Shown here in pieces: positions 1 through 64,000 of a DNA stretch of 64,000 nt. Each line of letters starts with the position of its first letter. Position 1 is the first letter of the stretch. The stretch is from an uncultured Candidatus Saccharibacteria bacterium (lineage in GTDB: Bacteria; Patescibacteriota; Saccharimonadia; Saccharimonadales; AWTP1-31). The translations under genes and the position numbers were made by a program. The stretch spans positions 451 to 64,450 of the forward strand of contig CALCZR010000056.1 in NCBI GenBank assembly GCA_937903325.1. The letters run 5' to 3'. Under the pieces are notes generated by a model. The model ran no database searches and was not told the origin of the DNA. It was given only the letters and a program-made list of their open reading frames with translations.

Positions 1-91
1 TTGTCTAGCAATGTGCTTTTTACATTATTTCTTTCCGCTTCCACCCCTATTAAAGTTCGATAATCGTACTGTATCTCCTGCCATATTTAGC

Positions 92-119
92 GCCCGGTCT
101 TGTACCGGGCTTTAAATTT
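92..119 (+). terminator. Possible rho-independent terminator at the window edge
   Basis: 7-bp stem gcccggt/accgggc with a 5-nt loop, followed by tttaaattt. Frame 1 is open from nt 1 to a TAA at 61-63, so this may close an upstream + strand gene. Confidence 0.3.
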
Positions 120-148
120 GGATCAAGAATAAAAAAGCCTGGCGTCTG

Positions 149-1258
149 TTAATAGCTATTGAAAATCGTCTCAAGTGTTGGCCACAAGGAATTTGTCTTG
201 TTGTACGGCACAGCATCTTGCTGGTAATACCACCAGAAATACCCTCCGACATATCGTGGGCCGAGTGCTGCTTTGAGACTGCCGTGCATGCCATAATAGC
301 GATTTGCGATCTGTTGCTTCTGGGTGAGCGTAGGGTCAGAAGGTAGACCATCAGTCGTGCCCTGTGCTCCAATTTCTCCCATGCCGATTTTTGCATGAGG
401 GAATATTGTTTGTAGCTGGCTAAAGATATCGATAAAGTTCTGGTTGGTCGGCGTCGCGCTGGGGTCACAAGCAGTTTCGTAGAAACTCAAGAATACGTAG
501 TCGACACCATTTTTAATATCACTGGACAAAGACTGTGCAAACGGTATGGTCTGCTCCCAGTTGTTCGAATAGCAATCGTGGCTAGGCCAGTAGTTTAATG
601 TAATGGCCGAGTTCAAATTCAAGCTCGCGTTATCTTTCTCGACGACGTCATATACTGCCTGTACTTTAGGTAGTACTGTCGCCGGGGTACCGACCCACTC
701 TCCGTTTAATTCGTTTCCGATCTCATATATATCGATCTTCTTGCCGTAAGTGTTTACGAAGTTCTGGGTACGCTGCGTATAACTGGCAAGACTGGTGTTC
801 TTGACGGCTGTTGAGTCAAGGATCTCACCCATGATATAACTCGTTCCTCGGAGGGTATCTACGGCCGCCGTGTAGTCGTTTGGTTGAGTGCCGTTCTGAA
901 ACACAATGCGGGTGATCGGCCTTTTGGTATGTCTGCTGAGTGAAGTGGTGAGCGCTGACAGGTCGCCAACGTCTTCGGTTGTTACTCCATATAGTGTATC
1001 CGGTACGGTACGACCGAGGGCTGCACTAAAAGCGTCAGAAGTAGTACCAAACTTAACAGCTTTCTTATTGCTTGTCTCAGAAACTTCTACAGAAGATGCA
1101 GTATTAGAGATGTTACCATCTTCAGCTTCAATGGACGCCGCAGGACTAGCGGCTTTAGAGAGCACAAGCGTGCCAATACCTATAATGACCAGTAGTACAG
1201 GGATGACAAAGCGAGCATGCTTGAGTACTATTCTATGTTTAGCAGAACGCCGTTTCAT
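149..1258 (-). CDS. Secreted or membrane-anchored glycoside-hydrolase-like protein (TIM-barrel, clan GH-A-like)
   Basis: Basic N-terminus plus a hydrophobic helix (FVIPVLLVIIGIGTLVL). IYEIGNELNGEW (N-E acid/base-type motif) and GMGEIG (nucleophile-type Glu) lie about 110 aa apart, as in GH-A hydrolases. The family cannot be assigned by eye. Confidence 0.5.
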   Translation of the reverse strand: MKRRSAKHRIVLKHARFVIPVLLVIIGIGTLVLSKAASPAASIEAEDGNISNTASSVEVSETSNKKAVKFGTTSDAFSAALGRTVPDTLYGVTTEDVGDLSALTTSLSRHTKRPITRIVFQNGTQPNDYTAAVDTLRGTSYIMGEILDSTAVKNTSLASYTQRTQNFVNTYGKKIDIYEIGNELNGEWVGTPATVLPKVQAVYDVVEKDNASLNLNSAITLNYWPSHDCYSNNWEQTIPFAQSLSSDIKNGVDYVFLSFYETACDPSATPTNQNFIDIFSQLQTIFPHAKIGMGEIGAQGTTDGLPSDPTLTQKQQIANRYYGMHGSLKAALGPRYVGGYFWWYYQQDAVPYNKTNSLWPTLETIFNSY

Positions 1259-1330
1259 TATGATTAAGTATAACCTGCTGCAGAGTAATGCCGTACAGTT
1301 TGCGCTAACCTCTCTCTGCTACACTTATTA

Positions 1331-2428
1331 GTGATGACTATACTTCTGATTCTTGCTGGCCTCATTGCCTCTATCTATATATTCTTCCAGGTCTATCCTC
1401 CTTTCGGCGGCAAGACCGCTGTAAGCAAGAAGCAACGTTCAAAGAACTTTAAAGACGGTAAATTCGTAAACCAGATACCCACTTCCATGAACATGGATCT
1501 AAAAGGGATGATTTCTATCTTACGGGATCAGCTCCGCAAGCATCCCGGACGTAGACCCGCGCAAAAACTAGTGCCCGAGCATCTCAATACTGTCGAAACA
1601 GCAGATGCGAAGCAGGAGCAGGTCACCTGGTTTGGGCACTCGGCGTTTCTGCTGCAGATCGCTGGCAAGAACCTACTACTAGACCCTATGTTCGGACGCT
1701 CTCCCTCCCCGATTCCCGCTATTGGTCCGCAGCGATTTAGCGACCAGCTGCCAGCAGATCCTAATGACTTGCCGCCTATCGACGCAGTGCTGATTTCTCA
1801 TGATCACTACGACCACCTGGATTACGGGTCTATTAAGAAACTGGCCGGTAAAACTACTATGTTCTTCGTGCCGCTAGGCCTGGCTGCTCACTTGCAGAAA
1901 TGGGGCGTCAAGCAGGAACAGATTACGGAATTAGATTGGTGGGATGAACGTAAGTTCGAAGGCTTTACTTTTGTCTGTACTCCTTCTCGGCACTTTTCAG
2001 GTAGAACACTGACAGACCGATTCGCAACACTGTGGTGTTCGTGGACTATTAAGACTGACACAACCAGTATCTTCCATAGTGGTGATACTGGCTACGGGCC
2101 GCACTTTAAGCAGATAGGTGATAAATACGGACCGTTTGACCTGACGCTCATGGAGTGCGGCCAGTACGACCCGCGGTGGTCGAATATTCATATGTTCCCC
2201 GAACAAACAGTGACTGCCCACAAAGACCTCCGCGGTAAGCGCATGATCCCTATGCACTGGGGAGCCTTCGTATTGTCCCTGCACGACTGGACGGATCCGG
2301 TGAAGCGAGCGCTGGCAGCAGGTGAAAAAGAAGGTGCAGTAATCATGACGCCGAAGATTGGTGAAGTGGTACACTTCAAGGCCAAAGACTACCCCACTGA
2401 CAAGTGGTGGGAAAAGTACGAAGCATAG
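1331..2428 (+). CDS. MBL-fold metallo-hydrolase (NAPE-PLD/COG2220-like) with an N-terminal membrane helix
   Basis: SHDHYDHLD metal-binding motif. WFGHSAFLLQ...LLLDPMF is typical of this subfamily. N-terminal helix MMTILLILAGLIASIYIFF. GTG at 1331 or ATG at 1334. Confidence 0.7.
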   Translation: MMTILLILAGLIASIYIFFQVYPPFGGKTAVSKKQRSKNFKDGKFVNQIPTSMNMDLKGMISILRDQLRKHPGRRPAQKLVPEHLNTVETADAKQEQVTWFGHSAFLLQIAGKNLLLDPMFGRSPSPIPAIGPQRFSDQLPADPNDLPPIDAVLISHDHYDHLDYGSIKKLAGKTTMFFVPLGLAAHLQKWGVKQEQITELDWWDERKFEGFTFVCTPSRHFSGRTLTDRFATLWCSWTIKTDTTSIFHSGDTGYGPHFKQIGDKYGPFDLTLMECGQYDPRWSNIHMFPEQTVTAHKDLRGKRMIPMHWGAFVLSLHDWTDPVKRALAAGEKEGAVIMTPKIGEVVHFKAKDYPTDKWWEKYEA

Positions 2429-2434
2429 AACAAG

Positions 2435-2850
2435 TTATTTAAGCTGCCGGCGTGACAGTGTGTGGTAAGGCCTGATTCTTCTCGAACGCCTAAAGGTACG
2501 TAGCCGCATTTCTAATACATTCTCACTTTGACTGAGCAGTGGCGTATAAAGCGGAGTTGCCAAGGGCAATTCTTCGTAGCTATCCCAAGATTCTTGCTTA
2601 TTCATTAGTTCTGTCCCCCAATAACCAAGATGCGCATGTCTGGCAGTAGAGTCTTGGCGTCGTCGTAGCGCATACCAATTTTGATACCAAGGTTCCTCGC
2701 TTCTTTTGAGCACGACAAGATGAATCGCTCACGGGTGGCGAAGGCCCAAGTTTTCTGTAGTTGTGCATCGTCGGCCATTGCTAAAGTGGTTTGTAAGAAA
2801 GTACTTGAATTGTTCATAAGAGTCTCCAAAAATATGTAATAAAAATTCAA
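2435..2850 (-). pseudogene. Frameshifted, truncated remnant of a Y-family (DinB/UmuC-like) DNA polymerase
   Basis: ORF 2605-2850 (ILSCSKEARNLGIKIGMRYDDAKTLLPDMRIL) resembles the N-terminal VVLSNNDGCVIARSAEAKALGIKMG region of UmuC/DinB. The similarity continues in another frame (SYEEL...YTPLLSQSENVLEM versus YTPLVEPLSIDEAFLDV) with the catalytic DE lost. Only about 140 of roughly 350-420 codons remain. Confidence 0.5.
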
Positions 2851-3112
2851 CTGAAGAGTTTACCAGTTGGAACGGATTTGTTTTGGAGCTGCCTGTTGTC
2901 GATTGCCTACCGTTCGGTGACGCTCGGACAGGTATAGCTGAGGATGACGCACAGGGACCGGAGTATGATTGTCAGAATAATAAAGTCTGCAAACTATGGC
3001 CTCTTTGGATCGGTTGATCCAAGCTAGCTCATGCCTCCATGACTACCCACTATTATAGACCGTATTGTCAACATTATGTAGATGTTCTGCTTATGCTATC
3101 TATAGCGGTGCT

Positions 3113-3143
3113 CTGCCAAAGAAAAACCGCCCTGGTGGGCGGT
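3113..3143 (-). terminator. Rho-independent terminator after rpmG
   Basis: On the minus strand: accgccc-acca-gggcggt followed by ttttctttgg, 4 nt after the rpmG stop. Confidence 0.7.
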
Positions 3144-3146
3144 CTG

Positions 3147-3344
3147 CTATTTCTTTACTTCGTTTCGTCCAAGAGATTTCTTGGTCTCTGAGTACCACAC
3201 ATGCTTACGAGCCACTGGGTCATATTTCTTCAGACGTAGTTTGTCTGGAGTATTCATAGTGTTCTTCTTGGTGTAGTAATGTCGGTGACCGGTTTCTTCC
3301 GAAACAAGTCCAACAATCTTGCGTTTATCAGTTTTCTTAGCCAT
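3147..3344 (-). CDS. rpmG: 50S ribosomal protein L33 (bL33), cysteine-free form
   Basis: [55 protein letters not shown] matches the L33 pattern. The Zn-ribbon Cys pairs are replaced. Confidence 0.9.
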
Positions 3345-3438
3345 ATAGGTGAATATTCTAACAGATAAGCAGGCAGAATGCTAGACCTTTCTTGAGGAAA
3401 TAAAAAACTCCGCGACGATTGCGGAGGATTAAACGTAA

Positions 3439-3513
<75 letters not shown>

Positions 3514-3572
3514 GCGACCGAAGTATTTTAACAGACTATAGCCTAACCGTAAATGCAGCTAATGACACACCG

Positions 3573-3983
3573 CTAAAACAATGTCGATTGGCGTGAGTTA
3601 TAACGAATCGATTGCTGAACAGGAACTAAGGGAATAGGTTGTCTAATGGCATCAGGACGTATTGCTATTCCTCCGACTTCTATCCACCCCGAAACCAAGC
3701 GTGTAAGAAGGCCTACTTCGTTGCTCGGAACAAAATCGGTAGCTAGATCAAATGTACCTGGTAGTAGATCTGCGTGATCACGATGTCCTATCATGGGCAG
3801 TGTTAAGTGTGGAATGCTCTCCACAAACCCATTAATAGCGATAGCTGCGGCACTATTTGTGCATTCAGCGATGTGCTCACCTTCTACAATCACTAGACCC
3901 TGTGGCATGCCAAGGGTAAACACTGCCGCATCTCCTGGAAATCGGGCACGTAGGAAACTAAGGTTTTCTGCTCCAACTGACAT
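3573..3983 (-). CDS. Hypothetical protein (136 aa)
   Basis: ORF only. No motif recognised. Confidence 0.45.
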   Translation of the reverse strand: MSVGAENLSFLRARFPGDAAVFTLGMPQGLVIVEGEHIAECTNSAAAIAINGFVESIPHLTLPMIGHRDHADLLPGTFDLATDFVPSNEVGLLTRLVSGWIEVGGIAIRPDAIRQPIPLVPVQQSIRYNSRQSTLF

Positions 3984-4087
3984 CTTAACTTAAGCTTAAC
4001 TGCTTTGAAGTAAGTTCTCAATGCTTTGCTGTGTTAAGCACAACCTATTATGACTGCACCGTACGTGGTACAGGGTTTTCGGCAGAG

Positions 4088-4405
4088 TCAGAACCGGTTT
4101 GGTTGGTGAGATGCCCAGGCCGACCATCGTCCAAACTGCTCAGTAGTCGTAGCTAATCGTCCAATTCTTGCCCTGACACCCTTATCATCCATTAGCTCTA
4201 CATGTGTGGGAAATTCATTATCACCACTCGCGGGATTATATGACCGCGCATCATCGTAGAAGCCTAGTGCCTGCTGCAGAACACGTATGCGTTCTTGTGC
4301 CTCTTCCAAAGTGTCAGGTATAGGTGCACTATCCCACTTCCCGTCGCCACCTGGTAAGAAAAAATCACCGGTTTCTGCCATGGCATTAATATAACATACT
4401 CGCAA
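4088..4405 (-). CDS. Hypothetical protein (105 aa from TTG 4405, or 97 aa from ATG 4381)
   Basis: ORF only. No motif recognised. Confidence 0.4.
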   Translation of the reverse strand: MRVCYINAMAETGDFFLPGGDGKWDSAPIPDTLEEAQERIRVLQQALGFYDDARSYNPASGDNEFPTHVELMDDKGVRARIGRLATTTEQFGRWSAWASHQPNRF

Positions 4406-4461
4406 AATTATAACGTGGTTACAGATCCATGAAGGATTGTTGACAAAGCCAGAACCTTGGT

Positions 4462-4668
4462 CTAGATGATTCCTGCTGCATGATCTCTTTTGTATAGCTC
4501 ATAGTCTGCACAGTACTTGTCAGTTGCTTGTATGTCCATAGTCTTACGATGACATTTGAATTGTTGCTGCATTTCTTCCTTTGACATCGGATTCTTGTCT
4601 CTAAGGTAGGCTATGCACCCGGTAATAATGAGCACAAGAATAGCCAGTACGATTCCAATCTTTTTCAT
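4462..4668 (-). CDS. Small putative lipoprotein (68 aa)
   Basis: MKKIGIVLAILVLIITGC: signal peptide ending in a lipobox-like LIITG-C. Confidence 0.5.
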   Translation of the reverse strand: MKKIGIVLAILVLIITGCIAYLRDKNPMSKEEMQQQFKCHRKTMDIQATDKYCADYELYKRDHAAGII

Positions 4669-4680
4669 GACTTAAGTGTA

Positions 4681-4710
4681 GCAAAAGAACACTAGGAATA
4701 TCCTAGTGTT
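4681..4710 (-). terminator. Hairpin terminator after the Nudix gene
   Basis: 10-bp stem aacactagga/tcctagtgtt with a 3-nt loop, followed on the minus strand by cttttgc. Confidence 0.5.
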
Positions 4711-4740
4711 TCTACTTCTAGCAGGCGAGATGTAGTGTCG

Positions 4741-5262
4741 TTAACGAGAAGAGAGTTCTTTTATCGCAACAGCGGACATAATATGATCGTATTCTGCGTG
4801 GCCGGTCATTTGATCTGGCGTAAGTTCCGAAGGCAACTTCCATAAGTATTCGCTTACTTCTTCGTTTGGCTTGAAAGTTCTATGTCTAATGTTGGCAAAC
4901 ATCACCACCGCGAGTAGCTGTTTTGTGACCGAATCTTGCGTGTAAATATCCACTCTACTCCCAGCATAAGTAAGCTCGCTATAGTCTGCAGGGCTTAATC
5001 CTAGCTCTTCGTGCAGCTCACGATGGATTGCTTCCTCAAATGTTTCATTTGGGTCAACAAACCCGCCCGGTAAGTTCAGCTTTCCATTACTAAACTGGCT
5101 TTTTCTTCTGCCAACAAGTATTCGACCGTCTTCATCAAACAATAAAGCATCAATTGTAGGTATTGGATTTAAGAATATACGTCGCTTACAGAATGGGCAG
5201 TACCATTCTATATTTGTCTTTCGTACTTCAAGCTCACCGCCACACCTGTCGCAGTATTTCAT
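4741..5262 (-). CDS. Nudix hydrolase with an N-terminal zinc ribbon (NudC-like architecture)
   Basis: Start trimmed to ATG 5262 (MKYCDRCGG) because the longer ORF runs into tRNA-Tyr. CDRC...CPFC zinc ribbon. Nudix box GGFVDPNETFEEAIHRELHEELGL. The NudC SQPWPFP signature was not seen. Confidence 0.75.
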   Translation of the reverse strand: MKYCDRCGGELEVRKTNIEWYCPFCKRRIFLNPIPTIDALLFDEDGRILVGRRKSQFSNGKLNLPGGFVDPNETFEEAIHRELHEELGLSPADYSELTYAGSRVDIYTQDSVTKQLLAVVMFANIRHRTFKPNEEVSEYLWKLPSELTPDQMTGHAEYDHIMSAVAIKELSSR

Positions 5263-5307
5263 AGGAATATTATAACAAAAGCACCTCTTTCGAAGTGCTC
5301 GTGGTTT

Positions 5308-5393
5308 TGGTGCAGGGAGAGGGATTCGAACCCCCGAAGGCATAAGCCAGCAGATTTACAGTCTGCCGTGTTTGACCGCTTCACTATCCCTGC
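5308..5393 (-). tRNA. tRNA-Tyr (anticodon GTA), long variable arm, CCA encoded
   Basis: Reverse complement GCAGGGATAGTGAAGCGGTCAAACACGGCAGACTGTAAATCTGC...GGGGGTTCGAATCCCTCTCCCTGCACCA, with anticodon loop CTGTAAA. Confidence 0.9.
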
Positions 5394-5402
5394 ATGTAAA
5401 TA

Positions 5403-5479
5403 TGGAGCCGCCTGTCGGATTCGAACCGACGACCTACGGTTTACAAAACCGTCGCTCTAACCAACTGAGCTAAGGCGGC
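5403..5479 (-). tRNA. tRNA-Thr (anticodon TGT), CCA encoded
   Basis: Reverse complement GCCGCCTTAGCTCAGTTGGTTAGAGCGACGGTTTTGTAAACCGTAGGTCGTCGGTTCGAATCCGACAGGCGGCTCCA, with anticodon loop TTTGTAA. Confidence 0.9.
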
Positions 5480-5512
5480 GAAAATAACTAGATAAGTGTA
5501 CCAAAACAGGGG

Positions 5513-6184
5513 TTAAATAACAACCCGTCGTGGGCGAACAACTCGTTTTGGTCGTCCTGCTGGCACTATAAGCTTCTTGAGTTTCTGCTCTATCTCGTCT
5601 GCCTCGAGCTGCATACCTTTATCTAGGTATGCCTTATGCAAGAGATGGAAGGTTTCTTTGTTGGGTTCAAGCTCGGCGGCTTTTTCAAGCTCGTTCATCA
5701 TGATCTTCTCGTTACCGAGTTGTTCTTGTACCTTGGCGTAGGCAATATGTCGAGCAGCGAGATCATCTTCAAGTTTTAGGGCTTGTTCAAACGCAATAGC
5801 TGCTTTTTCGTAGTTCTCGGTCTCGTAGTAGATGAGGCCTAGGTTATGGAGGCTTGACGGTGTTGACTCAATACTACTGGCAATCTCGAAACAGTCGATA
5901 GCGTCTTTGTACTCTTTCTGTTTAGCGTAGAGAATACCAAGACGGTTGTAGGCTGCGGCGTTGCGCTCATCGATCTTCAGAATAGTCAGGAGTGCTTTCT
6001 CAGCACGTAGGAATCTATTCTCTCGCATGCCTTGGTGTGCAATGTCCCACAGCTTCCCTACTTTGTCGCTAATTTTTCGGGGGAGAACAGACAGCTCCTC
6101 GTCGCTTACATGCGACCCACGGAGTGCAACAACACCGAATGCCAATACGAGAATAAGTTCAAGCATTACTGTATATTGTAGCAC
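5513..6184 (-). CDS. Membrane-anchored TPR-repeat protein
   Basis: N-terminal helix LELILVLAFGVVAL. Repeated A..Y..LG..Y TPR-like units (AAAYNRLGILYAKQKEYKDAIDCFE, LHNLGLIYYETENYEKAAIAFEQAL). Confidence 0.7.
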   Translation of the reverse strand: MLQYTVMLELILVLAFGVVALRGSHVSDEELSVLPRKISDKVGKLWDIAHQGMRENRFLRAEKALLTILKIDERNAAAYNRLGILYAKQKEYKDAIDCFEIASSIESTPSSLHNLGLIYYETENYEKAAIAFEQALKLEDDLAARHIAYAKVQEQLGNEKIMMNELEKAAELEPNKETFHLLHKAYLDKGMQLEADEIEQKLKKLIVPAGRPKRVVRPRRVVI

Positions 6185-6217
6185 ACTAACACTACCAAAT
6201 GGGGACCAGTAGAGGGG

Positions 6218-7066
6218 TTATAACGCAAGGAAAAGATCGGTCAGTAGTAGTTTGGCAGATGGATTACGCTTCTGAGCATCCTCAGCAGCCACGACGGCTT
6301 GCAGCCTATTCTTCCAGGCGTTTGTAGCGGATCCACCCTTTTGTGCAGCTTGCACCAGTGCGGCATGGCAAATACGCTCCAGGGCTTTGAGGAACAATGG
6401 CACCTGCTTTTCCTTGGCTATGGCATCTACCTGACATAGGCGCGTATAGGCATTGCCTGCAAGAACTGCCTTGGCTAGCTGGATTTGTTCTACCAGTGGG
6501 TGGGCGGTGTCCTCTTCTAAGATCGCATGTAGTAACCCTACGTATCCTTCACTGAGGTAAAAAGCTTTCTCGATATCCACTGCCTTGTGGTTTTTACCGA
6601 ATAATTCAAGAGCTGCTTCTTTACTCGGTGGCAGGACTGTGACCTGTTGGAGACGGGATAAGATAGTCGGCAGTAATTGTTGGGTAGCTGACGCCGTTAA
6701 GATAATGACGGTATCTGCTGGCGGTTCCTCGAGGAGTTTTAGAAAAGCGTTCTGTGCCTCGATGCTCATGGTCTGCGCCTGCTCGACAATAACGACACGA
6801 CGGATTGTCTCAGACCCTGGTACCTTGAGCTGCATGAGCTTCTGTGCCGCCCGAATATTCTCAATACTTACACTGGTATCACTACGCAGCCATAAGGTAT
6901 AGGGATGACTATCCAGCGCGCCAGCATCTATGTTTAGAAGATCTGCAGCTATTTTCTGAGCTACACTGCCCTTGCCGCTCCCTTCCGGCCCGCTAATAAG
7001 CAAGGCATGAGCTGGCTGGCTCACAAAGTCCTGTATGGCTTTAGCGGTCGCTGGGTGCAGTAGCAT
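6218..7066 (-). CDS. holB: DNA polymerase III delta-prime subunit
   Basis: Walker-A-like GPEGSGKGS and FLKLLEEPPADTVIIL, the clamp-loader signatures. Confidence 0.8.
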   Translation of the reverse strand: MLLHPATAKAIQDFVSQPAHALLISGPEGSGKGSVAQKIAADLLNIDAGALDSHPYTLWLRSDTSVSIENIRAAQKLMQLKVPGSETIRRVVIVEQAQTMSIEAQNAFLKLLEEPPADTVIILTASATQQLLPTILSRLQQVTVLPPSKEAALELFGKNHKAVDIEKAFYLSEGYVGLLHAILEEDTAHPLVEQIQLAKAVLAGNAYTRLCQVDAIAKEKQVPLFLKALERICHAALVQAAQKGGSATNAWKNRLQAVVAAEDAQKRNPSAKLLLTDLFLAL

Positions 7067-7068
7067 AC

Positions 7069-7920
7069 TTAGCTCACTAAAGTATTAAACTCGTCAGGAG
7101 TTTTGCTGGTGAAGGTTTTGTGTTCGCCGTTCGGCAATGTTAGTTCAAGGCTGAGTGCGTGGAGGAATACTCGCTGAGCTGGTTTTGCACCGTATAGCAC
7201 GTCGCCAACGATAGGGTGCTCTAGTTGACTGAGGTGTACACGTAGCTGGTGGGTCCGCCCTGTGGTAGGCTTGAGTTCTACGAGGCTATATTCGTCATTA
7301 CTCGCAAGAACCTTGTACTGCGTTTGTGCTGGCTTTCCGTTAGGACCAACCCTAAAGGTCTGAGGCTTCTTTGGATTTCGTTCGATAGGCATGTCGATAA
7401 TCGCCTCAGGTTCTGCGAGATGCCCCTCTATGACGGCTAGATACGTTTTCTTAGCCTTACGGTCGGCGAACTGGTCTTGTAGCCACTTCAAAGCCTTATC
7501 GTGACGAGCACAGATAAGTAGACCGGATGTAACGCGGTCTAGCCGGTGCACGATCCCTCCCCGGTTATCTTCCATGCCAGTCGTGTACGGACGAATAAAG
7601 GTTGATACGGTGGCTTCAGGGTTAAAGACACCCTTACTGTGTGTGAGTACGCCTTCTGGTTTGTATACAACCAGACAGTCATCGTCTTGGTACAGAATGT
7701 CTAGGGAGATATCTGGAATGTCGGTGAGAGCTGTTGGCTCAAACTCGAGCGACACGGTGTCACCCTCTTGTACTTTGGTCGGCGCTTTGTAAGCAACCTT
7801 ACCGTTAATACTGACCTTACCTTGGTCGATTAAGACCTTAACAAAAGATCTGCTGACAGCTAATTCCTTAGCAACGGCAGCGTCAATCCGTCCTGACTGG
7901 GGGGCGATAAATTCTTGCAC
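7069..7920 (-). CDS. RluA-family (RluD-like) 23S rRNA pseudouridine synthase
   Basis: N-terminal S4-like domain and the catalytic motif HRLDRVTSGLLICA. Confidence 0.85.
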   Translation of the reverse strand: MQEFIAPQSGRIDAAVAKELAVSRSFVKVLIDQGKVSINGKVAYKAPTKVQEGDTVSLEFEPTALTDIPDISLDILYQDDDCLVVYKPEGVLTHSKGVFNPEATVSTFIRPYTTGMEDNRGGIVHRLDRVTSGLLICARHDKALKWLQDQFADRKAKKTYLAVIEGHLAEPEAIIDMPIERNPKKPQTFRVGPNGKPAQTQYKVLASNDEYSLVELKPTTGRTHQLRVHLSQLEHPIVGDVLYGAKPAQRVFLHALSLELTLPNGEHKTFTSKTPDEFNTLVS

Positions 7921-8264
7921 TAGACTTTGATCCTAAAGAACACGTATTCACTCTGCGCGTCGCCCGTGTTTTCGATTCGGTGTTCGGTATCAGGTGGAAA
8001 GATAAAAAGGTCACCGACGGCATAGTCGTATGAGCCATCTCGATCTTCAACTATGCCGCTACCCTTAAGTACGTACATGACTTCTTCTACACCAGGGTGG
8101 TCATGCCAGTCAAAAGCTTTGCCAGCGTTTAGATAGCCGTGCGTCATGGCTTCAATGTTATTGCTTGCAGTCTGACCTTTGTCTATATACAAACGCCGTG
8201 AACCACTTCCACCATGCGCTTCTTCTAAAGGGATATCTTGTAAGGTCTTCTTGGTTATTTTCAA
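7920..8264 (-). CDS. Cupin-domain protein
   Basis: Cupin motifs WHDHPGVEEVMYVLKG and GDLFIFPPDTEHRIEN. Overlaps both neighbours at start and stop, suggesting an operon. Confidence 0.7.
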   Translation of the reverse strand: MKITKKTLQDIPLEEAHGGSGSRRLYIDKGQTASNNIEAMTHGYLNAGKAFDWHDHPGVEEVMYVLKGSGIVEDRDGSYDYAVGDLFIFPPDTEHRIENTGDAQSEYVFFRIKV

Positions 8265-9289
8265 CGGAGACCCACTGCTTTCTGTACTAGCAGTAGCCTT
8301 GCGCCCGCCTGCTCGCGCATTGCCTGCTCAGATGCCTCTAGCTTGGCAGTAAGCGAGTCTTGATCGACGCTCGCTAGCTTAGCCTGGAAGTCTGTCAGGA
8401 ATTCTTTAGCAGCCTGACCGACATTTGCCTTTAGTGGTCCATATTGAGTCTCGCCAGCATATGACTGTGCTACTTCTTGTACGGTACGGTTTGTGAGCAA
8501 TGCCTCGATCTGCAGTAGGTTACTGACACCAGGCTGGTTAACGGGATCGAAGTCGATCTTGCCAAGGCTGTCGGTGGTTGCTGAGTTAATCTTCTTGGCG
8601 GCCGCTTCTGGATCGTCTCCAAGGAAGATAATGCCTTTTTCTGACTCGTCTGACTTGCTCATCTTCTTACTTGGATCTGCAAGATCCTTGATACGGAGCC
8701 CCTGGTCTTTGCCAAAGAATTCGTGTTGTTCTTTGACGGACTTAGGAATAACAAACAACTCACCAAACTTGTTGTTGAGTCGTTCGGCAATATCGCGGGT
8801 GTATTCCAAATGCTGTGACTGGTCGTCACCTACCGGTACGTAGTCCGTTCCATAAAGCAGGATGTCTGCTGCCATAAGTACCGGGTAATCAAACAAGCCT
8901 AAACTAACTCGTTCATCGCCAATTTTGGCGGACTTATCTTTGAATTGTGTCATTCGACTCATTTCACCGAACCCGGTAAAAGAGTTTAAAATAACAGTAA
9001 GTTCTGAATGTGCGGGTATATAGCTTTGTCGGTAAATATGTACGTCTGGATTATCTAATGGCAATCCTGCCGCCACAAACAAGCGCAGATTATGTAGGAT
9101 CTGTTCTTGTAGTACAGTATGGTCTATAGGTGTTGTGAAACTATGGAGATCGGGCATGAACAGGTTGATCTGGTAAGTACCAGCGTGTTTCTTGGCCATA
9201 TCGACCAATGGTAGTAATGCGCCAAAATAGTTACCAATATGTAGATCGTTGTTGGCCCGAAGACCAGTCAAAATTACTTGTTTACTCAT
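8261..9289 (-). CDS. trpS: Tryptophan--tRNA ligase
   Basis: Class I motifs HIGNYFGA (HIGH) and KMSKS. Length and sequence are typical of TrpRS. Confidence 0.9.
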   Translation of the reverse strand: MSKQVILTGLRANNDLHIGNYFGALLPLVDMAKKHAGTYQINLFMPDLHSFTTPIDHTVLQEQILHNLRLFVAAGLPLDNPDVHIYRQSYIPAHSELTVILNSFTGFGEMSRMTQFKDKSAKIGDERVSLGLFDYPVLMAADILLYGTDYVPVGDDQSQHLEYTRDIAERLNNKFGELFVIPKSVKEQHEFFGKDQGLRIKDLADPSKKMSKSDESEKGIIFLGDDPEAAAKKINSATTDSLGKIDFDPVNQPGVSNLLQIEALLTNRTVQEVAQSYAGETQYGPLKANVGQAAKEFLTDFQAKLASVDQDSLTAKLEASEQAMREQAGARLLLVQKAVGLR

Positions 9290-9321
9290 ATTACCTCTTA
9301 TTATACGTTATGAAACGCGTA

Positions 9322-10017
9322 TCATGTTCTAGAATGTTTTTTCTGGGTGAGATGAAGCATATCTTCTATGAATGGTTTGATCTCTGGATTCTGCAAAATA
9401 GCCTGCATGGTCACTGGCGTCCACTTAGCCGCCCGAGCTTGAATAGCAGCGAGTAGCTCTTCAGCGGATGGAGTGAGTAGCTCTTTTTCTTGGAGCACTT
9501 CCAGCTCATCCAGAATTAGTTCATGCAATATTGCCATTGGTGCTTGTGATATGGCCATCATGCGGTCGTGCTCTTTAGTGTGTAGGATTCGTGGCTGGCG
9601 CCCAATCCTCTGCAGATGTTCGGTCGCGATACTAATCGTATCCGAGTCACTGCTGATCACTGCAGATTTGTGCTTGTTCATGAGCAAATGCACAATGTCT
9701 ATGTTCCCACTGTTCAATCCCTTCCCTCGTAGCCGCTGCTTTGCCGCTGCACTGAGTGACATAACACTGGCATGCAGTATGAGTGTCTGATCATGGATTA
9801 GGACGGATAGCTCATCCAACGCCTCTAACGGTGCGCACCAATGGATAGTGTCAACTTGCCCGGATAAGTCATTAAGCGACTTTGCCTGTTCAAACGGTGA
9901 ACTTTTGTGTGGATCAAAGACCACAACACGAAACCCTGCCTCATTTAGCCAAGCCGCTAGCTTGCCACCTAGGTCACCGAAGCCAACAATACCTACGGGT
10001 TTTTCAGTAGAACCCAT
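9322..10017 (-). CDS. Prephenate/arogenate dehydrogenase-like NAD(P)-binding protein
   Basis: Rossmann motif GIVGFGDLGGKLA. HDRMMAISQAPMAI resembles the TyrA motif HD...SHLPH. Confidence 0.45.
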   Translation of the reverse strand: MGSTEKPVGIVGFGDLGGKLAAWLNEAGFRVVVFDPHKSSPFEQAKSLNDLSGQVDTIHWCAPLEALDELSVLIHDQTLILHASVMSLSAAAKQRLRGKGLNSGNIDIVHLLMNKHKSAVISSDSDTISIATEHLQRIGRQPRILHTKEHDRMMAISQAPMAILHELILDELEVLQEKELLTPSAEELLAAIQARAAKWTPVTMQAILQNPEIKPFIEDMLHLTQKKHSRT

Positions 10018-10271
10018 TACAGGCCTTGCTCATCCGTGTTTAAAGCATCACGAACGCCGCCAAGAAGACGCAGATACACCCTCTGGTCATCAGCTGCCAT
10101 ATCTGTTATGTCTAGCTCTGCGCGGTGTCCGAGCGCTACCTTCGTTAGTCCGCAGAGCAGCGGCACTCTATCTACCAGGCTAGCTGTTCTCAGGGCTTCA
10201 TCCTGGGCGATTCTTGCTATATGGTCGGCCATGCCGTCTGGAGTGGGGCAGCCACGTTCTTCTGCTGTCAT
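10017..10271 (-). CDS. Hypothetical protein (84 aa), translationally coupled to the TyrA-like gene
   Basis: Start trimmed to ATG 10271, preceded by AAGGAG. The stop overlaps the start of the downstream gene by 1 nt. There is weak, unverified resemblance to AroQ chorismate mutase helices. Confidence 0.45.
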   Translation of the reverse strand: MTAEERGCPTPDGMADHIARIAQDEALRTASLVDRVPLLCGLTKVALGHRAELDITDMAADDQRVYLRLLGGVRDALNTDEQGL

Positions 10272-10284
10272 ACATCTCCTTACA

Positions 10285-10310
10285 ATTAAAAAACCGCCTA
10301 CTGGCGGTTT
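10285..10310 (-). terminator. Rho-independent terminator
   Basis: On the minus strand: aaaccgcc-agta-ggcggttttttaatt, immediately upstream of the AAGGAG/ATG at 10271. Confidence 0.7.
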
Positions 10311-10430
10311 GCTCATCTTCTTATTTCTACTACCTATTGGTAAATTGAAGCAAAGCGCCATGCGAATGACGGTGTAAACCAATAGAAGTAAAACTGATTT
10401 ATTGCTTTGCTTACCATAACGCTTCGTACC

Positions 10431-10676
10431 TTACGCCCGTTTAGGAAGCTTGTCAAGTAAGTGTGTGATGCCCAGTAGTAAGACAATGATCCCGGAATGT
10501 ATAAGACCACGAGCAACGCCGTAGCGCTGTGAGATGAGGATGGTGGTAAAGAGCAATAGAATAATCCCCACTACTTTGACTAACTTATGGCTCTTACGTA
10601 CTGCATAGAAAGACGCTGCTGTAACGAGCAGGATCCATTCATCACCAGGATGTATTAATGTATTCACAGCTAACAT
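10431..10676 (-). CDS. Small integral membrane protein (81 aa, about 3 TM helices)
   Basis: Three hydrophobic stretches: WILLVTAASFYAV, VVGIILLLFTTILI and GIIVLLLGITHLL. Confidence 0.5.
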   Translation of the reverse strand: MLAVNTLIHPGDEWILLVTAASFYAVRKSHKLVKVVGIILLLFTTILISQRYGVARGLIHSGIIVLLLGITHLLDKLPKRA

Positions 10677-10708
10677 TATGCACTATGCCGACCACACGGA
10701 AGCAAAAT

Positions 10709-11167
10709 TTAGGCTGCTTGGCTTATCTCGCTCACCGCTAGCACTGGCACGAATAAAGCATGACCTTCAGGAATCGCCGTAAAATTATTGAGTACAATAC
10801 CTTCTGGGAAGCACAGGCAAAGTGCACGAACTGCTCCAAAACCTATAATCTGGCCAATATGAAGCTTCGCGTACGTAGCTAACGTGGCTTCGGCTGTGAC
10901 ACCAGTATCAAATTGTGTCATTGTCACAGGCTGATCACGATCAAAGCTCAGGGGTACCTGGAATCCAGTGTTGGCACGCAAGAAATAGCGCTGATCAAGA
11001 AACCCAAGCCCCTCCGCCACGAAGTCGAGTTGCGCAACTACTTGCTCGTCTTGTCTGCTCATATCAAATGATACTTCCATAGACTGCTCAGTCCCCAGAG
11101 CTAGCTCTACAGGATTCCTAGGTATTTCAAAACCGTTACTCATATTGTCACTATTGTAGCTATACAA
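10709..11167 (-). CDS. Hypothetical protein (152 aa)
   Basis: ORF only. No motif recognised. Confidence 0.45.
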   Translation of the reverse strand: MYSYNSDNMSNGFEIPRNPVELALGTEQSMEVSFDMSRQDEQVVAQLDFVAEGLGFLDQRYFLRANTGFQVPLSFDRDQPVTMTQFDTGVTAEATLATYAKLHIGQIIGFGAVRALCLCFPEGIVLNNFTAIPEGHALFVPVLAVSEISQAA

Positions 11168-11181
11168 TGTTTTTTGTCTAC

Positions 11182-11211
11182 ATAAAAAGAGGACCGTTGG
11201 GGTCCTCTTTT
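11182..11211 (-). terminator. Rho-independent terminator after rpsI
   Basis: aaaagaggacc/ggtcctctttt stem with T runs on both strands. Sits 23 nt after the rpsI stop. Confidence 0.75.
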
Positions 11212-11233
11212 AAGTAAGATTGTAGTAACTCTA

Positions 11234-11668
11234 CTAACGCTTGGTGAACTGTCGTTGCTTACGAGCACCCTTGAGACCGAACTTCTTTCGTTCTTTCTCG
11301 CGTGGATCTCGACCTAGCAAATCAGCACGCTTCAGTGTCTGCTTTACGTCTTCGTTCATGACGACGAGGGCTTTAGCGATAGCTAAACGAATAGCTGTAG
11401 CCTGGCCGCTCATACCGCCACCATAAACGATTACAGTCACGTCATACTTGCCATTCTGTTCGAGAACAGTAAATGGCTTCTGTAGTTCGTTGAGTAGAGA
11501 CTTGCTGTTAGCAAAGTAATCTTCAGCAGACTTGCTGTTGATAGTAATACTTCCCTTGCCGCTCATAAGTCGGGCACGAGCAGTTACGCTCTTGCGGCGA
11601 CCGAGTGCGTAGAAGTAACCTTTGCTGGCACTAGCCTTTGGTTTTGCAGTAGTAGTTGCTTCTGCCAT
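11234..11668 (-). CDS. rpsI: 30S ribosomal protein S9 (uS9)
   Basis: The translation is recognisable as S9 (GGGMSGQATAIRLAIAKAL...RQFTKR). Conserved rplM-rpsI pair. Confidence 0.95.
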   Translation of the reverse strand: MAEATTTAKPKASASKGYFYALGRRKSVTARARLMSGKGSITINSKSAEDYFANSKSLLNELQKPFTVLEQNGKYDVTVIVYGGGMSGQATAIRLAIAKALVVMNEDVKQTLKRADLLGRDPREKERKKFGLKGARKQRQFTKR

Positions 11669-12135
11669 TATTTAACATCCTTTTCTGTCTTAGCACCCTT
11701 TACGGTGAAAGCTTCTGGAGCCTGTGCTGCATGGTTGTGCTCGTTACCTGCGTAAACCTTAAGACGAGCCAAACGACCATCTCGTAGTTTGTTCACGGGT
11801 AGCATCCCGCGAATAGCCTTTACGAGTGGCATGGTTGAATCTTTAGCCATAACATCCTTTAGAGATGCTGTCTTAAGACCACCAGGGTAGCCACTATGCT
11901 TGTAGTACATCTTGCCTTCCATCTTGTTGCCGGTAGCAACGAGTTGGTCAGTGTTGATGATAACTACGAAGTCACCACCATCTACGTGAGAGGTTACGGT
12001 TGGTTTGCCCTTACCGATGAGTAGGCTAGCTGCTTCAGTTGCGATACGGCCGATAGGTGCGGTAGAAGCATCGATAACGTACCACTTGCGGGTAACGTCA
12101 GCGGGCTTCTGACTAAAAGTTTTTACGTTGTTCAT
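11668..12135 (-). CDS. rplM: 50S ribosomal protein L13 (uL13)
   Basis: RKWYVIDA...GRIA...HSGYPGGLK is typical of L13. Confidence 0.95.
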   Translation of the reverse strand: MNNVKTFSQKPADVTRKWYVIDASTAPIGRIATEAASLLIGKGKPTVTSHVDGGDFVVIINTDQLVATGNKMEGKMYYKHSGYPGGLKTASLKDVMAKDSTMPLVKAIRGMLPVNKLRDGRLARLKVYAGNEHNHAAQAPEAFTVKGAKTEKDVK

Positions 12136-12614
12136 TATTTCTTCTCCTTTGCGGGAGTTGCTTTCTTGGCTGCAGGCTTCTTCGCTGCTGGAGCTGCCTT
12201 AGTCTCTGCTTTTACGGCAGCTGGCTTAGCGGCTTTAGCAACGGGAGCTTCTTTTAGGTCATCTACGAAACTAACTTGCGCTAGTTCTGCATTGTCACCA
12301 CGACGATTACCTAGTTTGGTAATACGTACGTGACCACTGACTCGGCCAGAAAGCTTAGGGGCAATTTCGTCAACCAGCTTGTGGGCGCTCTCTACAGTCT
12401 GAAGACCAGAGATTACCTGACGGCGGTTGTGAAGGTCGCCCTTCTTTGCCTTAGTGATGAGCTTCTCAATGTAAGGAACGAGTTCCTTAGCCTTTGGAAG
12501 CGTCGTTTTGATTGATTCGTCGCGTACGAACGATTCAGCAAGACTTTTGATCAACGCGCGGCGCTGATCTGTCTCTCGTCCGAATTTGCGACCTTTGTAA
12601 CTATGACGATGCAT
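12135..12614 (-). CDS. rplQ: 50S ribosomal protein L17 (bL17) with an Ala/Lys/Pro-rich C-terminal tail
   Basis: MHRHSYKGRKFGRETDQRRALIKSLA is typical of L17. Tail: AKAAKPAAVKAETKAAPAAKKPAAKKATPAKEKK. Confidence 0.95.
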   Translation of the reverse strand: MHRHSYKGRKFGRETDQRRALIKSLAESFVRDESIKTTLPKAKELVPYIEKLITKAKKGDLHNRRQVISGLQTVESAHKLVDEIAPKLSGRVSGHVRITKLGNRRGDNAELAQVSFVDDLKEAPVAKAAKPAAVKAETKAAPAAKKPAAKKATPAKEKK

Positions 12615-12615
12615 C

Positions 12616-13563
12616 TTACAGCTCCAACTCGCTCATTTTATCTTTAACTTCATCAAGGGCTTTGCTGCCGAAACCTTTAAGGTCACGGAGTTCTGCGTCT
12701 GATAGGCTAAAGAGGTCTTTTAGGGTGTGGATCTCGTTGTTGATGAGGGCATTGGTCGTACGAGCAGAGAGGTTCAAGTCTTCGATAGAAGTCATGAGCT
12801 CAGCAGGCTCGTCATTGAGACCAGTGTCGTCTGCACCAGCTGCAGCAGGTGCAGTTAGAGGAGCAGCAGCTTCAACACGAGTCTGTCCAGCTAGTGCGGT
12901 GTACTGGTTAACCAGGATAGCAGCAGCTTCTTCAAAGGCATCACGTGGAGTGATAGTCTCGTCGGTGTCGATAGTGATGAGTAATCGGTCAAGGTCAGTC
13001 ATCTGGCCGACACGAGTGTTCTCTACCTTGTAACGTACTCGAACTACAGGACTGAACACTGCATCAAGAGCAACGTGGTCGCTGTTCTTCTTGGCGGCAG
13101 CTTCGTCGATAGTTCGGTAGCCGCGACCAGTTTCGACAACGATGTCCATAACAAACTTAGCTTTGTCATCGTCAAGAGTTGCGATAACGTGCTTAGGGTT
13201 TGCTACTTCAACGTCAGCGTTAGTAGCGATATCTTTAGCGGTAACTGGACCCTTGCCGCTCTTTGTGATGCGGAGGTGTTGTGGTTCGTCGCTGAAGACA
13301 CGGAAACGAATACTGCGGAGGTTAAGCATGATGTTAACAACATCTTCCTTAACACCTTTAACAGTAGTGAATTCGTGGGTTGCACCCTCAATCTTGAATG
13401 AGGTAATAGCAGCGCCGGCAATGCTACTAAGTAGTACTCGACGAAGCGAGTTACCCAGTGTCATACCGTAGCCCGTGTGCAATGGTTCAATGGTGAACGT
13501 TGCAGAGCTACTGCCATGGTCGTCAATGTTGACGAGGGCTGGTGTGTGGATCAATTTTGACAT
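12616..13563 (-). CDS. rpoA: DNA-directed RNA polymerase alpha subunit
   Basis: The N-terminal domain (GYGMTLGNSLRRVLLSSI) and the C-terminal domain (LSARTTNALINNEIHTLKDL) are typical of RpoA. Confidence 0.95.
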   Translation of the reverse strand: MSKLIHTPALVNIDDHGSSSATFTIEPLHTGYGMTLGNSLRRVLLSSIAGAAITSFKIEGATHEFTTVKGVKEDVVNIMLNLRSIRFRVFSDEPQHLRITKSGKGPVTAKDIATNADVEVANPKHVIATLDDDKAKFVMDIVVETGRGYRTIDEAAAKKNSDHVALDAVFSPVVRVRYKVENTRVGQMTDLDRLLITIDTDETITPRDAFEEAAAILVNQYTALAGQTRVEAAAPLTAPAAAGADDTGLNDEPAELMTSIEDLNLSARTTNALINNEIHTLKDLFSLSDAELRDLKGFGSKALDEVKDKMSELEL

Positions 13564-13577
13564 GTTTAGTCGCCTCC

Positions 13578-14201
13578 CTAGCGTGAGTAGTATTCTACGA
13601 TTAGTTGCTCATTGATATCTGCTTCCGCCTCGTCACGAGTTGGAACACCAGATACGGAAATTTCAAATTTCTTGCGGTCGACTTTTAGCCAAGCTGGAAC
13701 GCTATCGGGACTTGCAGGACTGACATCGTCAATTCGCTTGAAGTACTGGTTGTTCTTGCTTGCATCACGGAGAACGATGGCGTCCCCTGCCTTAAGGCGG
13801 ATAGATGGAATGTCGACACGGCGACCGTTAAGGGTAAAGTGACCATGTGTTACGAGCTGACGAGCAGCACGACGACTTGGTGCTAAACCACTTCGATATA
13901 CGGCGTTGTCGAGACGTCGCTCAAGAAGTTGTAGTAGGATTGCACCAGACTGACCTTCTTTACGTGACGCTTCGGCCATAAGGTTACTGAACTGCTTTTC
14001 AAGCAGACCATACAAACGCTTTACCTTCTGCTTCTCACGAAGTTGGAGGCTATATTGGCTTGGCTTGTTGCGCATGCCACGACTGTTGGCTGATTGGCCA
14101 GGAAGTGCACTGCGCTTGAGTAGTGCTTTGTGAGCCTTAGGGTGAAGAGCATAGCCTTCACGACGGCTCATCTTGACGATAGATTGTGTATCTCGTGCCA
14201 T
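13578..14201 (-). CDS. rpsD: 30S ribosomal protein S4 (uS4)
   Basis: The sequence is typical of S4, including the S4 RNA-binding domain (RLDNAVYRSGLAPSRRAARQLVTHGH). Confidence 0.95.
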   Translation of the reverse strand: MARDTQSIVKMSRREGYALHPKAHKALLKRSALPGQSANSRGMRNKPSQYSLQLREKQKVKRLYGLLEKQFSNLMAEASRKEGQSGAILLQLLERRLDNAVYRSGLAPSRRAARQLVTHGHFTLNGRRVDIPSIRLKAGDAIVLRDASKNNQYFKRIDDVSPASPDSVPAWLKVDRKKFEISVSGVPTRDEAEADINEQLIVEYYSR

Positions 14202-14204
14202 GGA

Positions 14205-14612
14205 TTAAACTCTTCGAGCTTTCTTAGGTCGCACGCCACCGTGTGGGACACCAGTTACATCTTTAATGCTCTCAACAGCGATACCGAGTGTACTAATAGT
14301 ACGTACGGCTGCGTCTCGGCCAAGGCCTACGCCTTTGACGAATACGTCAGCTTTGCTGAATCCGTACTGTTGCTTAGCGGCGTTGCCAGCTTTCTCGCAG
14401 GCGATCTGGGCTGCGTAAGCAGTGCCCTTCTTAGATCCGCGGAAGCCACAGGCACCAGAACTGCTGGCAGTTAGGGCGCCACCTTGAGCGTCGGTGAATG
14501 AAATAATCGTATTGTTGAAGCTTGCAAAGATATGTACCTGACCAGCAGATACGGTTCGCTTTGCTTTCTTCTTCTTTGGTGCTGCTTTTGCAGCGGTAGT
14601 TGCGTCTGCCAT
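14205..14612 (-). CDS. rpsK: 30S ribosomal protein S11 (uS11)
   Basis: GQVHIFASFNNTIISFTD...GFRGSKKGT is typical of S11. Confidence 0.95.
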   Translation of the reverse strand: MADATTAAKAAPKKKKAKRTVSAGQVHIFASFNNTIISFTDAQGGALTASSSGACGFRGSKKGTAYAAQIACEKAGNAAKQQYGFSKADVFVKGVGLGRDAAVRTISTLGIAVESIKDVTGVPHGGVRPKKARRV

Positions 14613-14613
14613 G

Positions 14614-15000
14614 TTAAGTCTTTGCTGCTACTTTCTTAGCGGTTCCACCAACAGTTATTTTCTTGCCTCGCCTGGTTCGGGCGTTGGTCTTGGTGCGCTG
14701 ACCACGACTTGGAAGGCTCATCTTGTGACGAAGACCTCGGTAAGCATTAATGTCCTTAAGACGCTTAATGTTGCCACTGACAATTCGTTGTAGCTCACCT
14801 TCGACGGTCAAAGTCTCGTTGATCACATCTTGGATGCGAGAAACTTCGGCGTCGGTCAGATTCTTAACACGCACGGTAGGTTCTACCTTTGCGCTCGCAA
14901 GAATGTCTCCGCTGGTCTTAGGACCAATGCCGTAGACATAGGTAAGTGCGATTTGCACTTGCTTCTCGCTCGGGATTGTTACTCCTGAAATACGAGCCAT
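14614..15000 (-). CDS. rpsM: 30S ribosomal protein S13 (uS13)
   Basis: MARISGVTIPSEKQVQIALTYVYGIG is typical of S13. Confidence 0.95.
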   Translation of the reverse strand: MARISGVTIPSEKQVQIALTYVYGIGPKTSGDILASAKVEPTVRVKNLTDAEVSRIQDVINETLTVEGELQRIVSGNIKRLKDINAYRGLRHKMSLPSRGQRTKTNARTRRGKKITVGGTAKKVAAKT

Positions 15001-15002
15001 AG

Positions 15003-15119
15003 TTAACCCTGCCTCTGCTTATGTTTTGGCTTTAGTTTGTTGATCACATAGATCCGACCTTTACGGCGGACTATCTTGTCGTCAGGACTAATTTTCTTGA
15101 CGCTAGCACGTACTTTCAT
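15003..15119 (-). CDS. rpmJ: 50S ribosomal protein L36 (bL36), cysteine-free form; below the ORF-track size cut-off
   Basis: Manual translation of the minus strand gives [38 protein letters not shown] (38 aa), in the canonical infA-rpmJ-rpsM position. Confidence 0.9.
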
Positions 15120-15246
15120 ACGGATCATGCTCCTTTCGTGAGACATAACGCTCTGCCTTAAATTGATAATGTTCCCGTAGAACGAGTCGTAAGATGGTAC
15201 AACTGCTGGGACAAAGTCCTCACGGTGCGCCGTCTTAATGACGGTT

Positions 15247-15468
15247 CTACGATTTGCGGTAGGTGATTCGGCCCTTCGTAAGATCGTAAGGGGTTAACTC
15301 AACCGTAACGCTGTCACCTGGCACGATTCGGATATAGTGTTTCCTCATCTTACCGGCAACGTGAGCTATAATTTTATGACCGTTTTCAAGTTCGACACGA
15401 AACTGAGTCCCCGGTAGAGTCTCTACGATGGTTCCTGTTAATTCGATTACTTCCTTATTGCCTGCCAT
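15247..15468 (-). CDS. infA: Translation initiation factor IF-1
   Basis: 73 aa. The S1-like fold sequence [41 protein letters not shown] is typical of IF-1. Confidence 0.95.
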
Positions 15469-15486
15469 AAATATAACTAAGGGGTA

Positions 15487-15516
15487 ATTATATCAGCTAC
15501 GACCCCCTATTGTAAA
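15487..15516 (-). promoter_or_regulatory. Sigma-70-type promoter for infA-rpmJ and the alpha block
   Basis: On the minus strand: TTTACA, 18 nt, TATAAT. The -10 ends 18 nt upstream of the infA ATG. Confidence 0.45.
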
Positions 15517-15766
15517 GAGGTGATATGCAAATCTTTTGTACCAACCATTGGGGTGATCATCTATGAGTTATCTTACAGCTAACATTGACAGTTTCTTAAT
15601 AAAGTATTATTGTCTTATTTGACGTAAGACGTCGTGTGATGATCTGTTAACCTTTATATGGTCGCTTTGGTTTACAGGGAGCAAGTAGCGAAACCGGGAC
15701 GACTAAATCTCTTTGTAGAACTAGATTGGTCCTCATTATTAATCAATAAACGCTCTATATTTTAGT

Positions 15767-17008
15767 ATGCGTTATGGGAGAGAATTTATTATGGATGGAT
15801 CAGCCGGAAACGGATTTGAGATCACACCGGGTACCCTTGAGCTTCAGCTTCTTGCTGGCGCAGGTGCCCCAAACACGGACCCAGCGTTCGGTAGTGCCGC
15901 ACTACTTAACGGTGGCCCAGAAACACTAGCACCACAGGCTGCTATTGTTGAGGTTACGGCAAAACGTGACGCCGTTGAAGAAGCGGCAAATCTAAATGCA
16001 GACAACTCAGTCGTTGTACTGGGTGCTGAAGGCGATGTTGCTTTTGGTCGACTTGTAAGTACACGAATCATTGAGGTAGCAGAACCAGACGCAGAAGCTA
16101 CTGGGGACACAGAACCGACCCTTTCTTCCGTAGAAGCTAGCGCAGAATTTACACCTATGCCAAAAGTTACTGTTAAGCAGAATGTCTACTTCGTAGACGC
16201 CCGCGAAGGTAATGTACGATTGGTTATCAAGAACTGTGGTTTGGATGAGAACAACCGTGCTGTTGATTGTGAAAAGGATGCTTCTGTACACTTCCAAAAC
16301 GGAGTGCTACCAGAAGGTACTACGCGAGAACAAGCGCTTCCACGTGCTATCGCTGAGGGTCTCATGCCTGCAGGTTCTACTCAAGAGCAGCTAGACCAGG
16401 CCGGCAATGACGCCGCATTGCAAGCAGTGATTGACGGCAAGGAATACCTTCTTATTCGAGCTATGAACGTCGAGGGTGCTAGTGGCCAGATCACGGACAT
16501 TACCCTTGATAGTATCCGCCAGATCTTTGCTGAACAACATGGTTTTACTCCTACTGACGCACAACTAGAGAAGCTCGAGTTACGTCTCAATATTGAGAGT
16601 GCTGGGTGGAGTTCACTAGAAGAAGGTATCGAGCTAAAGCACGAGACAACCACAACTACAACTACCACATCTACGACTACTACTCCCCCTACGACTGTAC
16701 CTCCAACGTCTACGAGTACGACAACATCAACGACGCTTGTACCTCGGACTAGTACAACACTGGTTCAGCCACCAGTGACGGAGAAGCCTCCGGTTGAAGA
16801 AACAACCACAACTACAACTACCACAATAGTTACCCCTTCAGCTCCGCCAGAAACGGTAGCTACTACGGCTCCTGGTGAAACTCCACCATTCCTAGCCGTA
16901 GCGGGTGGTGAGGCGAAGCCAATGGGTGGTGGTGCGCTTGCAATGATCCTTCTTGGTGCGGCAGCACTTGGAGTTCGCGCTCGACGAGCTATGCGACGTA
17001 CTGTATAA
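15767..17008 (+). CDS. Acidic protein with a Thr/Pro-rich stalk and a C-terminal sorting-signal-like anchor
   Basis: 413 aa, with an alternative ATG at 15791 behind GGGAGAG. Poly-Thr/Pro region ETTTTTTTTSTTTTPPTTVPP...EETTTTTTTTIVTP. C-terminus LAVAG-GEAKPMGG-GALAMILLGAAALGV-RARRAMRRTV. No N-terminal signal peptide is visible. Confidence 0.65.
   Translation: MRYGREFIMDGSAGNGFEITPGTLELQLLAGAGAPNTDPAFGSAALLNGGPETLAPQAAIVEVTAKRDAVEEAANLNADNSVVVLGAEGDVAFGRLVSTRIIEVAEPDAEATGDTEPTLSSVEASAEFTPMPKVTVKQNVYFVDAREGNVRLVIKNCGLDENNRAVDCEKDASVHFQNGVLPEGTTREQALPRAIAEGLMPAGSTQEQLDQAGNDAALQAVIDGKEYLLIRAMNVEGASGQITDITLDSIRQIFAEQHGFTPTDAQLEKLELRLNIESAGWSSLEEGIELKHETTTTTTTTSTTTTPPTTVPPTSTSTTTSTTLVPRTSTTLVQPPVTEKPPVEETTTTTTTTIVTPSAPPETVATTAPGETPPFLAVAGGEAKPMGGGALAMILLGAAALGVRARRAMRRTV
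16646..16825 (+). repeat. Two copies of a 24-nt direct repeat inside the CDS, each encoding poly-Thr
   Basis: acaaccacaactacaactaccaca occurs at 16646-16669 and again at 16802-16825, both preceded by gaNa. Confidence 0.85.
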
Positions 17009-17034
17009 AACAAAACAGTCACTAACGCGACACT

Positions 17035-17075
17035 AAAGAAAACACACCCTCAAAATCAAGGGTGTGTTTTTATTT
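17035..17075. terminator. Bidirectional terminator between the convergent Thr-rich gene and secY
   Basis: acacaccct-caaaatca-agggtgtgt, flanked by an A run upstream and a T run downstream, so it works on both strands. Confidence 0.7.
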
Positions 17076-17130
17076 GCTGATAGTTAGTATCGTAACTGCT
17101 CTGCAGGACGGGAAAGTTAACTAGTAATAG

Positions 17131-18609
17131 CTATTTCTTACGTCGAGGAAGTGAGAAGCTGAAACGTCGTTTCTTAGCAGTCTCTTCAGTATCAGTAAAG
17201 AAGTCTTCTTGCGTGTACTGGTCGTAGGTGGCCATGAGGGCCCGCGATTCGATCTGTCGAAGCGTCTCGAGGGCTACTGATACCAAGATGAGGATACTGG
17301 TACCACCAAGGCTAATGTTGCTGGTAAGGAACTTCTGGCCAATGATCGGGAGCAGTGCCAGGAGACCAAGGGCTAATGCACCAAACAGTGTTAGACGGTT
17401 CACAACCTTGCCTAAGTACTTTTCAGTCTGTAGACCGGCACGGACGTTATCGATAAAGCCACCCTGCTTCTGGAGGTTCTCAGCAATTTCCTTGGTGTTA
17501 AAGGCGATGTTTGTATAGAAGAACGTAAACATGAACACCAGGAGGAAATAGACCAGTGGGTAGAGATATGGCTCCCAGCCACCTTGCTGGAAGGTCTGTG
17601 CAGTTGGTTGCTGGAACCAGCGAACAAGATTGGTACCAATTTCTTGTAGTCGTGCGCTGCTTGAACCAACCATGATCTGTCCGGCAAAGCTTGGGACACT
17701 CAGGAAGGCTGAGGCAAAGATGATGGGTACCACACCAGCCGTGATGAGTTTTACGGGTAGAACGGTTGTTACGCCGCCGTACGCACGGTTGCCCTGGATA
17801 CGCTTGGCGTAGTTAACAGTGATCTTGCGGGAGGCTTCGTTGAGCTTCACGATCAGCAGCGTAATAGTCGTTACCACGGCTATGATTATTAACGTGTAGA
17901 TAAGTCCCCTCTTGTCGATCGGTAGTTGCTTGCCAAAGACGTTCCATTTCTGGTCTTCGTTAACGACACTGGTAATAAGACTACCAATAGTCTTAGGGAG
18001 AGTGCTCACGATACCGACAGTAATAATAAGAGAGATACCGTTACCAATACTCTGTTCGGTAATAAGTTCACCGAGCCACATCAGGATCATAGAGCCACCA
18101 GTTAGGGCTGCTACCATGAGGACCCACTGCATGAACGAGGTGTTAGCAGTAATGTCCCCAAGGCCACCAATACTAGCGGCTGATTGACGGACAAGATAGA
18201 TAGCACCAATAGACTGCAGAATAGCTAGAGGAAACGCTAGTAGACGGGTGTATTGGTTGATCTTCTTACGTCCAAACTCCCCTTCCTTGTTCAGGGCTTC
18301 AAGGGATGGAATAGCCTTGGTAAGAAGCTGCATGATAATAGAAGCGTTAATGTATGGCCCCATACCAACCAGCATGATTGAGAAGTTAGCCAATGCTCCT
18401 CCGGACAACACATTAATGAAGCTAAACAACTGCGGTGTATTACTAGAACTAAAGATGTTTTCGAGAATCTGCTGCAGTGTCTTAGGATCTGCGAGTGGCA
18501 CCGGAATGTGGGCAAAGATACGGAATACTAATAGCATTCCCAGTACAGCAAGTATGCGCTTACGCATGTCAGCATTTTTCAGTGATGCCCAAATAGTTTT
18601 CCAACTCAT
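17131..18609 (-). CDS. secY: Preprotein translocase subunit SecY
   Basis: 492 aa, 10-TM pattern and sequence typical of SecY. C-terminal basic extension (KKRRFSFSLPRRKK). Confidence 0.95.
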   Translation of the reverse strand: MSWKTIWASLKNADMRKRILAVLGMLLVFRIFAHIPVPLADPKTLQQILENIFSSSNTPQLFSFINVLSGGALANFSIMLVGMGPYINASIIMQLLTKAIPSLEALNKEGEFGRKKINQYTRLLAFPLAILQSIGAIYLVRQSAASIGGLGDITANTSFMQWVLMVAALTGGSMILMWLGELITEQSIGNGISLIITVGIVSTLPKTIGSLITSVVNEDQKWNVFGKQLPIDKRGLIYTLIIIAVVTTITLLIVKLNEASRKITVNYAKRIQGNRAYGGVTTVLPVKLITAGVVPIIFASAFLSVPSFAGQIMVGSSSARLQEIGTNLVRWFQQPTAQTFQQGGWEPYLYPLVYFLLVFMFTFFYTNIAFNTKEIAENLQKQGGFIDNVRAGLQTEKYLGKVVNRLTLFGALALGLLALLPIIGQKFLTSNISLGGTSILILVSVALETLRQIESRALMATYDQYTQEDFFTDTEETAKKRRFSFSLPRRKK

Positions 18610-18682
18610 ATATGTATGTCTCTTTTCTCGAGAATTAGTATAGCAGTATTACAAGGCCTCGTACACTGTAATGATTACACTA

Positions 18683-19861
18683 TTATACGTCGAATTCGAG
18701 TACGGTACCCGTCTTGATATTCGCTTGACTCGTTACGCGAATGCCTGGTTGCTTGACGACCTGGCCTATAGGTCGGACTTCAATTCCATGTGACTGGCCT
18801 GCGGCAACAATTACGTCATGGTCACTTTCCGGGGCGGCAACCACGTAGCCTTGGCCACCATGCCAGGTGGTGTAAAGTTCTTCGTCGGTCATTTGCCGTT
18901 CTTCACCACCTTCTTTTACGTCAGTTACAAACTGTACTTGTTTCTGAATCTGCGGCACTTTGAATGGATTGATAATATCCGCACCGAGCCCAGTAGCACG
19001 AAGCATTCGACCTATCTTTTCTGGCATGCCTCCGCCTGATATGTGTGCCACGCCTCGGATGTCAGCAACCGCTTCACGTCCGATATCGTATCCGCCAGTT
19101 AATGTACGCATGAGTCCTGAGTAGATGGTGGATGGCGTTGCGACAAGTTCACCCAGACTCACTCCATCAAACTGCTCTAACTCCCAACTCTTGCCGTAGG
19201 CGCTCCTCAGCGACTTTCGTACTAAGCTAATTCCGTTACATCGAAAGCCTTCCGGTTCAGCAAATCCATACAACACATCACCTTCATGCACACGTGTTCC
19301 AGTTATAACTCGTTCTTTGTGCACTAAGCCAAATGCATCACCAATCCAGTCCACCGCGAAGCCTCTTGGTCCAGTTAGTCGGTCACCGTGTACGGCGGTC
19401 TCTCCCGTCCAGAGCACAATATCTGCTTGATTTGCCGCATCCCGCAGTCCCCTAAACAACTCATCAATATGCGGAAGAGTGTCATCGTTCAGATTATTAA
19501 CAATAAGGCCATTATTCATCCACACGGCTTGCCCGCCTTCAGTGGGGATATCGTCGACTGCCATTGCCACTAAATCGAATCCGAGTCCATAAAAGTTTCG
19601 AAGTCGTTCATAGAACTCTGGCTTAGTTCCCGTGCCATCGGCACCACCAACACCACTGGTTTCTGGATGACTCCTAATTTCATCAAGCGGCATAACTTTA
19701 GATGCTGCAAGATGTGCATCGGGAGACAATGGCTTCCAGCTTCCACCGGCATTATCCCAAGTCTCACGTGCGTAATTGCCGGCCATCTGCGAAGCAACAT
19801 TACTAGCATCCAAATCAACCCCAGCTTGACGGTATGCAGCCAACCTATCAACTTCTGACAT
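18683..19861 (-). CDS. PurM-superfamily protein (AIR-synthase-like)
   Basis: Start trimmed to ATG 19861, behind AGGAGGG. YRQAGVDLDASN, GGADGTGTKPEF, DLVAMAVDD, GETA and HISGGG align with E. coli PurM motifs (YKDAGVDIDAGN, GTDGVGTK, DLVAMCVND, GETAEM, HLTGGG). Confidence 0.7.
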   Translation of the reverse strand: MSEVDRLAAYRQAGVDLDASNVASQMAGNYARETWDNAGGSWKPLSPDAHLAASKVMPLDEIRSHPETSGVGGADGTGTKPEFYERLRNFYGLGFDLVAMAVDDIPTEGGQAVWMNNGLIVNNLNDDTLPHIDELFRGLRDAANQADIVLWTGETAVHGDRLTGPRGFAVDWIGDAFGLVHKERVITGTRVHEGDVLYGFAEPEGFRCNGISLVRKSLRSAYGKSWELEQFDGVSLGELVATPSTIYSGLMRTLTGGYDIGREAVADIRGVAHISGGGMPEKIGRMLRATGLGADIINPFKVPQIQKQVQFVTDVKEGGEERQMTDEELYTTWHGGQGYVVAAPESDHDVIVAAGQSHGIEVRPIGQVVKQPGIRVTSQANIKTGTVLEFDV

Positions 19862-19914
19862 AAACCCTCCTAATGTTTTGTAGTATTGTGCCTGGTCGTA
19901 GCACAAACGGCAAG

Positions 19915-19948
19915 CATAAGAAAAACCCACTACGATTGTAGTGGGTTG
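19915..19948 (-). terminator. Rho-independent terminator directly after rplO
   Basis: On the minus strand: acccactac-aatc-gtagtgggt followed by ttttcttat. Confidence 0.75.
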
Positions 19949-19968
19949 AATCTTGTCAGTAACGAGTA

Positions 19969-20442
19969 TTACTTATCGGCTTTTTTGGTGCTGGTCTTTG
20001 GACGACCTTGTTGAGGGATAGCAGTAAAGCTACCACCAGCTTTTTCAACTGCTGCAACAGCAGTCGCGCTAGCACCTTGCAAACTTACAGCATGCTTCTT
20101 AGTGACGTCACCCTTTACAACAAGCTTTACTTGTACGAATGGGTTGCTCACGAGACCTGCTTCTGCAAGAGCTGCGTTGTCTACCTTGGCGCCAAGAGCG
20201 TCAAGTTGACCAGTGTATACGTTCTCAATTGTAGCTCGGTGAGATGTAAAACCTCGGAGCTTTGGAAAACGCTGTGTCAGTGGGTTTTGTCCACCTTCGA
20301 AACCAGCACGGGCACTATAGCCGGTACGTGATTTCTGACCCTTAGTACCACGTCCAGCGGTTTTACCCTGACCAGCTGCGATACCACGACCAACACGCTT
20401 AGCGGATTTGTTGCTTGAAATGTTTAGTTCGTTGTAACTCAT
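19969..20442 (-). CDS. rplO: 50S ribosomal protein L15 (uL15)
   Basis: KRVGRGIAAGQGKTAGRGTKGQKSRTG is typical of L15. Confidence 0.95.
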   Translation of the reverse strand: MSYNELNISSNKSAKRVGRGIAAGQGKTAGRGTKGQKSRTGYSARAGFEGGQNPLTQRFPKLRGFTSHRATIENVYTGQLDALGAKVDNAALAEAGLVSNPFVQVKLVVKGDVTKKHAVSLQGASATAVAAVEKAGGSFTAIPQQGRPKTSTKKADK

Positions 20443-21173
20443 TATTTAGCCTCACTTTTCTTCTCAGAAGTCTTAGCTGGCTTGGTTGCTGTTTTCTTTG
20501 CCGCAGGCTTTTCAGCCTTAGCTTCAGTTTCTGTTGCTGGTGCAACTTTTTTAGCAACTTTTTTAGCTTCTGACTTTGCAACAGCGCTGTTGGTGATCCA
20601 GTTCTTAGCTGGTTCCATACTCTGAAGAGCGGCGAGGGTTGCGTAAGCAGTGTTAGTCTTGTTGGTTGAACCAAGTGACTTGCTGAGGGCGTTCTTGACA
20701 CCAGCAACTTCGAGGACGGTTCGTACCACACCACCAGCTATAAGGCCGGTACCAGCACTTGCTGGCTTAATAAGGATGTTTGCGCCACCAACCTTAGCGG
20801 TTGATTCGTGCGGCAATGTTCCCTTGTAGAGGTGTACGGTTACCATGTTCTTTTTAGCAACGTCCATAGCCTTGGCTACAGCGCTGGTAACGTCAGCACC
20901 CTTGGCTGAACCGATACCGATTTTGTTCTTACGGTCACCAACGACAGCAAGTGCGCGGAAACGGAAACGTCGTCCGCCCTTTACTACACGAGCAACACGG
21001 TCGATGTTAACAATACGTTCGTCGAATTGCTTCTCTTCTGGGTTCTGGTCGCGAGCTGGACGTCGGCCATTGTTGCCGCCGCGCTGCTGGTTGCGGTCAC
21101 CAGGACGTTGTGGTGCGTTGGTGTTTGCGCCAGGTGCTTGAGCCTGTGGGGTTGTAGGTTGTGCGTCTGCCAT
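20442..21173 (-). CDS. rpsE: 30S ribosomal protein S5 (uS5) with N- and C-terminal low-complexity extensions
   Basis: Start trimmed to ATG 21173, 1 nt after the rplR stop. The core RVARVVKGGRRFRFRALAVVGD is typical of S5. The C-terminal tail is K/A/E-rich. The stop overlaps the rplO start (TAATG). Confidence 0.9.
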   Translation of the reverse strand: MADAQPTTPQAQAPGANTNAPQRPGDRNQQRGGNNGRRPARDQNPEEKQFDERIVNIDRVARVVKGGRRFRFRALAVVGDRKNKIGIGSAKGADVTSAVAKAMDVAKKNMVTVHLYKGTLPHESTAKVGGANILIKPASAGTGLIAGGVVRTVLEVAGVKNALSKSLGSTNKTNTAYATLAALQSMEPAKNWITNSAVAKSEAKKVAKKVAPATETEAKAEKPAAKKTATKPAKTSEKKSEAK

Positions 21174-21174
21174 G

Positions 21175-21528
21175 TTAGAACTCCAATCCATTCTTTCGAG
21201 CACTATCTGCAAGCGCCTGTACGCGACCGTGGTACAGTCGACCATTGCGGTCAAATACTATCTTGGTAATCTTAGCTGCTTTAGCTTTCTTAGCGATTTG
21301 TTCGCCGATAACTTCAGCTTTTTCGGTCATAGTACCGGTAAGTTTATTACCGTTAGTGGTAACGTGAGCGAGTGTCTTGTGCGTTTCATCATTGATGATC
21401 TGCGCAGAAATATGACGGTTGCTAACGTGTACGCTGAGACGGGGTCGTTCTGCAGTACCGATAACGGTAGATCGAACACGGCCTTTACGTTGTTTCAGGT
21501 TCTGGATTTTCTTAGTGAGACGATTCAT
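21175..21528 (-). CDS. rplR: 50S ribosomal protein L18 (uL18)
   Basis: RPRLSVHVSNRHISAQIIND...FDRNGRLYHGRVQALADSARKNGLEF is typical of L18. Confidence 0.95.
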   Translation of the reverse strand: MNRLTKKIQNLKQRKGRVRSTVIGTAERPRLSVHVSNRHISAQIINDETHKTLAHVTTNGNKLTGTMTEKAEVIGEQIAKKAKAAKITKIVFDRNGRLYHGRVQALADSARKNGLEF

Positions 21529-22067
21529 TATTTGTCCTTACCACTCTTACCAGACTTACGGATAATACGTTCGTCTGCATACTTGATACCTTTGCCCTTA
21601 TATGGCTCAGGCTTCTTTAGTGCTCGGATTTCAGCGGCTACTTGACCAACTTGCTGACGGCTAATACCACTTACCGTGATATTTGTACCTTCAATAGTGG
21701 TTGTAATACCGGCAGGTACCTTGTAGATAACATCATGGCTAAAACCAAGATTTAACTTCAGGTCAGTACCTTGCTGTGCTACACGGAAACCAACACCGTT
21801 GATTTCTAGTTGCTTGCTAAAACCTTTGCTTACTCCATCAACCATGTTGTTGAGTAATGCTCGCATGAGACCATGCTTTGCACGAATTTTTGGTTCGTCG
21901 TTAGCTCGAGTGACCACAATCTGCTCGCCCTCTTGCGTGACCGTAATGTCAGGCATAGTGAACTGGCTTAGTGTGCCTTTCGAGCCGGAAACAGTGATCG
22001 CATCATCTGCGATAGTGACGGAAACGCCACTGGGAACTGTGATCGGTGATTTACCTACGCGGCTCAT
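21528..22067 (-). CDS. rplF: 50S ribosomal protein L6 (uL6)
   Basis: MSRVGKSPITVPSGVSVT...PEPYKGKGIKY is typical of L6. Confidence 0.95.
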   Translation of the reverse strand: MSRVGKSPITVPSGVSVTIADDAITVSGSKGTLSQFTMPDITVTQEGEQIVVTRANDEPKIRAKHGLMRALLNNMVDGVSKGFSKQLEINGVGFRVAQQGTDLKLNLGFSHDVIYKVPAGITTTIEGTNITVSGISRQQVGQVAAEIRALKKPEPYKGKGIKYADERIIRKSGKSGKDK

Positions 22068-22101
22068 ATTTTATCCTTTTCTCTTATCTCTCTTTAATCT
22101 T

Positions 22102-22503
22102 CTAGTAAACTCGACAAATTAATTCACCACCAACACCAGCTGACTTAGCTTGTTTGCCAGTCATAAGGCCTTGTGAGGTGCTGACGATAACGATACCACG
22201 ACCGCTTTTAACAGATGGGATATCTTTAGCAGCGACGTAGTAACGACGACCAGGAGTACTGAGACGCTTGATCTCGGTAATACGGGCGTTACTGTTCTCG
22301 CCATTAATGGTGACATGCAGTGTTTTACCGATGCTGGCATCAGTAACACTTACACGGTCGATGAAATTGTTTTCCTGTAGCAGACTTGCGACAGCTTCCT
22401 TAACTTTACTGTGAGGAAGCAGTACTTCAGTCTTCCGTACGGCGATTGCGTTACGGATGCGACTAAGCATATCTGCGATTGGATCGGTTGAAGTGGTGCT
22501 CAT
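22102..22503 (-). CDS. rpsH: 30S ribosomal protein S8 (uS8)
   Basis: DPIADMLSRIRNA...GGELICRVY is typical of S8. Confidence 0.95.
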   Translation of the reverse strand: MSTTSTDPIADMLSRIRNAIAVRKTEVLLPHSKVKEAVASLLQENNFIDRVSVTDASIGKTLHVTINGENSNARITEIKRLSTPGRRYYVAAKDIPSVKSGRGIVIVSTSQGLMTGKQAKSAGVGGELICRVY

Positions 22504-22504
22504 A

Positions 22505-22774
22505 TTACCAGCTCGCTTTCGTTACGCCAGGGATTTCGCCCTTGCTTGCATGTTCTCGGAATGACAAACGGCTGAGGCCGAAGGTTCGCATGTAGGCATG
22601 AGGCCGACCGGTCTCAATACAGCGGTTCTTATGTCGGGTTGGAGATGAGTTACGTGGCAACAGGTGGAGACCTTCGAGGTCACCCATCTTCTTTAGCTCA
22701 GCACGCTTTGCAGCATACTTAGCGATCATTCGGTCGCGCTTCTTGTCGCGTGCAATGTTAGATTTACGTGCCAT
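22505..22774 (-). CDS. rpsN: 30S ribosomal protein S14 (uS14), long cysteine-free form
   Basis: 89 aa. [26 protein letters not shown]...W is typical of S14. No CxxC pairs. Confidence 0.9.
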
Positions 22775-23388
22775 TAATTCTTCTCCTTCTTCTCGAATGG
22801 CATGCCCAGCTTGGTTAAGAGGGCCTTCGAATGTTCCTTATCACGTGCGCTGACCACAAATACGATTTGGAGGCCATGTGCTGTAGTAGTTTCTTCAAAT
22901 GTGAGTTCTGGGAATACTGACTGGTCAGTGAGACCGATGCTGTAGTTACCAGACTTATCAAATGCACCAGCCTTAACACCGTGGAAGTCACGAAGTCGAG
23001 GTAGTACGATGTTGATCAGACGATCAGCAAATTCGTACATTTGGTTACCGCGAAGTGTTACTTTGATACCAATCTTGTTACCTTCACGCAGCTTAAAGCC
23101 GGCGATAGAGTTCTTAGCAATGGTCTCAACGGGTTCTTGTGCAGTGATCTTACGAACCGTGTTCTTAGCAGTCTCGATGATCTTTTTGTCATCCTTGGCT
23201 TTACCAAGACCAACGTTTACCACAATCTTCTCGAGTCGAGGAACCTGGTGTGGGTTCTTAAGTTCAAGCTCTTTTTGTAGCTCAGCGGCAAATTTGCTGT
23301 TGTACTCGGATTTCAGTCGAGCTACATATGCATCGCTAGTCTTAGCTTTTGCTGCTGACTTTGGTGCGGTTTTTTCTGCTGTAGCCAT
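22774..23388 (-). CDS. rplE: 50S ribosomal protein L5 (uL5)
   Basis: The core is typical of L5 ([13 protein letters not shown]...RDFHGV...GNYSIGL). Confidence 0.95.
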
Positions 23389-23738
23389 TACTTAATCTCC
23401 TTTCCAGAACCTGCAAATACGCGGGTCTTCTTGCCGTCCTTATCTACTTTGTAGGCAACGCGAGCAGCTTTCTTAGTAGATGGATCCACGATACCAACCT
23501 TAGAAACATCGATTGGCTTAGTGATGTCAATGATGCCACCTTGTGGGTACTGCTTGTTAGGCTTCATAGCCTTCTTAACAATGTTGATACCTTCAACGGT
23601 AACCTTGTTGAGAGTTGGGTGTGTAGCAACAACTTTGCCAGTCTTACCCTTGTATTTACCAGCTCGCACCATAACAAGATCGTCCTTCTTGAGGCGAATC
23701 TTGAATACAGTCTTAACGGTAGATTTTGTCTTGTTCAT
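23388..23738 (-). CDS. rplX: 50S ribosomal protein L24 (uL24)
   Basis: KOW motif LKKDDLVMVRAGKYKGKTGKV. Confidence 0.95.
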   Translation of the reverse strand: MNKTKSTVKTVFKIRLKKDDLVMVRAGKYKGKTGKVVATHPTLNKVTVEGINIVKKAMKPNKQYPQGGIIDITKPIDVSKVGIVDPSTKKAARVAYKVDKDGKKTRVFAGSGKEIK

Positions 23739-24106
23739 TATAGGACCTCCGGTGCGAGGGAAATAATCTTAGCGTATCCAAGGTCACGTAGTTCGCGTGG
23801 AACGGGGCCAAAGATACGAGTTGCTTTTGGCAACTTGTCGTCACCAATGATAACGGCAGCGTTGTCGTCGAAGCGAATAGTTGAACCATCCTTACGCTTG
23901 ATAGCATTGGTGGTACGAACGATTACAGCACGAACAACTGACTTCTTCTTAACGGTACCTTGTGGGTTTGCCTGCTTAACAGTAGCTACGATAACGTCGC
24001 CAACATGGGCGTAGCGTCGACGTGTACCGCCAAGTACGCGGATACAAAGGATTTCTTTAGCGCCGCTGTTGTCGCAAACGCCGAGTCGGGATTCTTGTTG
24101 GATCAT
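23738..24106 (-). CDS. rplN: 50S ribosomal protein L14 (uL14)
   Basis: [27 protein letters not shown] is typical of L14. Confidence 0.97.
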
Positions 24107-24426
24107 TAGGCCTCTCCCTTGACTTTCTTCTCTTCCTCAATTGCAGGTTCTGCAGTGATAGCTTCAACCGTTTGGTCTTGGCTAATAGCTGCACGTTCTA
24201 CAATCTTGGTGAGCGTGTGGTGCTTACGAGCGCTAAGTGGACGAGTCTCAGTAATGATGACAGTGTCACCAGGATGAGCTTCGTTCTTCTCGTCGTGAGC
24301 CATGAATTTCTTGCTGGTTGTATATGCTTTGCGATACAAAGGATGATTCTTATGAGTCGCAACAGACACAACAATGGTCTTGTCGGTCTTGTCAGACACG
24401 ACAACGCCGGTAAGTGATTTAGCCAT
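24106..24426 (-). CDS. rpsQ: 30S ribosomal protein S17 (uS17)
   Basis: [18 protein letters not shown]...HPLYRK..K.MAHDE is typical of S17. Confidence 0.95.
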
Positions 24427-24626
24427 TATGCGTTCTCCTTTGCTAATTGTTCGCTGAGCACGGTAAGCATGCGAGCGAGATCTTTTCGCTTAGCACGGAT
24501 CTGTCGAACATTGGTTGCCTCGCCCATGTGGACGCGACGTCGCAGTTCAGCGATCTCTTCCCGAAGCCGGGTAGCTTCGGTAGCCAGCTCTGCTGTTGAA
24601 TATTTACGGATATCAATTATCTTCAT
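24426..24626 (-). CDS. rpmC: 50S ribosomal protein L29 (uL29)
   Basis: 66 aa helical protein. [31 protein letters not shown] is typical of L29. Confidence 0.9.
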
Positions 24627-24628
24627 AG

Positions 24629-25042
24629 TTATGCCTCATCCTTCACCAAGAACTTAGTCTTGATAGGTAGCTTGTGGCTAGCCAAACGCATAGCTTCACG
24701 AGCGATTTCTTCGCTGACACCCTGCATTTCAAACAGGATGGTGCCAGGCTTAACCTTGGCTACGAAGAATTCAGGGTTACCCTTACCGCTACCCATTTTT
24801 ACGTCCTGTGGCTTACGAGTCACGGGAGTATGTGGGAAGATGCGGATCCAGATTTTACCACCACGCTTGATGTAACGAGTCATCGCTTGACGACTAGCTT
24901 CGATCTGGCGGCTGGTAATACGTTCAGTGCCTTGACTCTGGAGAGCAAAGTCACCGAAAGCAATGTAATTGCCTTTGGTAGCAACACCGGTAATTCGGCC
25001 TTTGCGTACCTTGCGGAACTTAGTTCGTTTTGGAAGTAACAT
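24629..25042 (-). CDS. rplP: 50S ribosomal protein L16 (uL16)
   Basis: Start trimmed to ATG 25042 ([11 protein letters not shown]), overlapping the rpsC stop (TAATG). Confidence 0.95.
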
Positions 25043-25671
25043 TAAACTGCCTCCCCTTTGTAGATCCAAACCTTAACACCGATAATACCGGCTGGAGTTT
25101 GGGCACCTACGTGTGCGTAATCGATGTCAGCGCGAAGGGTGTGAAGTGGAACACTGCCCTGTACTTCTTTTTCGCGTCGACTCATTTCAGCGCCATTTAG
25201 TCGGCCGGCAACTTCAACGCGGATACCCTTGGCACCAGCACGCATTGTTGCAGCAGCAGTTGACTTAACGGCACGGCGGAATGAAATACGTCGTTCGATT
25301 TGGTGAGCAATGTTTTCAGCAACAAGCTTAGCATGTAGCTCAGGCTTCTTAACTTCCTCGATGTTTACACGAGTCTGTGCCTGGTAGATATTCTCGATAG
25401 CAGCCTTAAGCTCCTGTGCCCCAACGCCACCGCGTCCGATAACTACACCAGCCTTAGCGGTATAGATAGTAACGGTTACGAGGTTTGGAGATCGTTCGAT
25501 GTCTACCTTGTTAATAGCAGCACGACTTCCGAGCTTCTTCTGGATCATCTTGCGGACACTGAGGTCTTTTGCAAGATAGGTTGCATAGTCACGCTTGCTT
25601 GCAAACCATTTGCTGCGCCAGTCTTTATTGACCTGGAGACGCATTGAAATTGGATTTACTTTCTGTCCCAT
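25042..25671 (-). CDS. rpsC: 30S ribosomal protein S3 (uS3)
   Basis: [24 protein letters not shown] is typical of S3. Confidence 0.97.
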
Positions 25672-26069
25672 TACTTGCTCTCCTTCTTATCTGCTGGCTT
25701 AACAGCTTTTTCAGTAGCAGCTTTCTTAGGTGCGCGAACTTCACCGTCGACAACAACACGAATGTGGCTGGTACGACGTTGGAATGGAAGTGCACGACCT
25801 TGAGCTGCAGGACGGAATCGCTTAATACGAACGCCTGGGGTAACGCTGATCTGAGTAATAACCAAAGTTTCTGGCTTGTAATTGTGGTTGTGATCAGCAT
25901 TTGCCTTAGCAGACTCAATAGCTTTACGAACAGGAATAGCAGATGCACGAGGCACGTGAGCGAGGATGGTAAGGGCATCTTCTACGGTGCGGCCACGGAC
26001 CAATGCAGCAACAACACCTACTTTACGTGGGCTCATGTTTACGCCTTTAGCGAGAGCTTGAACTGGCAT
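25671..26069 (-). CDS. rplV: 50S ribosomal protein L22 (uL22)
   Basis: The sequence MSPRKVGVVAALVRGRTVEDALTIL is typical of L22. Confidence 0.95.
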   Translation of the reverse strand: MPVQALAKGVNMSPRKVGVVAALVRGRTVEDALTILAHVPRASAIPVRKAIESAKANADHNHNYKPETLVITQISVTPGVRIKRFRPAAQGRALPFQRRTSHIRVVVDGEVRAPKKAATEKAVKPADKKESK

Positions 26070-26344
26070 TACTTCTTACCTTTCGCGAGCTTACCGCCAT
26101 GAGAGCGGAACTTACGAGTTGGTGAGAACTCGCCGAGCTTGTGGCCTACCATGTTTTCAGTAACGAAAACAGGTACGTGAACCTTGCCGTTGTGCACAGC
26201 AATGGTCTTGCCTACGAAGTCTGGTGAAATCGTAGAGGCTCGAGCCCAGGTCTTGATAATGGTTCGGTCTTCATTACCCAAAGCTGCAACTTTCTTTGCA
26301 AGCTTAGGATCGATGAATGGTCCTTTTTTGAGTGATCGACTCAT
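26069..26344 (-). CDS. rpsS: 30S ribosomal protein S19 (uS19)
   Basis: [15 protein letters not shown]...[22 protein letters not shown] is typical of S19. Confidence 0.97.
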
Positions 26345-26354
26345 ATCTTATCCC

Positions 26355-27209
26355 TTACTTTCTCTTCGCCGCATGTCGGCTTCTTACAATAAACTTATTG
26401 GTGCTCTTGCGAGTACGGGTCTTGTAGCCCAATGTCTTCTGACCCCAAGGAGTCTTCGGAGCGCTACCGTGGTTCTTACCACCACCAACACCGTGTCGTC
26501 CACCGTCACCACCACCGTGAGGGTGATCTGCGGCGTTCATAACAACACCACGAACAGATGGGCGGAAGCCCTTATGCCTGGAACGACCGGCCTTACCAAT
26601 CTTAATGTTCTGGTGCTGTTCGTTACCAACACGACCAATACTTGCCATACATTCCATAAGGAACAGACGAACTTCGCCAGAAGGCATACGTACTTGTGCG
26701 TAGTCACCTTCCTTAGCCATAAGTTGAGCACTTGCACCAGCAGAACGCACCATTTGTGCGCCACCGCCGGGCTGAATCTCAATACCGTAGATAGTGCTAC
26801 CAACAGGAATGTTCCGAATCTGCAGTCGGTTACCAACTTCTACGGGAGCTTCTTCACCACTGGCTACAGTCTGACCAACCTTCATGCCTTTAGCAGCAAG
26901 GATATAGTGGTACGTTCCATCATGTTCCTTGATACGTGCAATACGGGCACTTCGGTTTGGATCGTATTCAATAGCTTCGATTTCAGCGGTCTTACCAGCT
27001 GCTAGCTTGAAGTTAACCAGTCGGTAGAAACTCTTTGCGCCACCACCGCGGTGACGAGTCGTAATACGACCCTGGTTGTTTCGACCAGCCATACGCTTCT
27101 GTCGAACAAGTAGTGATTTGATTGGCTTCTTAGCCGTAATCTCACTATTGTCCTGGCTGGTCATGCCACGTCGGCCAGGAGTTGTTGGGTTATATTGCTG
27201 AATAGCCAT
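26355..27209 (-). CDS. rplB: 50S ribosomal protein L2 (uL2)
   Basis: RGVVMNAADHPHGGGDG is typical of L2. Confidence 0.97.
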   Translation of the reverse strand: MAIQQYNPTTPGRRGMTSQDNSEITAKKPIKSLLVRQKRMAGRNNQGRITTRHRGGGAKSFYRLVNFKLAAGKTAEIEAIEYDPNRSARIARIKEHDGTYHYILAAKGMKVGQTVASGEEAPVEVGNRLQIRNIPVGSTIYGIEIQPGGGAQMVRSAGASAQLMAKEGDYAQVRMPSGEVRLFLMECMASIGRVGNEQHQNIKIGKAGRSRHKGFRPSVRGVVMNAADHPHGGGDGGRHGVGGGKNHGSAPKTPWGQKTLGYKTRTRKSTNKFIVRSRHAAKRK

Positions 27210-36298: not shown

Positions 36299-36697
36299 CT
36301 ACTGTTCACTGGGTTTTAAACCAGACAGTAACGCAGTGAAGAAATTATCTTCGTCTTCGTCAGTAACTGGCCCTTGGTTAAGCGGACTAGCTATAGCATC
36401 CTCAAAGAATGTAGGGTTGGCTAAGGCATCGGATATCGCTGCAAAGGCTCGTATCGCCTGGACAAGCCCAGTCCCATTAAAAAGGTATAGGTCTGAAGCG
36501 ACAACTTCAGTATCCACATCACTGACTTGAAGAAAGTAGCAACTTAAATCTTGAAGCCTAGATAATAACATACGTTGTCCTTCGGAGGTCCACTGGACTT
36601 GATCTGGATCAGCTTGTATTAAAAAGGGGTCAGTTTCTGCGCGCTCAAATATAGTATCTACACATATCGGAATAACCTGATCTGCAGGCACGGACAT
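36299..36697 (-). CDS. Hypothetical acidic protein (132 aa) between rpoC and rpsL
   Basis: ORF preceded by AGGAG with 6-nt spacing. Rich in D/E. No motif recognised. Confidence 0.55.
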   Translation of the reverse strand: MSVPADQVIPICVDTIFERAETDPFLIQADPDQVQWTSEGQRMLLSRLQDLSCYFLQVSDVDTEVVASDLYLFNGTGLVQAIRAFAAISDALANPTFFEDAIASPLNQGPVTDEDEDNFFTALLSGLKPSEQ

Positions 36698-36742
36698 AAT
36701 AAACTCCTGGTTTCTGCAATTGTACCACGTACATTAAGAGAT

Positions 36743-36782
36743 CTATATAAAGAAGATGACCGCTGGAAACGGTCATCTTCTC
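36743..36782 (-). terminator. Rho-independent terminator after rpoC
   Basis: On the minus strand: gaagatgaccg-tttccag-cggtcatcttc followed by tttatatagat. Confidence 0.65.
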
Positions 36783-36813
36783 TTGCTTACCTAAAGTAGC
36801 TATTGCTTAGTGC

Positions 36814-39800
36814 TTAGGCAGCTACTTCTAGCTTCTCTTCTGCTTCACGAGCAGCGATCTCATCGTCATCTTCGACGTAGCCAGTACCCACAGGGATACG
36901 GCGACCGAGGATAACGTTTTCCTTAAGACCGTAGAGGTTGTCTACCTTACCGCTGGTTGCAGCAGCAATCAGGACACGTGTAGTGTCTTGGAAGCTTGCA
37001 GCACTTAGGAAGGAGTCAGTAGATAGTGAAGCCTTGGTAATACCAAGTAGTAGCTGGTTGTACTTAGCAGGTTGCTTCTTGTCCTTAACTAACGCTTCGT
37101 TAGCTTCAACAACAGCGAGCTTGCTTACCACGTCACCGGTTACGAATTCACTGTCGGCAGCGTCTTCGATCTGTACACGACTGAACATCTGTCGCACGAT
37201 GATTTCTAGGTGTTTGTCAGCAATGTTCTGACCCTGAGAAGCAAAGATGCGAAGAATTTCGTTCATGATGTAGCGCTGAGTAGATTCAACACCCTTGAGT
37301 TCGATGAGCTCGTGGAGGTTGATCGAACCATTAGTCAGACGATCTCCGGCAACTACGACGTCACCGTCCTTGACGACAACTTGCTTGTAGCCAGGAATTT
37401 CGTACTTCACGACACTCTGCTTAGCAGGTGTAATGATGATCTTAGTCTTGCTGACTTCAGCCTTACCATGGATTGGCGAGATTAGTGGATCTGCACCTTC
37501 GTCTCCTGAGGCAACAACATCGCCAATAGCTACTTCAGTACCACTCTTAATCTGTACCGTACGACCCTTGAGGGCTAGTTCAACCTTGGAGCCTTCGTCA
37601 GCAGTGATCTGTACAACGTACTGTTCACCATCTTCCCAGGTATTAACCGTACCAGCGATTTCAGCCAAGAATGCCTGACCCTTTGGTGTGCGAACTTCGA
37701 AGAGTTCTTCTACACGAGGGAGACCAGTGGTAATGTCGGCACCTGCCGTACCACCGGAGTGGAAGGTTCGGAGTGTTAGCTGCGTACCAGGCTCACCGAT
37801 ACTCTGTGCTGCGATAACACCAATTGGGTGGTGCCGGGCAACGAGTTCACCAGTAGCTGGGTCAACACCGTAGCTCTTGCGGCCTACGCCACGTACGCTT
37901 GTTGAACTCAGGGCGCTCATGATCTTTACGCCGTCGATTGTAGCATCTGCTTCAATCTTGTCGGCAACTTCAGGAGTAATGAGTTCACCACGCTTAACGA
38001 ATTTAGCAACTGGTGCAGCAGCAAATCGACCACGTAGTCGAGATGCGTAGCTTACGCCAATTTCTTCTGCGTCTGAACGGTGAATTGCAAAGCCTGGATC
38101 GTCATCATTCTCATCAATGGTGAAGACGTCTTGTGAGACATCTACTAGACGACGAGTAAGGTACCCAGAGTCGGCAGTCTTAAGTGCAGTATCGATCATA
38201 CCCTTACGAGCACCACGGGTAGCCGTAAAGTACTCAAGTGGCGTTAGACCACCCTTATAGTTAGATCGAATCGGAAGCTCAATAGCACGTCCGGTAGCGT
38301 CGGTGGTTACACCAAGCATACCGACGGCGGTCATGACCTGACCGATGTTACCACGAGCACCAGATACCACCGCGATAGACATAGAGCTATCTTCTTCGGT
38401 GAACTGCTTGCTGAGGTCGTCTTGCACCTCACTCACAACGTCTTGCCAGTTTTCAACTGTCAGGCGGTAACGCTCATCGTTGGTGATGAACCCTTGGTCA
38501 AACTGGTCGCTGATCTCAATAGAACGAGTCTCACCCTTAGCAAGGATAGTGCCAAGAGAAGCAATTTCACGGAAGTCATCCATACCCATTGAAAGGCCTG
38601 AAGTTGTTGCGTGCAAGAACCCAGTGTCCTTAAGATCGTCAGCAATAAGGGCTGTAGCAGCCTGACCATACTTCTGATAAGCCATAGCCATTACATTTGC
38701 GAGCTTCTTCTTGGTCATTGCTTCGTTCTGGAATGGGAAATCATCAGGGAAGATTTCGTTAAACAGAATGCGGCCAAGAGTGGTGTCTATCATTTCCCCA
38801 CGGAATGGAAGGCTGATCGGACTTTGTACAGTGAGTACGCCGGCATCACGAGCCATAATGGCTTCAGCAACACTGGTGTAGGTTCGTCGAGCTTCTTCCT
38901 TCATACCAGGACGGTCATAGGTGAGGTAGTAACAACCGAGCACGATATCTTGCTCAATGTGCAGGATTGGTGAACCATCTGCAGGCTTAAGTAGGTTCAT
39001 GTTCGCAGCCATGATGTTCTTAGCTTCGGCTTGTGCGGCGTCAGACAATGGAAGGTGGACGGCCATCTGGTCACCATCGAAGTCGGCGTTGAAACCTTTA
39101 CATACGAGTGGGTGTAACTGGATAGCCTTACCTTCAATAAGTACTGGTTGGAAAGCCTGGATAGATAGACGGTGAAGAGATGGTGCACGGTTAAGGAGCA
39201 CGTACTTGCCCTTAATGACTTCGTCAAGAGCGTCCCACACAGCGATCTCGCCTGCTTCGATCATACGAGTAGCAGAACGGATGTTATGGGCGTGTTCGTT
39301 AGCAATCAGGTGACCAATAACGAATGGCTTGAATAGTTCAAGCGCCATCATCTTTGGCATGCCACATTGGTGGATCTTTAGTTCAGGTCCAGCCACGATT
39401 ACAGAACGACCAGAGTAGTCTACGCGCTTACCGAGAAGGTTCTGGCGGAAACGACCCTGCTTACCCTTGAGCATGTCAGAAAGACTCTTTAGACGACGTC
39501 GTTGACCGGTAGCGGCAACAGCACGACCGGATCGGGCGTTGTTGTTGTCGATCAGGGCGTCAACAGCTTCCTGGAGCATACGTTGTTCGTTACGACGAAT
39601 AACTTCAGGCGCGTTGAGGTCGATCAGCTTCTTTAGACGGTTATTACGGTTAATAACTCGTCGGTAGAGGTCGTTTAGGTCAGAAGTTGCGAAACGGCCA
39701 CCAGTTAGCTGTACCATTGGGCGAAGGTCTGGAGGGATGACTGGTAGTACGCTGACACAGAGGCTACCTGGCTTGATGCCTGCTCGGTCCATAGACTCGA

Positions 39801-40638
39801 GTAGTCGAAGTCGCTTCATGAGCTTCTTCTTGCGCATTCCCTTAGCGTCGTCAGCTTCCTTGCTGAGGTCTTCGATGAGCTTGCCAAGATCTACGGTATC
39901 AAGAAGATCCTTAAGGGCTGCACCACCCATACCAACAGTCGTAAGTGCTCGGAATTCGCTTGGAAGACTTCGGTAGTCGGCTTCACTAATAAGTGCCAGT
40001 GGCACGAGTGAGTCGAGCTGAGCTTTTGTTTGCGTGTAGTCAATTTCAAGTTCTTCAAGTTCCCTGGTCTGAGCTTCGGCAAGAACCTTAACGTCAGCGC
40101 CATCGGCCTTAGCTTCGTTCTCGTAACGGAGTTTAATGGCTTCTTTAGCTGCGTTGAATTCAGCTTCACGGTCAGCGAGCATTTGGTCACGCTTCTCAAC
40201 GTTTACACTCTTAATGATGTAGCTTGCAAAGTAAGCCACGCGCTCAAGGTTCTTAACGGTAAGACCAAGTACGAGACCCATAGCACTCGGAGTACCACGG
40301 AGGAACCAAATGTGCGCAACAGGTGAAGCAAGGCTAATGTGTGCCATACGTTCACGTCGGACGATAGACTTAGTAACAACTTCGCCGTTCTTGTCGACGG
40401 CTGCTTCTCGAGAGCGAACGCCCTTGTACTTAGCGTCGTGGGGGCTGATGTCCTTTACTGGTCCAAAGATGCGTTCACAGAACAGACCATCTCGTTCAGG
40501 CTTCTGAGTTCGGTAGTTAATAGTCTCGGGCTTGGTAACTTCACCGTGGCTCCATTCCAGAATATCGTCTGGGCTGGCAACGGCTAGTCGCACTGCATCA
40601 AAGTCGGCAATATTAGTACCAGATGAATAGCGTCGCAT
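36814..40638 (-). CDS. rpoC: DNA-directed RNA polymerase beta-prime subunit
   Basis: 1274 aa. [12 protein letters not shown] catalytic motif. Follows rpoB with overlapping stop and start. Confidence 0.98.
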
Positions 40639-43600
40639 TATTTTGCCTCCTCTTCGGTTACATCTGCGGTGACGGCCGCAGTATCTTCGTCATCGTCTGC
40701 TGCACTTGCAGTAGTATCGTTGGCAATCTGGTCATCAAGATCAAGAATGCTGAATTCATCACCAACTGTTTCAGCGGTAACATCAACATCTGAAATCTCA
40801 GGAGCTGGAACATCTACAGTTGGGAGGTGACTAGCATCTTCTTTAACGCTCTGTGCAAGCACATCTTCAGCGTCAATTGCCTTTCCTTCACCAACAAGGT
40901 CAACCTTAAGGCCAAGACCCTGGAGTTCCTTAACAAGCACGTTGAAGCTTTCTGGAACCTTCGGACCAACAATTTCAGTACCCTTAATGATCGACTCATA
41001 GGCCTTACTTCGTCCGTAGACGTCGTCAGACTTAATAGTCAACATTTCCTGGAGGGTGTTAGAAGCACCGTAGGCTTCAAGAGCCCACACTTCCATCTCT
41101 CCAAAGCGCTGACCACCGTTTTGCGCCTTACCACCAAGTGGCTGCTGGGTAACCATAGTGTATGGACCGGTAGAACGAGCGTGGATCTTGTCGGCGATCA
41201 TGTGGTTGAGTTTAATCATGTACATAGAGCCAACAGTTGTTCGTTCCTTGAAGGCTTCACCAGTACGACCATCGTAGAGTTGCTGCTTACCATCACGGGG
41301 GAGGCCAGCTTCAGCAAGGAGGTCTTGGATCTTGTCAGTAGTTACACCATCGAAAGATGGAGTAGCTACGGTAATACCAAGGGCTTTAGCAGCCATACCA
41401 AGGTGGGTTTCGAAGAGCTGACCGACGTTCATACGACTCGGCACACCAAGTGGGTTAAGAACGATATCTACTGGAGTACCATCTTCAGTAAATGGCATAT
41501 CTTCAACGGGTAGAATTCGGGCGATAACACCCTTGTTACCGTGACGACCACCAAGTTTGTCACCAACAGAGATCTTTCGCATTTGAGCCACAAAGATCTG
41601 GATCTGCATGATCACACCAGCCTTAAGCTCGTGACCATTTTCTCGGCTGAAGATCTTTACGCCCACAACTTTACCGTGCTTACCGTTGCTCATTCGCTGA
41701 GAGGTATCACGGACTTCCTTGGCTTTTTCACCAAAGATGGCGCGGAGCAGTCGTTCTTCAGAACTCAGTTCCTGCTCACCCTTAGGGGTAATCTTACCAA
41801 CCAAGATGTCACCAGGATGTACTTCAGCACCAATGCGGACGATACCGTCTTCATCGAGGTGACGGAGGGCTTCTTCAGATACGTTTGGAATGTCTTGGGT
41901 AACAATTTCAGGACCGAGCTTCGTTTCACGGACTTCAGTCATGAAGTCCACAATGTGAACACTTGTTAGAGTGTCATCTTCTACCAGACGACGGCTGAGG
42001 ATGATAGCATCTTCAAAGTTGTAACCATTCCATGGCATGAATGCCACACGGAGGTCTTTACCAAGAGCCAGCTCACCATTAGCGACTGACATACCTTCGA
42101 TAAGAATGTCACCCTTCTTAACTTTGTCACCAGTGTTAACACAAACTTTCTGGTTAATGCTGGTACCTTCGTTAGAACGGATGAAGTGTAGTGGTTCGTA
42201 GGTCTTGTTGCCTTCTTTGTACTTAACAACAACTTCGTCAGCACTAGCCTTTATGATTTCACCAGCACCTTCAGCCAGAGTTACCTGACCAGAGTTACGA
42301 GCAACGTCACCTTCCATACCAGTACCGACAACAGGAGCGACCGGCTGAATAAGCGGAACGGCCTGACGCTGCTGGTTGCTACCCATGAGGGAGCGGTATA
42401 CATAGTTCTTTTCAATAAATGGAATCAGTGCAGCAGAAGAACCAATAATCTGGCGACGACTTGCATCCATGTGGGTTACTTCGGCGTTGTCTACTTCACC
42501 GGCAACGAGTTCCTTACGAGCACTGACGCGCTCACGAACAAACTTACCAGCTGGCGTTAGTTTTTCACCAGCACTGGCAATAACCGCGTCTTCTTCAGCA
42601 GCGGCGTCGAGGTATTCGATTTCTTCGGTGACTTTACCCTTAATTACCTTAAGATACGGAGTCTCAATGAAGCCGTACTCGTTAATACGAGCGTAGCTAG
42701 CCAGGTTAAGTACCAAACCAATGTTGGCACCTTCTGGAGTTTCTACGGTACAAATACGACCGTAGTGAGTCGCATGCGCGTCGCGGACTTCAAAGCCAGC
42801 ACGCTCACGTGACAATCCACCAGGACCCATTGAGCTAAGACGTCGCTTGTGAGCAAGTTCAGATAGTGGGTTAATCTGGTCCATGAACTGTGACAGCTGT
42901 GAGCTTGCAAAGAATTCACGTACAGCAGCCACGATAGGACGAGCGTTAATCAGCTGAGCTGGAGTAACAGTCTCGATCTCAGACATGCTCATACGGTCTT
43001 TAGTGTTTCGTTCCATTCGTAGCAATCCAATACGGAATTGTCGTTGTACGAGTTCGCCAACGAGTTTTACGCGTCGGTTTGCGAGTGAGTCGATGTCGTC
43101 AGCTGGTTCACCTGAGTTAGAAAGACGAATGATCTCAGAGATGATAGCCTGCAGATCTTCAAGTCGCATAACGCGGTTCTTGGTAGTGTTAGGCACATCC
43201 AGGTTCAAACGCTTGTTGATCTTGTAGCGACCAACGCGGCTGAAGTCGAAGCGCTTGAAGTTGTAGAACATGTTCTCGAGTAGAGAACGAGCGTTGTCTA
43301 CGGTTGCGAGGTCACCAGGTCGAAGTCGGCGGTATACCTCGATGAGAGCGTCGTTGGTACCCTTGCTTGGATCTTTGTCCAGAGTAGCTTGGATATAGCT
43401 CATCTTACCGTTGTCTACATCTTTGAACGTTTCTTTGATAGAAGCTTCGTTCATGCCAAGAGCACGCAGGAGTGTTGTAACAGCAATCTTACGCTTACGG
43501 TCGATCTTTACGTATAGTGCGCCATTAGCAGCGGTTTCAAACTCAAGCCATGCACCACGGCCTGGAATAACCTTGGCGCCATACTTGCGTACTGCACCAC

Positions 43601-44063
43601 TTGTGTCGGCTGTGAAGAATACACCAGCAGATCGGATCAGCTGGCTTACAACTACACGTTCTGCACCGTTAATAACAAAAGTACCACGGCTGGTCATCCA
43701 TGGATAATCGCCAAGATAGATTTCTTGTTCTTTAACTTCACCGGTAATTTTGTTTGTTAGCTCTACCGTAGCCTTTAGAGGGGCTTCGTAGCTAACGTTG
43801 TTTTCACGGGCTTCAACTTCGGTTGTCTTAGGATCTTCAAAGCGATAGTCTTTGAAGGCCAGAGACAACTTAGTGCCGGTGTAGTCATCGATTGGGCTAA
43901 TTTCGTGCAGAAGCTCACCAAGACCTTCTTTAACCAACCAGTCCCATGACTTGTTTTGATGATCTACCAAATTCGGTAGGTCAATAATATCTTTTGTATC
44001 AGTAAAATAAACTCGCTTGCCGTCCTTGGTCACAAGGTCGGTCTTTGACGCTGTTTTTGCCAT
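40638..44063 (-). CDS. rpoB: DNA-directed RNA polymerase beta subunit
   Basis: 1141 aa with the typical conserved blocks (GRHGNKGV, NPLGVPSRMN). Acidic C-terminal tail. Confidence 0.98.
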   Translation of the reverse strand: MAKTASKTDLVTKDGKRVYFTDTKDIIDLPNLVDHQNKSWDWLVKEGLGELLHEISPIDDYTGTKLSLAFKDYRFEDPKTTEVEARENNVSYEAPLKATVELTNKITGEVKEQEIYLGDYPWMTSRGTFVINGAERVVVSQLIRSAGVFFTADTSGAVRKYGAKVIPGRGAWLEFETAANGALYVKIDRKRKIAVTTLLRALGMNEASIKETFKDVDNGKMSYIQATLDKDPSKGTNDALIEVYRRLRPGDLATVDNARSLLENMFYNFKRFDFSRVGRYKINKRLNLDVPNTTKNRVMRLEDLQAIISEIIRLSNSGEPADDIDSLANRRVKLVGELVQRQFRIGLLRMERNTKDRMSMSEIETVTPAQLINARPIVAAVREFFASSQLSQFMDQINPLSELAHKRRLSSMGPGGLSRERAGFEVRDAHATHYGRICTVETPEGANIGLVLNLASYARINEYGFIETPYLKVIKGKVTEEIEYLDAAAEEDAVIASAGEKLTPAGKFVRERVSARKELVAGEVDNAEVTHMDASRRQIIGSSAALIPFIEKNYVYRSLMGSNQQRQAVPLIQPVAPVVGTGMEGDVARNSGQVTLAEGAGEIIKASADEVVVKYKEGNKTYEPLHFIRSNEGTSINQKVCVNTGDKVKKGDILIEGMSVANGELALGKDLRVAFMPWNGYNFEDAIILSRRLVEDDTLTSVHIVDFMTEVRETKLGPEIVTQDIPNVSEEALRHLDEDGIVRIGAEVHPGDILVGKITPKGEQELSSEERLLRAIFGEKAKEVRDTSQRMSNGKHGKVVGVKIFSRENGHELKAGVIMQIQIFVAQMRKISVGDKLGGRHGNKGVIARILPVEDMPFTEDGTPVDIVLNPLGVPSRMNVGQLFETHLGMAAKALGITVATPSFDGVTTDKIQDLLAEAGLPRDGKQQLYDGRTGEAFKERTTVGSMYMIKLNHMIADKIHARSTGPYTMVTQQPLGGKAQNGGQRFGEMEVWALEAYGASNTLQEMLTIKSDDVYGRSKAYESIIKGTEIVGPKVPESFNVLVKELQGLGLKVDLVGEGKAIDAEDVLAQSVKEDASHLPTVDVPAPEISDVDVTAETVGDEFSILDLDDQIANDTTASAADDDEDTAAVTADVTEEEAK

Positions 44064-44269
44064 ACGCTAAAATACTCCGCTTCTCTTTAGCTGACTTGAT
44101 AATGATGTTGTTTTATGCGTTCTTTGTTTTTATTTGATCTGTTGCCGGCGAAGATTCTCTAAGGGGGTTCCAATCAATGTCACTATTTTTGATGACACGG
44201 CGGTGCCCGCTTACTCTACTTCTTGGGTACTAGTGTGCCGGATGAAGTACATAATGTCAAGCGAAGCGC

Positions 44270-44986
44270 TTACCCCTCAAGCGGTTTGACAAATAGCTCT
44301 GCGTTGACTGGGTCTGGGCCGCCTAAGCGATGGGTGATAAGGTGGGCGTCTGCGCCTCCACGGATGGAGTAGTTGGTAGCCGGCCCTACGCTTTCAAATC
44401 CCTGTTCTATCAGAGCGTGATTCTGTCTACGGGGATCGGAATGGTCGGCAACAGTGAGTATAACCGGTGAACGGAGAGCTTCACTGGGATTAGGCGGAGT
44501 CCAGCCGGCTTTACGTTTCTTATGATAAATAGCTGCTGCAAGTGCAAGGGCTTGTTCTGCTACTTCGTGTCGTTCTGCTGCCTCGGCCTCTGGACCAGCA
44601 CCCCAGCGTACTCCATATGGTAGTACTGCACAAAGATTGATACCGATTCCACTAAACAGTGTCACGGGTTCCATCGCTGGTCCAGTGGCATCGGCAGCAT
44701 ATATGTTATTAACAATGGCTAAGACGCCTCTCGGATGTAGCTCTCTCCGTTCCCTCCGTCTGACTTTTTCTAGTTCAACCGTATATGCGAGGCGGACACC
44801 TGTATCACTAAAGGCCATTTTGGCTAAAGTAGCAGCAGTAGCCATCCGACCTTCCTTGCCTGCTCTTGCAAGTTCGTGGAACCCTTTTGCTATACTGGAA
44901 TCTTCACGCAACCTTCCACACACCAGGTCTCTAAACTCAGCAATAGTATGCGGAGACCGTATCGGAATAATTCTTGAAGTAGCCAT
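44270..44986 (-). CDS. GNAT-like acetyltransferase-fold protein (tentative)
   Basis: VLPYGVRWGAGPEAE resembles GNAT motif A (R-x-x-G-x-G/A). QNHALIEQGFESVG resembles motif B (N..A..lY...GF). By eye it looks more GC-rich than its neighbours. Confidence 0.4.
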   Translation of the reverse strand: MATSRIIPIRSPHTIAEFRDLVCGRLREDSSIAKGFHELARAGKEGRMATAATLAKMAFSDTGVRLAYTVELEKVRRRERRELHPRGVLAIVNNIYAADATGPAMEPVTLFSGIGINLCAVLPYGVRWGAGPEAEAAERHEVAEQALALAAAIYHKKRKAGWTPPNPSEALRSPVILTVADHSDPRRQNHALIEQGFESVGPATNYSIRGGADAHLITHRLGGPDPVNAELFVKPLEG

Positions 44987-45029
44987 ACTCTAGTTATATC
45001 AGTACTGGGCAATTGAATGCTAGTAATGC

Positions 45030-45635
45030 TTACTTGAGAGAAGTAATTATCTTGTCGGCAATACCGTAAGCAACTGCCTCTTTGGCAGTTAGCCACTTAT
45101 CTCGTTCCATATCGTCATGGATCTTGGCTGCTTTTTGTCCCGTATTCTTAGCCATAATGTCTTCCAGTAACTTCTTGATACGCAGGCTTTCACGGAGATC
45201 AATCTCTTGGTCGGTTACCTTACCACGGGTACCGCTACTTGGCTGATGAACCATGACGGTGGCGTTGGGCAGAATAGTTCGCTTACCTTTAGTACCAGAA
45301 CTTAACAAGAAGGCTGCCGCTGAGGCTTGTATACCTATACCAACGGTTTGTACATCATTGGATATGTACTGAATGGTGTCGTAAATAGCCAGGGCGTCGT
45401 ATACGCTGCCACCAGGACTATTGATGTAGAAGTAGATGTCTTTCTTTGGGTCTTCTGCGTGGAGGAAGAGTAGCTGCGCCACAATAACGTTGGCAGTGTG
45501 TTCGTTGACGCCATCTCCCAGGAAGATAATACGGTCTTTAAGTAGACGACTGTAAATGTCGTAGGCGCGCTCCATGCGGCCATCACTTTCGATAACGGTT
45601 GGGACAAGAGTTGAATAGCTAGTTAGATTGCTCAT
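45030..45635 (-). CDS. clpP: ATP-dependent Clp protease proteolytic subunit
   Basis: [19 protein letters not shown]...INSPGGSV...[11 protein letters not shown]...MVHQPS is typical of ClpP. Confidence 0.97.
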
Positions 45636-45656
45636 ACTTCTAATATATCTCTCTAA

Positions 45657-45902
45657 TTAGCACTCGTCAAGTAAGAGTGCTAATTCTGCAAAGACTTCTC
45701 GTGTAGTTGCCAAAGCACTGTTCATAGCACTGAGAATAGTGTTAGGGTTGTCGTTCCTATCCCTCAGCGGATATGCGTCAATCTGAGCCAATACAAATTG
45801 TCCCACCACGTCATGCTTTAGGGGAAACATATGCTCTGCGGGGTCGCGCAGAATACTTTCAAGGTCGGGCGTGGCTAGCGGACCTCTACTTAGCTGCGGC
45901 AT
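45657..45902 (-). CDS. Hypothetical protein (81 aa) between tig and clpP
   Basis: ORF only. The start overlaps the tig 3' end by 17 nt. No SD. Confidence 0.3.
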   Translation of the reverse strand: MPQLSRGPLATPDLESILRDPAEHMFPLKHDVVGQFVLAQIDAYPLRDRNDNPNTILSAMNSALATTREVFAELALLLDEC

Positions 45903-47169
45903 ATCCTGTTAGGAGGCTAACAATCTTCTCAGTACGTAGTCGTGCTGCAATGTCCTGTCGTGCTTCTGGCTTATCGAGTTCTGCTCGCATGGCTGGATCA
46001 GGGTACTGGCCCTTAAGTAGCTGCATACGAACTTCAACTTCTTCTGGAGTGATCTCTACGTTTTCCTTGTCGCCAATAGCACCGATCATGATACCGATCT
46101 TTACCTGCTCTGCGGCGTCTTTGCGATTACGTGCCCTGTGCTCTTCTTCGGTGACACCTTCACCGTCAAGGTGTTCTTGCCAGGTCTGGCCACGGTACAG
46201 GAGGTTCTGCTTTTCGTCTTCTTCAGCACGGATAACTTGTTCGTCAATAACGCTATCTGGAATAGCTACGGTAGTCTTGCTAGCAATCTTCTGGAGTAGT
46301 TCGTTTTCACGAGCTCGGTCGAGTTCGTTCTGTCGCTCGAGAGTTAGCTGTTGCTTAATGTCTTCCTTGAGGTGAGCCAGTGAAGTAAATGGTCCGGCTT
46401 GCTTAGCAAACTCGTCGTCTATTTTTGGAAGTGCTCGTTCGTTCACTGACTTAACAGTAATTGCGAAGGTTACTTTCTTACCCTGCAGTGCCTTTACCCC
46501 GTAGTCCTTAGGGAATGGAATAGTGAAGGTCTTCTCTTCTCCGGCCTTTAGGCCAATAACGTTCGGTTCAAAACCAGGAATAAAGGTGTTGCTACCAAGT
46601 GTCAATGGGTAGTCTTTGCCATCCGCACCATTAACGGCTGCGCCTTTATCGTCGGTACCCTTGAAGTCGATAACAACTTCATCACCGTCCTTAGATGCTC
46701 GCTCTACTGACTTTCGTTCTGCCAGTCGGCCACGGAGTGATTCAACAACTTCCTTAACGTCATCTGCAGACACAGTAGCTTTTTTAGCTGGAACGGTAAT
46801 GGTCTTGTAGTTTGGCAGTTTTACTTCACCAATTACATTCACGGTTACATCAAACTCAAAGGTATCAAAGGGTACAAACTTCTTGAGATTTACTTCTGGC
46901 TGTCCGACAACACGAAGGTTTTCCTTGGTAACAGCCTGAATGTAGTAATGATTTAGAATCTGGTCGATAAACTCACTCTGCAATGTTTGAGGATCAAGGT
47001 TCTTCTCGATCATGTCGAGCGGTGCTTTACCTTCGCGGAATCCAGCAACTTTTACGGATTTAGCAAAGCGACGGAGGATCGTTTCTTTAACCTTGGTTAG
47101 TGTTTCTTTGTCGGCAACGATAGCAAGTGTAGCGTTGGTGTCTGAGTTATGAGTGAGTTTGATTTGCAT
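45886..47169 (-). CDS. tig: Trigger factor
   Basis: Start trimmed to ATG 47169 (MQIKLTHNSD). N-terminal ribosome-binding motif GFREGKAP, a PPIase-like middle domain and a C-terminal domain. Confidence 0.9.
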   Translation of the reverse strand: MQIKLTHNSDTNATLAIVADKETLTKVKETILRRFAKSVKVAGFREGKAPLDMIEKNLDPQTLQSEFIDQILNHYYIQAVTKENLRVVGQPEVNLKKFVPFDTFEFDVTVNVIGEVKLPNYKTITVPAKKATVSADDVKEVVESLRGRLAERKSVERASKDGDEVVIDFKGTDDKGAAVNGADGKDYPLTLGSNTFIPGFEPNVIGLKAGEEKTFTIPFPKDYGVKALQGKKVTFAITVKSVNERALPKIDDEFAKQAGPFTSLAHLKEDIKQQLTLERQNELDRARENELLQKIASKTTVAIPDSVIDEQVIRAEEDEKQNLLYRGQTWQEHLDGEGVTEEEHRARNRKDAAEQVKIGIMIGAIGDKENVEITPEEVEVRMQLLKGQYPDPAMRAELDKPEARQDIAARLRTEKIVSLLTGYAAAK

Positions 47170-47253
47170 AGGGAGTGAGTATACACCAAAATCAGTCTGC
47201 CGACCAGATGCAGTACTATAGAAAAGGCTTATATTGTACAATGATGCAAATAT

Positions 47254-47976
47254 ATGGCTGACACTATTCCTATTCCTGCTGAAATTCTGGCTACTGATGT
47301 ACGACTAGGCGAGCCGGTACCTCTTCTTGATGGCCAGGTGTCTGCATATGGCGATCTTGATTTACTACAGCGTCTTGGTTTGACGAGCTTCACTCCCAGT
47401 ACCATTGCTTTTCGAGAGAAGGTTGAAAGACTTGCTGATCGTGATACTGCGGAATCACTTCACGATATGAACACGGGCGGCATGGTCGCGCGATACGGTG
47501 GCTTTGCAATTAAGTATTGTTGGGAAGCGCCTGCCATACAAGAGGGATTTATGTCCGAGGCTATGCGCCTTGGCCTAGCGGCTACTGAAGATGAAGTGGG
47601 TCATGGCATAACGGTACCCAAAATTGTAGCCTGTGTTTCTAGTCAGGATAGAGGGGTACTAGTCATGGGACATGTGCGAGGTCATCGACAAGTCGTGCAG
47701 TATGGACATGTGCTGAGCAATCGGTTTTTAAAGAATGGCAGTTTAAGGATACGGCTTTATCGAGATGCCCTCCGGGCGGTCGGACTTGCATGGCCGGCTG
47801 ATAATCTCGAAGTTACTGATTTTGATGACTACACCAAGAACACTCTTTGGCCTGCCAGCTTTTTCCCAGTTGGAGAAGGAGCTCTCCCGACAAGCAGTGT
47901 GCGCCTTGATTTCGGTATGATTGCCAAGCGCTTGCGTGAGCATTTAAGCCCACTGCTGCCAGGGCATACCGATTAA
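47254..47976 (+). CDS. Minimal protein-kinase-like protein (240 aa)
   Basis: GGFAIKY (beta3 Lys), SEAMRL (alphaC Glu), VLVMGHVRG (hinge-like), DFD-DYTK-N (D-x4-N catalytic loop) and RLDFG (DFG). The chain ends about 20 aa after DFG. Overlaps hisS convergently by 4 nt. Confidence 0.45.
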   Translation: MADTIPIPAEILATDVRLGEPVPLLDGQVSAYGDLDLLQRLGLTSFTPSTIAFREKVERLADRDTAESLHDMNTGGMVARYGGFAIKYCWEAPAIQEGFMSEAMRLGLAATEDEVGHGITVPKIVACVSSQDRGVLVMGHVRGHRQVVQYGHVLSNRFLKNGSLRIRLYRDALRAVGLAWPADNLEVTDFDDYTKNTLWPASFFPVGEGALPTSSVRLDFGMIAKRLREHLSPLLPGHTD

Positions 47977-49289
47977 TTAGTCTTTATATTTCTTTGAGCA
48001 AGGACGGTGCTCATTATCCGCTCTGGACTTAGGGTCTGCTCATTCTCGTTCTTGAGATCCTTCAAGTTATACTGACCACTTTCAATCTCTTGCTCGCCTA
48101 CAAACAGTACGTAGCGAATATCTTTCTTGAGTGCTGTCTTGATCTTGTTGGCAGGTTTACGATCAGTGTCATCTACGGCAACATTGAGGCCTTCGGCACG
48201 GAGTGTGCTAAGCAGTTTCTGGGCTTGGTTGTAGACATCTCCAATAAGAACGACATATAGCTCGGTTTCAGACTTGAGCGGCTGTGCAAGATTGTGTGAC
48301 TCCAAGAAGTTCTGTAGGGTCACGTCTCCCCAACCAAAGCCAGCCGTAGGGACTGGCTCTACGCCAAACAACCCAACTAGTCCGTTGTAGCGTCCGCCAC
48401 CCATCATGGAACGGTTGTTCTCTGGATCAGTATCGGCAATCTCAAAGACGATGCCGGTATAGTAGTCAAAGCCCCGCATGATCGTGATATCAAACTGAGC
48501 GTTTGTGACCGTAGACTCCTGTAGCATATCGAGAAGGCTTGCCAACTGTCGAGCAGGCTCAGATTCACGCACTTGTTCTGGTAGGTCGTCCAGCTTCTGA
48601 CACTTAAGTAGTTCAAGCAACTTCTCACTAGCCCCAGCGTCTCGTTGAGACGGCGTAAACATAGCATCGGCCTCTGCTACAAACACAGCATGTGGCATTT
48701 TCTCAATGCGGTCGATGAGCTTAGACAGAGTATAAGACTGCACGCTATCTAGACCGAGGTAGTCGTCCATGATGAAGTCCATGACCTGTCGACTATTAAT
48801 CCGGATTACATACATATCTCGCTTTGCCCCAAACTCTTTGAGGATTGAGTCGGCAACGAGAATGAGTTCATGTTCAGCGGCTAGCCCTTCGACACCAAAG
48901 ATATCGACATTGAGTTGCCAGTGCTCGCGTAATCGTCCTCGCTGTGGGCGTTCGTAGCGCCACAAGTTTGGAATGCTGTACCAGCGAACTGGATAGCCAA
49001 GCTCCTGACGCTTAGCGGCCACCATGCGACTGACACTTGGTGTCATCTCAGGACGGATTACTACTTGTCGCCCTCCACGGTCGGTGAAAGTGTAGGTCTG
49101 TTCGTTGACGATTTCCTCGCCCGATTTGGCGGCATAGAGGTCAAGGCTTTCCAGAATAGGAGCGTCATACTCTTCGTAGCCGAATCGTTCGACGACGCGG
49201 CGCATCGTGCTAAATAGATATTTTTGTCGGCGCTTGTCTTCTGGATAGAAGTCTCGAGCGCCTTTATAAGGTTGTGTAGATAAAGACAT
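47973..49289 (-). CDS. hisS: Histidine--tRNA ligase
   Basis: Class II motifs (RPEMTPS, RYERPQRGR, MRGFDYYTG, GGGRYNGL). 438 aa. Confidence 0.95.
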   Translation of the reverse strand: MSLSTQPYKGARDFYPEDKRRQKYLFSTMRRVVERFGYEEYDAPILESLDLYAAKSGEEIVNEQTYTFTDRGGRQVVIRPEMTPSVSRMVAAKRQELGYPVRWYSIPNLWRYERPQRGRLREHWQLNVDIFGVEGLAAEHELILVADSILKEFGAKRDMYVIRINSRQVMDFIMDDYLGLDSVQSYTLSKLIDRIEKMPHAVFVAEADAMFTPSQRDAGASEKLLELLKCQKLDDLPEQVRESEPARQLASLLDMLQESTVTNAQFDITIMRGFDYYTGIVFEIADTDPENNRSMMGGGRYNGLVGLFGVEPVPTAGFGWGDVTLQNFLESHNLAQPLKSETELYVVLIGDVYNQAQKLLSTLRAEGLNVAVDDTDRKPANKIKTALKKDIRYVLFVGEQEIESGQYNLKDLKNENEQTLSPERIMSTVLAQRNIKTN

Positions 49290-49319
49290 GATTCCTGCTT
49301 ATTATAACTTACTGTTACT

Positions 49320-49451
49320 AAAAAACGCCGAGCTAATCGGCGTTTTACATGTAATGAAAAGCAACCGATTAGTCCGGCAGTATATGGATATGACGTTGAA
49401 TAGCGGGAATTGACATGCCAGTAGTATAGCTACAGATTGAATTCTGTACAA
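49320..49451 (-). promoter_or_regulatory. hisS leader: promoter, 15-codon His-containing mini-ORF, and mutually exclusive antiterminator and terminator
   Basis: On the minus strand: TTGTAC, 17 nt, TATACT (49451-49423). ATG at 49416 opens MSIPAIQRHIHILPD-stop (to 49369). CTAATCGG (49372-49365) is complementary to CCGATTAG (49340-49333) inside the terminator AAAACGCCG-attagct-CGGCGTTTTTT (49346-49320). Confidence 0.45.
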
Positions 49452-49517
49452 ATAAAGCTTGCTTACGGTTACTCTTGGGAGCATAATGCAAAATAAGTAA
49501 TCTAAAAGGAGTTCGCA

Positions 49518-50216
49518 ATGAGTGAAGCCACTAGCCCAAAGCCAGTGAGTTCGTTTGACCTATTTTCTAAAAGCTGGGAGGCAGTACAACGCAACTTGGT
49601 TGTCTTTGCTATCCTGAGCGCCCCAACCTTAATTGGAACGGTACTTAGCCTCTTTATGTCTAATACCAACGAGCAATCCTTCACCAAAGCTACTGACTTC
49701 TTCGGAAATCAGTCAGGCCTGGCACTTGCTGGTCTAGCCGGTGGTGCAGTCGTCCTGACGATAGTACTGATGGTAGTGGGAGTGATCCTCCAAGCGCTTA
49801 TGTACATTGCACAGCTGCGTAGTGCAGAAGGCAAAACCATTACTTTAAGTGGCATATGGGAAGAAGCCAAAGGACAAATCCTCAAGCTCTTCGGTCTATC
49901 TATCGTTACGGGCATTATTACTGCCTTCAGCTTTATCTTGCTGATTATTCCTGGTTTTATCATGATGCGGCGCTACTTCTTGGCTCCATATCTCATGGTA
50001 GACAAGAAGCTCACTATCGGTGAGGCAATGGAACAAAGTGCAGCAATGAGCAAGCCATTCTCATGGTCAATCTACGGCATCATTGGGGTAACCTTCTTAA
50101 TTGGTCTTATTGGTATCGTTCCAGTAGTTGGTGGTATCGCAAGTACGCTCGCTGCTATTGCCTACTCAGTAGCACCGGCACTACGTTACCTTGAGCTCAA
50201 GAAAATGAGCGCGTAA
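49518..50216 (+). CDS. Integral membrane protein (about 5-6 TM helices, DUF975-like topology)
   Basis: AAGGAG SD. Multiple hydrophobic helices. No catalytic motif recognised. Confidence 0.6.
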   Translation: MSEATSPKPVSSFDLFSKSWEAVQRNLVVFAILSAPTLIGTVLSLFMSNTNEQSFTKATDFFGNQSGLALAGLAGGAVVLTIVLMVVGVILQALMYIAQLRSAEGKTITLSGIWEEAKGQILKLFGLSIVTGIITAFSFILLIIPGFIMMRRYFLAPYLMVDKKLTIGEAMEQSAAMSKPFSWSIYGIIGVTFLIGLIGIVPVVGGIASTLAAIAYSVAPALRYLELKKMSA

Positions 50217-50240
50217 GTAACAACTAAGTCAAAAGCTACA

Positions 50241-50275
50241 AATAAGGCCCGGAACAACTGGGTCTTATTTAATAA
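50241..50275 (+). terminator. Weak hairpin after the membrane protein gene
   Basis: aataaggccc-ggaacaact-gggtcttatt (one G-U pair) with a poor T run. Confidence 0.3.
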
Positions 50276-50440
50276 CCATACTTATCGATAGAGCTTGCCT
50301 TGTAGCGACCCGACTCCAATGGATTACGGGGCTACGCTATTCGTGATGATCACCTTCAGGCTACCCGCACTGCACTCGACAGGCTATAGCGAGAACACGG
50401 CCGGCTTCCAGTAGTTTCAACCCCTTACTTCAATAGATAC

Positions 50441-50469
50441 TTGACAAAGCAAGTGATAATCCTTAGATA
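50441..50469 (+). promoter_or_regulatory. Promoter-like element with no obvious downstream gene
   Basis: TTGACA, 17 nt, TAGATA on the + strand. The only thing downstream is about 100 nt of non-coding sequence ending at the hairpin at 50552-50579. Confidence 0.3.
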
Positions 50470-50544
50470 TGATTCTACAATCCGTTCAAGTTAACCGTCG
50501 ACATTACTCACGTACTCACGGATATGAAGACCCTAGGGGCATTG

Positions 50545-50583
50545 ACAAAACAAAAGCCCTACAAATTTGTTGGGCTTTTTATC
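50545..50583. terminator. Bidirectional hairpin terminator next to tRNA-Leu
   Basis: aaaagccc-t-acaaatttgt-t-gggctttt, with T runs on both strands. It directly follows the 3' end of tRNA-Leu on the minus strand. Confidence 0.6.
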
Positions 50584-50668
50584 TGGTGCGCGAGAAAGGA
50601 CTTGAACCTTCACGCCTTGCGGCACTAGCTCCTAAGGCTAGCGTGTCTACCAATTCCACCACTCGCGC
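50584..50668 (-). tRNA. tRNA-Leu (anticodon TAG), long variable arm, CCA encoded
   Basis: Reverse complement GCGCGAGTGGTGGAATTGGTAGACACGCTAGCCTTAGGAGCTAGTGCCGCAAGGCGTGAAGGTTCAAGTCCTTTCTCGCGCACCA, with anticodon loop CTTAGGA. Confidence 0.9.
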
Positions 50669-50722
50669 AGAATGGGAACGTAACAGATGACATTCTAAGT
50701 TATTTTCGTCTAAAAAGCTAGC

Positions 50723-51148
50723 CTATTTACGCTTCTTGCTTTTCTTCTGTGGTTTTTGGAAGTCTCTGAACTCACCATATACCCACCACGCTACAATGGT
50801 TAACAACACCAGAGGCAGCCAAACCGGCAGAAATACAATATACATACTAAACTGCAAAGCTCTCTCGAAGCGGACAATATCGTTGGCTTTGGACTGACTA
50901 CAAGCAAACGAACTCACGTCCCCTTTGGAAGTTTCTTGGAATGCTTTGATCTGTGCGGCGTTGTTGTAGTCAACCTGGTAGACGGCAAAGAATGGTGAAT
51001 CTCGTTCGATGGCCCACACGGTACTATGACAAGTTTTTTTTGCATCGAGCACGGTGTCTGACACAGTCGCGTATGTTTTATTGACAAAGAGAATAGCGGA
51101 TACAAGTATAACGAGAGCGGTAATGCCTGCTATTCGTCGTGTACGCAT
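50723..51148 (-). CDS. Membrane protein (141 aa, N- and C-terminal TM helices, Lys-rich tail)
   Basis: Start trimmed to ATG 51148 (MRTRRIAGITALVILVSAILFV) because the longer ORF overlaps rsmD. C-terminal helix plus QKPQKKSKKRK. Confidence 0.5.
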   Translation of the reverse strand: MRTRRIAGITALVILVSAILFVNKTYATVSDTVLDAKKTCHSTVWAIERDSPFFAVYQVDYNNAAQIKAFQETSKGDVSSFACSQSKANDIVRFERALQFSMYIVFLPVWLPLVLLTIVAWWVYGEFRDFQKPQKKSKKRK

Positions 51149-51167
51149 AACTAGTAACAGTATAGCA

Positions 51168-51704
51168 CTAGGCAACGCGGCGGTAGAATGCCAGCGTGGC
51201 GTCGCCATATTCCTTGCGAGTAAGGAGTTCAAACTTCTCTTTAGGCAAGCGTATATCTCCATGCGGCGGTAATGACAAGACCATAAGCCCACCCTCACGG
51301 GTGTGCTTGGCAAGCTTCTCGATAACGGTTTCTTGGAGCTGGTTGTACGGTGGGTCACAGAATACTAGGTCAAAGCGTTCTGTATTGTTACGGTACGACC
51401 AAGACCGGGCATTTATATGCACCAGTAACGTCTTATTTTCTACTTCTAGCCGTGAGATGTTCTTAGCTATTACATCGTAAGCATCTCGGTCAATTTCGAG
51501 GATCGTGGCATGCTTGGCGCCCCGACTTAATGCTTCAAAAGACAGTGCCCCACTCCCGGCAAAAGCATCTAAAACATTTAAGCCCTTAATGTCCCCGAGG
51601 GTGTTAAACAGAGCTGTGCGGACTCTTTCTCCCATGGGATGTGTGGCAAAGCCTTTTGGAGCGTCAAACTGTCGGCTACCTAATCGGCCCGCTACAATGC
51701 GCAT
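51168..51704 (-). CDS. rsmD: 16S rRNA (guanine966-N2)-methyltransferase RsmD
   Basis: MRIVAGRLGSRQF...HPMGERVRTALFN...LDAFAGSGALSFEALSRGA...FCDPPY is typical of RsmD. Confidence 0.85.
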   Translation of the reverse strand: MRIVAGRLGSRQFDAPKGFATHPMGERVRTALFNTLGDIKGLNVLDAFAGSGALSFEALSRGAKHATILEIDRDAYDVIAKNISRLEVENKTLLVHINARSWSYRNNTERFDLVFCDPPYNQLQETVIEKLAKHTREGGLMVLSLPPHGDIRLPKEKFELLTRKEYGDATLAFYRRVA

Positions 51705-51707
51705 CTG

Positions 51708-52523
51708 CTACGACTTCTTCCTAGATTCAAGCAGTGCACAGTACCACGCCAGAGATACAGTCTTGATAATGCTTGGCAATAGCTTCTTGCGGATATCCAG
51801 TGACAACTTGGTAGTCCAGCCTTTTTCGTAGTAACGGTGGTAGAGATCTAATACGGCAATCTCTCGGGCAGTTTGTTTGAAGTAGTCCCTAATTCCGAGT
51901 TCCTGCATACGGGCAACATCTTCACGACTCGGCTGGCTTTCAGTAAAGCTTAGAGGAGCAATAAGGGCGGCAATGCCAATTTCAAACAGGCCGTGGGTAG
52001 TCATAAGGCCTTTTGGTCCCCACATTTTCCAGTTGTTCTTTACCTGCTCCCGTCTAGTATCTCCCGGTAGTACTAACTTTTCCTTGATGCTGGTGCGGGT
52101 TTCGACGCCTTCCCCACCCCGGAGTTCGTTGAGTTTTTCTTCGTATGGGTAGTGGTGAGCTGGCGTTAGACCGTCCACAATGGCGTGCGCCAACCAGGCG
52201 GCTTCAAAAGCAGTACGTTCTTGCTCCCCTTCTGCGAGTGCTGCTACGAGTACGTCGTAGTGGGCACCAATAAGGTCGATTAATGCAGTATCTTCGTCGT
52301 CAAAAGGATTGAAGTAGTGCCATGGCTCATTGACAGCCGGGCTTTTACGTTTAATGCCGTCAGGGCCGTTCTTGCCTTCGAAGTGCAGAATGCGCTTGCT
52401 GGTTGGAAAAGCAGTGTTCTTTACACCAAGAATACGGAGATTCTTACGAGCGACTCGATCAATCTTTTGGTGGGCGCCAATGACTCGACCGGACTTAACG
52501 GTAAGGGTTGTCCCAGAGTACAT
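51708..52523 (-). CDS. Zinc-dependent phospholipase C / P1-nuclease-superfamily-like protein (tentative)
   Basis: AWLAHAIVDGLTPAHH resembles the H..D...P.H zinc-ligand motif of that superfamily. An N-terminal His (GAHQKIDRVA) is also present. No signal peptide. Confidence 0.35.
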   Translation of the reverse strand: MYSGTTLTVKSGRVIGAHQKIDRVARKNLRILGVKNTAFPTSKRILHFEGKNGPDGIKRKSPAVNEPWHYFNPFDDEDTALIDLIGAHYDVLVAALAEGEQERTAFEAAWLAHAIVDGLTPAHHYPYEEKLNELRGGEGVETRTSIKEKLVLPGDTRREQVKNNWKMWGPKGLMTTHGLFEIGIAALIAPLSFTESQPSREDVARMQELGIRDYFKQTAREIAVLDLYHRYYEKGWTTKLSLDIRKKLLPSIIKTVSLAWYCALLESRKKS

Positions 52524-52566
52524 TACGTGGCTCTCTGTTTTTGCATATATTAAATGGTATGTGTTC

Positions 52567-54606
52567 TTAGTTTAGGGTGGTTATGGCTCGCAATTTAGAA
52601 ACTCGGGCCGCCAGATACTTATATTGTACCAGGCTTTCGTGCTTATCGATAAACTGCTTAGCACTGTTACGTGCCAGCGACACTAGTTTAGTATCGGAAA
52701 GCTTAGCAATACGCAGATCTAATTGGCCGTGCTGCAGGGTGCCATATATAGCTCCCGGTCCACGTAACTCAAGATCTAGCTCGCTTAAGCGGAAGCCGTC
52801 GCTGGTCTGGGCAAAAGCTCGTAGACGCTTCGTTGGTGCCTTGGAATCCGTTAGTACTGGGTAGCAGTAGCCCTGGTGCGAACTTCGTCCGACACGACCC
52901 CGCAGCTGGTGCAACTGTGCTAGCCCAAATCGGTCGGCGTTCTGGATGACCATAACGGTGGCATTAGGCACGTCTACGCCCACTTCAATGACCGTGGTAC
53001 TTACTAGAATGTCATATTTCTTTTCGATGAAGTCTTGCATGACTTTAGCTTTTTCATCGCCCTTCATCTTGCCGTGCAGTAACCCTACGGATCGGTGCTT
53101 GAACGCACCCCTAGATAGATCGGTAAATGTTTTCTCGGCAGACTTTATCCCCTTGAGTACGAACGATTCGGCAACAAGTGGACAGACTACAAAGACTTGT
53201 CGACCCTGGGTAATCTGGGCATCCACTTTCTTGTAGAGCGTAGCTACCGAATTTGGTGATACAAGTTCAGTGACAATCTGCAGTCTGTTACTCGGCTTAC
53301 TAGCTACAACTGAGATGTCTAGCTCGCCATATAGAGTAAGCGCTAGGCTGCGCGGAATGGGTGTCGCTGTCATGGACAATACGTGTGGCATATGCCCGGC
53401 TTTGACTTGCAGTTTCTTACGTTGTTCGACACCAAAGCGGTGTTGTTCGTCGATAATAACGAGCCCCAATTTGTGGGTGCCTACTTTATCCTGGATGAGT
53501 GCATGGGTACCTACTACTAAGCGGACTTCCCCGCTCCTAAGCCGGCCCCGCACTGCATCTTTCTGTTTTGGTTTCATACTACCAACCAGCAGCGCCACTT
53601 GGTTCTCGTAGCCCAGCGGCCGCAATAGGTTATATATAGTTTCGGCGTGCTGTCGAGCCAGAAGTTCAGTAGGTGCCATAAAGGTAACTTGGTAACCCTG
53701 CTCCATAGCCATAAGAGCAGCCATTGTGGCAACAACAGTCTTACCAGAACCAACGTCTCCCTCTACCAGACGGTTCATGGGTTCTTTACGCTGCATATCC
53801 TGGTACAACTGCCAGATAACTCGACGCTGGTCGTCCGTTAAGGTAAATGGCAGATGGCTCACAAAATCTTTGGCTAGCTTTTCCTTAAACGGTACCGACA
53901 AAGCCGTTTCAGTACCCAGTTCCTGCTTGGTGAGTAGTGCGCTGAGCGTTAGTCCGAACACTTCCTCGAAGCCCAGGCGCTTGCGGGCCGCTTCGAGAAT
54001 CTCGGGTGTATCCGGAAAGTGGAGGCCCAATATGGCGCTACTGCGGCTAATGAGCTTCTGTTCTGCTATTAACCAGTCGGGTAGGGTCTCAGGTAGTTTA
54101 CTAATTAAAGGGGCTATCTCACGAATAGCCTTACGGATTTGAGTGGACTTGAGTCCTTTTGTTTCGGAGTAGATAGGTACGATCCGGGCAGTATTAACTG
54201 GAAAGTTACTTTCCTGCTCGGTGCTGGGGTTCATAATGGCCATGCGCTGGTGACTGAGCTCAAAGTTACCCGAAATGAAATAGCTCTGACCTGCTTTCAT
54301 ACCATTGGCCCGATATGGTTGGTTGAACCATACCAGGCGCACACTGCCAGTATCGTCACTGGCCACTGCTTCCGTTACATGCATACCCCGTCGCACATAT
54401 CGCCCAGTAAGCTGCTTGATGCTAGCTTGAATGGTAACCATGCCAGGCTTCAGAGCCTTAATAGGTGTAATTTCTGAATAGTCGTCGTATTTACGAGGGT
54501 AGTAGTCGATAAGGTCACCGACAGTAAAGATATTCAGTTGTTCAAATACTGAAGCGCCAGCCGGGCCAATACCCTTTACCTCCGTTAACGGGCTCGATAG
54601 AGTCAT
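52567..54606 (-). CDS. recG: ATP-dependent DNA helicase RecG
   Basis: N-terminal wedge domain, GDVGSGKT, DEQHRFG and QLRGRVGR helicase motifs. 679 aa. Confidence 0.95.
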   Translation of the reverse strand: MTLSSPLTEVKGIGPAGASVFEQLNIFTVGDLIDYYPRKYDDYSEITPIKALKPGMVTIQASIKQLTGRYVRRGMHVTEAVASDDTGSVRLVWFNQPYRANGMKAGQSYFISGNFELSHQRMAIMNPSTEQESNFPVNTARIVPIYSETKGLKSTQIRKAIREIAPLISKLPETLPDWLIAEQKLISRSSAILGLHFPDTPEILEAARKRLGFEEVFGLTLSALLTKQELGTETALSVPFKEKLAKDFVSHLPFTLTDDQRRVIWQLYQDMQRKEPMNRLVEGDVGSGKTVVATMAALMAMEQGYQVTFMAPTELLARQHAETIYNLLRPLGYENQVALLVGSMKPKQKDAVRGRLRSGEVRLVVGTHALIQDKVGTHKLGLVIIDEQHRFGVEQRKKLQVKAGHMPHVLSMTATPIPRSLALTLYGELDISVVASKPSNRLQIVTELVSPNSVATLYKKVDAQITQGRQVFVVCPLVAESFVLKGIKSAEKTFTDLSRGAFKHRSVGLLHGKMKGDEKAKVMQDFIEKKYDILVSTTVIEVGVDVPNATVMVIQNADRFGLAQLHQLRGRVGRSSHQGYCYPVLTDSKAPTKRLRAFAQTSDGFRLSELDLELRGPGAIYGTLQHGQLDLRIAKLSDTKLVSLARNSAKQFIDKHESLVQYKYLAARVSKLRAITTLN

Positions 54607-54713
54607 GGAGCTACTATATCATCATCTTTCGCTGTAAAAATGAATAGTTGTTGTAATGTAATTAGTAACATTACATAATGACTCTAATCGTTATGTGAGT
54701 AAGGAGGTCTGAT

Positions 54714-55295
54714 ATGGAAATACCTGGAGCTGAAGTAGATAGAGCAATGAATGAGGGCGGGTTTACGCAGGCAATTTTGGAGTTACACCAAAGGTCTGAG
54801 CAGATTATTGAACGACAACGAAATGAAGCTGAACATCGTAAGGAGGTACTCGAGAATAATAGAGTCGCTGCTCGTGTCGTTAGCTGGGCCGACTCACATA
54901 TGGGCCAAACAAATAGAGGCCAATCACGAACGCTCTTTGTCGAAGGTGCGGGTGCTGATAGGCTAGTATGTGCGCTTCACTTGCCATACGCGCTTGACGT
55001 AAGTCGTATGTGTCTAATGATACGTAGAGGACTGACAGAGCGTGAGGATGGACTTAGCTATGCCGAGGGTGTTCTAGGGTGGCAGGTGCCTGGTGCTGAA
55101 GTAAGAGCCGCTCCAACACCAGAGACTATACTGGAGTTTACTGCAACACGACTTTTTGATTACCTCCGAGCACCACGAGATGAGACGGGCCTATATCTAG
55201 CCGACCATCAGCCTGTTTCCCTAGGTTCACCGGAGCATGTTCTTATTACGACTGCTGTTCCAGTATTTGTAGACTTAGGTAGGCAGAAGGCGTAA
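54714..55295 (+). CDS. Hypothetical protein (193 aa)
   Basis: Strong SD (TAAGGAGG, 7 nt before the ATG). No motif recognised. Confidence 0.55.
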   Translation: MEIPGAEVDRAMNEGGFTQAILELHQRSEQIIERQRNEAEHRKEVLENNRVAARVVSWADSHMGQTNRGQSRTLFVEGAGADRLVCALHLPYALDVSRMCLMIRRGLTEREDGLSYAEGVLGWQVPGAEVRAAPTPETILEFTATRLFDYLRAPRDETGLYLADHQPVSLGSPEHVLITTAVPVFVDLGRQKA

Positions 55296-55324
55296 GTAAG
55301 CAACGCCGACTGGAATATCCTGCA

Positions 55325-56089
55325 CTAACTAGCTTTACGAATAACTAGGAACGTACTTGGACCAAAGAAAGACTTAGCTAAAGGCTTTTGCATGACTTTC
55401 TCGAGACCAAGCATAACGCCCTTTGGTAGTACTTTTTTGAGACCTGGGCTACGCAAGTTAGAAACAGACAGAATAGACTCAACCTTGAGGCCCTCATGGG
55501 CGAGCTGCTTGATAACCGTACGAGGGTTGTGGTTAACAAAGGCAATCTCGTCTTTGTTCTGATTTTTCTTGGAACGGATGTCCACTGGTTCATCTGGCAG
55601 TTTCTTGCCTTTCAGGAGGTGGCGTACTCGGTTCATAGCGTGCGTGTAGTTAGCAATCTCGAGGACAAAGTAGGCATCGTCGGTCATGACGCGCTTAATC
55701 TCTGAAAACTCTGCTGTTGGATCTGGCAGGTGGTGCATGACACGGATCATGGTAATGAGATCAAGTGACTTGTCCTTGAACTTCAGGTCGTCAGCTTGGG
55801 TGAGGACCATATCAATACCCTTTTGGTCTTTGAGGAAATCTTTACCAATATCTAATTGTTGCTGGCTTGGTTCAGCCAAGGTAACTTGGTCAGCATAGTC
55901 TTTCAGGAACACACAGAGGCGACCATAGCCACCACCAATATCGGCAGCATGCTTGAAGTGCTTACCGCTGAGGAGTCGCTTGAGAGCAATGCGCTCTGAC
56001 TCGTTCTCGTAGTCACGACCGTCCCAATAACGGAGGTAGTTATGACTGGGATCGTTATACTGATCAGATTTCTTAGTAGATTTTGGCAT
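55325..56089 (-). CDS. Class I SAM-dependent methyltransferase
   Basis: Motif I AADIGGGYGRL and motif post-II LDLITMIRVMHHL. Confidence 0.75.
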   Translation of the reverse strand: MPKSTKKSDQYNDPSHNYLRYWDGRDYENESERIALKRLLSGKHFKHAADIGGGYGRLCVFLKDYADQVTLAEPSQQQLDIGKDFLKDQKGIDMVLTQADDLKFKDKSLDLITMIRVMHHLPDPTAEFSEIKRVMTDDAYFVLEIANYTHAMNRVRHLLKGKKLPDEPVDIRSKKNQNKDEIAFVNHNPRTVIKQLAHEGLKVESILSVSNLRSPGLKKVLPKGVMLGLEKVMQKPLAKSFFGPSTFLVIRKAS

Positions 56090-56142
56090 TAGATTGTTCC
56101 TTAATTTTGTTTCCTTAGTACTAGTTTCAATGCAGCAGTATA

Positions 56143-57396
56143 CTACAATTCTACGACCGCTTGACTGTTTTTGCCACGACGAAGCACCAGATGACCGTTA
56201 ATGGCATCTGAGGCCTTGAGCTCGGTCATGCTAGGATCAACCTGAACACCGTTGACGTAAATAGCCTTACTCTCGATAAAGCGACGAGCCTCACCCTTAG
56301 AAGAAGCGAGCTTAGCCTCGACAAGTGTGTCGATCAGGTTCGCAGGCGCCTTGGCTTGTATGACTGGCAGCTCTTGTTTAAGTATTGTGAAATCTGCTGC
56401 AGTCAGCTTGTCGTATGACACCCCACCAAATAGTACCTTACTTACTCTGGTAACGCTCTCGGCAGTTTCTTTGCCATGTACCATAGCCGTTACTTCGTAA
56501 GCCAGCGTCTTCTGAGCTAAACGAATATTTCGTTCTTCATTAAAGCGCTTCATAATGTCATCTACTTGGTCTTTAGTAAGTTCTGTGAATACCTTCAAGT
56601 AGTCTTCGACTCCTTCGTCGTCTGAATTGAGCCAGAACTGGTAGAACTGGTACGGGCTGGTCAGGCTTGCGTCGAGCCAGACAGCTCCCGCTTCGCTTTT
56701 CCCGAACTTCTTGCCCGTAGCCTTATTAATAATGAGTGGTGTACTCCAGACGTGGGCTTCTTTGCCAGTAAGGCGACGGATAAGGTCGACACCAGCAATG
56801 CTGTTACCCCATTGGTCGGAGCCACACAGTTGTAGGCTCGCGTTCTTGGACTTGGAGAGGTGCACAAAATCGTAGGCTTGGATGAGCACGTAGCTAAACT
56901 CGGCGTAACTAATACCAGAACCATCTTCACTGAGCCGTGATTGTACAAAGTCACGGCCGAGCATTTGACGCATAGGGACGTGCTTGCCGACATCACGGAG
57001 GAATTCTAGGTAGCCCAGGTCTTTGAACCAATCGTAGTTGTCGACAACTTCAAACTTGAGATCCCCAAAGATGGTTTGGTACTGGGCGACGATACCTGCT
57101 TTATTCTTGGCAATTTCCTCTAACGACTTGAGATTACGTTCGTCAGCTTTCCCGTCTGGATCCCCAATAAGACCTGTGGCGCCTCCGATTAAAATAATGG
57201 CTTTATGACCATGCTTAATAAAGCTCCGCACCATCATGGCAGCGGCTAAGTTGCCGACCTGCATAGAAGAAGCACTGGGGTCTACGCCGAAATAAAACGT
57301 CAAAGGTGGACCGTCTAACTGTTTGACATCTTTGAACGTGGTTTGATTAACGAAGCCTCGCCAGGCGAGCTCTTCGCTGAGAGTCATTTGTTTCAT
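56143..57396 (-). CDS. tyrS: Tyrosine--tRNA ligase
   Basis: Class I synthetase with a KFGKS (KMSKS-type) motif and a C-terminal S4-like domain. 417 aa. Confidence 0.93.
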   Translation of the reverse strand: MKQMTLSEELAWRGFVNQTTFKDVKQLDGPPLTFYFGVDPSASSMQVGNLAAAMMVRSFIKHGHKAIILIGGATGLIGDPDGKADERNLKSLEEIAKNKAGIVAQYQTIFGDLKFEVVDNYDWFKDLGYLEFLRDVGKHVPMRQMLGRDFVQSRLSEDGSGISYAEFSYVLIQAYDFVHLSKSKNASLQLCGSDQWGNSIAGVDLIRRLTGKEAHVWSTPLIINKATGKKFGKSEAGAVWLDASLTSPYQFYQFWLNSDDEGVEDYLKVFTELTKDQVDDIMKRFNEERNIRLAQKTLAYEVTAMVHGKETAESVTRVSKVLFGGVSYDKLTAADFTILKQELPVIQAKAPANLIDTLVEAKLASSKGEARRFIESKAIYVNGVQVDPSMTELKASDAINGHLVLRRGKNSQAVVEL

Positions 57397-57432
57397 AGCC
57401 TCAAGTATACCGTACAGCGGATACGCTTTGCT

Positions 57433-57891
57433 ATGATTAGACCTATGACTAAAAACGATTTCCCACTCACCGACAAAGAATTCAAAGATATTTATGCCAA
57501 AGTTCCTCGACTGACCGTTGAGATTCTACTCAAGAATGAGGCAAAAGAAGTATTTCTGACTAAGCGTTCCATTGAGCCATGCAAAGGTCAGTGGCACCTG
57601 CCCGGTGGTACGGTTTGGTTTGGTGAAGCACTGACTGACTCAGTTAAACGTATTGCTAGCCGTGAACTGGGCATAACGATAACCGAACTTCATTCTGTCG
57701 GCTTTGTTGAATACCCAAGCCATTACCAGAACGGCCTTGATTCACCGTTTGGTGTGGTGTTTGAGATAACCAAATATGATGGTCAAGTTACCGTCAACGA
57801 TGAAGCAGAAGCTTCAGAATGGTTTAGTGAGTTACCTGAAAACACACACTTAGACCAGAGTGACTTTCTGGTTGCCAATAAGCATCTATAA
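57433..57891 (+). CDS. Nudix hydrolase
   Basis: Start trimmed to ATG 57433 (alternative 57445) to avoid overlap with tyrS. Nudix box GGTVWFGEALTDSVKRIASRELGI. Confidence 0.7.
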   Translation: MIRPMTKNDFPLTDKEFKDIYAKVPRLTVEILLKNEAKEVFLTKRSIEPCKGQWHLPGGTVWFGEALTDSVKRIASRELGITITELHSVGFVEYPSHYQNGLDSPFGVVFEITKYDGQVTVNDEAEASEWFSELPENTHLDQSDFLVANKHL

Positions 57892-57979
57892 GTAAACTGC
57901 TAAATAGTTATGTTTTTCAGGTTGCTTTGACGCTTTTTTGCTATACTAATGTCTATACAAAGGAGCCCGGAACAACGCT

Positions 57980-60973
57980 ATGCAGAATCCAACAAGTGGA
58001 GGGGGTCGACGATCTCCCCGCGTCGGCAAAAATCAACATGTTACCAAAAGTGGTAAGACTATCAAGATTAACCGTAGTCTTGGTGAGCGGGTTTCAGCTC
58101 GCAAGAGTGCTAAGGCTAATCGTAAAGCGGAACGCCTGGCGACCCTACCTAAAGGCCGGCTAAAGCGCTTCTTGTACCACTTTGAACCAAAGCGCATGTA
58201 TAAGTACTGGTTTAGTCGTGATGGTGGCATTATGGCCCTCAAGATTACTGGCGTTGGGCTTATTGCTGGCTTTTTACTTCTTGTTGGACTGTTCGCCTAT
58301 TTCCGCAAAGACCTTCCGAACCTCCGTGATATCTCCGGTAACAACTTCGGTGGAAGTGTCCGTTATTATGACCGGACTGGCAAGACTTTGCTTTGGGAAG
58401 ACTATGATGCTGTAAAGCGTATTCCCGTAGAAGATAAGGCCATTAACAAGTATATGAAGGATGCTACCGTAGCTATTGAGGATAAAGACTTCTTCCATCA
58501 CGGCGGCTTTGATGTGCGCGGTATCATGCGTGCCGGTTTTAATAACATTACTGGCGGCTCGAGCCAACAGGGTGGATCAACCATTACCCAGCAGTTAGTT
58601 AAGTTGACCCAGAACTGGACCAAGGACCGTAGTTACACTCGGAAAGCCAAAGAGCTTATTCTATCCGTCGAGCTTGAACGTAGTTACTCTAAGCAAGAAA
58701 TTCTCGCTGGCTATCTGAACACTGCTCCATATGGAAATGTGCAGTACGGCGTTGAAGCTGCTACTCGAGATTACTTCCAGAAGGATGCTAAGGATTTGAC
58801 GCTCGACGAAGCAACCTTCCTGGCTGCTATCCCGCAATCACCATCTTTCTACTCACCATATGGTGCCTACTACAAAGCTAACCAGCAAGAATCACGTGAG
58901 GCGCTTGTTGGACGTCAGCATTATATTCTCAACCTCATGGTTGAACAGGGCATGATCACCTCTAAGCAGCGCGACGAAGCTAAGAAAGTAGATACTCTTG
59001 CAAAGGTCAAGGAGCCGCAGGCTAAGTATGCTGGAATAAAGGCCCCATGGTTCGTGTTAGCTGCCAAGAAGCAGCTCGAAGAGCAGCGTGGTGTTGATTC
59101 AGTTAAGGTTGGTGGCTGGAGCGTTGTTACAACCCTTGATCTTGATAAACAGTCTATTGCAGAAGACCAAGTAGCTAAGGGTATGGCCCAAGTGCGCCGC
59201 CAAGGTGGTAACGTAGCAGCTTTCGCCGCAGAAGATGTCACGACCGGACAAATGGTGGCCCTCGTCGGCGGTGTCGACTTTACTGATGCGGAGCATGGCC
59301 AATACAACTACGCCACCAGTCCGCTACCTCCGGGCTCAAGCTTCAAGCCGTATGACTATACCGCCATGATCGATAACAGTACTAATGCTGGCGCTGGTAG
59401 TGTCTTGTATGACACGCAAGGTGTTATAGACGGCTATCCATGTACTAATAAAGCAGTGCCAAAACAAGGTGGTAACTGTCTGTGGGACTATGACCTCAAG
59501 TTCCCTGGGCCCGTCACGCTTCGCTATGCGCTTGGTGGTTCCCGTAACGTACCAGCTGTAAAAGCAATGTTGACCGCAGGTGTTGACAAGACTATCCAGG
59601 TGGCTGAGAAGCTCGGGCTGAAGAGTGGCTACAAGTGTTACCTTGACGAAGAGAATACCAAGGAAGGCCCATGTTATGCCTCTTCTGCTATTGGTGACGG
59701 TGCCTACTTGCACCTTGACGAACACGTGCACGCCTATGCCAGTCTGTCACGAAACGGACTTAATTTGCCACAGACTTACATTCTGAAGATTACCAACTCA
59801 TCCAATAAAGTAATCAATGAGTGGAAGCCAAGCAAAGGTACTCAAGCGGTGCGCGCTGAATCGGCTTATATAGTGTCAGACATGATGAGTGATCCAAACG
59901 CCAGCTACTTCCCTGCTGGTCGTAAACCACATCGTTATAAGAACTGGAAGTTCGGTATGAAGACTGGTACCACTAATGACGGTAAAGACGGTTGGATGAT
60001 GGGTATGTCACCACAGTATGCTGCAGGTGTGTGGGTGGGTAACTATGATCGTCGTGAGATGAGTGGCACCATGGAAAACATGACCCAGCCTATCTGGCAG
60101 GGTTGGATGAATGCCGCCCACGATAACATTACAGCGTTCGATCGGGCTAAGCCATCTGGCTTGCAGACGCTACCTGCCTTCGTGGTGCGTAACAATCCCG
60201 GCATTGGTGCCGTTGTGCCAAGCCCCGACAATGACCTCTTTCCATCCTGGTACAAGGGCAATAACAAAAACCTAGCTGGCCAAACTATCGATAAGGTATC
60301 TGGGAAACTAGCAACAGATTGTACACCTGACCGTGCTAAGGAAACCGTCACCGGTGGCTCTGCAAATCAATTCTCAGCTGACAGATTCGTTGGCGGCGGT
60401 AGTAACGCTAATACCAGTGATAAAGATGACGTACACAAGTGTGAGGACTCTAAGCCGTCCATATCCCTCAACATCTCTTCTGCTGGCTCAAGCTACAACT
60501 TGTCGGTAGATATATCCCAAGGTACTCACCCGCTCTCTAGCGACAAGTTCAAGGGTACCGTTAACTACAAGGTAGACGGACAGATTGTTCGTTCGTTCGA
60601 GGTAGATAACCCTGGTTCAGGTCTTGCAAGCTTTAGTTACACCCCAGACTTCACTGGCAGTAAGCCAATCTCTGCTGAGATAGTGGACAGTGCACTGTAT
60701 GACGCATCAAGTGAAACGGGTACAGTTACGGCTAACGAGAGTGCTTTTACGGTGCTGGCATCGAGCGCTGGCGGTAGCAGTTACACCTTCGCATGGTCAG
60801 CTGGCGGAACGGGCACCATTACGGTCTACCGCTCCAATGGAGTAAGTATTTGTAACGGTTCAGCGTCAGGAAGCGGCTGTACCAGCGGCTCTGGCACCTA
60901 CAATGTATCTAACCTGTCCGGTGCATATGCCAAAGACAGCTCAGGTAAGCAGGTTACTGTTTCTGGACCATAG
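57980..60973 (+). CDS. Class A penicillin-binding protein (glycosyltransferase plus transpeptidase) with long N- and C-terminal extensions
   Basis: GT51 motif EDKDFFHHGGFD...GGSTITQQ. Transpeptidase motifs SSFKPY, SRN and KTGTT. About 90-aa basic cytoplasmic N-terminus followed by a TM helix. About 230-aa Ser/Gly-rich C-terminal region. Confidence 0.9.
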   Translation: MQNPTSGGGRRSPRVGKNQHVTKSGKTIKINRSLGERVSARKSAKANRKAERLATLPKGRLKRFLYHFEPKRMYKYWFSRDGGIMALKITGVGLIAGFLLLVGLFAYFRKDLPNLRDISGNNFGGSVRYYDRTGKTLLWEDYDAVKRIPVEDKAINKYMKDATVAIEDKDFFHHGGFDVRGIMRAGFNNITGGSSQQGGSTITQQLVKLTQNWTKDRSYTRKAKELILSVELERSYSKQEILAGYLNTAPYGNVQYGVEAATRDYFQKDAKDLTLDEATFLAAIPQSPSFYSPYGAYYKANQQESREALVGRQHYILNLMVEQGMITSKQRDEAKKVDTLAKVKEPQAKYAGIKAPWFVLAAKKQLEEQRGVDSVKVGGWSVVTTLDLDKQSIAEDQVAKGMAQVRRQGGNVAAFAAEDVTTGQMVALVGGVDFTDAEHGQYNYATSPLPPGSSFKPYDYTAMIDNSTNAGAGSVLYDTQGVIDGYPCTNKAVPKQGGNCLWDYDLKFPGPVTLRYALGGSRNVPAVKAMLTAGVDKTIQVAEKLGLKSGYKCYLDEENTKEGPCYASSAIGDGAYLHLDEHVHAYASLSRNGLNLPQTYILKITNSSNKVINEWKPSKGTQAVRAESAYIVSDMMSDPNASYFPAGRKPHRYKNWKFGMKTGTTNDGKDGWMMGMSPQYAAGVWVGNYDRREMSGTMENMTQPIWQGWMNAAHDNITAFDRAKPSGLQTLPAFVVRNNPGIGAVVPSPDNDLFPSWYKGNNKNLAGQTIDKVSGKLATDCTPDRAKETVTGGSANQFSADRFVGGGSNANTSDKDDVHKCEDSKPSISLNISSAGSSYNLSVDISQGTHPLSSDKFKGTVNYKVDGQIVRSFEVDNPGSGLASFSYTPDFTGSKPISAEIVDSALYDASSETGTVTANESAFTVLASSAGGSSYTFAWSAGGTGTITVYRSNGVSICNGSASGSGCTSGSGTYNVSNLSGAYAKDSSGKQVTVSGP

Positions 60974-61014
60974 CCAGATAGGCCGCATGAAACAAATAAA
61001 ACTTGCCTATACAG

Positions 61015-61034
61015 ACTAGCCCGAAAGGGCTAGT
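61015..61034. terminator. Hairpin between the convergent PBP and radA genes
   Basis: actagccc-gaaa-gggctagt, abutting the radA stop. The T run is weak. Confidence 0.4.
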
Positions 61035-62381
61035 TTAACTTTCTAGGAACTGGTTCAGTGCTGAACGAATATCACTAATGCTCCTCAGCCCTGTCGGAGC
61101 TTTTCCACTTCGGATTACAGGACCAATGGCTCCATCGAAGCCAAGCTTCTTCGCCTCCTGTACTCGCTTATCTATAAAGGGAACGTGACGTATCTCGCCA
61201 CTGAGGCCTAATTCGCCAAAGACCACGGCATTCTGTTTGAGCTGCATGCCTTTACTAGCGCTGGCAATAGCCATGGCTACAGCCAGGTCCGCCGCGGGTT
61301 CAGATATCTTAATACCACCAACAATGTTTACATATATATCTTGGTCAGCCAGGTTTAACTTAGTACGACGTTCTAGCATAGCAACAAGCAAGTTCACACG
61401 GTTAAGGTCGATACCGCTTGCTGCTCGTTTAGGGTATCCGTAGCTTGTCTTATTAACCAATGCCTGTACTTCTACAAGTAACGGTCGACTCCCTTCCATG
61501 GTAGCTAGTACAACTGAGCCGTCACTGACCTGCCGTTCTGCGAGTAGTGCAGCCGACGGGTTATCTACTGGCTGGAGCCCCGTATCGAGCATCTCAAATA
61601 TACCGGCTTCATTCGTAGAGCCATACCGGTTCTTTATGCCGCGTAGTAGCTTAAAGCCGCCGTAGCGGTCACCTTCTAGCTGCATGACAACGTCTACAAC
61701 GTGTTCGAGCACCTTAGGGCCGGCAATGGACCCCTCTTTAGTCACGTGCCCTACAAGTACTAACGCAGTATTAGTCTGCTTAGCTACGACACTAAGTAGA
61801 TGTGTGCTATTGGTAATCTGGCTGACGCTACCGGGAGCAGAGCTAACATCTTTAGCCGTGACCGTCTGAATAGAGTCCACAATGACTAGTCTGAAATCGC
61901 CTTTAGCAATGGTAGCCGCAATGTCATCAGTGCTTGAGCTGGCTGCAAGCTGCAACTTGGAGCTTTTAGCATTGAGGCGTTCGGCACGCATAGCAACCTG
62001 GTGCATTGATTCCTCACCGCTGACATACAGAATAGGGTGAGTTTTACCAAGAGCACTAGCAAGCTGTAACAGCAAGGTACTTTTACCAATACCGGGCTGG
62101 CCAGCGATGAGTGTAACGCTTCCCGCTACAAATCCACCACCGAGGACGTCATCTACTTCACTCATGCCGGTAGATAACCTAGGCTCTTTGCTTGACTTGG
62201 TAATTTTCTGAATACTGGCTGGGGCAAGAGCAGTTCCGGACTGCGTGGCTGCGCTTACAGAATCAACAAGGAGCTGTTCCTGTAGGGTGTTCCATTCACC
62301 GCAACTGTGGCAACGTCCAGTCCAGGTAGAGGCGATTGCTCCACAGTTACTGCATTCATACCGGACATTCTTTTTAGCCAT
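61035..62381 (-). CDS. radA: DNA repair protein RadA/Sms
   Basis: Zinc finger CSNCG...CHSCGEW, Walker A GQPGIGKST, KNRYG motif and a Lon-like C-terminal domain. Confidence 0.95.
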   Translation of the reverse strand: MAKKNVRYECSNCGAIASTWTGRCHSCGEWNTLQEQLLVDSVSAATQSGTALAPASIQKITKSSKEPRLSTGMSEVDDVLGGGFVAGSVTLIAGQPGIGKSTLLLQLASALGKTHPILYVSGEESMHQVAMRAERLNAKSSKLQLAASSSTDDIAATIAKGDFRLVIVDSIQTVTAKDVSSAPGSVSQITNSTHLLSVVAKQTNTALVLVGHVTKEGSIAGPKVLEHVVDVVMQLEGDRYGGFKLLRGIKNRYGSTNEAGIFEMLDTGLQPVDNPSAALLAERQVSDGSVVLATMEGSRPLLVEVQALVNKTSYGYPKRAASGIDLNRVNLLVAMLERRTKLNLADQDIYVNIVGGIKISEPAADLAVAMAIASASKGMQLKQNAVVFGELGLSGEIRHVPFIDKRVQEAKKLGFDGAIGPVIRSGKAPTGLRSISDIRSALNQFLES

Positions 62382-62435
62382 CTAGTGAAACTCCCTCTCG
62401 TGTGTATCTATTCTACCAGACCAAGCAGGTGATGC

Positions 62436-63416
62436 TTACTGAACTGTGTCAGTCGTTGTCTGGATGCGACTATCCAATGCTTTATTGAGTTCTTGTGCTT
62501 CCACGGCTACGGCATTACGTTCGTCAAGGATAGCCTTGTACTGGTCAACGAGGGTTTGGGTCTGTCCCTGCAGAACCCTAAATGGTTGTAGGCTCTGATT
62601 GTATGCATCTACGCCCGCGTTGTACTCAGCGATCTGGTTCTGTTGCCGCAGAGTGGTAAGCCGTGCAGCCTCGGCATCTATAGCGACTTTCTGGGCCTTG
62701 AGAGTTTCGTTATTGGCAGTCACCTGCTTCTCAATTTCTTCGAGTTGTTTATCGAGTTCTGCCACTCTATTCTTACGACTCGTAAACTCAGCTTGGTATT
62801 GTGCTGCTAGCTTGACGACGGTTGCTCGATTTTCAAAATACTGTTTGTAGTAGGTTTCAAGTTCTGGCGGCAAGTTAGCAACTTCGGTCCCTAGGATTGA
62901 GTGCAGCTCATTAGTGATGTCTGCCCCACTCTGCTTATACAGGTCGATCTTATCCTGTATTCCCTTGTCGTTTAGTGATGCATACGTGTCGTTTAGGAGC
63001 TTGGTAACACGGCGCTGCTGAGTAAAGTCAAGACGACCATATGCAGCATGCAGCATCTCATGGGCGGCAGTTACTTCTTCGACACCTGCCAGTCGCTGGT
63101 CATCTACTTTGAGTAGATATATACCGCGGCCTGGTTTGTAGCAGCCGAGGACTATGGTGGTTTCCCCTTCTTCGCAGCTGACATAGAACGCTGTTTTCTC
63201 TTGGACGGCTGGTTTGCTGACGTAGAAGATTCGGCGACCCTTGTCTGTCATCTCGGCATTGGTGGCCAGTGACGTTATGGTCACAGATGGTCGGTAGTCA
63301 CGTAGTTGCCACCAATCTTGGATGTTCTGACGTTGCCAGAAACCAATGCTGACAGCGGCGATGACGGAAACGTAAAACAGAACTCTGGAAAGCCGCAATC
63401 GTTTCTTTGGTTGCAT
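62436..63416 (-). CDS. Membrane-anchored HExxH protein with a long C-terminal coiled coil
   Basis: N-terminal TM helix VLFYVSVIAAVSIGFW. TAAHEMLHAAYG (HExxH). About 130 aa of heptad-like Q/E/A/L-rich sequence at the C-terminus. Confidence 0.55.
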   Translation of the reverse strand: MQPKKRLRLSRVLFYVSVIAAVSIGFWQRQNIQDWWQLRDYRPSVTITSLATNAEMTDKGRRIFYVSKPAVQEKTAFYVSCEEGETTIVLGCYKPGRGIYLLKVDDQRLAGVEEVTAAHEMLHAAYGRLDFTQQRRVTKLLNDTYASLNDKGIQDKIDLYKQSGADITNELHSILGTEVANLPPELETYYKQYFENRATVVKLAAQYQAEFTSRKNRVAELDKQLEEIEKQVTANNETLKAQKVAIDAEAARLTTLRQQNQIAEYNAGVDAYNQSLQPFRVLQGQTQTLVDQYKAILDERNAVAVEAQELNKALDSRIQTTTDTVQ

Positions 63417-63476
63417 ACTGCTAGTATAAGCGGTAATGCATAGTTGTAGCTAGTCTTAGTGACGTGTGACTACTGT

Positions 63477-64000
63477 CTACTCTTGGGCGGTAGTGTAGGC
63501 AAGTTCACTGTCTTTGACATCTACCTTGACGATATCTCCCTTGAGATACTCATCTTTGAGTAGTCCTTCGGCGATATTATCTTCGATAGTATCTTGGATA
63601 AGTCTTCGCATGGGACGCACGCCGTTGTGGGCATCATAGCCTTCTTTAAGCATGTGCTTCTTGGCTTTCAAGGTCGGTTCGATACCAAGTCCATGTTTAA
63701 CCAGACGATCAGATAATTCATTAAGCTGGAGGTCTAGAATTTTGAGGGCGTCAGCTTGGGTAAGTGCTCGGAAAACGATAACCTTGTCGATACGGTTGAG
63801 TAGTTCTGGGCGCATGAGTTTCTTGAGTTCGTCTTGCACCTTGTCCTTATTCCTGGCATGTAGGCTGTCGAGATCTTTCTGATCTTGCTTATCTGTAGCC
63901 TGGAACCCGAGAGATGCTTCTTTCTGGAGTTTATCTGCACCAACGTTGCTGGTCATGATAATGATCGTATTAGTGAAGTCTATCTTCCGGCCCTTGGCGT
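63477..64000 (-). CDS. Clp/Hsp100 AAA+ ATPase (ClpC/ClpB family), C-terminal part; the gene continues beyond the window
   Basis: The reading frame is open to nt 64000. AKGRKIDFTNTIIIMTSNVG, PELLNRIDKVIVFRAL and GVRPMRRLIQ are D2-domain signatures. Confidence 0.85.
   Translation of the reverse strand, partial: AKGRKIDFTNTIIIMTSNVGADKLQKEASLGFQATDKQDQKDLDSLHARNKDKVQDELKKLMRPELLNRIDKVIVFRALTQADALKILDLQLNELSDRLVKHGLGIEPTLKAKKHMLKEGYDAHNGVRPMRRLIQDTIEDNIAEGLLKDEYLKGDIVKVDVKDSELAYTTAQE

Follow-up and report, generated by a model that had tools for sequence, protein, structure and literature searches.

The hisS locus and its leader

The stretch of DNA analysed here (64 kb, referred to as the window) comes from a Saccharibacteria/TM7 genome (Patescibacteria, CPR) and carries on its minus strand a gene for a histidine--tRNA ligase (hisS), the identity of which follows from a match to TIGR00442 above the cut-off (E = 2.5e-103; 346 bits versus a cut-off of 287), as had been assumed in a sequence-only reading of the locus. 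The gene is preceded by a leader located in a divergent intergenic region (the neighbouring gene on the plus strand begins at 49518), in which a promoter-like pair of hexamers (P1), a mini-ORF with His codons, an intrinsic terminator with a 9-bp stem and six U, and a Shine-Dalgarno-like site follow each other (Table 1). The minus-strand coordinates given in that reading for TTGTAC, the 17-nt spacer, TATACT, the ATG, the CAT codons, the TAA, the complementary octamers, the terminator and the 30 nt between the terminator end and the hisS ATG (49289) were all found to be correct.

Table 1. Elements of the hisS leader in the window. Seg1 to seg4 are the segments engaged in alternative pairings, which are written in the text as 1:2, 1:4, 2:3 and 3:4.
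Feature	Position	Strand	Remarks
P1, -35-like hexamer TTGTAC	49446..49451	-	direct reading; promoter-like site overlaps in consensus scan
P1, -10 hexamer TATACT	49423..49428	-	17-nt spacer from -35; 6 nt 5' of mini-ORF ATG
Leader mini-ORF MSIPAIQRHIHILPD + stop TAA	49369..49416	-	ATG 49416-49414; TAA 49371-49369; 15-codon ORF
Regulatory His codons CAT-ATC-CAT	49384..49392	-	CAT 49392-49390 and CAT 49386-49384
Segment 1 (seg1), (U)GCCGG	49374..49379	-	partner options: seg4, or weakly seg2
Segment 2 (seg2), CUAAUCGGU	49364..49372	-	proposed antiterminator strand; stop codon inside; partner 49341-49333
U-rich tract 3' of weak 1:2 hairpin (UGCUUUUCAUUA)	49352..49363	-	candidate RNA polymerase pause site
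Intrinsic terminator AAAACGCCG-AUUAGCU-CGGCGUUUUUU (DNA: AAAACGCCG-ATTAGCT-CGGCGTTTTTT)	49320..49346	-	dG -12.3
Terminator, seg3	49346-49338	-	
Terminator, loop	49337-49331	-	
Terminator, seg4	49330-49326	-	
Terminator, U6 tract	49325-49320	-	
-10-like TATAAT, possible proximal promoter P2	49301..49306	-	11 nt 5' of hisS ATG
Shine-Dalgarno-like AGGA of hisS	49293..49296	-	direct reading
hisS, histidine--tRNA ligase, 438 aa	47973..49289	-	proposed regulated gene

From the ATG through the end of the U tract the leader measures approximately 97 nt. Its last His codon lies exactly 5 nt 5' of seg1, and CTAATCGG (49372-49365) is exactly complementary to CCGATTAG (49340-49333). The latter complementarity had been described as one of 8 nt, which is exact but too short, since UGCCGG (49379-49374) additionally pairs with UCGGCG (49331-49326), i.e., 1:4. 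The region 49352-49363, with GCCGGACTAATCGGT and TGCTTTTCAT, was scored as terminator-like in a sequence scan.

Because the neighbouring gene is divergent, the hairpin cannot end an upstream gene, and this role was rejected. The hairpin is terminator-like also on the plus strand; a function there is unlikely because no plus-strand feature ends nearby. Besides that in the hisS leader, no further "orphan" leader terminators were found in the window, and the covariance model described below (R1) gives only one match in it and thus no second copy of the module. The leader sequence is real, as supported by its base-for-base identity in two independent assemblies; these two short contigs were obtained by exact-protein look-up, which yielded no intermediate close relatives.

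A family of leaders in Saccharibacteria

Of 160 Saccharibacteria hisS loci, 40 contain the module according to the covariance model R1, which was built from the leader (scores of 38–85 bits and E values down to 2e-20); the window is matched at 49315-49398 with 66.4 bits (E = 5.7e-15). In the 160 related loci all matches lie upstream of hisS and on the hisS strand. An ORF beginning with ATG is found in the His frame of 38 of 39 modules, the corresponding numbers for the other two frames being 3 and 2. When the codon that ends 5 nt before seg1 is counted as position 0, His is encoded at this position in 39 of the 40 covariance-model matches, at position -2 in 33 of 39 modules and at position -3 in 25 of 39. 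The family motif is H-H-x-H, with a freely variable codon between the His codons and with CAT and CAC replacing each other synonymously. The sole member with only one His (L047) retains it precisely at position 0. Two His codons had been flagged from the outset as a weakness: the window leader indeed has only two, which are not adjacent, and this counts against its being an attenuator, but the His codons are now seen to be a conserved feature of the family.

The spacing between the last His codon and GCCGG is exactly 5 nt in all members. The stop codon is located immediately 3' of seg2 (30 of 38 modules) or inside the 1:2 loop. In most modules seg2 is followed by U-rich GTTAGTTT or GTTGCTTT, possibly a site at which RNA polymerase pauses. 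The terminator is conserved, and its U tract is present in 37 of the 40 members. The comparison with relatives recommended at the outset shows the mini-ORF, the His codons and the complementary segments to be conserved or to co-vary across the family.

Alternative pairings in the leader RNA

The seg2/seg3 duplex has a calculated energy of −13.1 kcal/mol as compared to −4.2 ± 1.9 kcal/mol for shuffled sequences, of which 0 of 300 reached −13.1; the z-score of the leader fold as a whole is only about −2. Column-based pair counts for 1:2 and 3:4 (MAFFT alignment) gave no usable signal, the CCGG cores being nearly invariant, and bulges bar the 2:3 pairs from fixed columns, which is why a duplex test was used instead, in which the energy of the duplex with the module's own partner is compared with that obtained with the partners from other modules (n = 40 modules). 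For 2:3 the energies were −11.12 kcal/mol with the own partner and −7.64 kcal/mol with those of other modules (0 of 50,000 permutations). The pairing 3:4 was likewise partner-specific (0 of 50,000), as was 1:4 (2 of 50,000); for 1:2 this test revealed no covariation. In addition, the terminator loop co-varies with the flank of seg2, for example, CTAA/TTAG, TGAT/ATCA, TAAC/GTTA, and TCG/CGA, which bears out across genomes the mutually exclusive pairing that had been noticed for the octamers in the window. Judged from these comparisons, the mutually exclusive antiterminator pairing is under selection.

Because 1:4 adds to 2:3, the naked RNA forms one long hairpin, which still adjoins the U tract; this fold has the minimum free energy for the leader of the window, as it does for 33 of 39 members. 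Folding with a ribosome masking the RNA gives a different result: in the window the probability of the terminator (3:4) is 0.25 with the ribosome on the last His codon and 0.94 with the ribosome at the stop codon. The contrast predicted between stalled and terminating ribosomes is therefore reproduced when the folds are constrained; the unconstrained fold is the long, terminator-shaped hairpin. In the masked folds the terminator hairpin of the window does not pair with the AGGA/ATG region of hisS. It should be noted, however, that at equilibrium the His-stall mask results in antitermination only in 7 of 14 members of a first set and in 10 of 39 members of the larger set. Since the terminator is abolished in only 10 of 39, read-through must be kinetic elsewhere. 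A thermodynamic switch is therefore not claimed for the whole family; according to the models antitermination would be kinetic in most members. The pairing 3:4 is thermodynamically stronger than 2:3 in most members. In these models 2:3 would become an antiterminator only when a stalled ribosome masks seg1, the ribosome-free fold remaining terminator-shaped.

Promoters and genes behind the module

In 28 of 38 modules a -10 box is found 6–9 nt 5' of the mini-ORF ATG (mode 7 nt), and there is no Shine-Dalgarno site. This spacing, which is shared by six other genes in the window, suggests that the mini-ORF would be translated from a leaderless RNA. A leaderless start, which had also been considered a weak point, is thus plausible, the evidence for it being the position of the promoter, from which the start itself is inferred. 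A tRNA-Leu gene precedes the module in three members, of which one (L027) does possess a Shine-Dalgarno site, AGGAG.

A second -10-like box (TGnTAcAAT/TATAAT) separates the terminator from hisS in each of the 21 cases in which the module directly precedes this gene, including the window; no such box is seen where a different gene follows the module. Some of the transcription of hisS, perhaps the greater part, may bypass the attenuator. The position of the box suggests that hisS is probably transcribed also from a basal promoter of its own (P2) located 3' of the terminator and that the attenuator probably modulates only the share of hisS transcription that comes from the upstream promoter. Use of the AGGA of hisS requires a transcript that begins 5' of this site; P2 transcripts would lack it.

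The situation is different in 20 loci, in which the module is the Shine-Dalgarno-bearing leader of operons ending in hisS, the terminator being followed directly, with no promoter between, by a Shine-Dalgarno site and a gene. In at least six loci the first gene is hisG (HisG with or without a HisE fusion). For example, in L067 the order is HisG, histidinol dehydrogenase (hisD; E = 3.5e-161), and hisS. Other genes found behind the module encode M15 and S66 peptidases, an AstE/AspA-like deacylase, a DUF6282 amidohydrolase and a LOG/SLOG protein. In the closest relative (L001; 84% HisS identity) the module lies 746 nt upstream of hisS with one gene between. Inverted synteny was considered and rejected: the divergent gene of the window (49518-50216) is not a homologue of this intervening gene.

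Proposed mechanism and alternatives

The module has what is characteristic of ribosome-mediated attenuators: a leader ORF enriched in His codons (in the window encoding the peptide MSIPAIQRHIHILPD) with hisS, hisG or hisD downstream; a same-strand intrinsic terminator between this ORF and the gene (49346-49320 in the window); an exclusive 2:3 pairing that is partner-specific across 40 modules; and codons and stop in the appropriate places, with the fixed 5-nt spacing and the stop in or just past seg2, the equilibrium contrast being seen only in 10 of 39. We therefore consider it likely, from comparative sequence analysis, that the module is a histidine-responsive ribosome-mediated transcription attenuator of an undescribed family found in Saccharibacteria. 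The elements of the leader, their conservation including that of the reading frame, the fixed spacing, the linkage to his genes, and covariation in 2:3, 3:4 and 1:4 are all observed. The attenuation logic had been deduced from the window; the conservation of the frame (38 of 39) and the occurrence of the module before hisG and hisD elsewhere support it.

Transcription from P1 would yield a leaderless RNA that starts at or next to the AUG of the 15-codon leader ORF. When His-tRNA(His) is scarce, the ribosome would stall while its A site holds the last His codon (49386-49384) and would cover seg1 (GCCGG, 5 nt downstream), leaving seg2 (CUAAUCGG) free to pair with the terminator's 5' arm and loop (CCGAUUAG) once these have been made; the 3' arm would be left partnerless and RNA polymerase would pass the U tract and read into hisS. 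When His-tRNA is plentiful, the ribosome would reach the UAA inside seg2 and cover this segment, the 3:4 terminator would form, and transcription would stop at approximately 49320. In the absence of a ribosome, 1:4 would extend 2:3 into the long hairpin, and since this hairpin still adjoins the U tract, termination would be the default. Stalling, the kinetics and the extent to which hisS is affected are what we infer. The mechanism would require that Saccharibacteria couple transcription to translation and initiate translation on leaderless RNAs. More tentatively, and with less confidence than an even chance would merit, one may think of a histidine regulon in the reduced genomes of these episymbionts that is controlled by a "ribosome-masked clamp": seg1, via 1:4, would turn 2:3 into a long terminator unless a His-stalled, leaderless-initiated ribosome sits on seg1.

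Among the other explanations, the one that survives best, although it is unlikely, is that the module is a relic, namely a leader that once served an ancestral his operon (hisG... hisS) and was left before a P2-driven hisS after gene loss, with the terminator as a mere insulator and without meaningful regulation of hisS. This would agree with the -10-like box in 21 of 21 hisS-proximal cases and its absence before hisG and other genes, with the intervening gene and the distance of 746 nt in L001, and with the fact that the decayed copies, in which the frame (L006), the U tract (L068, L073) or the His at position 0 (L096) has been lost, all belong to the hisS-proximal class, which hints at relaxed selection in some lineages. 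The copy in the window is, however, intact (promoter, in-frame ORF, His at positions 0 and -2, perfect 8-bp antiterminator, strong U6 terminator, 66.4 bits), and most hisS-proximal copies have retained ORF, spacing and a co-varying 2:3 even though their HisS is only 60–74% identical; such retention requires continued selection. Also, read-through transcripts would carry the AGGA and P2 transcripts would not.

It is quite improbable that the module is instead a free-standing small gene, either for a His micropeptide or for a terminated RNA of about 97 nt acting in trans, the terminator being simply the end of the gene. Such a gene does not predict covariation between the 3' coding end and the terminator loop, nor strict co-orientation upstream of hisS, hisG and hisD, and it does not explain why in 20 loci the terminator directly precedes a Shine-Dalgarno site and a gene without a promoter. 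The idea comes from the module's having its own promoter and its own terminator and from the peptide consensus ..TN.HH.H[ILM][SL]PE.[VI]G, in which the similarity reaches past the His codons (T-N before, P-E-x-V-G after). But P-E-x-V-G is encoded by the structured seg1 and seg2 and is thus explained by constraints on the RNA, and the peptides of the window, L011 and L021 stop before this part. A precedent for dual-function attenuator RNAs and peptides is given by the trans-acting rnTrpL/peTrpL of Sinorhizobium (PMC6614838; PMC7298713). A trans role of the module could exist alongside attenuation in cis, not in its place.

Even less credit is given to a switch that operates without ribosomes, in which the palindrome formed by 1:4 and 2:3 is bound by a protein or, in T-box fashion, by uncharged tRNA(His), or in which it is a plain long-stem terminator, the ORF being incidental. 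That the long hairpin is the fold of lowest energy in the window and 33 of 39 members, that 1:4 is partner-specific and that the hairpin resembles a terminator also on the plus strand would fit; yet the conservation of one frame (38 of 39 versus 3 and 2), the synonymous His changes and the exact 5-nt spacing are signals of coding and of ribosomes, the independent selection of 3:4 conflicts with one static long hairpin, no match to T-box, His_leader or another Rfam family was found at E up to 10, and a leader of about 100 nt is too short for a T-box. Chance, finally, would mean an ordinary hairpin near a gene start, beside which a short ORF and an 8-nt complement arose by accident. A single complementary 8-mer and two His codons among 15 codons are weak evidence on their own, and the z-score is only about −2, but this explanation is already refuted by the comparative data, namely 40 homologous modules (E down to 2e-20) in the same genomic relation to hisS, the permutation tests (0 of 50,000 for 2:3) and the frame test (38 of 39).

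Significance of a probable histidine-responsive attenuator in Patescibacteria

If the attenuator is real, it would be among the first concrete regulatory mechanisms for Patescibacteria and would provide indirect evidence that in these ultrasmall cells translation is coupled to transcription and can start on leaderless RNAs. It would also mean that organisms thought to lack most of amino-acid synthesis still sense the charging of tRNA-His and tune hisS and, in some lineages, hisG/hisD and genes for peptidases and amidohydrolases, which would then be testable as histidine-acquisition genes. Should there indeed be a regulon, the M15, S66, AstE/AspA-like, DUF6282 and LOG/SLOG genes would be candidates for the salvage of histidine from host-derived peptides or conjugates, and the module would give Patescibacteria genetics its first native expression switch tunable by an amino acid. 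According to a 2024 perspective, an inducible expression system for Patescibacteria is yet to be developed (PMC11665869); a native histidine-responsive cassette of about 130 nt is a candidate for it. The nested layout of 1:4/2:3 versus 3:4, together with a leaderless sensor ORF linked to an intrinsic terminator, would widen the known design space of attenuators.

Comparison with known systems

In Rfam scans with cmscan neither His_leader nor T-box was found in the window region at E up to 10 or in five related loci at E up to 1, and a scan of the whole window at gathering thresholds gave no family match for the module. The best match for the latter was sroD with 25 bits versus a gathering score of 50, which is noise at the level of a terminator. 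The leader, with its approximately 97 nt, thus belongs neither to His_leader (RF00514) nor to T-box (RF00230). A literature search revealed no published cis-regulatory attenuator in Patescibacteria. With no Rfam family and no such report found, the module is apparently an undescribed variant of ribosome-mediated transcription attenuation.

Similar in design are the attenuators trpL and hisL (RF00514) of enterobacteria. There, too, a small ORF contains codons for the amino acid that is sensed, terminator and antiterminator exclude each other, the stop codon is located such that the terminating ribosome covers the antiterminator strand, and termination is the default. The trp attenuator, too, has only two to three regulatory codons and a 3:4 that is stronger than 2:3, as is the case here in most members. 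There are, however, differences: the module shows no homology to RF00514 in sequence or structure; its ORF is apparently leaderless, whereas theirs are Shine-Dalgarno-led; its His codons are arranged as H-H-x-H rather than in a run of seven; 1:2 is weak and without covariation, and in the absence of ribosomes 2:3 is instead lengthened by 1:4 to a long hairpin of terminator shape; and the hosts belong to the Patescibacteria.

Escherichia coli pheST is an example of an aminoacyl-tRNA synthetase operon with a leader-peptide attenuator, which senses the charging of the cognate tRNA. The module would resemble it in that ribosome-mediated attenuation acts on a synthetase gene rather than on a biosynthetic operon. 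The amino acid is a different one, the sequences are unrelated, the pheST leader is Shine-Dalgarno-led, and the module has a -10-like box between terminator and gene. In Firmicutes the usual control of hisS is by T-box riboswitches, which bind the tRNA directly and have leaders of about 200 nt or more. Common to both would be the charging of tRNA-His as signal, hisS as target and terminator versus antiterminator as output; unlike these, the module has no T-box match, a leader of only about 100 nt and, as the proposed sensor, a translating ribosome.

His leaders have also been predicted outside the Proteobacteria by comparative genomics only: leader peptides for a Bacillus hisS paralogue and for hisZ (Naville and Gautheret, 2010; PMC2965389), and leaders of his operons in the B. 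cereus group, Peptostreptococcaceae and Erysipelotrichales (PMC9413887). They share with the module a His-codon ORF followed by terminator and antiterminator, in one case before a gene of the hisS family, but contain three to five consecutive His codons and come from unrelated lineages, their sequences having been compared via Rfam alone; neither paper covers Saccharibacteria or Patescibacteria.

Leaderless short ORFs with poly-Cys from mycobacteria are reported to act on translation by unmasking a ribosome-binding site (Canestrari et al., bioRxiv 10.1101/834739). The two systems would have in common that a leaderless short ORF is the first cistron and that stalling at codons for the sensed amino acid remodels the RNA downstream, and would differ in that the output is there the sequestration of a ribosome-binding site and in the Saccharibacteria module an intrinsic transcription terminator with its U tract.

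The Leader of hisS

For the leader of hisS, ribosome-mediated attenuation had been proposed by a sequence-only reading, all elements of which are present on direct reading (see the table), and the gene that follows is a genuine histidine–tRNA ligase (TIGR00442, E 2.5e-103). The duplex of the two octamers has an energy of −13.1 kcal/mol versus −4.2 ± 1.9 kcal/mol for shuffles and is stronger than 300 of 300. A further pairing had gone unnoticed, namely that of UGCCGG (49379-49374) with UCGGCG (49331-49326), as a result of which the unconstrained leader folds into a single long hairpin, still ending at the U tract. The leader sequence is identical across two independent assemblies. These two, the short L161 and L162, have an identical hisS as well and both stop at window position 49443, inside the spacer of P1, the promoter before the mini-ORF; this shared end may be a strain-variable junction upstream of the leader.

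Elements of the hisS leader in the window, all on the minus strand and read from the sequence
Element	Position
−35-like TTGTAC (P1)	49451-49446
P1 spacer, −35 to −10	17 nt
−10 TATACT (P1)	49428-49423
Mini-ORF ATG, 6 nt past −10	49416-49414
Mini-ORF product MSIPAIQRHIHILPD-stop	from ATG 49416-49414
CAT codons	49392-49390 and 49386-49384
Mini-ORF stop TAA	49371-49369
Octamer CTAATCGG	49372-49365
Octamer CCGATTAG, exact complement of CTAATCGG	49340-49333
Terminator AAAACGCCG-ATTAGCT-CGGCGTTTTTT	49346-49320
hisS ATG, 30 nt beyond terminator	49289

The Module in Related Genomes

The relatives of HisS in genome and metagenome collections all belong to the Saccharibacteria/Saccharimonadia (TM7, Patescibacteria), with a best identity of 84% and a majority at 60–74%. 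In hisS upstream regions a module recurs, in which an ATG mini-ORF with His codons is followed by GCCGG (seg1), a short loop, TCGG(T) (seg2), a stop codon, a spacer and the terminator CGCCGG-loop-CCGGCG-U tract (seg3 and seg4). R1, a covariance model built from 21 module copies (alignment A1), matches 40 of 160 hisS loci with 38–85 bits and E down to 2e-20, always upstream of hisS and on its strand; the one match in the window (49315-49398) scores 66.4 bits.

An ATG ORF is found in the His-reading frame of 38 of 39 modules (remaining two frames: 3 and 2). The His codons form the motif H-H-x-H, with His at position 0 in 39 of 40 model hits, at −2 in 33/39 and at −3 in 25/39, and with position −1 freely variable (L, S, I, A, T, V, R and others). 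CAT/CAC swaps among modules are synonymous, the only His codon of L047 is kept precisely at position 0, and the last His codon is in every member exactly 5 nt from GCCGG. A ribosome whose A-site holds this codon would, given the standard footprint, mask seg1 but not seg2. In 30 of 38 members the stop codon follows directly on seg2; the window, L011 and L021 have it slightly earlier, in the loop that leads up to seg2.

Of 38 members, 28 have a −10 box, in many cases an extended one (TGn), 6–9 nt 5′ of the mini-ORF ATG (modal distance 7 nt) and no Shine-Dalgarno site ahead of the ATG, which is the sequence signature of a leaderless mRNA. The same layout is found at six other window genes, all on the minus strand (149-1258, 29955-30239, 45030-45635, 52567-54606, 56143-57396 and 62436-63416), with TATACT, TATATT or TATAGT, sometimes with TGn, 6–8 nt before the start and no Shine-Dalgarno site; operon-internal genes have AAGGAG-type sites instead. 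The layout points to leaderless mRNAs being common in the window's genome.

In seven members (L151, L067, L071, L046, L054, L032 and L124) P1 has a perfect TTGACA just 7 nt, not 17, above the −10 box, within the conserved motif TTGACAnnAGTGGTATAAT; the spacing in the others is a normal 16–19 nt. A tRNA-Leu(UAG) gene (window 50584-50668, minus strand) is syntenic above the hisS unit, likewise in L001, L003, L017, L027 and L034. In the last three the mini-ORF begins about 10–25 nt past it (ARAGORN call), and in L027 an AGGAG Shine-Dalgarno site replaces the leaderless promoter.

Mutually Exclusive Pairings

Column-wise covariation in the module alignment is weak. The reason for this is that the CCGG cores are nearly invariant, and therefore duplex energies of a module's own partner segments were compared with those of partners from other modules (40 modules, 50,000 permutations). 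For the antiterminator 2:3 the energies were −11.12 (own) versus −7.64 kcal/mol (other) and for the terminator 3:4 −14.37 versus −12.22 kcal/mol, with no permutation as good in either case; for 1:4 they were −13.82 versus −12.67 kcal/mol, with two as good. The 1:2 pairing gave no signal (−6.63 versus −6.74 kcal/mol, n = 40). Nucleotides 5′ of seg2 co-vary with the terminator loop (window CTAA/TTAG, L003 TGAT/ATCA, L011 TAAC/GTTA, L050 TCG/CGA, L027 GTT/GAC). Judged by these two results, selection acts on both mutually exclusive pairings of seg3, a defining feature of switches.

Partition-function folding of 39 members with ribosome masks gave the long hairpin for naked RNA, with P(3:4) about 0 in 33/39 and seg4 still paired beside the U tract. 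A ribosome masked at the stop codon yielded the 3:4 terminator in 38/39. With the mask on the last His codon the terminator was gone at equilibrium in 10/39, the window among them (P(3:4) = 0.25); in the remaining members read-through would, on this model, have to be kinetic, 2:3 forming before seg4 is synthesized. In the classical trp attenuator, read-through is likewise kinetic.

Genes Behind the Module

The module lies 24–82 nt before hisS in 21 cases, the window included, and in 20 loci leads one to three co-oriented genes and then hisS, the terminator being followed there by 20–35 nt, a Shine-Dalgarno site and ATG. HisG (ATP phosphoribosyltransferase) is encoded behind the module in at least six of these 20 loci (L067 1078-2981, L098 679-1476, L046 328-1212, L047 448-1245, L034 2360-2950, L108 1085-1504), fused to PRA-PH/HisE in L098, L046 and L047. 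In L067 the order is HisG, histidinol dehydrogenase (hisD; E 3.5e-161), hisS. Saccharibacteria are usually described as lacking amino-acid biosynthesis and the presence of hisG and hisD is thus unexpected. HisS might double as HisZ partner of the short HisG proteins. That the same His-codon module stands ahead of histidine-biosynthesis genes independently supports its histidine specificity on functional grounds.

Other genes in this position encode Peptidase_M15 (L140, L147, L151), Peptidase_S66 (L124, L032), AstE/AspA-like (L077), DUF6282 amidohydrolase (L015, L078) and LOG/SLOG (L054, L071) proteins, which may be histidine-salvage enzymes; four further ORFs (L001 2321-2989, L077 1616-2278, L015 1393-2073, L032 1191-1988) have no Pfam match.

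Proposed Mechanism and Alternatives

The conserved His frame, the 5-nt spacing, the selected exclusive pairings and the association with his genes support the attenuation proposal, and a histidine-responsive ribosome-mediated attenuator is the best explanation and a probable one. Transcription from P1 would give a leaderless RNA. When His-tRNA is scarce, the ribosome would stall at the last His codon and mask seg1, leaving seg2 to pair with seg3 plus the terminator loop; seg4 would then stay unpaired and RNA polymerase would read into hisS. When His-tRNA is ample, the ribosome at the stop codon would cover seg2, 3:4 would form and transcription would end near 49320. Without a ribosome, 1:4 would extend 2:3 into the long hairpin adjoining the U tract, and termination would thus be the default. 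The weak 1:2 hairpin, together with the conserved U-rich stretch behind it (49363-49352), may make the polymerase pause and so keep it in step with the ribosome.

All hisS-proximal cases have a −10-like box between terminator and hisS (window TATAAT, 49306-49301; relatives TGnTAcAAT); where another gene follows the module, no such box is present. A basal promoter, P2, is therefore likely for hisS, and the attenuator would add to it a histidine-responsive share from P1. The few decayed module copies (L006, L068, L073, L096) are all of the hisS-proximal class, and some lineages may be losing module function. The main rival, that the module is a conserved his-operon leader relic largely bypassed in the window's genome, is nevertheless unlikely, the window's copy being intact. 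That the hairpin terminates the preceding gene is ruled out because this neighbor (49518-50216) is on the opposite strand, which places the hairpin in a divergent intergenic region; no other orphan leader terminator occurs in the window's 64 kb.

The hairpin (49320-49346) is terminator-like on the plus strand too (dG −14.1, then TTTT) and could there stop antisense transcription through hisS before the gene at 49518. At its 3′ end hisS overlaps by 4 nt a convergent 240-aa ORF (47254-47976, plus strand), a gene call of the public assembly without Pfam or NCBIfam match. Elsewhere, a c-di-GMP-II-GAG riboswitch aptamer (15623-15708, plus strand; Rfam 45.9 bits versus a gathering score of 40) lies about 60 nt upstream of an ORF (15767-17008, plus strand); found in a genome of the Saccharibacteria, this cyclic-dinucleotide riboswitch may merit attention.

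Comparison with Known Systems

Rfam scans matched the module to no family, His_leader and T-box included, and our literature search found no report of such an attenuator for Saccharibacteria or Patescibacteria. His leader peptides have been predicted before a Bacillus hisS paralogue and hisZ (PMC2965389) and before his operons of three Firmicutes lineages (PMC9413887). In mycobacteria leaderless sensor ORFs are known, which are reported to act on translation (bioRxiv 10.1101/834739). In its working the module would resemble trpL, hisL and pheST, the classical attenuators with a leader peptide; its distinctive traits are the leaderless sensor ORF combined with an intrinsic terminator, the nested 1:4/2:3 versus 3:4 layout, the H-H-x-H motif, the aaRS target and the host phylum.
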